DNA of 64,000 nt, from assembly GCA_907165135.1 (NCBI GenBank), contig OU015567.1, forward strand, positions 11,098,001-11,162,000. The letters are read 5' to 3'. The position numbers and the translations under genes were made by a program. Below are positions 1-64,000 of this stretch, piece after piece. Origin of the DNA: Oikopleura dioica. Its lineage: Eukaryota; Animalia; Chordata. The notes under the pieces were generated by a model. The model searched no databases. It had not been told where the DNA came from and was given only the letters and a program-made list of their open reading frames with translations. The first letter of the stretch is position 1, and each line of letters opens with the position of its first letter.

Positions 1-260
1 TTACCGGTCGAGTATGGAGAGGTACAGCCTTTGGGGGATACAAATCCCGTGATTCGGTTCCCAAGCTTGTGGAAGAATATCTCGCTGGTGACATGAAACT
101 TGACGAATTTGTCACTGGTCATATGCCGCTCACAGAAATCAACCAGGTATGAATCCTTTATCCTTACTTCTAGTAAGACTTGTTCCATACCTGACTATTT
201 CTTTAGGCTTTCGAAGATATGCATGCTGGCCGAGCTCTGCGTACGATCATCGACTTGTAA
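1..260 (+). CDS. ADH5: Class III alcohol dehydrogenase (formaldehyde/GSNO dehydrogenase), last two exons, 5'-partial
   Basis: Exon to 146 reads [53 protein letters not shown] intron spans 147-206. Exon 207-260 reads [17 protein letters not shown]. This matches the recalled class III ADH C-terminus (GRTWKGTAFGG...SVPKLV...DEFVT). AATAAA follows at ~364 and ~379. Confidence 0.93.
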
Positions 261-422
261 ACAAGTCGCTAGAAACATTTCCTTCTTCAGTTTTTTATCA
301 CCGCAAACGTATTCATGATTCATGTCCACTTTTGAAAACAGTTCCTGATTGAAATATTAGTTCAATAAATTTGCTCCAATAAAAATTGTCGTAACACGCA
401 TCGTATTCAGCATTCATGTAAA

Positions 423-3400
423 ATGACAGAGCCGAGGTGGATAAATATTCGAGTCAAAATGCTTGCGGGCGAAGATCATGAGGTGAAAATAATGAACACT
501 TCTAGCATCGGAGCTCTGAAGGAAGATCTCCAAGAGAAAACGGGAACTCCGCCAAGTCGCCAAAGGATAATTTTCCAAGGCCGAGAGCTCAGTGATAGAT
601 CCGCCATTGCCTCGTGTGGTCTTCAGGATGGCTCAGTTGTCCATTGTGTTTCTAACGCTCCTCCGTCTAATGATACGTCTACCAGTACTCAGGAACAGTC
701 TCCATGAATAGTTTTCCCTTCGAGCGGGAAATCCCAACAGTGGAAGATTTTTATTTCCATTGAGGAATCTGCAACTTTATGGAAACTTTTATAAGGCACA
801 GGCTGCTGCTCCATCTCAAGCTCGCGTGGAAATGCACCGCGCTGTGACACTTTTTGTCGCAGCTGCATCGCGTCTAGACAACCGCCAGACAAGTTCGATA
901 ACAACTGACACAACAGATCGAAGTATGAACGATATGGACGCACTAGCCACGAACATGGAAGATTTGGCTCGTGGAATGGACAATCTGCCAGCAAGTTTGA
1001 GATCTCTTGCTCTGGGGCTGAGAGCTGATACGCCTTCTGATTTTGAAGCGTTGGAAGCTGATTTTCGTAATGCATCCAGTGCACTCATGCGTCTTGGAAC
1101 AGCAGCGTCGCGTATGTCTAGCGCAAGAATCAATTGGTCCGCTCCGCCACCTAGAACTGTTGAGTACCGACAGACTCGTGTGTCCCGAAATCAAGGCGCG
1201 AGAGGCGCAGGAGGCAATTCAGCAGGAATAGTCATTCCGGTCAGCGTCACTGCTAACGCAAATGGGCAAGACTCAGATGATATTCTCGGAAATATCCGTG
1301 CTCAAATTGAAAATGGCTTGCAAGGAGCTCTAGCAAATGCGAATGCTTCGATTCAAGAACGTCTAGCGGGAACAGGGTAAGTCAACGTATGAGAATCTGA
1401 TAATAATCATTTGAAATAAGGACGAGAGCTGCGGAGTTAAACGCTCAACTCGACCGACACATCCAGCAGCACACACAGATGCTAGACCAAGTGAATCAAC
1501 TACGTGACCACTTGCCATCGGCAGCTAGCACGGCACAAACAACACAAGAGACGAGTTCGACTACTACTTCATCATCTAGTCCATCAAATAACCAAACTAA
1601 TGGACAACAAGCTACACTTCAAGCGCAAGTTATTTCAATGGTGAATAGGCTTGGCGCGATTGATGGTGAAGAAGGCGACGACCGACTTGGTGGTATAAAT
1701 GCGAACATCACAATCAACGCACAAGTTACACCAAATATTCACATTCGAATCGTTCCACCAAGCATGGCCATGGAGCCTGTTCGAAACAACCGTGGAGAAG
1801 AAGCAACTTTCCATGCTTCGAGTGCCGAAGATGCGACTCGAAGGGCAACAGGTCTTTCAGCAGATATTATCGAGCAAATAACTGCGTCTGTGAATAATAA
1901 TGCTCAAACTGGAAGCCCAATTGTAATTGGTAATTTCGAAGGTGTTGAATATTATTTTTTAATTTCAAATAGAGTGCGAAAACACCGATACAAACGGAGA
2001 AGTTGGTCGTGTAATTGGAGAAGCCCTCAGTCAGACTTTCGACAACTTGACGAACCCACAAAATATTACAACAAGAGATGGCGTAGACGTAGTCGGACAG
2101 CCCTTCAACGAACGTGAAGCCGCATTATTAGAAGCAGCTCAAATAAGGCCTTCTTCGACGAGAAATTCTTCAAGAAACTCTTCGAGAAACTCCTCAAGAA
2201 GAAGCCATTCGCCGTTGTCCCCAGCCGCTGATATCAGTGGCCCTGATGTCGCTACGTTTTCTCAAGGAGGGGTAGGATCTATTTTATTTCTCGTTGAACT
2301 AATAATTTCAAGGTAATTATTCGTTTCAAAGAAGTTGACCTTGAAATGCGACTAATTGACTGGATCGGAAGTGAAATCGGAAACAACCCTACACTTCTTC
2401 CATTCCGATCGTCAATTGAGTCAATTCACATGCGTGAGGTCGTTGCCATTTTTGACCGGCAAGATGCGTCTGAAAACTTGCAAGGCATCTTCCGAAAGAT
2501 CGTCATGTTCGCTGGAATTTTGGAAGGAGGAATGCCCGGCATGTTCAGACTTTTCTTTGGCGACGAGATGTTGAAAAAGGGAAAGAAAGATATTGACGTG
2601 ATCGAGTCAAATATGAGGTAATAAAATATATTCTTTATTATGTGATAATATGCGCTTGAAGCCTCCTCCGTCATACCCTGCGTCTTCTCAAAGAAACAGT
2701 TCATAACCGCGAACAACTCGGAAAGACGCTGCGAAACTTCGCCAAAAAGTTCGTCAAGCTCAACTGCGAAATATTCCAAAGTAAACGTGATTTCATTCTC
2801 CATGCTGCCAGTTTTGCTAAAGCAAGTAATGGTTACGGAGTCCGGAGGAGAGAAATGTTTGAAAATGCTATTTATATTGCTTCCGTCAGTGACGATAAAG
2901 ACCTGCTTATCGATGGATATGTGATGGATAGTAAGAGAGAACAAGATAAATCCTTTGATAAATATTTTCTCAGTTCAAGAGACTCCAGTGAAATTAGAAA
3001 CAGAAAAGCCTGCCACAGAGCCGGTTGATGACGGTCTCATGGAGGACGACATCGACTCAGATCATGATGATATGGTTAAAGAATCCAAAGCAGTGGCAAA
3101 GAGCCCCGCTCAATCATTATCTTCAGCCTCTTCACAGTCGAGTGCACCGGGAAGTCGGAAGATTTCTACTGATAAACCGAAAGGTAAGTTAACGAGAAAC
3201 TTGCTTCCCTTTGACTTTGTGAAAGATATTGGTGATTTAATCATCACATATAATTGTTTGGACTTCCTTTCTTGATAAAAATTTAGCCGAAACGATAACA
3301 GATGAATGTCTTCCAAAAGAGTGGCGCCCGATCGTATCGAGAGATGCTCATATTGTGAGAGGTACCCTCAAAGCGTCATCTGATTTTATCTTTACTACTA

Positions 3401-3488
3401 TACTTCAGAGCATAGCCAAAATTCTTCAAGAAAAAACGTCAAGCTATCCGCCGCTTATCGAGCGGGAATGCCTTCAAAACGCCCATGA
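423..3488 (+). CDS. BAG6: BAG6/Scythe/BAT3-like protein, paralogue A (multi-exon)
   Basis: N-terminal ubiquitin-like domain (IRVKML...LKEDLQEKTGTPPSRQRIIFQGREL) and a long low-complexity middle. The spliced C-terminus LPKEWRPIVSRDAHIVREHSQNSSRKNVKLSAAYRAGMPSKRP* (exons ~3287-3361, 3409-3488) aligns with BAG6 VPPEWVPIIQQD...LSDAYLSGMPAKRRK. Internal exon boundaries were inferred by eye. Confidence 0.82.
2161..2205 (+). repeat. Short coding tandem repeat (12-nt unit, ~3.5 copies) encoding RNSS-RNSS-RNSS-RRS
   Basis: agaaattcttca agaaactcttcg agaaactcctca agaagaagc inside a BAG6-A exon. Confidence 0.8.
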
Positions 3489-3609
3489 GTTCACGATGCA
3501 ATCAAACATTTACTAGATATGATCACTTACTGTAAAATTTCTATAAAACAAAAATAAAACTTTATACTTGCCTGACTAAAAGCCTTCATGTTCATCGAAA
3601 ACCACTAGA

Positions 3610-6600
3610 ATGGGCGAGTTTACGATACGAGTGAAAACGCTCGACGGTCAGACAAACGAAGTGACTCTTGTCGACACCTCGACCGTACTCCAGCTCAAGG
3701 AGCTGATCGAGAAAAAGACTCAAATCGCGAAAAACCGGCAAAAAATCATCTATCGGGGGCGAGTGCTCACAGACAACCTCTTACTGAAAGATCAGGCTGA
3801 TATAAATGGATCTGCAGTTCACGTAGTCGACTCAAATAGAGTTGTAAATTCAAGGGCAGATCAGACCAGGCAACAGCCAAATGGGTCAGGCAGCAGCAGA
3901 AGCAGAAATTCTGATCGACCAAGAGGACGAGAACGCTACAGAACTTCGCATAGGACTTCTGCTGCAAGGGAAGGACTACGAAGTCGACTCTATTCAATGG
4001 AAACTTGGCTCGCTCGCTTCGAAGGTTCTCTTACGGCTTTAGATAGAGGTGCTACTCCAGAAGACTCTCGGCAATTCGCAAATGAGCCAGACCCGCCAAA
4101 TCCGGCCGAGATGAACAATCCTATTCCGGTGACAGATCTCGCATCAATTGTAAATCGCGCTGCTGACAGCATTGAACGCTTTCCAGCTGCTCTGAGACGT
4201 CTACACACGTTCATATCCGACGATCCGTTGTTAGCATCTCGTAATTCTACGGAATTCACTGAAGCTCGATCACTTGTTCAAAATGCAATGGATGCCTCAC
4301 GATATTTACATCAATTCGCGCAGGTACAAACCAATCAAGAATTCTTTATAAATAAGGATGTTTAGATCTTCTCCAGCTTGATCATTCCGCTAGGAGAAGT
4401 CCCTCCGAGAAATTTGAATATCATCCAGCAGGGAAATTATCGCTTGCCCCCGAATATTCTTCTGGCTCCTAGGAATGTGATATATTCATCATTATTTGAG
4501 AATCAACATTTTCCGAATAAAAATTATCATATTTGAAGCAATCAAGCGGGATTGCTCGGTTCTCTTATGGCATTTGAAGGTCCAGCTGGAGGGTCTCAAG
4601 GTGATGAGTCCATGACTGGTTCAAGTGCTGACGCTACATCAAGTACTGTCTAGTTAAAAACGTACTTGTTAATTGCTTTCCTTTTATAGTATTCACGAAT
4701 CCACCGCAGCTGCTGATTTCAGAGCAAATCCCCTTTCCAACGCAAGGAGTGTCGCAACTGGCGCAGCAAAGACTAGCCGAGCAGTTCAATCGTTTCCGAG
4801 CTTCGATGCCGGACCCAATTATTCCAGTCGTTGGAGTTAACTCTGCTGCTCCCGCCTCCGGAGGTCCACCAGCAGCTCCAGCACCAACACCAGCTGCTGC
4901 TCCACCACCCGCTTCTGAACAAACGCAACAACAGCAGCAACCATCAGCTGCAGCGCCAAATAATCAAGCAACAACGGCGAATATAAATATCACAGCGAGT
5001 ATCACGCCAAATGTACAAATAAATATCCGCCTTCCTCGCGAATCGTCTCGAGCGAGACCATCTGGTGCTGCCAGTCGCAGAGTTGTGCCCAGAAATGAAG
5101 CTAATGGCACCTCGACAGCTGCTCCAGCTGCTAGTAACGGGAGTGAAGGTAACCGGACATCTACTGCAGCGCCGCCACCACCTCCGGTAATGCCTGATCA
5201 TTTGTCCTCAATGCTTCCTCGTGATATCTTGAACGAGATCACCAGATCTGTCAATAGGTGAAACTCATCATATTTTATGGAGTAATATTGTTCCTTTAGA
5301 TTCAATTCTTCTGGCGATCCCGTTGTTATTGAATCTATGGGCCAGCCGAATCAAGAAGTGGGAAGAATAGTCGGCGAAGCGGTATTCCAAACATTGCAAA
5401 ACCTCTATTCCAGCGATCAAAGACCTGGAACAAGTTCAATTGAAGTTCTTGCTTCTCGCATGCCCCCTCAACACTCTGCAAGAGGCGAATCTCAGCCAAT
5501 GCAATGGAACCAACCAACACAGTTACCAGTTGACACACCACCAGTAAATTTGTCAAATGGAAGTTTCGGGAGCAACCCGCCAAGGCGAACAAGACAGGCT
5601 CCTCGACAAGCGCCCTCTCCCCCTGATTTCGACAGCTTCCAGTTCACTGCAAAAAATAATGAAACGTTGATGGGTTTCCTCTTCGGCGAAGTTGAGGATA
5701 GCTGTCGAAAGACTGGAATGTCTGGAGAAGAAGCGAGCCTTTGGGATAAGATAGTTCAGCATGTTCAAATCTTCAAACTTCCGCTAAAAGCTGCATTAGA
5801 GTATGCTCTTTGCATTTATTCCCAAATAAATTAAATTTTCAGCCTTTTTGCGAACAAATCCAGCTGCCGGAAAGAATTCAAAGACTTGGTTAGCTTGATC
5901 AAGTCGAACAAAGATCATGTGACCGCTGCATTCAAAGCTTTTATTGAAAGGATTTTTGCGAATGAAGCTCCAATTGCTGAAGCTAATATTCTCGAATCTA
6001 ATTTGAGGTGAGGTATTATATTCAAGCCTTTAATTTCAAGGGAATCGATTGTCTAGGATGAGGGCCATTTAAAGGAATTTATTTTCAAGTGGAAACATGA
6101 AGCAGTTTATATAGATGGGTTGTCGTTGAGCCAAGATGATTTATAGAGACCGTCCAGAGAAATCCTCTTTGTCGGGAAGTAGCACAGCAGCCTGTCTAAC
6201 ATTTCTCGACTCGTATTCGTCAGTTTTATCTCTCTTCTGAAATTTCGCCTGTGCTGACCCATGTTGACCTCAAATTCACCACAGAGCAGAAAGTACAGTA
6301 GCGCGCCCATAGACCACACAAGCATTTTCTCACTGTCAAATTCATTGAAAGTGAAACATTCGGGCGGGAAGAAGTCCAGAGTACCGGCGACATTTTGATC
6401 GGCTAAGTGCGAGAAGGTTGCGCAGCCGAAGTCGATGAGTTTGATGTCGAAGGAGTTTTTCGAGATGAGAATGTTGTCGGGTTTGATATCGCGATGGATG
6501 ATCCCGTTGTCGTGTAGCTCACGCAGGCACTAAAAACGAGGGATCAACACACGCTATTTTGAGATCATGGGTTTACAAGTGACAAGGCGCTGCCTGTTCT

Positions 6601-9476
6601 CTAAATTTATTAAAAATACGTAGTGAAGGTGGCAATGCAAAAGTATTGTTGTCATCGCCTCATTCAGATCAAACGAAGGTCGTTTAGGCATAATATCAAA
6701 CATGAGTAAGGATCTTGAGGGTTCACACCTTTTAACTCTGACTAAGAAGGATGAATTCTCGCTCAAGATAATGTAAAACTTCATACCCTTACGTACATAC
6801 CTCCGTAAGCTGACAAAATATGCTTCGGGCTAAATCTTCTGGTAAGCAGCCTCCTGGAAATCCAGTGGCGAATTGTCGTAAATTCACGACATCGCTGGGG
6901 TTTTCCATCACTAACACGTAGGAGTCGTCCTTCTCAATCCAGTCTAAGGGAGTCACGACGAAGGAGGATATTTTCGACGCAAGTAGTTGGAAGTAAATCT
7001 CCTGAAAATTATATTAAATTTGTTATTTTTTCTTTGACAATTCTTATCACAAAACTAATAATCTGAACTAACGAGAAAGTGAAAATAAATTCCGTTCTGA
7101 CTATCCTAATCCATCGTAATCTTCATTTCCATTTTTTTAAGATATTCTCAGCCTCATACTACCCAAAGCCGCAGTTTCCGGAAAATATAAATATGGAACA
7201 TCTTTGCACACTCTAACATATGATGATTAAAGATTATTTTACCTGTGGGCATCTTCTTCTCCCGTAATCGTAATACTTCGTTATCGTCTTTTTTGGTATT
7301 TGCTTGAGTATTACTGGTATTCCTCTCTTACATCTGCCAGTATACACGAGACTGTTAGGAGATCTGGCAATAAGATCTATAGCTTCGTAGCTATTTTGTA
7401 TTGTCATTTTTTTGCCTTCTGAAGTGGTGACATAACGAAAAGATTTAAGTCCCCTTCCTCGACTAGCGCCTCACACGTCGAAAGGTCAATATCAAGCTTC
7501 TTCCGTCTATTCATCTTTTGCCTCGTTTTTCCTAGACACATTCCGTGCATAATTCATGATGGCAGAATTGGGTAATATTGCATTTCAGCTTCAGCTCATA
7601 TGTTTACACAATGAGTTTTTCTTTTGAAAATAACCGTAGTTACGGAAAGGGAAAGCCGAAATTGCGTTGAGTATAATAATCAATTTCAATTTGAAATCTA
7701 CCCTCATCTTTTAGTTTTTATACTTTGAAGGGAAGTTTCAAAGGCTTACGAATGGTGGCAATCTAGAACGAGTATGAAAATGGTATATGATTGAATCTTA
7801 GACAAGAAAAAAGATCTGGATAATAAAAAGCATTGATCTATTGAATTGATATGCTTCTGGAAGGAAAGAGGGGAACTTTGTTCTGAGTTTTAAAATTACA
7901 TATATTTGCGTCACGTTCCTTATTTTGATTTCTCTTTTCTGAGAGTAATTTTTGATCGCATTGGATTGTATTTGGATTGCTACAGTAATAAGACGCAATG
8001 CTAGACTCGGGATCCCTAGAAATCTGCACTTGAAAAACTTGAAAATATTTGCAGAAAGAGCAACTGTTTTTGATTGCAGGTTAAATAGAAGGCACTTGAC
8101 GATCTCTCACTATAAATTTATCGCTTTACAAATGTTTTAAATGTCCTGAGAATATCTTCTGCCCACCGTTGACGCAAAACCGAGTTAATTATCCTCACGA
8201 GTAGCTTTTTCCAACAATGTTTTCAATTACAAGAAGATGCTCAAATGGAATTCGTGGATTTGAACTTGGGTCCGCGCGTTTGCCGGACGTCTACCTAATC
8301 CATCTCTTTCCTAACGAGCCACGCAAACGTTCAGAATTCATCTTAATTTAGAAAAAGTTAATCGCCTTTCCAAGACGCTTTCCTTTTTTCATTCATGGCC
8401 AGAGTGAACCTATTACAGAAATGCCACCGTTCCATGTTCTAAAATGTTCACTGCAATTATTCTGAATTGAATTGACTCGTTTCAATTGACAAGTTATATA
8501 TATTTTTCTGGTAAGCACAGTATTCAATTTTCTGTTTTCTGCTTGTGAGCAAGCTTGGTGTAGCCCCAGATGAGGATGATAGCGATGATGACCAGAAAAA
8601 TTGTTGCACGGGTCGCAAGGCTGACAAGTCGGTTAACAGTGGTGATTTCCTTCATTGTTTCGATGAAGCTGGAATTGCGGGTGTTCTCCTTATTGATGTT
8701 CAGATTTATTCGATTTTTATTCATTTATTTCTGGAATAAATAAAGTATTGTAACATTTTCCGTATGTTCGTCGTTTCTTGAGTCATTCAAAGTTTCATCG
8801 TGAGAATGAGATTCACTTTCAAGGACCTACTGTGTCGTTTAGTGGAGTAGATATTCGTTAAATGAACCTGGTAGCCGGATTCTTGGTGGTTCGTCATGCT
8901 CTCTTGAGTTTTTTCGAATTTTCAGATTTAGAGAAAAATGAGCCGATCTTCAAAGTTTATGTTTTGCAAATTTTCAAAAACAACTTTAGCCTCCTGCGCC
9001 GATTTCTTTTCGAACTCGACGTCGGCAATCCCGATCCGGAGCTCGTCTCCGCATTGCCCAGATTTGTGACCAGATGGACGGCCCTAAACTGCGAAATATT
9101 GCGCGGCGGATCTACTGCCATGATGGAATGCATTGCCAGGAACTTTACGCTGGGAAAAGAGTTCAGAAAGAATTTAATACAATTTATGTTCCTGGCAATG
9201 CGTAAAAGCGATTCTATAGATGGATATGTCCTATCAGGTGATAAAGCTTTCGATTTCTTGCGCTCAATTTATTTCCTAGAAAAACCTGAAGTACTGAATC
9301 AAGAAACCATTGATTCTTCCGCTCAAATATCAAAAGATACACCAGCTGGAGAAAAAAGAAAACGGGAAAGTAAGTTATCATTATTCTTTCTTGATTTAAT
9401 AGTTTTTAATAAAGAAGAGCAAATGGCTGCTGCTGAAGAAGCAAAGAAACAGAAACTTTCAAAGAAAATAGATTAA
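3610..9476 (+). CDS. BAG6: BAG6/Scythe-like protein, paralogue B (multi-exon; 2982-nt intron 6008-8989 hosts a nested antisense gene)
   Basis: UBL domain ([13 protein letters not shown]...[11 protein letters not shown]). It shares [18 protein letters not shown] with A (NANITINAQVTPNIHIRI). Exon ...ESNL-AG|gt (6007) joins tttag|c ctc ctg cgc (8990) to give SLLRRFL...LNCEIL...IDGYV, matching A's SLLRHTL...LNCEIF...IDGYV at the same intron position and phase. Confidence 0.78.
6107..7407 (-). CDS. PIM-like Ser/Thr kinase, 3 exons (7407-7243, 7001-6801, 6529-6107), ~262 aa, nested antisense in the BAG6-B intron
   Basis: The spliced frame has [21 protein letters not shown] (PIM-type E-x-P hinge), [24 protein letters not shown] and VWSMG. 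Both introns are GT-AG, phase 0. The start codon choice is inferred (an in-frame stop lies upstream). Confidence 0.85.
8524..8724 (-). CDS. Possible small single-pass membrane peptide (sORF) inside the BAG6-B intron
   Basis: 66-aa ORF with one hydrophobic stretch ([16 protein letters not shown]) followed by a basic tail; an AG lies just upstream. No family recognised. Confidence 0.25.
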   Translation of the reverse strand: MNKNRINLNINKENTRNSSFIETMKEITTVNRLVSLATRATIFLVIIAIILIWGYTKLAHKQKTEN

Positions 9477-9925
9477 CTATATATCCGAAATTGCCTTTTT
9501 ATTAACTCGACATTTAGCACTATGATTAAATACTATTGAAAAATAAAAATAATTATTTTCTGCCATCTGCTATATGTATTAAATGGACTTTTTCCTAGTC
9601 TACTTGTGAGGATAATCAATTTTACTGATGATCAAAAAGAAGCTTAGTTTTTTTCCAAATTAAAAAGATAAGATTCAAGTTGTTGCTATTTTTCTGTTTT
9701 GTAACTTTATTGGTATAGATTTCCTAAATCAATTTACGATTATCATTCAAGCGCGATGATCATTTCACATGTGACATGTCAAGATACTGAAATTACAGTT
9801 ATTTATAATGCGTACTGTTCCAAACTTGACCGTCCTCAAACTTGGCCCATCTTGAGCAGCCATGTTCAGAAATGCAGTAGAACTGGACAGTACCATTGTG
9901 GTATTGGAAAACAAACGATGCTAAC

Positions 9926-12900
9926 ATGAGCGGATGGGCCGATACGTCGACCTCGGCGGCGATTCAGTCCGAAATCTGCCGCTTCGAATCCGTCCACCCA
10001 AATATCTATGCAGTCTATGAGCTTTTGCAGTGCGTCAGCGACCCTACTCTTCAAAATCAAATTCGCGAACATGTCATAAATATTGAAGACTCGTTTGTTA
10101 ACTCGCAAGAATGGACCATTTCCAGGGCTGTGCTCGAAATACGAGTGGCAGTTATTGGAGGACTAAGAAGCGGGAAAAGGTTAGTTCGGAATATTTTCGA
10201 TTGATATGTGAAATTCATATTTAGATTGAATAAGAATTCATTGAATTGATTCAAATATAATCCTGAATAATTACGAATTTCTTTTTTTGGCCTACCCGTT
10301 TTATATTTTGAGTAAGCCAGGGATGGGAGGTAAAAGAAGCGATCCCGATTATGTAAATCTCACAATATTTCATATTTTCTCTACGTTTTTCACACTTCCT
10401 TAGAAGGATGAAAATCTTTATTTATAAATTAAGTGCTTTGGTCCATCGCTATCTCACTGGAAGCTACGTTAATGACGAGTCCCCAGAAGGAGGACGATTC
10501 AAGAAAGAAGTGAACATCGAAGGCGAAAGCCATCTCTTATTAATTCGGGATGAAGCTGGCCTGCCGGATCACTCACTTTGCTCTTGGGCAGATGGTGTTT
10601 TGCTAATTTTCTCGCTTGCTGACGAAGAAAGCTTCAGACTCGTTTCAGATTACTCGCGACGCTTTGCGCATCAACGGCCGAATTTACCTTTGCTTATAAT
10701 TGGAACGCAAGACTCGTTAGGAACTCGTTGCCCGCGCGTGATCGACGATGTGCGCGCGCGTAAACTCGCCCAAGACCTCAACGGCGACTACATCGAAACC
10801 TGCGCTACTTATGGAATGAACGTCGAGCGCGTTTTCTCGGAAGTGGCTCTGAAAGTCCTCAGGCAAAGAAGCCATCTACCTAGCGCTGGGGCAGCTCAGG
10901 TTGAGCTCCCATTGTCAAGGTCGAAGATGAGTACAACGCCACTTCGAGGGCAACTTGGGCGTATTTCTTTGCAACCGAATAATGATGGAGAATCTTCAGG
11001 TCTGAAATAGTCCTGTACTCTTCAAAAAACGATAGAATGATTAATCATATTCATCATAGATGGCTCGAGCACGACTCCAAGTCATACAAACTCACGACGA
11101 CCGGTGCGTCGGAAATCCGGGAAGTCCAGTCTATTTTCCAGGCGATCCGGTGCGCTGGATGAAGTCAGTCTCAAGGTAAACTTGGTATAAATTATTCCTC
11201 TTTGCCTAATTGATCTCTTTCTATGGTGAGTCTGTGAATCTCACTCCAGCGTGGTTCACTCAATTCATTATTTGCCGTTGTCAATCACAGAAAAAGTGTT
11301 TACTTTTTGCTTTAGAGTAAAGTTAGCTACTATTCTGAATCAAAAAAGCTTGAGAGACGAAAATCCAAACTTGAAATTGCTGCATATATAGATTTAATAC
11401 GTTAGATGCGGAAGATTTTAATATGCTGTCCAAGTGTATGTCCTCCGGAATAAGCCCGATTATGTGTTTGCCACCGCGCATTCATAAAGATATATATCAA
11501 GTACTTTTTATTGCGTGCGCTTTGATAATCCTTGTCGATCATGACAGTCATCCAAGCTGAGAACGAGAATATACTTTTTGTACGGGATGAAGTATGAATG
11601 TTTGATCAGTAGACACATGTTATCTACTCTTTGATATCCTAAAATAATTTTTTTTATCCTCTTACCCTTCAACTAGAGACGAGTGGGTGCTTTAGCCCGT
11701 GTCCCGATCGTGAAGGAAGGCTGGGTTCTCAAGCGCAACAAGCAAGGTGCACCTCTCAATTCCTCCAAGAAGAAGTATCTGACACTGACAGAAGACGGAC
11801 ATTTAGCATACTATGCAAGTAAATCAGACTTTAGCGAAGACAAGGATCGCAAAGTCGTTGATGTTATTCGAACAACAGGTAATTTAAAATAGCATGCACC
11901 CCATTACAGTCACTAATTCAACTCCTAGTAAAAGTCCCTGGCAGATCCGGGCAGCCCAGCTCAAAGGGAGAAAACTCGTTTGATTTCACTGTTGTGTCTT
12001 CGTCTGGTGACCAGTGGAATTTTTCTTGTGACGCGATTGAAGATAGAGATGCCTGGGTCGAGGCTATTGAAAATATGTTCAGACAAAGGTTCTTTTTTTT
12101 GAAAAATGAAGAAATTAACTAAAGTTAAGCCTCGTTGGTACTTCTGACGTTCGATCTGTCGATTCTACACGCTCGCTGAGCTCGAATGGCTCCCAGCCGA
12201 ATTTCGACAAGCCAGGGAACAAGTTCTGCGCTGACTGTGGCATGCCCAGTCCAACATGGGCATCCTTGAATTTGGGAATTTTAATTTGCATCGAATGCTC
12301 GGGAATCCATCGAAACCTTGGAGCGCATATTTCAAGAGTGCGCTCCGTTGAGCTAGACGAATGGAGCTCAGAGCATAAGGCGATGCTTCAAGCTATTGGA
12401 AATGATGCGTTCAATAAGGGTACAGACGGAAATCATTACTTCACAAGTGAGTAATTTATTCCATTAGTATATGAACAACAGCTACGTGGAACGACCAAGC
12501 CAGACCCAAATTCCGATCGATCCGTAAAAGAAGATTTCATCTTCCAAAAATACAAGCACAAAGCTTTTATAAGTTCATCGACTTTAGAAGTAAGGTCTAA
12601 TTTTGTTGCTCTCTTTATCTCATACTTGCAGGTCTCTTCATCGAATATTTGCGACGCTGTATACAAATGTGACGTTCCCTTACTTCTCCGACTTCTAGCC
12701 TTCGCCTCGCCACAGGAACTGAACTCCGGTGGCACGGCGAGGAATGAGACCCCTCTGCATATCGCTGCTTTTCATGGCAACATTGTTTGTCTCCAGGTAC
12801 AGAAAGATCTCGAATTTCCTGAGACCGTTATTTTTTAGCTTCTTTTGTGGGCGAAAGCCTCCGCCAAAATCGTGGATTCTTCAAATCAGACTCCTATCGA

Positions 12901-13016
12901 CGTTGCACTCATCAGGGGTCATCAAGTTGCAGTTCGACTTCTTCATGTAAGTACTTGAATTTTGCCGAATTTCTTAGTGAATTCAGTTTTATGATGCCAT
13001 CACTGACCAGGTATAA
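9926..13016 (+). CDS. AGAP1: AGAP/centaurin-gamma (GTPase-like domain, PH, ArfGAP zinc finger, ankyrin repeats)
   Basis: [25 protein letters not shown]...[25 protein letters not shown]; [29 protein letters not shown]; [12 protein letters not shown]; ArfGAP CADC...[30 protein letters not shown]; [15 protein letters not shown]. Ends RLLH|FYDAITDQV*. Confidence 0.93.
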
Positions 13017-13700
13017 TGTTATGTGAATGTCCTTCGTAGTGTTTTAGTTTTTACCTAGGATTTTCGAATCATTTCATAACTTATTTCAATAAACCCGAAT
13101 AAAATGACGATAATTAATCAGACTTACCAAGAAATCAAATCCTCATTTTCTCTTCACTAGAGCTCCTTTATTCACCAGAATTTTTAGTGCCAAGAAGACG
13201 TCTAATGGTGCCCTGAAAATATTCCGTTTCTTACCTAAATTTATCGAAAAAATCGCTCCTAACAAAACAGTAAAATTTACTAGTATGTATTGCAAAGTCC
13301 TCCACTAAATCAATCTTGTTTCTTCTTATATTTTGACATTTTACTAACTTCTCAGAAGATCCAAAAAGCTCCCTTACTCCGATGAACTTTATCCTTTATC
13401 TGTGTCGTTATCATAAATTATATATTTTTGTAACTTTATATCGCTCCGTCTAGTTTCATTTCTTGTAAATAATTCTTATCAATTCTTTCACATTTTATCT
13501 TCTTCCTTCCATCAAACTAAAAACAACTAACAGCCAAAATTTGTCTTCCAGCTTCCCATTCTAATATTGCCGATTATACCACTATCTCACGATATATTTT
13601 ATATTGCAAAATCTCTGATCCAACAAGTTCTGTACCAGTGGCGTATTCAAACAAAAAAATAAATTATCCTCAATTAAAAACCAAAATTTACTGTTTATAG

Positions 13701-15759
13701 ATGTCGGATGAGTACTCAGACGATAGTTTAGACGAATATGGGAGAAATGACTTTTACCGAGTAAGTATATGATCTGGGTGACGATAGGGCATTTTTATGA
13801 AGTTTTCAAGAGTTAGAGCCTATATAGTCTATTCGGTCGGGTTAATTTGGTATTTTCATCAACGTACTTTATTGTTATTAGAGCACGTCTTCGTATAATC
13901 ATTACTTCTTTGAATTGATCCTCTTACATAAGGATGATTATGTAACAACCTAGAGCACAATTAGCTTCATTTTCCATCCTTACATATTTTATTTATCCTT
14001 AGTACACGAATGCTCCAGGGACAGAGAGTCCTAATCAGAGCCCGATTCCTCCTGATAACGAATCTCCGCGGCATCTTCCTCGCCAATCTTACTTGGACAA
14101 TATAAATTTCGAAGAGCTGAACACGCTCGAAAGACCGATGCCAATGAAAGCTTCTGAAAACAGTCCAAGACCTTCTGGAGCACCCAGAGAGCAGCAAGAG
14201 CCGTTCGTAGAAACATACTTTCGAAACTACGAAAATGCAGCGTTCAACACTAAAGAGTCTGATGTGACGCGAGAAGAGCCACCGCGCAAATCAATCCTGA
14301 AGCAGGACAGTTATTACACAGAACATGAATTGGGAGCATCGCAAAACGAAGAATACTATGCCGAGAAGCAAAAGCAATACGAAAGAGAGTATGCGATTCT
14401 GCTTGAAAAGGAAAAATTTCAAGCAGCGAGTATGGAGACGCACAAGACTGTCCGAAAGAACAACAAGTCTCTCCCACCTAAGCCAGAAATTGAGAAGCCA
14501 AAGAGTTCGCCTCCGAAACGACCGAAGGCTCAAAACTCACCGATAAAACGAAGCAAATCGCTGAATAAACCAAGATCTTATGCGGAGCAGTTTTCAAACT
14601 CGCCAAAAAAGGAAGAGAGACACAGTTTTACACACAGTCATACCCAGGCTGTAGATCCGTTTTCCATATTTAAGCCTGTGCGGAAAACCCGTTTAGGGTA
14701 TCCAAAGCCATCACCGAAACATCACGAAGAAGAATATATTCCGCAATTCCATCAGACAAGTAAATACGGTATTTAAAATACCCTAAATTATTTAATAGGA
14801 TTTTTAATTGAGAACTATCTCTTGAATCGATAAAACAATTAAATGTCGTTTCAGTGAATACATCCCGAGAAGATCTGGGAAAACTGCACAGGCCGAGCCA
14901 TCATTCGATGAAAAAACTCGTCGAGAGCTTCTCTAGGACGTCCTTTGACGATAGCTTCGGGCCTGACTACAATTCACAGGAAAACTCCTTCAACTACTTC
15001 CAGGAATCGAATAACTCATACAGCGGGCATCCCAGCATCCCAGAAGGACAGGATTCGTATCGCCCACCTGAAAAGCATATAAGCCAGGCGGCGTTGAGGA
15101 CGATCAATAGGCCGACGATGCAGACTCAAGATCCACCAAAGGTACTATAGTTTCTTATTGGCTATTAAATCGTATGTTTACTATAAAGTCAAAATCGCTG
15201 GATAGCTACTTGGAAATACAAAACGCGGCGAACAAGTCACCAGTCTACAAGAAATACTCGGTCAAGGACTACAAAAACTTACAGCAACAACAGGGAATCT
15301 ACAGATCTCGCGGACTTGGGCCCGAGAAGGCTCCTACTCAAGACACTCTCAGATATGAGAGGAGAAAGAACTTTGCCGAAGCTGTTCGATACATGAATAA
15401 AGGGAAGATCAAGCCGCAAGTTGAAGAAAAAATTGACATTAAGGTAGGCCTTCCGTTGACGTTGTTTCTTATTTTTTTTCTAGAGACTAGAGCTGGAGCG
15501 CAAACGGGAAATACGTAAAAAACAGCTAGAGTATGCTAAATCAATACCTCCGCCACCCAAGCCTTCAAAAAACCGACCTAAGAAGGCTGAATACGCTCTT
15601 CCAGGCAGCAACGGTGGACGACAGCCACCCCCTACGTCAACGACTGACATGCATGGCGCCAGCAATGCTGAAGATTCTACTCTTGATGCGCTGCTTTCCA
15701 GACATAAGAACGAACAAGCGCGTGTCACTCGTTTACGAGCTCTTGTCAACATTAATTAA
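13701..15759 (+). CDS. JHY: JHY (C11orf63)-like ciliary protein (multi-exon)
   Basis: ATG lies directly after tttatag. The C-terminal motifs YKKYSVKDYK...GLGPE...NFAEAVRYMN...QLEYAKSIPPP...LLSRHKNEQARVTRLRAL resemble the recalled JHY C-terminus (GLGPD...EYAKQVKEYN...ALEYAKTIPKP...LQNRHEREKQAV). The N-terminal two thirds is low complexity. Confidence 0.6.
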
Positions 15760-16169
15760 ATTTGTAGTCTTGTTTTGTTCACTTTTGCCTTCTTTCTTTT
15801 TATCTTACAAAAGTCCACTCTTGAGCCTTGGATACATTCCATGTGCCTTCAGAATCCTGTAAAATACTCAGCTGTAAATCTATATCTATTTTTATATTTC
15901 GAATAAACACTCATTTTCATATAATTTTGTAAAAGAATCAGCTCTCTAATGCATAGATAACTGATTATTCTTTATTTTGAATGGCTAGCATATCAAATAA
16001 GTATGTAACAGTATTTTACAGAAAGTAGGTGACAGTTATAATGAGGATGATAGTAAAGGGCTATTTATTCCGTTTGTCCGAGGTTAAGTATTTTTCTTGC
16101 GACTCTCACGAGGAAATTTTTGAAAAACTTCACCACGGTGAACGGGAATAAATAGACCCTAGTTATTTT

Positions 16170-16856
16170 TCAGTAATAAGCAGACGCATGATTCTCCTCA
16201 ACGACTGGGCTTTGGCGTGCAGGCTTTGTGTTGATGGGTTTTGGTTCAACAGGAGTCGTAGCAGGAGCTTGACGGCTATCTCTAAGTTCGAGAAACCTCT
16301 TGGGGCCGATCACGTTTAGTAGTTGTTTGCATTGAACGAGGGCTTTTGAGTGGAATTGCGTGAAGTAAACTTCTGATAGATTCGTTTTTGTCAGGCGGGA
16401 AACGGGAATAGTGGTCACGCAAAAGAAGCATTTGATCATTTGGATTCGCTCGTCGAAGTAGAAGCCTTCGTCGGCGAGTTTTGTGATAAATTCACGACTC
16501 AAGTGTGGGCATTGGGTTTTTCGTAGCAGCTCCAAAGAGGTGAGCCGAAGCTCTTGTCGCTGGAACTCGACGATCATCGGTTCTAAGGCGCTTTCAGAAA
16601 CGATGAGCGGGCAATCGGACGAAATCATCGCATGAGTGGCGAGAATTTCATCATCTGTATCTGGCTCGGAGAAACAAGCATCGCAGAACTCGCATTTCAG
16701 TTTAACTTTATCAGGCTCTTCGCAGTGGCGCTCGGGGATGAGACCTGCTTTGCATCTTTCGACGAGAGTTGTCTTGATGAAAAAGTCATTGTCGTCTTCT
16801 GTCCAGTTATCGAAACGATCGAAAAATCCGAATAAGTCTGTTTCCAACATGCTCAT
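16170..16856 (-). CDS. Intronless IAP-like protein with two BIR repeats, no RING seen
   Basis: BIR1 has CEFC-x16-H-x6-C (canonical spacing). BIR2 has LADEGFYF...IKCFFC-x22-H-x6-C. Confidence 0.75.
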   Translation of the reverse strand: MSMLETDLFGFFDRFDNWTEDDNDFFIKTTLVERCKAGLIPERHCEEPDKVKLKCEFCDACFSEPDTDDEILATHAMISSDCPLIVSESALEPMIVEFQRQELRLTSLELLRKTQCPHLSREFITKLADEGFYFDERIQMIKCFFCVTTIPVSRLTKTNLSEVYFTQFHSKALVQCKQLLNVIGPKRFLELRDSRQAPATTPVEPKPINTKPARQSPVVEENHASAYY

Positions 16857-17318
16857 CTCTCGTTTGTGTGCTCGCTCTCTTATAGTACATAATTATTTTC
16901 CTTTTGGTGGCGCCGCTCATCTCTCATACTTTGTCAGACCCTCTCGGCGGAGCGTAAAAAACGACCTTAGATTATAAGATAGAAATTGCTAAGATAGAAA
17001 GGATCCTTAATAATTTGGTATCCGAATAAAGAATAAATACATAATGGAAATTTCGGACTCGTAAGATTATCATTATGTTTTATCAGATTCATAGAAAAAC
17101 AGCCACCCCTTTTCTTTGACTAAAGATTGCTTTTTTTAATGTGCCCGCAGCCTTCAAAAAGAAGCACAAAAAAGCCATCTGCCAAAATATTTACATGTTT
17201 ATGGTACCCGTTTCGGGATGAAGGCAAAAGACAGAAACGCACTATAAATGCTTAGAATAAACAATAGTGTAAATATCAAAAATCGCTAAAGAGCACTTTC
17301 AAAAATTATTTTATCGAT

Positions 17319-17740
17319 TTATTGATGCGCCTCATGTTGATAAATTATGACAAATTGAATCATAAGTAGAAATTCTGTTGGTGAGGTATTAAAATAGTTT
17401 GAAGTCGCAGAGTCGATTTTCCGGAAATTTAAAGAAGCTATACGCTCCCAGATTTGTTCAAGAATGTTGGGATTGTCGCCTTTGTATTGACGATCAGAGA
17501 GGATCTCTGCCAGAGTCAGAGAAGAACTGCCTCTTGAAAACATCAACCAAGCGATTTTAGGCGCGTTTTCTTCGCAATCAAAAAGCAAATGAAAGATTAA
17601 AAACCTAACCTTGCCATCACTCAACAAAATCAACAGCAATAGAGGACAACCAACATCGAGTGATGCTTTTCTTAGTTGGATTTTAAGCGATAGAAACCTT
17701 TGACGATGATTGAAGATGGGGAAGGAAATCGCGTCTAAAT
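17319..17740 (-). CDS. Possible hypothetical multi-exon protein
   Basis: Open stretches ...FLSLKIQLRKASLDVGCPLLLLILLSDGK|gttagg and DCEENAPKIAW...LEQIWERIASL with plausible splice sites; no family recognised. Confidence 0.2.
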
Positions 17741-18152
17741 ACTAGAAATCTTCCTGCTCTCTTTACTGACCGATCTTTCAAAAATCAAGAATAAATACAT
17801 TTATTCAAGTGTTTTAAAGTGTTCAGTTGTCTTGTTACATACGACCTGTTCCTTCGTGAAAATCTCTGGAAGGCTTTTCTGTTTTCTTCCTTGATTTCAC
17901 GAGCGTGGCGGTCCCCCTCTAGTAACATTTTTCTATGCTTCTCTATTCTTTTACATTTATGTTTTTACTTTTTTTATCATATTGTCCAAAATTAAAATAC
18001 TTGGATTCTTCATCGATTAATCCTGTTGTCTTAAAAAATTTATGCTGTAATGAATTCTTTTTTTAGTAGCGCAGTCAGGAATACAGGTATGTGACAACAA
18101 TCAATTGTTTATGGCAAGAATAAAAAGAAAAAAGTACAACAAACAAAGCAAA

Positions 18153-19266
18153 TTATCTTCGTAACAGCCTTATGAAAGTGTCTTCATCCCATCCATGATC
18201 AAGAACTGCTTTTATTCGTGGTTTCAGCATGATTCCTCGCTGCCAGAAAGTCAACAGAGCATCTCGGCATTTTCTAGTGACGAGATTGAAGTCATCTTCG
18301 CCGTAGATCTCGTAGAGCTCGTCGATTCCGACTTGGCAGTAGAGTGAGCAAGAGATAACCGACTGAATGATGATCTCGACGAAGCAGCTGACTCTCTCAA
18401 GCTCGAAATCTTCATGTCTGAGCGTAAACACATCGACCATCTTCAAGTAGTTCTCAACGATCGAAAGGATATTTTCCAAAACTCGTTGGAAGTTTCTCTT
18501 CTTCGCATGAAATTTAAGGAAATTTTCCAAGATTTGTTTTGCTTTCTGCAATCTGCTGATTTCGAAAAGTTTAAATTGGAACTCCATTATCTTTTTTTGA
18601 ATTTATCAAAATTATAGAATGAATACTCGGAGTACAGGTGGGCTGCTTTTATGCAGATATTTGATCCAAATGTGCGCCATCTACCGCCGGATGGATCTGA
18701 GCGTCCAATTTTCCCATCGCGATGGAATTTCTAGCGAGGATGTGTGACTTTGCCCAAGGGCGGCGGGAGCGCAATTCATTGGCGACAAACTTGAAAAGGC
18801 AAATAATGAGTATTTTATGACTTCGATGAACAAAAGATCGTCCACCGATCGAAGCAGATCGACGTCATGACTAAAGAGTAAATGTTCTTTGAGTACGATG
18901 ATGAGTTGCACCATTGAAATACGATGAGTTTTCGACAATAAGACTCCATTTTTAGTAATTCGAAAAAAGTATGATTATTTTTTTAATTCTCAGAATGAAT
19001 TATCGATTTACTTCCAAAAAAACCCGAGGAATCAACAAAGATGACCGATTCCTCGAGCTATCAATGCTGTTGAAATCAAGGAAGAGTGCACAAAATAAAC
19101 GAAAAACTTTACATTCTTGCAGGAATAAATGGAGCCCTGAAAAGGGCTTCTGCTGGTCGTTGCTGGGATATCGGTTATTTTCTTCTTCATCCTGTTCTAG
19201 GATGATTTTGATGGGCGTTTCTGTCAGAGCACGGGTTTGCCCACACGTATTTTCGTGTTCTGACAT
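18153..19266 (-). CDS. Hypothetical helical protein, probably several exons
   Basis: Three consecutive same-strand ORFs (19266-19000, 18938-18681, 18587-18153) separated by intron-sized gaps. The last 144-aa ORF has protein-like composition and AATAAA-like sequence downstream. No family recognised. Confidence 0.4.
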
Positions 19267-19826
19267 TTTCTTTCATCGAGACATTCCCTGTCAAGAATGA
19301 TGTTAGCAGTTTCCGTCGGTCTTTATATACACATTGGTGAGAAGCAAAATGCCTGCTCTAGAAACTTTCTTGCTGTTTTGAAAGAAACGATGTCAAAGAA
19401 TACAATATTTTATTGCGCGCTGTTCTCGAATCCGAAGAAGCCAGATCATCGACGATTTTAATGTGATTGTTTATTCGTTCAAAGTGAACACAGTCAGTGA
19501 AAAAAAAATCTCGCACGGGTTTATTACTGTTTAACATTTCTTGAACGGGTAACATCTCTCGAATGTGTTTTTGAGAGTCGGTTTATGTGAAGCGTTTCGG
19601 AGGCGGCAAGAACAAATTGAAAATTGGTATTCTCGTGTAGAAAAAGGCAATAGAATGGGCACAAAAAGGTTGAAGATGTCCAGCTCTCGATGTTTTTAAA
19701 TGAAGTGGTTTCGCATTTGTGAAGAAGGTCCTTCTTGAATTTAACGCATATTAATTCTGTGAAGAGAGCAGGATAAATTCTGAGAAAGATTAGTAAAGCG
19801 AAGCATTTTTTAAAACAACTTACAGT

Positions 19827-21537
19827 TTAAAAGTCAAGTGCATTAGGTCGTCTGGATGATGGGAGGGCGACCATACTCGGCGGGCTTTCATCATCATCAA
19901 ATTCCTCAATCTTGACGTCCTCGCTTGTTCCGCTGTTGTGGCGGTGAGCCATTGTTGGCAAGCCGTAGTCATTGACAAAACGGGGATCGCACCCGTTTGT
20001 TATCGCAAGCAGGGAGTTTCCTTGCATCCCTGGGCGCATAGTATTTGTTCGACTTTCGCCCTGAAGATTAATTAAGAAAAACGAAAATCTCACGCAAAAT
20101 TTTACCTGATGAACTTCTTTGTAGTGCCGCGAGAGAGAGTATTTTCTTGTAAAGGTCTTTCGGCACAGCTCGCAGGCAAATTTTTGTCTGCAGAGATCAT
20201 TGATTCCACTTTCGCCAGATTCACTGTTAGCTCTTCCGCCCTTCGAGGGAGTATCTTCGTCTTCGATAAAAGTCTTTCCCTCGCTGGAATTGGAGCGCTC
20301 AGAGCTTGGTGGAGTAATAAAACCGCCTCCGACTGGCGAGTGATTATTCTGGCTACTGGTTCCAGCGGCGGCGGCGGCCGATTGAGCTTTTGTGGCTGAC
20401 TCAACGAAAGCCGCTAGATTTGACGCAGCCGCCTGGGATGAAAGCGATGAAATTAAGGACGATTTTAAGGCGATGTTCTGCTGGAGGCTTTGGAGCTGCT
20501 TGGCGGTGGACTCGAGCGATTTGCGCTGTTGCTTGGTTGGGGTTGTCATCGATCCAGGGGCCTAAAATGCACGTGAGTTGGCTGCTTTGAGTATTGATTG
20601 GCGGTGGTGCATACAGTCGCCTTCTATATATTTAACTAGATAATCGCAGCGACGCGAGAGCGGATCAATCTTTTTACAAAACGAATGCTGCTCAATGCTG
20701 TGGCAACATCTCATGCTGAATTGGGGAATTTCCAAGCGTGCTGAAGAGTTCTTCCGCTTGGCTTTAATCCCACATCACGGAAAATTTAATATTTCTTTTG
20801 CGGATGAATTAAGTGTAACTCAATGTCGGTACGGTATCAATGGACAATGATATCGCTTATCATTTACCTTAATTTCCGATTTGGGCTCAGTCTTGAGATT
20901 CAAAGGCGCGTTGTTTTCTTCTTTTGCTTCAGGCGAGTGATGTGAGCCCGGCAACATGTTTGGTGCAGTAGGGGATCCGTTCTTTACGCGTATCTTGGTA
21001 GGAGGAAAAAGGCCTGGCATTGAGACGAGTTTTCTCATCTCCTGCTGGGTGAGCATAGGAGGAGCGACCGGCTGACGGATGTTGTGTAGTCCTGCGCCTG
21101 GATGACTAACTGACATTGAAGGCCCTTCGCTCCTGGCCTTTTTTGTAGCTGGCCCATCGATAGGCCCAGCGTTGACGGAGTGTAGTTGCGCTGGAAGCTT
21201 CACCTGAGCTGGATTAACTGCGGGAAGCGAGGCCATCCCGCCATTCTCCACTGGTATTTGATTCGACTTTGGGCTTCCCCAAAAGACTTGAAGCTGGCAT
21301 CCGTGATCGTTGAGAATAATGCTCCACTTTGGAGCAAGAAGATTTTCCAGACGGATGTTAGCGAGATGCTGATTCACCTAAACAACAGCCGTTCGTTTCA
21401 TTCTCATTGATTTATGCAAGAAAATTATCATAAAATTACGCGAGGAAAAACCACTCTTGTTATTTATGCTAAAGTCTCACCTGCTCGGGAATGCCCGGCT
21501 GTTTTGTTGTGCAGACACCGCTTTGTTTGAAATTCAT
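19827..21537 (-). CDS. C2H2 zinc-finger transcription factor with one finger (exons 21537-21481, 21377-20868, 20561-~20105, ~20061-19827)
   Basis: FACELCRKTFTRKYSLSRHYKEVH is a canonical C2H2 finger. The upstream exons join in frame at GT-AG phase-0 junctions (PEQ|VNQ, EIK|APG, VHQ|GES). Confidence 0.7.
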
Positions 21538-21859
21538 CCCTTCCCTGTTCTTCGAATTTCACGAGTTGGCAATCTCTAATTTGCTTTCTGCGTTTTTTGG
21601 TGGGGGTTTGCGTGCTCTGGAGCTGAAGGTGTCGAAATATCTCCTTAGCAGGGGGCTCTCCTCGTCCCTCTTGACAACTGAGGAGGTGTCAACTGACTCC
21701 TTATTACTCCCCCTGCGCCTCGCGAGTTTTTGTTTCTCTCTCTCTTATCGAGAGTTTCTCTTCGTTGATTTCACTCCCTGTCTGCGAGACAAGGGATGAG
21801 TGCTTGGAGGAGGAGTAGAACGTGCCCCGAGGTGTAGAATGTCAGTGGTGAATCTCTCT

Positions 21860-22060
21860 GCTCGTGGTGCTGCCTTTGGGGGATTTGGTGAAACTCGAGT
21901 GCGATTCGCACCCAGGGCCGCCCCCACCACCGCGGGCGCCGCAACCACACCACCAGCGTCAGTGTGGTGATTGGTGGACCGTGCTCCACCCACGCCGAAA
22001 ATGCGCACACCACACCACACCATCAACACAACACTCGTCCGTCGCTCACATCCTCGCAGA
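21860..22060 (-). promoter_or_regulatory. Probable promoter of the zinc-finger gene (CCAAT, GC-box, GT/CACCC-rich)
   Basis: The minus strand carries ccaccaatcac, ggggcggccc and repeated ggtgtggt ~350-500 nt upstream of the inferred ATG. Confidence 0.35.
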
Positions 22061-22891
22061 AACCCTGCGCTCTTAGCGGAGCATCGAGCTGGTACTACAC
22101 CAGAAGAATTTATTATCCTTCGGTGCAGGGTAGGGTCTAGTATCCTGCAATGCTCAGGAGTTGTTTTGCACGCCCTGGCGGCCAGTGATAAGCCTTCCCG
22201 CGGGTGCTTATCGCACTCCAAATATCACTTTGGGTGCAACCTTTTTCAAAGTTGAGGAAACTTCTTACGTCCACTTGCGGCTGAACTTTTGAAGCTTCTT
22301 ATTATAAATCATCATTTCATCCTTCAATAACGTAGTCATCTCCACCGCCAAATTACTATCGAATGAAAGGAAAGCAGCGCGAGTGTATTCATTCGTGACC
22401 TATTCCGCTCATAAATAATTACCCGCGTCGTTATTTTTTTACGAGCATCCTCCACCACCGTCGCTCGGCGTGGCTGGTAGACCATGACGTTGGTTAATAT
22501 ATCCACCGCCTTTTGTTCGTTGGATAATCGATGGAGGAGGGCCTCTGTGGAGCGCTGATTGTATCGTTTATGCGGGATACTCCTGGCCTCGTGGGATCCA
22601 GGTCGATTGCGCCATTTGATAAGATTAATATTAGATAACAAGTTGCTCTTTCCGTAAGCATATTTTTCTGATAGAAAGCTCTATCAAAAAGCGTTTCTGA
22701 CAAGATCATCATCGTGGAAGATAATTAGCTGATGTTGAGAAGCTCGTATAAAGCAATATTGCCTGTAAGCTCAAAGACTGACACTAATAAAAGTTGACCT
22801 AAGGTTGAGCATGCTTAGCTAATCTTATGGTTGGTAGAATCTTGCTGAAAGAGATTTGATTTCAGCAAAGAAATTAAAGGTAAGTGTTTAA

Positions 22892-23145
22892 TACCATGAG
22901 ATTTTTTAAGAGAGGGAGAAGGCCCCTGGCCTCGCTTCCCCGTTTCACTCTCGGGGAAGTCTAGAAATTTCTTTCAGCTCCTGTTGGGTACCTCAGAATA
23001 AAGAATTTAGAGTGCGGCGCACTGCGGAAAAATACCGTCATTTGATTGGCTAGCCGCGCTAAGCGCGCGCGGCTAAACTGAGAGTCCCAGAGGGCTTAGG
23101 ACCCTCAGATTCTCCGATCTCCCTTTAGAAAAAAATCTCATGGTA
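22892..23145. mobile_element. MITE-like element A, 250 bp core (22894-23143) flanked by TA
   Basis: Left end ta|ccatgagatttttt...agagggagaa, right end tctccctttagaaaaaaatctcatgg|ta: a 14-bp perfect terminal inverted repeat, imperfect further in. No coding capacity. TA duplication suggests Tc1/mariner derivation. Confidence 0.7.
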
Positions 23146-23405
23146 CAACGATTTTATTGAGAAAAAATTTCATTGTACCCCGAATACAATGTAATTATAC
23201 GATTCCGAGATATTTTTGAATATCTGAGCAAAGCTTCAAAAGAAGCAGATTTCATCGTGAATTGGATAGAAAACGTTTTATTCTGAGATAATTGAGGCAG
23301 ACAGCAGAAATGTTCCAAGTAAGTTAACTTTATTACGTTAGTTTTACGAATCAAATTTACTGAAGAGCGTAAAATTAAACTGCTTATTCACTAAAATTGC
23401 GTGAG

Positions 23406-23982
23406 ACGTGCTTTTAAGGTTAACGAAGTTTTCCAGCCCACTTCCGCCTTATAGACCCGGAACACCATACCTTTTAGAATCAGCAGAAATTTTTAAGAAC
23501 TTTGACGGTTTAAAATTCTAGAAAACTCCACTTCCGGTCGATTCTAGAGCCGGAAGTTGACGAAATAGGTGTAATGGTAGACTGTGACCTATCAAATTGA
23601 TGCTCAGAAGATTTTGAGTCATCTTATAATCAATATATCAGAAGAAACAGTCCAAAACGCGGTCAAACCGACCGGTAAAATTATGTAAAAACGGCATAAA
23701 TTGTAGAATTTTTTCATTTTTTCCGTTTGGTTTGACCGCGGTTGGTCTTGATTCTTTTCTTAAATGATAGGAAATCTTCCGAGCATCAATTTGATAGGTC
23801 ACAGTCTACCATTACACCTAATTTCGTCAACTTCCGGCTCTAGAATCGATCGGAAGTGGAGTTTTCTAGAATTTTAAACCGTCAAAGTTCTTAAAAATTT
23901 CTGCTGATTCTAAAAGGTATGGTGTTCGGGGTCTATAAGGCGGAAGTGGGCTGAAAACTTCGTTAACCTTAAAAAAGCACGT
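23406..23982. mobile_element. MITE/foldback element B, ~577 bp, with ~200-bp near-perfect inverted arms
   Basis: 23406-~23612 is the reverse complement of ~23773-23982 (e.g. ttaaggttaacgaagtttt / aaaacttcgttaaccttaa; ctaccattacacct / aggtgtaatggtag). A further inner pair is cgcggtcaaacc / ggtttgaccgcg. TTAA lies at 23414-17 and 23969-72. Confidence 0.9.
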
Positions 23983-24310
23983 AGTGAGTAATGGCTTCAT
24001 CCGAGCAAATATTGAAAACCATAAAATCGGAGAATTCCCGTAGATTTGACCTTCGTGGGTGTTCTGGCTCGACCAACCGCAGCGCCGGATTTCGTCGAGA
24101 CGGCCAATCAGCGCCCGGGCGAGAAAGAAAGACTGGTCGCGGGCCAGACCACGGGCGGTCTCAGCCGATTTTTCCTCCTCTTCGATACTTCTTCGAGCCG
24201 AGCTTTATCAATTAACAAGATTATCAAGATTCGAAATTTCATCTACAGAGGAGTGAGAAGAGCACCACTCAGTGGTGGTGCATGGAGAATCTCGTCGTAA
24301 ATCAGCATTT

Positions 24311-30657
<6,347 letters not shown>

Positions 30658-31572
30658 ATCTAAGGATTCAAACAACAACGACTCGAATAATTGATAATTC
30701 CGGATTTCTATTAATTTCGAAAATGTGATATAAATGCTCGTCTGAATCCTTGCGCAGAACCAATCTCAAAGAAACCTACTGGTAATCTCTTTCCAATCAC
30801 GACAGAAAATCGCTAACTGAAAGAAAAACAAAAAACCTCGTATCCTATATTTTCCTGCTACACACTCATCCAGGATGAGTCATCCTGCATCTACTCACCT
30901 TCACATCTTTATTTCGTCTGTTAAACTTGCTCACTGACGCTCAATAATCGAATCGCGCTCACTGATCTTTCGCTGAGCGCGCTCACGAGCACCAAGGGTC
31001 AATCCAAGGCTCGCCCAAAAAATCCCACCAGCCATGCCAAATGGTTCCAGAACTAATTTGCACGACGTTTACTTCAACTTATCACTTTAGTACTCCCACT
31101 CATTGGGACCGTCTTTTAACCCTAGAGAAATTTGTATTTTACCTCCTATCGTACTTAAAAAAGACGCACAGTAACGACTAGTGCGTTGATACTTTATACC
31201 GAAAGTGTACTTCCCATCCTTAACAATCCCGATTCAATACTATCATTGTACTCCTCCTTAACTTCTGTAATTTCAACCTTACCCGAGTTACTGTACTTTC
31301 AACTCTCCATTTCCCAGTCAATTGGCCAAAAATGCATTTAACTTTTAGTTCAACTCCTTTTCTGTATCTAAAACGTACTTTATTCTTCTCCGTTCTCATT
31401 GAATTGATCTTCACCGATATTTCTTCTACGATAATTCTTCTATATCCTAAAATGTATATAATTCAAAACAACTACTAATTCATCACTGTATTCCAATTAA
31501 TAATTATTTCTATTACTTGATTATCAAGAAAAACATCAGAAAAAAAATAAGCAAAACTTTCAGAAATCTCAA

Positions 31573-32008
31573 ATGGCGAGACAAAAATCACCTCCAAAGA
31601 AGAAGCAAGGAAAGCCAGGATCTAAAGCCATCAAAGAGATTCGGGAATACCAAAAATCAACCGACCTTCTCATGAGAAAGATGCCCTTCCAACGAGTGGT
31701 CCGAGAGGTAAATCTCGAACATAGTCGAAACAGAAATAATAGCCCTTTAGGTTGTGAATGATCTTCGCCCTGGAAACGACTATCGATGGCAGTCGCAGGC
31801 ACTCCTCTGCCTTCAAGGTAATTTAGCACAATCTTCTATATTAATCGCTCAACTAACAATTTCAGAAGCGACGGAGGCCTTCATTATCACAACTTTTGAA
31901 GTCGCCAACCTATTCGCCCTCCACTCCAAGCGCGTCACCATTATGAAGAAAGACTTGGACCTTGTCAACGCTGTCGCGCAATTCAATCTCAATGGAATCA
32001 AAAAATAA
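31573..32008 (+). CDS. CENPA: Divergent histone H3 variant, probably centromeric (cenH3/CENP-A-like), 114 aa, exons 31573-31707, 31751-31817, 31866-32008
   Basis: [45 protein letters not shown]|[22 protein letters not shown]|[34 protein letters not shown]. Loop 1 is 2 aa longer than H3, F84 is W and T107 is A, which are cenH3 hallmarks. Q68 is retained. Confidence 0.75.
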
Positions 32009-32429
32009 AAACTTCAGCACAAAGAATTCGACACTTTTTCCCATTCCCCGTTTTCGAATCCTGCCTCACCTCCCCGTGCAAATTTCTCCCCAAACCAACC
32101 AATTGAGATCAGTTGTATATTACCATCGGAATAAAACTCAAAAAAAAACTATATCCTAATTTCTTTTCTTTTGCAATAACTTATTTTTGATCATGATTCA
32201 TGAAGCAATAATTTTCTGTGATGAAAAAATTTTTTCTTATTTTTAATTTTGGGCAGTCTGTTTGAAATGTTGGAAAATGCAGAACAAAACTGGAAGTAAA
32301 TGAAAATAAGGTCAATTTGGAATTATTTTCGACATCTTTGGGGTTCTTACAAGTAAGGCGACATGTATCAGGAAACTAGGCAGGACGGAAAGTGTAAAGA
32401 AATCAGGAAAGAAGAGCGGGACGTGGCGT

Positions 32430-33195
32430 TTACTCGCTATCGTTAGCGGTAACGCCCTGGCCGTTTCGGTAGGCTTCCATTTCTTCGGCGTACTTGGCCT
32501 TGTTTTCTTCTGCCTGGCTCTAAAAAGTGTGTTAGGGGTTGATCCTTTATCTTTCTGGTTATTACAAAAGACGGTGAAGACGCGATCTTACCTGGTACTT
32601 TTCCTTGGTCTTGGCGTCGGCTTCCTTCCACATGACTCCCAATTTCTTGGCGACCTCGCTCACTCGGGCACCTAAAACCAAAATTAAAGCTTCATACAAA
32701 TAATTATTAAATACCTTCAGGAAGAGACTTCTTTGCAGCGGGACGGTGATCAGCTGCGAAGAGGAAGAACGCGGTCTGTGGTCGCTTGGGGGCATTTGGA
32801 TCCTAGAAATATGGTAGTAAGATTACTACACCAGAATAAGCTAGTTCAAGGTACGGTGCTTTTCCAGAAACAACCGGTATTTTGCTCGATGTTGAAATTT
32901 AGTGAACTCTAAAAAAGAGGACTCAACTTTTCAGAGAAAACTAGTAATTCTCCCCCAGAGTAACTTATAGAAATTCATTTAGACGTCTTCAATTATTTGT
33001 TTCTTCAAAAAGACGCTTATATAAAGTTTGTCTTACAATAAAGCACCCTTGTCAAAGAAATTTTTACAACTTGTAAATTACAAGCGTGATATCTTTGATA
33101 GAAAATATTTGACGCAGTTAATTTAGCTTTATTCACACATCGAACAAAATGTTTATCTCTCAGTCGTTTTTACTTACTTTCTTTGCTCGTCCCAT
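32430..33195 (-). CDS. Small single HMG-box protein (HMG-D/NHP6-like), ~91 aa, 4 exons
   Basis: MGRAKK|[29 protein letters not shown]|[27 protein letters not shown]|[29 protein letters not shown] with GT-AG introns. Confidence 0.88.
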
Positions 33196-33976
33196 GATCT
33201 CGTTGTTGCGTTTTTTGGAGTTGAGGGAGCTGCCTTTTTTTAAAAAAGCTACTTTTCAAACTGAGGTAAGGAGCGCGAGTGAGGGCCTACACCGCCCAGT
33301 TTGCCTGCTTGTCGATAATCGACGCGGAACGGAACCCCCGGAGCGTTGACGGTTGACCCGCCGCGTTTAGCCTACTTCTTTACACAACACACGCAGCCAA
33401 GCCACTCGCAAACCCAGCCGTTGGAACGCTTGTTTTCAACCCCAAAAAGAACCATCTTTTCTTCAAACAAAAACTTATTTTTTTGTCTTGTATTTGATTT
33501 TGCCATGCAGCATTTTCCAAGGGCCATGCTGCCATAGTAACTATCATTTAGACTCGCAGATACCAGAAAGATTTTTGATAATTCTTTGGTTATGCTTTTA
33601 TGATGCGATATACACAATTTTCAGAATATAATTTGTTTAATAAGAATTTCAATTGTCCGAAGAGTGTTCAATTTTGTAGTTAGCGTCCTTTTCCTCAAGA
33701 TGTTCTATGACAGGCACTCCTAAGAGAATCTTACCACAAGACTAAAATTAAGTCACTTATTATTCAGAACAGAATATTATTAAATTTTTATCTTGATGAT
33801 CTTAAATTTTCAAGGCAATTGTCTGATTTATTTGCAGGTGAGTAATCTTTCTTCAAATAAGGTGACTTGAACTACAGCTATTTACAGTAAATAATAGAGC
33901 AAGGTCGAGCGTTAAATACAGTCTACCAATTGTCGGATTATGGCGATTGGATGAGATGGATGGGAGGTGGTGCTTC

Positions 33977-35825
33977 TTATTCAAGATTGCTGAGCGATGG
34001 CGGCGAGAGAACCTGAAATAAGTACAGTAAGTTTCTGGTAAGCTATATTTGTCGTGGAGTTTAGTCGTTCACTTATTGTGATTTATCAGATTAGGTTCTA
34101 TCGTGACGCCTTGCCCGAGGAACTGGGCTTGCCTCGGGCGTGTATTTGTTTAACTATGTCGCCACGCTCGGGGTGTTCCCAATTTGATTAATTGGCCAAT
34201 TATCGTCCATCAAATTCCAGTGCCAAGTGACTTTAACTTCTAAGCCACACGACACTAGGCGCCGTATCTGACCACAGTTGGGCACACAGCTTCCTGTGTG
34301 TGCCTCGGGCCCGCGCTGTTTGATCCTCGACGCGATAGATCATCCTCCTGGCACTTTCATCAAAATGGCAAACCGATTGAACTCAGATTGCTAATTAACA
34401 ACCCCCGGGGTTCGGAAAATGATATGACGACCTTTTCACAAAAGGCGATCTTTGATTTTTTTCAAGAATTATAATTGTCCAAGCATGATCAAAAAGTCGG
34501 CAAATTTATCTTACCTGTGAGAGAATATTGTTTCTGTAGATGGGGAACAGATTCTTTTGCAGATACCCTCCATGTGCCAGGCTCGGCATACTGTTCAGCA
34601 GAGGCGTGGACGTCGGCGGGTTAAAAAAGGGGATGCGACTCAGTATCAATGGGTCGATGAAGGGAGCGATGCCACTTGGTAAGGAGGGAAGCACTGGCGG
34701 GATTATTGTCTAAACGATATTGATAAATGAGGGGCATCTCATTTTTGAAGACCATTTGGTAATTTAACATTTGTGTATAATCTGGAGCCCTGGCGGAAAT
34801 TTTAATCATCGGGAAATTGAAAATTAGCAATTCAAAATCTTACGACACATCTGACCGAGTCTGATGTCTCTGAAATCAGAATTCTATGATGAAAGCATTT
34901 GCAATGTAATGTGCTTACCGCGAAATTTACATAAGATTTTTACAATGATTTACCTTGACATGTTTTTCGCGTTTTCGCCACTTTGCTCGGCGATTTTGGA
35001 ACCAAACTTGTACGCGAGCTTCGGTGAGGTCTATGCGCGCGGCGAGTTCCTCTCTGAAAACACACAAATTAGGATATTAGGACGTGGATAAATTTCCCGC
35101 CAGCTTTGATCGTGGCAAAGTGCTAACATGGTTAACAAGTTCATAGCGATGGAAATTGAGATTTAGGGAAGTAGATCAAAAACCGCGTTTTTTCGGTTCA
35201 CAAGATTTTTGAGGTACTCTTCCTTGATTTCATATGACAAAGAAATGCCTACTCAAGCTTATCATCAACGCGATTTTGAGCGGTTAAATTCCTTTCATGA
35301 AAGAAAGAAAACTCCAAATAGTTACCTGGTAAAAACGTCCGGGTAGTGAGTGCGCACAAATGTCTTTTCCAGCTCCTCAAGTTGGTACGCCGAAAAAGTA
35401 GTGCGGAATCGTCGTTGTTTCCGTCGGCTTTCCGCGGCAGAATCCGTTCCAGTAAGAATTGACCCTTTCCCGAGAGGGCTTGTGTCAAAGCTGGTTGAGC
35501 TGTCTGAGTGGGTCTCGGCGAGGGACGTTTCCACTGCTTTTGGCGAGCCCATATGTATATGACTAGGAGAGTTTGTCTGAGGAAGACCTGAGGATGCGCC
35601 GGATACTTCTAGGATGTCGGACTCTGCGATGTTGAGCTCCGGCCTGAGAAGAGATTCAGAGGAAGGTGAGTCGACAGGTGATGGATGTGGAACTGTAAGA
35701 TTCGGATTCGCTGAAGCTACAGTGGCTATGGAGTTTGATGTGTTCTGGTTATCACTAGCTGCTCTCGCAGTCGCTCCATCAACGACGGACTTGAGCAAAT
35801 GCTCGATTGTATGAAGGCTGGCCAT
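33977..35825 (-). CDS. ARX: Aristaless/ARX-class paired-like (Q50) homeobox gene
   Basis: The homeodomain [34 protein letters not shown]|[30 protein letters not shown] is split by an intron. The N-terminus has eh1/octapeptide-like HTIEHLL. The last exon (~33977-34012) is less certain. Confidence 0.85.
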
Positions 35826-38718
35826 TCGATCTATCTTGGGTTGAGTGAATTTAAAAAAAATCTCTGACGGTTTTTTTAATTTCTGTAATAGTTGCTGGAA
35901 ATCGGAATATTAATAAAGGGCGAGGCGCCACGCCACGCGAGATGAGGGCGCTTCGACGCGCTACATGTGAGCTCAGCGCACAGCGCCGCTCAAATTAATA
36001 ATTTTAAATTACTGATATAACCTGAGGTTTAATATATAAAATATGATTATTCATGGGATTTATCCACTCATGTATAAAAGTATTATTCAAGCGACCGTTA
36101 CTTTGTAGCGTTGGATTGAAGAATAATAATTCTGTTCAGGAGGCCCTTTTCATTTATTCAAATCAACTGGCAGATAGTAAATTGCGTAAATAATTTCTCA
36201 TACTTTCATGAGCTTAGATTGTCGCCATCTAATTCATCCGTCATCATTCGCGATCCAAATATGATCTGATGCTCGAATCATGTGACGAGTCAATAATTCT
36301 GGCAAAAATGAAATGAAAAGATTAGATAACACATCATATTAATCTTTTTTTCCAAATAATGAGAACAGTGTTTTTATTGAAAGGTTTTCACGCATTGAAA
36401 GTTCTTTTAGGCCCGAAACTTGTGCCAGCAACTTTCCCAGCGTAAATTGAAGGATCTTGAAGAAGAGCGAAGAGACGCAATTTAGACAGGATATATTGTA
36501 TCGATGAATCGCACTTGAAGATAACGATGTTGTTTAGTCCTTATTAGAGCCCATCTGAGCAAACTCATTCAGGAGCACTTGGGCGCATTGCTCAATATTA
36601 CCGAAATTCTTGAGAGCCCAATCTCATCGCCAGCTTCGACAGTAACAGAATGTCAGTTAGTCCTTATTGACCTGCGTTTCTGACAAATTCGAAAATCCGG
36701 AAGCTGGGCTGGGAAGAAACGCGCTCTAATCTTTTCAGCAGGAAATTTTAAACTGCTCAGACGAACGACCTGCTGTACGGATTAAAGATTTTTCGTCGAT
36801 AATTGACGTGAGAAAGAAATAACAGGTCTTCAGCTAGCATTATAGAAAGTTTGGAACAACAACTTCTTTATCAAAATTTGGATACTGAGTTGGATAAGCG
36901 TGTCTTGTTTGATTTGGCTTATCGACCAAAAGTACTTCGTTCTACAAAAGGAAATCATTTCAGAAGGACTTGTTTTTGCGCAAATTTGGCGGCTTAATTT
37001 TCTTTCAGTCAAAGGGGCCAGGCTGACCTGGCCGAGGTCAATTAGGTGCTTGAAGTTCTTTTCAACATTTGTAAGTCATGCCGTTCCTTTTGCTCGCCGT
37101 TTTCATTGATCACGAAGAGATTCCCTGCCTTCAGTAAATTTCTACCTTTAGGCATATCTTGTGCGTGCAACTGATAGCATAGGGATCAAATGGTTAATTG
37201 AATCCTAAGCATATCCATTTCGCCGGTTTACTTCTTATCTCCATTTTTAATGATTAAATTTACTCATCCGCCTCAAAATACATCTGGGAAGCAGCAACTC
37301 AAGCCACTAAGTAGCATGAAGTTCAGTTAACCTTTGCTAACTCAAAGCCGGCCAATTTTAATCTCGATTAAAATGTACAGTCTGGCTAATCCGTTAATGA
37401 GTTTCCGCCCGGCATGATTAAAAAAAGAAATGTAAGAATTACTCGGGCTCCCAGGATGAGCTCCCGCGGCGTCGCTGAATAGCGAAAGCAAGACGATAAT
37501 TTCTAATCTAAATCAAAATCGCCAGCGCCAGATTTTGGTGGAGAATCGATCAAATCCGAAATCATGATTGAAAATTTTCAATTATATTAACAGATAACAC
37601 ATATGTTCTTCAAGCTTTCAGACAAAAAAGCCTTGCTTAGTTGCAGCTTCCTCGCCAAGTCGACAGATTTAGTTGCTAAGATAAGCCAAATTAGAGCTAA
37701 TGCATTCGCATCTTATACAACCCATATTATATAATCAAGCTTGGCCAGGGAAAGATTCATTTTTAATTACTAGTTTTTATCAATAACGCTAAAATACATT
37801 CCATGGACCTGAATATAATTACCATCATAAATATCAAAGCGATTTCTTGTTCTCATCATGTGATACAGATTTTTATTTGCTGATAATTGATCACGTGTTT
37901 GTTTCGTAAAGAGTTTACTATTTATACGAATTTATAAATATCTTTCTTCATATAAACAATTTAAAGTAAGAAATCATAAAATTTTCATTTCAAAACTTTT
38001 GACATGAACGACGACAGTTTTAAAACAGCTGTGACGACAGTAGATTTGATAGTCTTTGCGAGCGTGTGGCAGAGTGTACTGATTCAACACTTCCGACCAC
38101 TTTCGCGTATTTGGAGCTAGTTACCGGCGAAAAATCAGCCTGGCCCATTTCTGACTTGAAAGGCAAATATGAAAGACGCGTTACTTTAGCCGTCCTAGAT
38201 TTTGAATTTGCTGACCAGTTTATTGGTTTTTTCGAAGTTTAAAAAGAGCACCTTGACTGACCTACTGTCATCAATTAAACATAGTCTATTTAATATAGAT
38301 TATGTTACTTTCTATAAAATAGGAACAAGTGCATTATTTCTTGTTTTCTGTGTTTTGTAACAAAACTTTGCGCAGTCATTGGCGCAAAAAGTAGTATGAA
38401 ATGTAACACTTGGTAAGAACTTCTTACTAAGATATATTATTTCGACTCGATATCATCGAACTCAGGTTGTTTTAGAGGTCTTATTAGTCGGCAATTAAAA
38501 ACGCTTCTGAGAAGCGGCTTCTCTCAGATTTATTTCATATAATTTTTGCTAAATTATTTTAGATATGATCACGATTTATGATTAAAAATATGATAATAAT
38601 ACTTGTTCTTCTCGTTTTTGAACAATTATCGGAAAATGATGACTATTATTTAAATAAATAAGCAGAACGTTTAAATATTATCGTCTAAAAGTATCAAGAA
38701 AGGAAGTTTAAAATTGAA

Positions 38719-39025
38719 CAGGTGTGTCGCAGTTGTCCCTTTGCCCCTCGTCAGTTGGACTGGGAGTGAGTCAGTTGGTACCCGAACTGTGTTCATGTTA
38801 GATGAGATTTTCTTTATTTTTAGCAATGCATAAAGAGCAATGACGAGTTATCACTTTTGCCTCCTACTAGTGAGGAGTCCCTCGACACCCTTTTCAAAAT
38901 CCTTACCCACAACACGCAGAGATAGCAGAGCACGCCGCCGGCCCCTAATAAATATACCATTTGTTTTGCAAGAATGACTTGAATAGAGATGCACCTGAGC
39001 TATTTCCGTTTTTTCCCTCTCGTCA
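38719..39025 (+). promoter_or_regulatory. Candidate muscle cis-regulatory module upstream of tropomyosin
   Basis: E-boxes at 38719 (caggtg), 38730, 38752, 38772 (cagttg) and ~38993 (cacctg); TGACG/CGTCA at 38749, 38841, 39021; T-box-like aggtgtgt at 38720; tgagtca at 38767. Confidence 0.55.
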
Positions 39026-39119
39026 GAAAAAAATCCTTCAAATTTTTCATGTTCTTGACCTTGAAGAAGACTTGGTTTATATTAATTTTCAAATTTTTTA
39101 GAAAAAAAACTAATCGAAA

Positions 39120-40458
39120 ATGGAGGCCATCAAGAAGAAGATGCAAATGTTGAAGGTTTGAAAAACTACATTTGGTTTGATACTTATCTTTCTCCTTAGG
39201 TCGACAAGGAAGACGCTCTTGACCGAGCTGAATCCGCCGAAAACGCCAAGAAGGTCAGTAGATCTGATTCTATAAGAAAATTGAAATTATGAGGCAGCGT
39301 TTTTATTTTTTAATTATTCCCTCAAAAATCAATCAATTATCTTTAAAATAATCCTAGGCCGCTGAAGAGAAGGCCGGCAAGGCCGAGGAAGAACTTCAGG
39401 CTCTTCTCAAGAAGCAGAAGGCTACGGAGGAAGAACTCAACTCCGCCAAAGAGCGACTCCAGAAGGTAAGAATAAGCCAGTTTTTCTTGATGCCAACCTT
39501 TTTGAATAGGTCCAGGACGAACTCAAGGCTGCTGAGAAGAAGGCTGCTGATGCCGAGAACGAGGTCACTCACTGCAACAAGAAGATCATGACCATGGAGG
39601 AAGAGCTCGACTCCGTTCAGGAGAAGCTCAACACTTCCATCGTTAAGGTAAATAAATAAATGAACATTAGGTTGGCGATAATAATTCTTAAATATATCGA
39701 TTATTTTAAATTAGGGAGAGGATATAAACGATCTTAATAAAGTAATTTGTAACGTATCAGTGAGTAAACTCCTAGCGGCTTTAATTGACGGTTCTTTTAA
39801 CACGCGGTTTATCAATTTGTATCGATACAAATCTATAATTATAGCTCGATGAAGCCGAAAAGAATGCCGATGAGTCCGAGCGAGGCCGAAAGGTCATCGA
39901 AGCTCGAGCCGCCAAGGACGAGGAGCGACTCAAGGACCAGGAGACCGCCCTCAAGGAGGCCAAGTCCGTCGCCGAGGAGGCTGACAAGAAGTACGAAGAA
40001 GTTGCCCGAAAGCTCGTCCTCGTCGAAACCGATGTCGAGAAGGCCGAAGAGCGAGCTGAACTTGCCGAAACCCGAGCCAACGAACTCGAAGAAGAGCTCA
40101 AGGTACAAACTTTATTGAGTAAAAATTTTCAATTAATTCCTAGGCCGTTGCCAACAACCTCAAATCCCTCGAAGCTGCCGCCGAGAAGTACACCACCAAA
40201 GAAGCCCAGTACATCGAGGAAGTCCGATCTCTCGAAGAGAAACTCAAGGATGCTGGTGAGCGAGCTGATCACGCCGAAAAGGTAAACCATAGTTTTCATT
40301 AGTCAAGGTCTGAATCAAATTCTTACATTTAATTATAGTCCGTCACTGAGCTCGAAGCCACCATCGATGAGCTCGAGGACAAGCTCTACGCCGAGAAGCT
40401 CAAGATCAAGCAGACTGTCGAAGACATGGATAACACTATCCACGCCTCCGCTTTGTAA
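39120..40458 (+). CDS. TPM: Muscle-type (long) tropomyosin, 7 exons, 283 aa
   Basis: [12 protein letters not shown]|[11 protein letters not shown]...[19 protein letters not shown]...[12 protein letters not shown]...ELEEELK|[10 protein letters not shown]...[14 protein letters not shown]. The register matches vertebrate 284-aa tropomyosin up to the C-terminal exon. Confidence 0.97.
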
Positions 40459-40755
40459 AAAACCCGATGGTACCGCACTCCTCCAACACTCACTTGTGTA
40501 CCATTGTTTATACTCTTTCTTGTGTCTCACCTTTATTATTATATAACTCTCCACTTTTCACCAAATTTCTGTCGTAGGACAGGCCTGTTCCGAACGTTCT
40601 GATGTCTTACGATTCCACCTGAATGTAGGCCTACATTACAACATTTGACATCGAGAAGTTATTTGCATTTTGAATACACTTTCTTGTACTTTTTCAGAAA
40701 AATCAAAACAAAACACTATTCATCTGATTCATAAATTTTTCTATAGCTTTAGATT

Positions 40756-42395
40756 TTAAGCATGTTTATTGAACTTTGGAAGATCCTCTTCTGGAATAAA
40801 ATAAGTGTGTCTTGAGGCAGGTTTTGTTGCTGAAAATCCTAGGATGTTGCAGTTTCCGTACAGTTTGTTACAGAAATGATACAATTCTGGACGCTTGATA
40901 GAGTCGATGAAGTAGACTTTGGACATACGGTGATCACAAAACGCTTAATTCATTTGAGACAATAAAATCAAGACAACTACCTTGTGGTCCGAAAGCAGAA
41001 TGATACAAAAACATGCGATCTTTCAGCTGGTCTAGTCTGTTATGATATCGGTAGATGTTACAAAAGGCTGATCTCTTCCCATCGAAGGATAAAAGTCAAC
41101 GTGTCCCAGTGGCTTGACATGTCCATAATGGCCGTTTCCAAATGTTCCCGCGTCACTTGTTAGACTTTGATTTAATTTTTCTAACATCTAAGAAACCTGT
41201 GTATAACATCAACAAATTCAGCATCAGAATGCCATAGGTGCACTTTTTCCAGTTCATTGGGGAACTCGACATACCTAGATTCTAGGCATAAACAAGTGAA
41301 TAATTTAGACATACAGTACCAGGACGCTGGGAAGCTAAAAGCAGGCCCGGCCGGATCCAAACCAGTTATTCTTCCTGAAAATTTTAGAGAGTAATCCCTC
41401 ATTGAAAATACCGATAAGTTTGCCCATAAGCTGCAATTCTTTCCCGATGTATCCGGCCATATGAGCTCCAAGAGAATGTCCGATGATATGAACATCAGTA
41501 ACGTTCAAATCTTCTATCTCATTGATCCAATTAGCAATTTGGCGACCAATAACTCTTATGTTGCTGCAACTTTGCGGATAATTCAGTCTGAGAGAAGCTC
41601 ACTTGGTGAAATCAAGAAAGAGAACTTACGTAGACGACCCTTTTCGCCAATTAACGATAATAAAGTTTCCATTTGTTTTTTCTCCAATAACATCAAAAAT
41701 ATCTGCAATAAACAAAACGTGACCAGGGACTGTTTTTACGCTTGCGCGTTTCAATGAAGGACTCCATCCATGAATACCGATGAAAGTTGGCAGACTTGAA
41801 TTAATCATCGTTTTGTCGAATTGTGTGAGCGTCTTATTTTCGTAGAATAGCAATTTCGTATCAATTTTATTCGGCTTCAGTGGCATGGAACTATCCATGA
41901 TTGTTGTTATTATGAGACAATTTATTGAACACACTAATTTCAAATGACATTGTTTTATCGCTTTTTGCTATGTTAGTATCGTTTAGATATCTCTTTTAGA
42001 AAGAGTCTTTTTGAACCTCTTTCTTCTTTGATAAATATGATCATAATCTATCTTTACAATTAAATCGTCGAGGCATGAAATAAGGAGTGTTTAATTAAGT
42101 ATCGCTTTAGATATTTTAGATGAGGCCATAATGTAATCAACAATTCCCGATAGCGCACAAGGGGCGATAATTTCGTTGGAAAAGTTGTCCATGGAAAGGT
42201 GTTATTAAAACATCCAAGATCGTCGAAACAAAATCGTTCTTGATCCGTAAAGACTTCCTGTAAATAACAAAAAGACAATTTGCGCAATCACTGACTCACC
42301 TTAGCCTGGACGAAATAAGTAAGGGATGAAAGGATTCTCTCAAACTCAACACCGATCGCCGCGAATAATATTACTGTAAAGCTGAGAAAAATCAT
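40756..42395 (-). CDS. Secreted pancreatic-lipase-family enzyme, catalytic domain only (no C-terminal PLAT domain seen)
   Basis: Signal-like MIFLSFTVILFAAIG; FCFDDLGCF; IGIHGW; FIIVNW; nucleophile IIGHSLGAH; GRITGLDPAGPAF; FVDVIH; LGHVDFYP; CDH catalytic His. Stops soon after (KFNKHA*). Confidence 0.9.
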
Positions 42396-43551
42396 AATTT
42401 CTACACTAAGAATTGAGTTAACCCTAGGAGCGCGGAAGCGTCAGCGTGTTAGACGATCACGTGATCTCAGATGACCACTGTGCTTGGATGAAAAACGGCA
42501 AAGGTGTCTTGTTTCATCTATCGCTTTTGGAACTTTCTTGATTGTTGAGGAGTTTTTGCTAAGAATATGCTTATTGATAGTTTTCAGAAGATAAGCTAAT
42601 GAATGAAGATTCAATAATTAAAAAGCATAGATAATAAAAAATTGTAAATAATAAAAATTATTAACTTCATCAAATGAGATCGAGATCTCCATACGTTTAA
42701 CTTCCATATAAGGAGAGCAAGTTTATAGCCAGTTGTAAATCTGACCAAAGTGTTAGTTATAAAAGGCTCTTCACCCCGTGATGACTCAATTTTGCACTTC
42801 TTGGGTGCCAAAAAATTTTGCACTTCAGAACTTTCGTTGCCCGAGATTTCCACTGGCTAATTGTTCGTGGAATCAGTAACTTGGAAAGGTTATTTTTATC
42901 TTGGATCGGCGTCGCGATTTTTAGCGTTTTTGGCTATTTAGGGCTGCGTATTTTCAGGCGCTGTTCGACACTGAGGCTCTGGGCGGGCCACTCGTCGACT
43001 TCTGACTTTTCTCACTCAATCGCGCTTTTTCTATTAATAATCCTCCTCGTCCATCCTCGTTTAGGGCACTCACATCGAGCCACACACTTACCCTCGAGAC
43101 AATCCCTCACATATTTGAAAACAAACATCAACACCTACCGAAATCTCACGAGCAAATACTAGTGTAAAGAAAAAGACAGAAAAATCTGACAGCTGAAAAA
43201 AACGAGAGAAATCAAGGAAGACAAAGAAAATTTCGAACTCGGGTAGAGAAAGGCCGATCAGGGCGCAACCTCGATTGACGGAGGAATGCGCCAGAATGAC
43301 AGTTAGGAATGAGTTGAAAGAATCGAGCCAGCACAGATTTGCACAAGCATTTCATAAATTAATTTGTTGAACATTTTTCGCGCAAAAGCAAAGAAGATGA
43401 TCAGCGCCAAAGAGTCTAGTGAATTCTGACGTTCACAAGCCATAAAACACGCTCATTTTAACCAACTTTTTAATTACACCTGAACTCAACTATAATAATA
43501 TTCAATTCATCATCGAGCCCTGAAAATCACGAAAGAATCGGCGTCCTCCGA

Positions 43552-46500
43552 ATGTGTCCAAACGGAAACGCAAGTCAAGGTAATGTGCATATTTTTTGAA
43601 AATCTGCAGTTAAATATCTCGATAATAGATGATGTCATTCTAGTGACTGGACTGTGCAGGTCTATTTTAGGGCGAAGTGATAACTTATCGCTGATACATA
43701 GAGCTTAGCTCTTCTTTCATCAGATGAAAGATTTTATACAGTAGTTAGACTGCGCATTTCTGGTGTCCTCTTCCATGATTTCAATTATAAAAAATTTCAG
43801 CAACCGCCGAATCGGAATACATAAGGCAACATGTGATCAACGAAGCTATGCATTTTGCTCGACAACAGGTAGGAATGTTTGATTTTCCAAAGAAGGAACT
43901 GAGACAGTAGATTCAAAAGGTGACTCGGGATTTGAAGTCGATCCATTCTGGCAAAGAATTTTCACAAAAATAGTTAACTGGTATCAAATCTGACATTTCG
44001 GGAACGGGTAGACGCATTTCTAGGTGTGAAAATTCAAGGCATGTTTTGGGTTCATTTCTCATGTGATTGAAGATAACTGATTAAGAAATTTTATACCGCA
44101 AATGTATATAATTATTTGAATTTATGTAAAAAGGCCATTTCCCATTATGAAAGTGATCATAATTGAATTTATTGAATGTCAAGTGTCGCTCAGCATAAAT
44201 AAAATTCGCCGAAATTACGTCAGAAGTGTACTGCTAATTGTTGGTGCTATAAACCTGATCCCATAGAGTTAAATTCACTATTGACGTCTATTTATTGTGT
44301 TGAATCCGGTCATTATACGGTCATTTTTGCCAAGTTTTTTTCAAACTTGTGCTTGCTTCTTTTTAAATTTGAACGCTCGGGCCTCAGAATTTATGTCGCC
44401 ACTTTTATGAAATAAGCAAAAATTGACGTCAAACAAACCGTGAAAAGTAATTAACAATCTGTCTGAAGCGCTAAAAATAGAAACTCGGAAAATCGTACAC
44501 AATGAAAAACGATAAAGACCACCTTGACCGGAAGCATCATAAGTCTCGTTAATTTATTTTAAATAATAAATCCTATGATAACAAAAGAAACGTCAGCGCT
44601 ATTTTTAGGCTTTACTGTCCATGATCGAACAACATACGAACCGGCAGAACATGCTCGAAAACCAGAATGCCAGACAAAAAGAACTTGAAGCAATCAGGTT
44701 TTGAAATAATCTCAAATTTTTTAACAATCAATTAGGGCAAAAGAAACTGAACAGCAGTCTGCAAATGCTTCAGCCGCTGTAAAACGAAGATTACAAGGGA
44801 ATTGGATAGAATCTTTTAATCTAAAGTTTCTTCGAAAAAAGTTCATTCGATATCCGTATAAAAGAGGTTATTCTCGCTAAACGGAAGATGATACCTACGA
44901 ATGGCGAAGATTTCCCTCTTCGCAAAGCTAGTAAGTGACGCAGATCAGCCCAAAATAGTTACACCCTTTCTAATCTCGTGGTCTTAATTGGGCATCTTTG
45001 TGACATCAATGCTCAATAATCGGATTTAGTGTCGGAGCCTAATCTGAAGTTGCGATCGAAGCTGAGAACTAAGGTTGACCGGAGACACTCGCCTATGCTA
45101 ACAAGGAAAACCGGCGCGAACGAGATCTTGAATGAGCGCATTCGAAGAAAAATCTCAGGTAAAACGAAAGCTTTAAAATAAAACTCATACGAGTCCCCCA
45201 GCAACTGAGTCTCCTACATCTGCCTCGCCAACATCTACTAGCTCGAGTACAATCTATCCAAGCACATCATCTTCTGCCGCCACTGCTTGTTCTTCCTCGG
45301 GAATGTTTTCTTCCCCAAGTCTTCCTAACATTGCCGACATCGCTTCTGGACATCCTCACAGTCACCACCCACCGAACAGAAAAACAAGCCATGACGAGTC
45401 CAACATGGCTTCAAAAAGCCCCTATCTTATCCAGGCTCTTCTTGCGAGTCAAGTCGAACGGAATCGCTTCTATCGCGCGAATTCTGTACCCACGCTTGGA
45501 GAAGACATCAAAAACTGGGCATCTTCTAGGCGAGATCCTTCTCAATATTCTGCATCTTTTGGGCCCGGATTCACGCTGCCAGGACAAAATGGAGAACTTG
45601 GGGGCTTTAGACAGAATCCACAGATGATACCAAATCTTAGTCAACTGAGTCTGAACTGTAATCGATTCCAAATTGAACGATCAAGCAGACTGAATTCTTA
45701 TCAAACACCACTTGAGCGAAGAACTGGTTTCTTTGCGGAAAGAAATAATGATCACGTTGAGGCATTTGAAAATATATTTTGGTCGATGGCGGAGAGATCT
45801 CTTCTTGACAAGGTAAAATTATAAAGTGTATCTCTTTTAAATCTTTCTTTCAGATTGAGCCTCGTCTTCCAAGTAAAGATGAATTGCGTTTAGTCCACTC
45901 GGAGAAGCTTATTTCTTCGAAATTCTCAGTCTCGCCGCTTGCAATGGAAAAACAGGAATCATCCCAGTTCCATAGTCTCTCGGTAAATCTCCAATTAAGA
46001 CAAGATCTTCATTTTTCTTAGGGTATCGTTGACACAGTCGTCGCGGTAGGAGTCGATCAGCTAAGAAACGGCTTTGTTTTCGTCAGCAATTCTGGTGTTC
46101 AAGCCGAAAAGGACTTCTCGCCCGATTTTCCCTTCAACTCTATCGCGATCGCCGTAAAATCATTGCTTGATCAGCGACCAAACTTCAGACTTCTCGTCCT
46201 CGATCTTGCCGAAACCCATGCCAGCGGCACTCAAAGCATCTTCTACTCCGATCCTAACGTCCTGACAGTCTCATTTCATAGAAGTCAGGGAACCCCAGAG
46301 AAGATCGAAGAAATCGGGAGAGGTACTGGATTGGGCTTCAATCTCAATGTTCCGCTCCCTGACAATGTTAGTGATGATGACATCAAAGTCGTAGCTGATG
46401 TTGTTCTTCTACCACTGATGGTTGAGTTTGAACCTGAGGTAACGCTTGTACTCTTCCTTGATTTCAAAGGCATTTCAGCTGGTCATTGTAAATACAAACT

Positions 46501-46977
46501 TCTCCAATTACTTTGAAAGAACTTCACCTGAACGTAAGACTGAAAAAAATATCGATTCGAATCTTATACGAAAACTTAGTTTATGGGTGGTTAATGGGTG
46601 AAATTTCACAAATCGCCGCACAAAAAGTCGTTGTCATCTTCAATGGCCTTGAAAGTCCCGCACTACCAGCTCGCATTGCCTTCAATATGCGAACAGCAGT
46701 TTCCCAAAAGGAAGCTTTTCAGAAGTTAAAACGCAAACCTTTTTTACGCGATGAAGTTCGGGAAACCATCATTTCCGTTATTCACACTCAAGGTACTTTG
46801 AACCCCCCCTGGTTTGGTTTACCTTAAGTTTAGGGAAATACTGGCCTTGTCTTCAGAGATCGCGGCTGTTTCTTGAGCAGCTTATTGATTATTCACAGGT
46901 TCGTAAGCGATAGAGTATTTTGAATAATTTATTTTTAGGAGATCGAGTCCGACGACGAGAATATAAAAGTCGACTGA
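43552..46977 (+). CDS. HDAC4: Class IIa histone deacetylase (HDAC4/5/7/9-like) with a degenerate catalytic domain; start codon uncertain
   Basis: MEF2-binding SANASAAVKRRLQEVI; FPLRKA|MSEPNLKLRSKL; SSPSLPNI; RANSVP; deacetylase-fold remnants LRNGF, FNSIAIAVK, SGTQSIFYSDPNVLTVSFHR, EIGRGTGLGFNLNV, KYWPCLQR. Confidence 0.88.
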
Positions 46978-49444
46978 CTTTTCTTATCTTGCCTGCTTTG
47001 AAAGTTCAAAATTCCGTATTCACTTATTATTTTAAATAAATTTCATTCCTGGTGCGTTCGGAACAAAAAATAAAGCGGCAAAATTGTACCTGTCTTATAA
47101 GATTATCCAGCAGATAAGCTTGGAAAGAATGCGGTCAGTGCTGGACCACAAATGTCGACCGCTGATAGCTTCTTATGCTACAGATTAGTCCACGGAATCG
47201 AGCCAAAATAGTAAGATAATAAACTCGGTAACTGCATTCAACACTATTTTGTCTGTTAAAAAGTCACGGAGATGACTGTTTTTAGGTCAGAAGATCGTTG
47301 ATCAATATTCGTTTGGAATTTGTTCTCCCTAGTTTTTATGAGATCACAATTACGTATTCAGATAGAATCGATGCATAAATACCACGACAAATGGGCCAGT
47401 TCACCATGTTTTCTTTCGTCGCGAACTTTGGATTTTCCTTGAATATTTTTCTCGTGATTGTCCAAGGCCATCTTCTTTGTTGATTTGGGCAAATTTCACG
47501 CGCGGCGGGCTCAACTTGAAGGTTTATTATGCTGTGGGACGAATTCGCGCCGCAGGTTCCTCCCACATCAAAACTGGACACAGACATCCATCGTCAAATC
47601 AATTTAGGAGACAATTAATTATTCCTTTGAAATATCTGAAAACTGGACCTCGAGTACAGTGCCTCTCGGGCACCTGCGAATTAGGAACTCGAAAATCGAT
47701 TCTAGCAATAAGAAAAAATAATAGGCACTTCATTAAAAATCCTAATTCTGGACCGACTTAAAAAATCTATTAGCAGAAAATTTTGACGAAAGGTCAAAGG
47801 TTCATGTGAAGATTGAGGAAACAGTAGAGTCCTGTAAATTGACAGGTAACATTTTAACAGTAGTGCGACCTTTCGATGCTCATTATTGGCGTTGGTAATT
47901 TTGATTAATTGCGGCGAGCGAGGGTCTCAGAGTCTCCCGTTTATCGTTGAGAAATTGGCCTAGTCAAGTTGTTTTGAAAAATAGATCATGTTCAAAGGAA
48001 CTGGTCGACTGGAGGCTTCGTCAATCAGCAGAATTCAAAACAATTTGAAAAGATTAAAAAAATTCTTTGAAATCTTTTGTCAAATGATAAATTTAAACCG
48101 TTGAAAATATAAGTCAGAAATTCTTATCAAAAACATCATGAGGTTAGGAGGCTCCACGAGCGAGTTCTATTTTGTTGAGGATAAAAAAATGGAGCTCAAA
48201 TCGAGAATTTTAAATCTCCGTTTGCGGTGGACTCAAGCTGGAGATAAAAAATTTCTTGCGGGTTTGGCAATGGAGGCGAAATGCATACCGCAGTTTTTAG
48301 TTTTTACATTTTCAGTGACAGGAGACATTCATGAACTTCTATTTGCAAAATTCTTGAAACTGATCTAGTCTGATCGTCCGATCGAGACTAAAACTTTTAT
48401 CTGCATTTTTTGATGCTGCGGCTCAGCTCAAATAGCTAAAATAAAAATATCATGCAATTTGATGATAATTTACAACTTTACCATTTTACGCCCTTTCACG
48501 TTGAAACAGCTGCGCCGCTTCCATCCAGCCGCATGTGACATTGTGTGCCCAAACGTAAATCTAATCTGAGGGAATTTCCTAGACGGTCGATCATTCTCAG
48601 AATTTGTCCAGGGAGATTTTCGCTGATTCAAGGGCTTTAGCGAACTTTTGAGCTGGGATTTGGAAGGCGGAAACGAGCAGGATTTGAAGCCTTTGCCAAA
48701 TACGCTGGTTGATAAGGAGATCAAGGGCGACGAAGGGGTTTTATGAGGTTTCGGTGATTAGGGCAGGGATCATTCGAGTGACCATATTTGCGCAGCGGGC
48801 TGGGAAAAGGCTGCGGTCACCGGCTCACCATTTCTTTCTGCCACATATTATCGACACGTTGATACATATTTATTAAGCGAAATAGCCCTTTGATCCCCGC
48901 CTTGTTTACGACTTGGAGAGGTGTTCCTTGCATTTTTAGGCACACAAATGATTCCAATTCTTCTATTGATGCTTTGATCGATTCTTAGATGCTAGTGTTT
49001 AATGAAGAACAGTTTGGATTTTAAATTAATCACCCAATTAGTCCACCCTCGCCACTTAAACTTAGATCAATACCTAAAGCTTCTACTAAACCTATTATCA
49101 CAATCACAAGTTCCAAAGAAAACACCTTTTTGAATTTATAAAATTAAAAAAGGGAAGAGATTTCGCTTTCCAAGCGAGTTCTTGACCGCAAACTGCTCTG
49201 ATATTTGATACGACCGCAGGAATGTCTTAGCTTGGAATTTTTGCGGTGCTAGGGGTAGTGACAGCTGGAATTTCTTGGAGGGAACTCATATAACACCTTT
49301 TATCATGCATTTTTACTTGTTAAATTTAGAGTTTTTCTGAAAAACTTTTTCAAATTGAATAAAGCAAGATTTTAATTTTCTAAGGTGGCTTTAAAATACT
49401 AGATTTTACATAATAATATTTTCTTATATTCGAATACGATTTAA

Positions 49445-50578
49445 ATGCGATATTATGATTGGCTGTCGATTTGGCGCTCTGGTGCGCCAGTAGGCATTAT
49501 TTCGCGGTGTGCCCGACTCGAAAAAGCGAAAAGAAGTGTGATGATTGATGGGTATGGTGGCGCTAAGGGGCGGCGTGTGCCCTTGGCCGCAGCCGCCAAC
49601 CAAGCCAATCTAAACCGAAAGCTTTTGTCCGAGCCCCTGTCCTGCGGTTCATTAAGTACCACCACAGGTGATTGAAAGGTTGAACCCGATCCTGTTGCAC
49701 GAGCTGTTCGTTGCAAAAATTTAGGCACGCGCCTGAAGAAGCCTAAAGAGATTAACGAAGCAGCCCGTCGCCCGAGTGAACAAGGTGAGAGCAACATTGT
49801 GATTTATTACTGAGCAAATATCGTTTAAAAACTCAGAGGAAGCGTGATCCCGGGATCTAGAACGTTTCTAGGTCCCTATTCCTTTACTTCAGTGATCTAA
49901 ATAAAGCTTTTATAAAGTTGAATAATTACTTACAAAAAGTTTTAATTCATCAAAAATCGATTCGTTTTTCCCTCACTTCAGTTAATAGTTATTGAACAAA
50001 ACTCCCAATTAGCAAGAAAAACTAGCTGATTTTCATTGAAGAATTCTGATGAATAACCATCATGGTTAGTGGGGCCCATGTTCCCGTGAAAATCTCTTTT
50101 CAAGAGCTTTGGTAAATTTTAGACCAGAATTAAGTACGCCCTGCATGAAGGGTTCGCTTCTTAGTGATAATGACTCGTTTGTAGACACTACGAGATCAGA
50201 ATTCTGAAACTGCTACTATTTCTATCAATGCATTGTGCTTTTAGAATTCAATAAGTTCAGTCTTAGTAAATTTAAACGGTTAGAAAGACTAATTTCTCTT
50301 TGGTTCAAAAATTCTCACGGAAAATAAAAGGAAAACTTCCAAAAAAGCTTTGACAACTTTTTCAAAATACCAGTTTTATTCTAGTGTCGTTGAAGCAGCC
50401 TCCCTTGGTTCCGAAAGCTGCAAAGCCCGCACTAGGATTCCTGCCAAAGGAACTTGGCTCGGCTTCAGAGAAGAGCCCAGAAGAAGGCTTCACACCTCAC
50501 TCAGCCAAATACAATTCAGATAACTAGCACAACTCAGCAGATAAATTCGCCGCGTGACACTCTTCAAGAAGAAAACAG
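49445..50578 (+). other. Candidate spliced transcript (exons ~49445/49541-49667, 49725-49784, 50385-50578): orphan small protein, lncRNA or distal Runx leader
   Basis: Canonical cag|gtga, ttag|, aag|gtgag, ctag| and cag|gtaag sites. The first three exons join in one frame (STTT-G|TRLKKP...SEQ-V|SLKQPP...SDN*, stop at 50525-27). A reverse CCAAT (gattggct) lies at ~49457. Confidence 0.35.
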
Positions 50579-53500
50579 GTAAGAATCCTTCAAAAAAGGG
50601 ATCGGAAAGGGGCTTTTTTCTTGTAACGCCTTGAGCTGTAACAAATTCAAACAAATTTCGTACTTTATTTATTGTAAAATCACCCTTGAACATAAACAGA
50701 ACCAAAAAAAAAGAGCACTCAAAGATCTCGAGTGCGAAATACAGAACTAAGTTCCAGCCAGAATGTGACCTTACTTATCTAACGAGCCTTTCAATATTTG
50801 AAAATTTGCGCGTCACATTATGATATGGGATATTATATTGACAGCATATGAGGTCAGGGAGCTTGAAGTGAGCGACAGAAGAATTGATTTATGATTTTTT
50901 GAGCTGAACATTGCAGTTTGTTTATGAAGTAGAAAATGGTGGTGAGGTGTATTTTTCGGAAGTCGGAATCCTATTTCGAATTGTGTTGATTTCGGATAAC
51001 AAATGTAAAATTACTCAAATTAATAAGCCAACGTACATGCTTGTTCGTGGCATTCTAGTGTGTCTTGTCCCGGGCGGATTAGTGCTAAACAATACGTCCC
51101 CTGGCCACTCCAAAGTAATCCTTGTCCGGGTCCTTTTCTTCGTAAACAAGCTTGCAGAAGTAAATCATCTCAGACTGTGAGGAGCCCGATACTCTCATAA
51201 AGTATTGCAAGTAGCAATAACAAGAATAACAATATAAGAATACGAACAGGAGGAGTCAGTTTATAAATATTATCTTGTTTCGCTTCAATATCATTTTTTC
51301 CGAACTAATTTCTAGGAAAACTCAAATAAAATCAGTAAAAATTACAAGAAGCAAGACATCCACAAGACCTGCTCGATTGACAGACCCCATCTATCTGGCC
51401 CCTTTCTTTTAATTTTGGGCCATAAGTTATGGGAGCAAAACTTCATGAAACTAAAGCTAGGCCGCCAAGGCCCGTTAGGGTTTGATAATAACTACTCTTA
51501 TTTCCACAATTTCTCACACACAATATTTTACGATCAAACAGATCTTTTCATTGAGCTACCGAATGAGTCGGATAAAACCACAGGTGTTGATGGTAACCCA
51601 GAAGCGGTTCTTCTATCTATATAAATTCGCACTTTTCAACAAAAAGCAGAACACAACGCGCGTCGGTGTTGTGGTTTAAAATCAAAGTTTGCGCTGGCGC
51701 GGCGAATTATGCCACGCAGCTGTAAATTTTTAACAAATTTTTATTCCGGCTTACAGTTTTTGAATAATAGTGGCGCCATCCGGCTGATTATCTCGCATTA
51801 TGAAGTTGCGTTTACTTTTGAAATGGTGCCGGATGGGGCTCGCCTTTTTTCTATTAGAAAGCGCTGACCTTGATCATTACAAATTTGTCTTTTATGGGCA
51901 GAACAATGAACTTCGTTAAAGCCGCAAAATCGACTCAGAATAACGGTCCCCGTAATTCTGAGAGAAAAGCAGCCTCGGCACCATCTGACTGAAAAAAACT
52001 GTAAGTCCAGCAGATCATCGAAATTCACAATTATGAAAGAATGAAAAAGAAAACTGAAATCATAGTCACATTAAAATTTTTAGTCAAAAGTAAGCAATTG
52101 AAAATTGTCGTTAAAAATAGTCAGCTGTTTCCCTGACTACGTAAATTTTTCTCCAAAGAATCTCCAAAACTGTCAGATTTCGATTTACGTGCATTTCCTC
52201 GCCCGTCTTCCTGCTCCAACTAAGGTGGAGCACTTCGGAAGCGGGTAATCGCGCTGCGCTTCCGCTCGAAGCGTGCCCAAATGTCACCTCGAGGTCGATT
52301 AGCCTCTCCTCCGTCCTAATAACTACCTATCGTTCTATCAGAGGGCCGATTTTTACGCTTCTTATCAGTAGACGATTTATTGGTATGGCGTCTTTCGAAA
52401 ATTCTGTTGCACCGTTCGCAAGAAAAGAAGCTAAATTGTCAATGCCCCAAAAGGTCGGGGTATTCAGGTTTATCGCCGAGATCAATGATCATGTAAAAAA
52501 CTATGATTCAAGTGGGAAGGTTGTTAACTTCCATTTCAAAGTTCGGTGATGACTTTGACATATAAAATCATCCAATTAAGCTATTGGTAAATCGTAAAAC
52601 TAGATTTTGAAAGACCTTGACTTTATATAAAACCTGCTGATTTTTCAAACTTCTGAGTCAAACGTGCGCTGCCTTTTATAGCCTGTCGACAACAATAGCA
52701 CGTTTCGTGATAATGATTTTACAAGTTGTCACATTGGTGGTTCTGGTGTCGCCTTTTTGGTCGGAACAAGACTATCTTGTGCGACCACAATGGGCGGAAT
52801 GCGACCACTGTGCGGGCTGATTACGCTGCGTGTTCATCGAACTCGGTGCGCTCAGGAAACGCGGCCCGTGAAGCCGTTATCTATTGACTCTTCCGACTTT
52901 TACACGATTTTCCACTCCACAGTAAATATCGATAGCTCTATAATACCGCGCGCGACAACTTCCGCTGCTGAATTTAAACCAGGATCTAGGCATTAAAAAT
53001 GATGATGCCATCTTCAATCAAATTCAGCGTGTTTTTGGCGTCTCAGAGTCATAGAATCGCTGAGCGGGTTCTTGTTTTCAGTCATGGCCTGAAAGTGTCG
53101 TCCTTTTTTGCGAGGCGCAAACTCGGCCAGCGGATTAAGCGACCGCAAGTTGAAGCATTAAGACCTCGATTGATGCATCAAGCCAACCACGGGGATTCTA
53201 ACAAATGCAAAACGCAGGCTCGATTCTGACGCCGTTTTGGAGAAGCTGTTTAAAGCCCAAGGTGACATGTTTATCCGGTCAGTATTCAAGCCAAGTGGTC
53301 TCACTCCAAAACTCGGTCCCCAGATTTTCCAGTGCTTTTAGAAATATCAGCGTCAGATCTCTCGCTAAAAGATGCCAGGAGATTTTGTAAAAAAAATGTC
53401 GCTTGGCAGTGATGGCCATTTTAGGGGTAATCTTGCGCTTGGATAAGCGACCACCGGGCGGTTTGGTGTGGCCGCGCCAAATTTTAACTTTGCGGTGGCT

Positions 53501-56500
53501 AGCCCCTATTTTATTATTCTACCTTGCTATTCAAAACAGAGCTACTTTCTCAAAACATGTCCCTATCTCATCCTCGTACTGATAACGGGTTTTCTAGAGC
53601 TCGTTTTGCCAATTTTCCACTGACAGTTCGTCAGCAAAGATTCATGCTCACATATTCATAATCATCACATGGGAAAGAGTGACTGTCTTCCTTGACTTTT
53701 GGAATTCAAACGTAGGCAAGAATGCTTCCTTGACCTTTGATCACTTTAGCAAAGCTCGACAATACTTGAATTTCTCGAAATTCGCTAGAAATCGGCGAAA
53801 ACCCCCCTGTTTGGACTTGATTTGACGTCACTCCCCTTCGTAAAACGCCATGACGAGTGATGATAGTCTTTCACAATCGATTGCCATAACTCAGCCACAC
53901 TCCGGAAGTAAAAGGTGTGCCCGAAAACGGGTCGACCTTTTACGCCGGGCCCCTGCCACAACATCAGACTGGTGCACTCGAATGTTGAGCAAATATTCAA
54001 ACTCGTTTCGTTTTACGGCCAAATTGCATTTTACCCTTGGCGACTTTTGCATTGCGGCCGAGGGGAGAAAGTTTCCCGAATAATTTCTTCCACGTATACA
54101 GTTATTTTCAACTGTTACGATAACAGCGAAATGCAAACTTGAATAAGTCGAAGATTCTAGTGCTCCAGAATTAGCCAGGATCTGAAAATCAAAGTCAACT
54201 TGCGGTAACTTTTCCCGAGTTATTCCCAGACCTTCCAATCATTGGAAGCAATGAGTGCTCGCTTAAAATTTCATGTTCCAAAATGCGGTTAGCCGCATAC
54301 TTGCAATCGTGCCCTCTGCAGGTGCACCAGTCGCGCATGATATGGGCAGCGCGCTCCCAAAGTGCCCAAAGTAGTCAGAACATCCATCGCTGGGCGCGTA
54401 TCAGTCCTTGCGGTCTCTTTAGTCACTCCAATTTCGTCGTAATTGCAGGAATGGCGATTTCACCTCTGGTAATCTCTTGTAGGTATCATTTGGTTCTAAT
54501 TGCCACCTCTTAAAAAGCTTAATCAGTCTTTTTTCATATGACTCGTTTGGGAAAATGAAAGTCTTCGTTTTCTCATTGTCGACTTCTGAATGGCCTAGCG
54601 TTAACCTTAGGTGTCTTGGGCTTCCTTCTGGCGGCTTTGGCGGGCTCCTCGTCAAAACAGCCCCAACCGAGCTCGGTCGGGGGTTCAACCACCACCAGAA
54701 CCACAACCACAACGACACATCTGAGTCCCCTTTCGCGGCAGGCCACCAAAGCCGAATTCCATTTCGTCAGTGACCAAACGCTCATCCTCACGTTATATCA
54801 TCATCGCTTTCTTATCAGTCGAAAGTTTTACTTTCAATTTCTATAAAATGTCAAGATGAAGCCATTCAAAATTATCCATTTTTGGCCCGTGATTTTCATA
54901 TTTGCTCAAAAACAGAAAATACGGCTGTTTATGGACCCCTCGGTATGTTTCAGCTCCATTACTCCGGCAGCATTTTTTCACGCGAAATTCGCGTATTAGT
55001 AAGGCAGTAATGGTCTAACTTGCAATTCCCCCAACCGCAGTGGCGACCGCGATCGACCACGGGCATCACTACTTTTTTCAAAGTTTATCATATTTTCGCA
55101 TATTCGCTAAATAGTTCCATTCGGTTTGTCACATTTGTCAATAACAACAAAAAAATGGCGGTTCACCACAGGTGCGTCAATATATCCTCGCGCTCCATTA
55201 GCTCCGATCAACCAAATCCTCAATAATGATCATCACGCTTCGGATCACCTGACACTTCCAAGAAATTAATTGACAAACTTGTTCGACAATAATTATTTTC
55301 ATTGAATTGCTTATTTTGCTTATCAGCATGAGAAATAATAATTTTAAAAATGAGATAACATGCAGAGCGCTATTTTCGCATTTTGATGGGAAAAATATTC
55401 TGCGGTCGGATCAGGCGCATTCTTACGACAAAAAACACAAACCGAGTTCCTGTTGTGGTGAAAATGAACAACGCTCATTAAGTTTCACAGAAATTGAATA
55501 CGATTCGTAATTACTCACGCTATCAATTGAACTCTTCTCTTTAAAAATCTACCTTCATTACCACCCTTCAAAATGCAAAAACAAGCTTCCATTATGTTTG
55601 TGTACATAATGAACAGAGCGCGAAATTGAAAATCTCCTCCTCGGCGGTCACCACCACCACTAATGTAGCGGACCTAAACACATTACCGTACACGAAAACG
55701 GTCTTGTTTTGTATTTGTCTGCTGTTTAAAAATCTAGCGTGCGAATACAGCTTCGCACAGGACGGAGCATTTTTCCAAATTTAGCTCCGTAAGAAACATG
55801 ACAAGCAAAGAAATCGGAGTTGAAATCGCTTTGTCCGATGATGAGTTAGTTGGTGATTTCACGGCTGTCCGGAGCGAATTTTGCGCGCCGCTATTATTCT
55901 TTAGAGTTGAACATGAGCCCGTGGTGAATCCATTTGCACAAAATAACTTTAGTTAGCTACTTTAACATCATTAGGATGTTTGGACAGTTTTCTGTCTCTG
56001 ATATTGTTGTTGCTTTAAAGTCTTAATCAGTGTGGTTTCATGGCCATCAGCGACATCGGAAACATGCTTGAAACTCCATCAATTGTCGATCAAGACTAGG
56101 AGCAGCCCTGATTGAAACCCGAGCTTAAAAAAACTGATGAAAGCAACCATAAGCCACTATAAAAATACAGTTAGTTTTCGGTCAAGTGCGATGATCTTCC
56201 CCTAATCGGTTTGATTCCTGGAGCAGCACCTCCACCACCGTCCGTGTCAAGTATTCCGCTTCCGGCCGGATAATGTGGCGCCACTTTGAGCTCTTGAATA
56301 AATTTTATATTGATTTTTATCGGCGCTTATCATCAAAAACCGACTTTTCAAAGATTTATATTCGTTTCCGCGCTTTGTTGTGGCGCGCGACGCTGGAGTA
56401 GTTGTTGATGGCTCATATTATTTTTTGCGAATATGTTAACGCTTCAAAAGGGGCTTCAAACAAATATCACAAAAATGGAATGTTTGGCGGCGCGGGAGGT

Positions 56501-59500
56501 GTCTAAAAACATTTCCAGAAAATTATCATAAGGCAACGTAATATTTGCTTTCTTTTAAAAAAGATTATATTTAAAACTCCTATTATAAACACCTCTCAAT
56601 GCTACCAAAGACGTTTTTACTCACCGGAAACCGCAGAAAATATTTTCGAAAATAGGCAAAAGTCGGAAGTGCTCAATTATCAACCCTTTTTGAATACAAA
56701 ACAGTGCCAGGCTAAAGAAATCGTTTTTGACTCGCGCATCAACAATGACTTACTGAACCGCAGGAGCCGGCTGAGATGCATTTTGCGGAGCAATGAAAAT
56801 TTCCTCGGCGAGCGGGATAAGCCGGATCATGGAAATGAAGCGAGCTCAGAGAGCAGATTGGCACGGGCGCTTCCGAATTAGGCGATTTTATTCAACGAGT
56901 ATTAAAAAAGCCACACGACTAAAAATCAGCCTCAATGATAGGTTTCTTTAACAATACAAGCATCATACAAATTCTTCGGTCGACGAATCATTCTGTACTG
57001 AAAACAAACAACTCAAGTTCTGGCTATATGTTCTACTTGTTTTCACCTGTCCACCCTTGTCCCCTGATCCCATTAGTCTGATTTTTTGGGAAGAGCGCTC
57101 ACTCTGTAATGGCAACAAATCACGTGATGAGCAGGGACTGTGGGAACCGAGCGCTGATGTCATGTAAAGGGGGCTCACTTGGCTGATTTCAATCTCATCC
57201 CTTTTGTATATTATTGTTGAGAGTTTTTGTGTATACGACACCGGTCGCGGTCGAGTTGAACAAGAGACCTTTTCCGCTTTATGCAGTGCGCTGAGGGTGA
57301 GATATTCTGATCTTGATCTCTTTTCGAAATGATCATCAAGCATACTCGCCGCGTTTCAAAGCATTTCTACGAGTGGTTCCTAATTCTTTGATAATACCAA
57401 AGGGTATTATCCAAGGGATTCCCAGTTTTTAAAAGAAGATTTCAAAAATCACTGCGAATAGATATTTGCTCAGAGAACGTGAGATAAATGTCTTGCTGCC
57501 CCTTTATGGAACTGTTAAGAAACCGCCGATGACCGAGCGGTGGCCGCGTCATTTCGCTACGCGACGACCTACTGGCCACAATTTGATCCTGTTAGGGCCA
57601 CTTGTAGCCACACAATTGACAACGGCGGTTCCACCACCACGATTTTAGTGGTGGCTACGATTTCCACAAAATCACAGCATACATGACTCTTATCTTTACT
57701 TTGTTAAGGAGTAAAGGTTTAAAAGAGCCCTTCTTTTGAAATAAAATCTTTCTTTTATAAAGTAAGCTGAACTTGACCTATTCCCCGCTTACACAGCCAA
57801 TTTAGGATCAGAAGCGCTCAACATTTTGCGTACAACAGCTAAGGCGTGATGAGCGGCGTAAACACAGCTTTGAATGTGCCGAAGTTCTAGCGCGGCATTC
57901 TACATTCACTAACATTCACTATTTTTACGAGTGACGGGCTCTGTTGAGCTCAAACTAGGGCTACATGTGTAATCGCGCTCGTGTTTTTTAGAATGGAAAA
58001 ATTATAATTTGACTCTTTCTTAATCGGATGAAAAATAATTATGGAAACCCGGCCATATGGTAAAAACGGAAAAAGTTAGCGAATGTTCATACTTTAAAGA
58101 AATCTTGTTGAAAATAGTCAATGCTTCGTCTGTTCGTATATAACCAGACCTATCAGATTCTATCAGATTGACAGAATACAATAAGTTTTTTTTCGAAAAA
58201 AATCAAATAAACCTGCGAGTGACACGAAGGCGCGGTGGCTAAAGCCGTAATTACTCTGAGTAAAAAACGTATTTGGTCGTAAATCGTATTCTGATCCATT
58301 TGAAACCACCAAGGTCACGATTGCGATCAAGAATAACAAGAGAAGTTTTATTTATTTTTTACATTTTTCCGCTGCTTCCCGATGCCGCTAGACAGAGAAA
58401 AAACTTGGTAATAATTTGACAGGTGATTGCCGGTGAAACTTGCTAAATTATTATTATGTAATCGAAGCTAGAAAAATAAGCCTAGGAAAGCATTTCCTCA
58501 ATTTTTATGTGGGAAAATTACTTCAAAGCTGGTTCATATAGTAATCGAAAGTGATTAATTCGCGGCTTTTTATATTACCTAGAAATTGTGAAATCTGTGT
58601 CCACCAACACCATGCCCCGAGTCCTTGTCTAACAGAAGAAATGCTTGACCGCAGAGCCCATCGATCCGCGGTGGGGAAATTTTATTCCGCCAAATTGGAA
58701 TTGATTTCTTTCAAGTGCAATTAGACAGGACCTGATTAATTGGGATCTTTTGAGTGTTATACTGGATTGTTGCGCGTGCTGGCCCACGCGAAGAGCACTC
58801 GTATTGTAGAACTCGGATCGGGGAAAAGCAGATTTATAAACAAAACAAACCCAAAGAAGGGTTCAATTCAAAAGTGTCCCTTCGAGTCAGCTGCATAAAA
58901 ACTCCTTTACGCGATGAACTATTTCTAATTATATCTTTCAAGGTCTATTATTATCGTGTATATATTAAATATGTCTGTTTTAAGCTTAAAATTATTTGAA
59001 TTTAAAATTATAATGGGATGATGAAATATCTTGAAATCAAGGAAGAAAGTAACAATAAACAGATTTCCAAAAATAAGGCGAATTTCGAAGGTGAAAGTCA
59101 AGCTCTAAAATTCAAGTTTAGATCTCGTCGCTTGCAGCGAAACCGTTCCCGACGTTCTCCATCGCGGCTCTCAACCCTTCCTCGTGATAGGTGGCGCTGT
59201 TGTGCATTTTTTCGCTGGTTGCTACGCGCGTACTGGTTACGTGCTCCGCCGTGCGCTACGCCGCCCTTGCGCTGCTCTGAGTTGCTTGGGGGTGCTGACC
59301 GTCGTTCCTTCTTTGGTGCACCAGGTGGCGCTGGTGCTTTGCCCGCTCCGGACCGCCGCGGCGCGTCCTCACGACTCCTCCAACTAACTCCTGAAACCGA
59401 GATCGACACCAAATCCCCGACCAAAGACTCGACCGCAATCGAAAACAGCCGTCTTTAGGCTTTTTACCTCAAGAAAGAGCTGCACCCAGAAAGAGAACAA

Positions 59501-59969
59501 TAAAACGAAAAAACACCCACATACTGACAGAATATACAGAGAATAGAATTCATAGAGATCGACGTGGATCTGAGACGATCACAACGTGGATCCACTGAGC
59601 AGCGGGATCCTTCTGGACCCCGATCCTCACAACAAGCTTTCCAGAAAACGAGCTTTTCCAGGAGAGTCTGTCTGGGCACAACCCGGACAGGAAGATCATA
59701 GGCCAGCCAAGATTGCGGCCACAGCAAGTTCCCTCAGTGCCTGGCGGCAGACCCCGCCGCACTTTGACCAGGTAAAAATATCTTATTCTATTTCTATCCT
59801 TACATTTTTTAATATACAGAAACTTGCTAGTTGTCACTTTTCTTTTTGACTTCAATCGTTTTGATAAACAGAGCTTTACTTTTATGTGAATTGAAAATAC
59901 ACCTCGATTACTGATTTGAATAGTCCACTGAAAAAATAATCCATACCTTCGCTAAATGTCATTTTATAG

Positions 59970-61085
<1,116 letters not shown>

Positions 61086-64000
61086 TGATTTTTGTCGTAT
61101 ATTTTTAATCTGGGCCTATTTTGGCTTGGAAATAAACGAGCTCTTATCTGAATCTGGGCCACGGTGCGCAGCGCGGTGGTGCTCCCTGCCCACAGGTTGC
61201 CCTGGCGGTTTTCTGAAACAACATAATTGAAAAAATATGACTCTGGGAATATTTAAACAGGGCGCTGTGTATGATAAATTCCTTATCCGTCTTGCGGTTC
61301 GGGACACACTCCAACGGTGCATTTTCAATTTCGGCTATTCGACATAGATTTCTTTCCTCATCTCATTTATATTAATCAATGTATCCTGTATGCGGCCGCC
61401 ATTTTTGAATGAAAATATTCGGTAATGACAGGCAAAAGGATGAAAATGGTCGCTTCCACGATTTTTTCGCGTAGTATGGCGATTATGGATGTCACTTGGG
61501 CAGATTTATGTTTTACACGGAGTATAATTTTGTCCCTTCTTATCGCGCTTCAAAAATGTACGTTCTCCTATCTCTGGCCTTTCATTTTTACTCGCACAAT
61601 TGGCATTTACGGTTACAATTTTGAATCTCAACTAAAATCAAATCCGAGATTTCCATGATTATTGCGCATTTTTGTATGATTCTCCAGTCGCAAAATAGTA
61701 TTCTAGCTTAGATTGGGGAAAGCCAATAGTTTACGATAAGCGATAAACTGTTTACTAAAGCATTATGTTCGTCTAAATCATAAGAACACCTTTGATAATA
61801 AACGTGTGCAGCGCCTTGCTCGTAAATCAGCACGGGAGATGACATCACAGTGTCGAGAGGGCTCTGAGAAAGGTTCTTAGAAACCGCGCTGCGGGTCAAA
61901 TGTTGTAGCTGCAGCGGTCGGGTCGGTTTTGCCCGGTTGGTTATATCCTAACCACGAGGACATTCGTGTTTACGCAACTATATGCACCGTAACATTGCCA
62001 TTTCAATCTAAATTATACATTACATATAACTCCAATCATATAATTGCCAATCAGACTATCTTTCCAAAACACAGATGAATCAGCAAACTTACCAACTCTT
62101 ACACATATCAAAACATAACAACCATCTATTGAATAAGTAGCTTATCCCTTGATATTTACGCTTCCTTTTCTTCTCCGCGGTCATCTGCGGTCATTACAGC
62201 CGTCAGTTTAAAGTCAAGAATGTATCCATTCCAGAGGCACTAAGGATTGGATTAGCCTCAAAACATGTGAAGATTTGGCGGCGCTTATCAAAAGAGCAGC
62301 CCCGCGAAAATAGCGCCCGCGAAAGTTGTTTGATTATAAGAAAGGGCCGTGGTATATTCATTTACAAACAAAAAATAGCCAAAAACGTCTGCACGCGACA
62401 TAAATTGCCAACAATAATTAATCCGAGTTGTTTGATTATATCCGGTGCAATCAGCGGGCCATTTTTATTCATTGGAGTTTTAGGGTCTCATCATCGTGAA
62501 AATGATAATTGGAGATTGCCAATCAAAGTTATTAAATTCCTCAAGATCTGACCACATTTTGGAACCTTGTGGCTCGCCCATTATTCACGTGACCTTTCGT
62601 CGTTACATCATCAAGTGGTTGGTGATGTATAAGAAGCGCGGTCGGGAGAGAGACCGCGCAAAATCCGGCCCGTTCCATTTAGTGTCCCGCGCGGTCAGAC
62701 AGAGACCACGTTACCGCGTTACGTCTTATCACGAAGCCAATCTCATCCCTTGTTGTAACCTGTTTTGCGGCTAAGGCTCTCCAGCAATCCACAGAAAAGA
62801 GACTTTAAACCAACCAAAACGCTATAACATGATTTTATAATCAACCGCGAAATCTTTGACATCTTAAAATTTCATTTTCGAATTTCTTAAAAACATAATG
62901 ATTCTCCCTACTAAATTGCTGCTTAGCTTATGCAAGTGCAAGTCCAGAAGCACGCATTTAGGGAGGCCCAGCGCACGTTTCACCTGATGGACGCGCTTTT
63001 CCACATTGTCAGCCCGCAATTAGCCATGTCCCTTAGAGACGTTTCTCGCTTTCGTAATCAAATCATCTGTGTTGCCCAAGGAGCCAATTACAGGTCTGTT
63101 CGAAAAAATATTCTAGTGCTTAAAGATTTTTCAAGCTGTATAAAATTAGCCGCCGGTTGGCGCAGTAAAATAAAATCGGCTGGCCATAATTGGTACCGCA
63201 GAATATTTTGCAAATTCGGTGATCGGTTTCGTATCAAAACCGAGAAGCACGCCACCGCAAAAGGGTACTCTTTAGCATGGTCCCCGCGGTAGCAGGAATT
63301 TCATTTGCACTATTTCGAAACGAAATTCCGTTCTCTTCTGCTAGGCGCGAAAAAGGCCCAGAGAACAAGAATCATGTGTTTGGGGCTAAGCGTTCCCAGG
63401 TATCCGAGCTGATTCTGTTTCCATCGGCCACGGCCCTTTATGTGGTACTTAGATAAGAGCCAGCGCTGATTTATCGCGCTTATTTAAATTTCAAGAGCAG
63501 GGATTTTGTTTTTGCATTTTATTATGGACGCGAGATGAAAGCGGGGTGCCGCCCGGATCACCACTCAGCCGTCCAACCCACAGACTTGCAGATAAGGGGA
63601 GCATCTTACTTAACCGTAGGAAATGGGTCTCGTCCGCCAATTCCACGTTAGGGAATAAATTCTACCGCACTGATTTGAACTAAAATACGTTTATCGAATA
63701 TTACGCAGCTTGACGAACTCGCCCTGTTTTCCGAATATATCAATTCTTGGCAAGGAATTGAATGAACATCATTTAATCGAATTATACGCTTTCGTTTGAG
63801 TTCCATCGCCTGTTTTTTGTAATTACTTTGAGCAAATAAAAATGTATCGGATGGTTGTTACTGCGGTCAGCAGCTGATAATGGCGGTGGGATGAAAGGCG
63901 CCGGGCGGGATCGATCAGATCATCCCGTAATAACTCTTTCTTTTCGAGCTTGGAGGTGACCACAGAAGTTTAAAAAATTCAGACACCTTCGATTATTATT

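What the first reader, a model, noticed from the sequence alone, without database searches (positions are those of the whole stretch)
45716..46750. Class IIa HDAC that has become a complete pseudoenzyme but keeps its regulatory half
Compared with HDAC4 as recalled, every catalytic feature is replaced. RPPGHHA is SNSGVQA (46085-46105; both His lost). DWDVHHGNGTQ is DLAETHASGTQ (46202-46234; Zn ligands D840 and H842 become A and T). SGFDA is LDFKG (46457-46471; third Zn ligand D934 becomes K). LEGGH is FNGLE (46639-46653). The class-IIa structural-zinc CTC...C motif is also absent. The frame is nonetheless intact, and the MEF2-binding helix, the RKxxSEP and RANSVP 14-3-3 sites and SPSLPNI are conserved. 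Vertebrate class IIa enzymes are weak but keep the Zn site, so a Zn-free scaffold would be a further step. Inference: a MITR-like, signal-controlled MEF2 (possibly Runx) co-repressor whose dead domain may read acetyl-lysine or bind NCoR.
Basis: partly seen in the sequence, partly recalled or inferred. Interest (0 to 1): 0.8.

Follow-up and report, generated by a model that had tools for sequence, protein, structure and literature searches.

The report
Zinc-free dead class IIa HDAC, Oikopleura
The tunicate Oikopleura dioica has one class II histone deacetylase gene, which keeps its MEF2-binding and 14-3-3 control region while its deacetylase domain has lost every catalytic and zinc-binding residue yet stays expressed and strongly conserved, so the folded domain must have a non-enzymatic job.

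Summary
Window 44621-46977 (+) holds an 11-exon, 620-codon class IIa HDAC orthologue in an Oikopleura dioica-complex genome.

- **N-terminal half:** it keeps the MEF2-binding helix, RKAMSEP, the NLS-like block, SPSLPNI and RANSVP.
- **HDAC-like domain:** Pfam PF00850 hits it, and HDAC7/HDAC4 are the best fold matches. The His-His dyad is V-Q. Zn ligands D840, H842 and D934 are A, T and S. H976 is E. The Phe-Phe loop and the whole Cys3His structural-zinc module are deleted.
- **Correction:** The real third motif is TNFSN, in a 55-nt exon.
- **Splicing:** a metatranscriptome contig from a sister lineage confirms the junctions from exon 5 to exon 11.
- **Selection:** the gene is not a pseudogene. 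All exons and splice sites are kept in sister lineages, and the dead domain has dN/dS of about 0.05.
- **Other larvaceans:** more distant lineages lost different catalytic residues but share D934S.
- **Rest of the genome:** the only other HDAC-domain loci are HDAC1/2-, HDAC3- and HDAC8-like. A MEF2 gene with an intact HDAC-binding groove is present.
acetyl-lysine reading and canonical NCoR/SMRT docking are unlikely, because the pocket and 15 of 21 SMRT-contact residues are gone.

Public records call it only 'histone deacetylase'. I rate it a new variant of a known kind.

The parts
44621..44697 (+). Exon 1 (ATG; MIEQHTNRQNMLENQNARQKELEAI, Gln/charged-rich N-terminus)
   Evidence: ORF and conserved exon in L008/L016. 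The e1/e2 GT-AG junction is seen in RNA reads of a sister lineage.
44736..44797 (+). Exon 2; 44767-44797 is the first half of the MEF2-binding helix (ASAAVKRRLQ)
   Evidence: 20/20 residues identical in L008. Aligns to HDAC4 AVASTEVKMKLQ.
44798..44864 (+). Non-canonical GG-AG intron (GA-AG in L008 and L016) with base-paired ends
   Evidence: RNA reads join ...TTACAAG to AGGTTATTC (joint 44786->44862 with 8 substituted letters). Terminal stem in three lineages.
44865..44930 (+). Exon 3: second half of the MEF2 helix (E)VILAKRK, then EDFPLRKA
   Evidence: HDAC4 contact residues V171, L175, F178 and V179 (PMC10954479) correspond to V, L, V and I.
45030..45158 (+). Exon 4: (M)SEPNLKLRSKLRTKVDRRHSPMLTRK. 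Together with the end of exon 3 this gives the first 14-3-3-type site, RKAMSEP, and the NLS-like basic block.
   Evidence: tblastn with HDAC4: 69% identity over 29 residues. The e3/e4 and e4/e5 junctions are seen in RNA reads.
45202..45812 (+). Exon 5: Ser-rich linker, SPSLPNI (45312-45332), RANSVP 14-3-3-type site (45474-45491). The HDAC-like domain starts at about 45716 (RTGFFAE...).
   Evidence: RANSVP is also kept in the distant larvacean loci L010 and P0156.
45854..45982 (+). Exon 6: IEPRL...ELRLVHSEK...; no Cys, and the structural-zinc segment is missing
   Evidence: HMM alignment to class IIa positions 65-101. The junction is confirmed in transcript L015.
46022..46438 (+). Exon 7: core of the HDAC fold. 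SNSGVQA at 46085-46105 (His dyad lost). DLAETHASGTQ at 46202-46234 (D840A, H842T). The Phe-Phe loop is deleted after FHR.
   Evidence: Pfam PF00850 E 2.7e-21. HDAC4 is the best single-domain PDB sequence hit. Class IIa HMM 94 bits. Residue map.
46439..46478 (+).
   Evidence: A 2-nt indel against L008 falls here. It is spliced out in transcript L015.
46479..46533 (+). Exon 8 (55 nt): LVIVNTNFSNYFERTSPE. TNFSN at 46494-46508 replaces SGFDA, so D934 becomes Ser.
   Evidence: Conserved in L008, L016 and L009, and as SAGFSS in L010. Present in transcript L015. Skipped in the public gene models.
46580..46792 (+). Exon 9: (L)YGWLMGEISQIAAQKVVVIFNGLE...; FNGLE at 46639-46653 replaces LEGGH (H976 becomes Glu)
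   Evidence: Junctions confirmed in L015.
46834..46898 (+). Exon 10: (G)KYWPCLQRSRLFLEQLIDYSQ. The KYWxCLQR motif is shared with class IIa HDACs.
   Evidence: The e9/e10 join is seen as a loose end, and the e10/e11 GT-AG joint is seen directly, in RNA reads.
46939..46977 (+). Exon 11: EIESDDENIKVD and TGA stop (46975-46977)

Best explanation
This is the single class IIa (HDAC4/5/7/9-type) gene of Oikopleura dioica.

Its N-terminal half keeps the parts that in other animals make a signal-controlled co-repressor. These are an amphipathic helix that docks on MEF2, a basic nuclear-localisation block, and two RxxSxP sites of the kind that kinases phosphorylate to recruit 14-3-3 and drive export.

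Its C-terminal half still folds as an HDAC (arginase-type alpha/beta) domain but cannot be a zinc deacetylase. The catalytic His-His dyad, all three catalytic Zn ligands, the transition-state Tyr/His position, the Phe-Phe substrate channel loop and the class IIa structural-zinc module are all replaced or deleted.

- **Shown here:** orthology, loss of the residues, expression, correct splicing, retention of the fold (by prediction) and strong purifying selection on the dead domain.
- **Inferred:** the protein works like MITR, as a phosphorylation-gated MEF2 co-repressor or adaptor. The dead domain is kept as a structural or protein-binding module with a partner other than the canonical SMRT/NCoR rim contact.
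For: - **Domain identity:** Pfam PF00850 hits exon 7 (E 2.7e-21) and the spliced sister-lineage protein (3.5e-24). By PDB sequence search HDAC4 is the best single-domain hit. BLASTP against HDAC4 gives 29% identity, E 3e-30.
- **Fold:** the AF2 model of the spliced domain has pLDDT 88.6 and pTM 0.89. The top 17 Foldseek hits are HDAC7/HDAC4, TM 0.78-0.80.
- **Residue map:** H802V, H803Q, D840A, H842T, D934S, H976E. C667, C669 and C751 are deleted and H675 is N. F870, F871 and L943 are deleted.
- **Class IIa N-terminal motifs:** SEPNLKLRS...RRHSPML is 69% identical to HDAC4. ASAAVKRRLQ(E)VILAKRK, SPSLPNI and RANSVP are present. The MEF2-contact positions named in PMC10954479 are kept or conservatively replaced.
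- **Partner gene:** a MEF2 gene with D63, L66, L67, Y69 and T70 intact lies on the same chromosome.
- **Gene structure and expression:** all 11 exons, phases and splice sites are conserved in L008 and L016. Transcript contig L015 lacks six introns exactly at the predicted junctions. RNA-seq reads of a sister lineage show four junctions directly.
- **Selection:** between L008 and L016 the dead domain has dN 0.028 and dS 0.53, so omega is 0.053 over 323 codons. The linker has 0.12 and the N-terminus 0.035. Between the window and L008 the domain has pN 0.096 against a saturated pS of 0.77.
- **Only class II copy:** both PF00850 and HDAC4 as queries find the same four loci in the genome. The other three are HDAC8-, HDAC3- and HDAC1/2-like.
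- **Relaxed active site:** other larvacean lineages lost different catalytic residues, and position 842 varies T/K/H within the O. dioica complex.
Against: - No binding or activity was measured. The MEF2, 14-3-3 and co-repressor roles rest on motif conservation alone.
- No RNA from the window's own lineage was available. Reads were under 90% alike, so its exons 6-9 are supported by conservation and by a sister-lineage transcript, not by its own cDNA.
- The domain's branch is about seven times the median length. A free tree therefore does not place it in class IIa, although a constrained class IIa clade is not rejected and even scores better.
- The AF2 model was driven by an alignment of real HDACs, so the fold match is partly expected.
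- Only two of the three vertebrate 14-3-3 sites are recognisable.
Confidence: 0.78

Rival explanations
1. The dead domain still works the way the vertebrate domain is proposed to work without catalysis: as an acetyl-lysine reader, or as the dock for SMRT/NCoR-HDAC3 at the rim of the former active site.
For: The fold is retained and the domain is strongly constrained. An HDAC3-like gene exists in the genome. Reader and SMRT-dock roles are discussed for vertebrate class IIa domains (PMC12383505, PMC4498904).
Against: The acetyl-lysine channel is dismantled. F870, F871 and L943 are deleted, P799/P800 are N/S, and H802/H803 are V/Q. Of 21 HDAC4 surface residues required for SMRT SRD3c binding (PMC4498904), only G801, A804, F812, H843 and G846 are kept; T760 aligns to Ser. 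The class IIa-specific ones, C667, C669, C751, D759 and F871, are all deleted. No GPS2_interact (NCoR/SMRT) domain was found in the genome (weak).
Confidence: 0.1
2. The domain has no partner of its own. It is kept only as a structural part of the protein, for example to present a C-terminal export signal, to mask the N-terminus, or for stability and oligomerisation.
For: In vertebrates the export signal lies at the C-terminal end of this domain (established knowledge). The conserved C-terminal helix KYWPCLQRSRLFLEQLI is nearly invariant across lineages. The conserved motifs are mostly core-fold motifs such as FNSIAIA, GTQxIFYSDPNVL and GRGTGLGxNxN.
Against: An omega of 0.05 over 323 codons is tighter than expected for a mere spacer. 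MITR shows that a class IIa N-terminus can work with no domain at all. Nothing here tells this reading apart from a new binding function.
Confidence: 0.3
3. The domain keeps some enzymatic activity with a different chemistry or metal site.
For: Strong constraint on the domain. H843, G801 and the GTQ motif are kept.
Against: All three Zn ligands, both general-base His residues and the Tyr/His position are gone. Position 842 varies T/K/H between close lineages, and different larvaceans lost different residues, so the site is unconstrained. The domain has one Cys and six scattered His, so no replacement metal cluster is evident.
Confidence: 0.04
4. The locus is a decaying pseudogene or an annotation artefact.
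For: Loss of every catalytic residue. About 80 residues are deleted relative to HDAC4.
Against: The 620-codon frame is intact. Eleven exons and all splice sites are conserved in three or more lineages, and exon indels are in multiples of three. Identity by codon position is 0.88/0.92/0.48. Omega is 0.05-0.07. Spliced transcripts exist.
Confidence: 0.01

Closest known systems
Vertebrate and invertebrate class IIa HDACs (HDAC4/5/7/9; e.g. P0105 = HDAC4)
   Same: The N-terminal architecture is the same: MEF2-binding helix, DFPLRKxxSEPNLKLRS block, SPSLPNI, RxxSxP sites. The C-terminal HDAC fold ends in KYWxCLQR. These proteins give the best sequence and fold matches.
   Different: All ten class IIa proteins recovered keep PGHH and DxDxHH, and nine of them keep an EGG[Y/H/F] motif. 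Here the dyad, the three Zn ligands, the Tyr/His position, the Phe-Phe loop and the structural-zinc module are gone, and the domain is about 80 residues shorter.
MITR/HDRP, the HDAC9 splice form without a deacetylase domain (established knowledge)
   Same: It is a class IIa N-terminus acting as a MEF2 co-repressor with no deacetylase activity of its own. This is the closest functional analogue.
   Different: MITR lacks the domain altogether. Oikopleura keeps a folded, strongly conserved dead domain, and this is the only product type seen from its only class IIa gene.
Pseudo-deacetylase domain of HDAC10 (class IIb; known from the zebrafish HDAC10 structure, e.g. PDB 5td7; own knowledge)
   Same: An HDAC fold that has lost its catalytic and Zn residues and is kept as a structural module.
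   Different: It sits beside an active catalytic domain in the same chain and belongs to class IIb. Here the dead domain is the only HDAC fold in the protein.
Public Oikopleura dioica records P0154 (NCBI unnamed protein product) and P0155 (UniProt Q676B0_OIKDI, 'histone deacetylase')
   Same: The same gene in the Atlantic-type lineage. Their motifs match locus L016, and P0154 is 89% identical to the L015 transcript product.
   Different: The automatic models have a wrong N-terminus: they miss exons 1-2 and so half of the MEF2 helix. They skip the 55-nt exon 8, or run into an intron. Their names imply an enzyme, and nothing in them marks the dead site.

Membership tests
Class IIa HDAC (HDAC4/5/7/9 orthology group) | N-terminal amphipathic MEF2-binding helix | tested here: met
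   ASAAVKRRLQ(E)VILAKRK aligns to HDAC4 167-183. Contact residues V171, L175, F178 and V179 correspond to V, L, V and I (PMC10954479). Binding itself was not tested.
Class IIa HDAC (HDAC4/5/7/9 orthology group) | 14-3-3 phospho-serine sites and basic NLS block (RKxxSEPNLKLRS...RRxSP) | tested here: met
   RKAMSEPNLKLRSKLRTKVDRRHSPMLTRK is 69% identical to HDAC4 over 29 residues. RANSVP is a second RxxSxP site. Only two of the three vertebrate sites are recognisable.
Class IIa HDAC (HDAC4/5/7/9 orthology group) | C-terminal Hist_deacetyl (PF00850) domain with class IIa as nearest relatives | tested here: met
   PF00850 at 76.6 and 86.1 bits against a cut-off of 27.9. HDAC4 is the top single-domain hit. 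HDAC7/HDAC4 are the top fold matches.
Class IIa HDAC (HDAC4/5/7/9 orthology group) | Domain phylogeny places it inside the class IIa clade | tested here: inconclusive
   In the free tree the query sits alone on a 4.55-long branch. A tree constrained to a class IIa clade has a log-likelihood 12 units higher, AU p 0.71.
Class IIa HDAC (HDAC4/5/7/9 orthology group) | Class IIa-specific structural zinc site (C667, C669, H675, C751) | tested here: not met
   The three Cys columns are gaps and H675 is Asn.
Zinc-dependent lysine deacetylase (functional enzyme) | Catalytic Zn ligands Asp-His-Asp (D840, H842, D934) | tested here: not met
   A, T, S in the window and G, K, S in L015.
Zinc-dependent lysine deacetylase (functional enzyme) | His-His charge-relay dyad (H802, H803) and transition-state Tyr (His in vertebrate class IIa, H976) | tested here: not met
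   V, Q and E.
Zinc-dependent lysine deacetylase (functional enzyme) | Measured zinc content and deacetylase activity | not testable with these tools
   Needs recombinant protein.
SMRT/NCoR-docking class IIa domain | [quoted passage not shown] | tested here: not met
   5 of 21 are kept and one is a conservative change. 15 are replaced or deleted, including all of the class IIa-specific C667, C669, C751, D759 and F871.

The most novel reading that the evidence does not exclude
In larvacean tunicates the class IIa HDAC domain was turned, before the sampled lineages split, into a zinc-free protein-binding module with a new, lineage-specific partner. MEF2 repression there would run without any class IIa-linked deacetylase recruitment through the known SMRT/NCoR rim contact. 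This would be a natural separation-of-function allele, showing what the class IIa fold does when enzymology, zinc and the canonical co-repressor dock are all removed.
Probability: 0.35. Interest if true: 0.75.

Novelty: new variant of a known kind. Interest (0 to 1): 0.6.

Why it matters
Whether class IIa HDACs need their feeble catalytic site at all is an open debate (review PMC12383505). The rival views are acetyl-lysine reader, scaffold for HDAC3-SMRT, and pure signal transducer.

Oikopleura offers a natural experiment. An animal's only class II HDAC has lost the catalytic zinc, the structural zinc, the substrate channel and most of the SMRT-contact rim. Yet selection keeps the folded domain as tightly as it keeps the MEF2 and 14-3-3 half.

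This points to a conserved non-catalytic role of the fold that could be found by partner screens in a tractable, tiny-genome chordate. The findings also correct public gene models that call the protein an enzyme and miss two functional pieces, half of the MEF2 helix and exon 8. Finally, the genome's zinc-dependent deacetylase set appears reduced to class I.

Tried and rejected
- **RNA reads.** The three bulk RNA runs come from a divergent lineage: every read was under 95% alike. Coverage of exons 6-9 was therefore almost nil, and only the N- and C-terminal junctions were seen. The single-cell run gave no reads, so it is no test.
- **Large representative search with exon 7.** It returned no full-length close relative, only fragments (P0051, P0088) and ordinary HDACs.
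- **The search for related loci with an 8-row larvacean alignment.** It failed because no stretch was conserved enough. A 3-row alignment worked but added only two close loci among 80, the rest being generic HDACs.
- **Free maximum-likelihood tree of the domain.** Uninformative because of the very long branch, so I relied on the AU test and the N-terminal motifs.
- **MAFFT addfragments overlay of all exons on full-length class IIa proteins.** It misplaced parts of the long linker exon. I used it only for the short conserved motifs and redid the domain by HMM and on the L015-anchored alignment.
- **PF15784 search for NCoR/SMRT.** No hit. I treat this as inconclusive.
- **Rfam and tRNA scans of the conserved 3' flank.** Nothing found.
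- **Complex prediction for the MEF2-HDAC helix.** Not run. Both partners are split by introns and no contiguous natural reference holds them.
Rejected as intronic.
Full report
**What is there.** The window comes from a 64.3-Mb, 19-contig genome with tiny introns. Public proteins named Oikopleura dioica are 89% and 94% identical to a sister-lineage transcript of this gene, and earlier notes of this scan reach the same species assignment.

On the + strand between 44621 and 46977 I resolved an 11-exon gene of 620 codons:

| Exon | Coordinates |
|---|---|
| e1 | 44621-44697 |
| e2 | 44736-44797 |
| e3 | 44865-44930 |
| e4 | 45030-45158 |
| e5 | 45202-45812 |
| e6 | 45854-45982 |
| e7 | 46022-46438 |
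| e8 | 46479-46533 |
| e9 | 46580-46792 |
| e10 | 46834-46898 |
| e11 | 46939-46977 |

The model rests. I never joined them for a search or a fold.

**Check of the observation.**
- Exon 7 hits Pfam Hist_deacetyl (E 2.7e-21). HDAC4 is its best single-domain match among solved structures (71 bits).
- SNSGVQA (46085-46105) aligns to RPPGHHA. DLAETHASGTQ (46202-46234) aligns to DWDVHHGNGTQ. FNGLE (46639-46653) aligns to LEGGH.
- One reading is wrong. LDFKG (46457-46471) lies in a 40-nt GT-AG intron (46439-46478). The orthologue L008 differs there by a 2-nt indel, and a spliced transcript removes it.
- The true counterpart of SGFDA is TNFSN (46494-46508) in a 55-nt exon, so D934 is Ser.

A column-by-column map on an alignment anchored by HDAC4 (P0105, whose numbering is human + 4) gives the following:

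| HDAC4 residue | Role | Window |
|---|---|---|
| H802, H803 | catalytic His dyad | V, Q |
| D840, H842, D934 | catalytic Zn ligands | A, T, S |
| H976 | Tyr/His position | E |
| C667, C669, C751 | structural Zn ligands | deleted |
| H675 | structural Zn ligand | N |
| F870, F871, L943 | acetyl-lysine channel | deleted |

The domain is about 80 residues shorter than HDAC4's. It holds one Cys, so no replacement metal cluster is apparent.

**Class IIa identity.**
- tblastn with HDAC4 finds SEPNLKLRSKLRTKV-DRRHSPMLTRKTG (69% identity over 29 residues), SPSLPNI, ASAAVKRRLQ and KYWPCLQR.
- RNA reads show that a non-canonical GG-AG intron (44798-44864) joins ...VKRRLQ to (E)VILAKRK. This restores a complete MEF2-binding helix.
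- The four hydrophobic MEF2 contacts of HDAC4 are V171, L175, F178 and V179 (PMC10954479). Here they are V, L, V and I.
- RKAMSEP and RANSVP are RxxSxP sites of the 14-3-3 type.
- The genome has a MEF2 gene (C5:8734703) whose HDAC-binding residues D63, L66, L67, Y69 and T70 are unchanged.
- A free tree cannot place the domain, because its branch is 4.55 against a median of 0.63. Forcing it into the class IIa clade gives a better likelihood and is not rejected (AU p 0.71).

**Real gene or relic.**
- Metagenome contigs L008 and L016 carry the whole orthologue. Every exon, phase and splice site is conserved, and exon indels come only in multiples of three.
- L015 is a 1328-nt transcript contig, 98-100% identical to L008's exons. 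It lacks six introns exactly at the predicted junctions, including e7|e8.
- RNA-seq reads carrying the same species label, but from a divergent lineage, show the e1/e2, e2/e3, e3/e4 and e10/e11 joints. Loose ends match e4/e5 and e9/e10.
- Between the window and L008, synonymous sites are saturated (pS 0.77) while pN in the dead domain is 0.096.
- The closer pair L008-L016 gives unsaturated estimates:

| Region | dN/dS |
|---|---|
| dead domain (323 codons; dN 0.028, dS 0.53) | 0.053 |
| linker | 0.12 |
| N-terminus | 0.035 |

The pseudogene reading is therefore excluded.

**Fold.** I used the natural contiguous transcript product (L015:223-1248) with 63 HDAC domains as its alignment. AlphaFold2 gives pLDDT 88.6 and pTM 0.89. 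Foldseek ranks HDAC7 and HDAC4 catalytic domains first, with TM 0.78-0.80 and E about 1e-24. The alignment of true HDACs helps this result, so it shows that the sequence is compatible with the fold. It is not independent proof.

**Context in the genome and in relatives.**
- Both PF00850 and HDAC4 as queries find only four loci in the whole assembly. Beside this gene they are an HDAC8-like, an HDAC3-like and an HDAC1/2-like locus. No second class II gene and no HDAC6-, HDAC10- or HDAC11-type locus was seen.
- More distant larvacean sequences carry the same gene in other states of decay:

| Source | His-dyad motif | Zn-ligand motif | Third motif |
|---|---|---|---|
| L010 | RPGGSHAE | DWDETHANGTQ | SAGFSS |
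| P0156 | RPGGAQAE | GWDEHHSNGTQ | not covered |
| L011 | RPGGAHAE | SFDQQQAKGLQ | not covered |

- D934S is shared by L010 and the O. dioica complex. P0156 also lacks the CxC part of the structural-zinc module (L010 could not be fully assessed). Loss of function therefore probably predates their split, and the other active-site residues then drifted independently.
- Within the O. dioica complex, position 842 is T, K or H.

**How it probably works.** Shown here: orthology, dead and zinc-free site, expression, splicing and constraint. Inferred: a phosphorylation-gated MEF2 co-repressor or adaptor of the MITR type, with the dead fold kept for a non-catalytic role.

The acetyl-lysine channel is dismantled. 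Of the 21 HDAC4 surface residues needed for SMRT binding (PMC4498904), only five are kept. No GPS2_interact domain of NCoR/SMRT type was detected, which is weak evidence.

Two readings remain open. The domain may have a new partner, or it may serve a purely intramolecular or export-signal role.

**Comparison with what is known, and novelty.** All ten class IIa proteins recovered here keep PGHH and DxDxHH, and nine of them keep EGG[Y/H/F]. The literature calls vertebrate class IIa enzymes 'pseudoenzymes' only because of the Tyr-to-His change (PMC12383505). A class IIa domain with no zinc site at all goes a step further. Its nearest analogues are MITR, which has no domain, and the pseudo-deacetylase domain of HDAC10, which I cite from my own knowledge.

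Public records name the Oikopleura protein 'histone deacetylase' (Q676B0_OIKDI) or leave it unnamed. Their models miss exons 1-2 and exon 8. Full-text searches found no paper that treats this gene.

I rate it a new variant of a known kind, with interest 0.6.

Noticed in passing
G000:C1:9495492-9496175, C1:6647051-6648053, C5:9828442-9830150: Apart from the dead class IIa gene, the whole assembly shows only three HDAC-domain loci: HDAC8-like, HDAC3-like and HDAC1/2-like. No HDAC6/10 (class IIb) or HDAC11 (class IV) type locus was detected, so the zinc-deacetylase set seems reduced to class I.
   Followed up: partly
window 44798-44864; L008:276-372; L016:2716-2818: The e2/e3 intron is non-canonical (GG-AG here, GA-AG in two sister lineages). 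In all three lineages its ends pair into a terminal stem. This agrees with earlier notes of this scan on stem-closed non-GT introns.
   Followed up: partly
window 44511-44540: A 30-nt block about 80 nt upstream of the start codon is 30/30 identical to L008, while introns are about 59% identical. A conserved polypyrimidine-AG sits 12 nt before the ATG. This could be a 5'UTR, trans-splice or regulatory element.
   Followed up: no
window 47008-47205: The 3' flank just after the stop codon is 86-90% identical to L008 in most 50-nt bins (74% in one), higher than the coding exons (77%). It has no long ORF, no Rfam family and no tRNA. It is an unexplained conserved non-coding element.
   Followed up: partly
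P0154, P0155 (public O. dioica proteins): The public gene models of this gene start in spurious upstream sequence and miss exons 1-2, so they lack half of the MEF2 helix. They also skip the 55-nt exon 8 (P0154) or read into an intron (P0155).
   Followed up: yes
L009:15-395: The metagenome contig L009 is chimeric. A bacterial peptidase M20-like reading frame is fused at the shared peptide EEIG to the Oikopleura HDAC exon.
   Followed up: no
G000:C5:8734703-8734801 (L012); C2:4247741 and C2:4249320 (L013, L014): There is one MEF2-type MADS-box gene with a fully conserved MEF2 domain. Two SRF-like MADS-box exons lie in tandem about 1.6 kb apart.
   Followed up: partly
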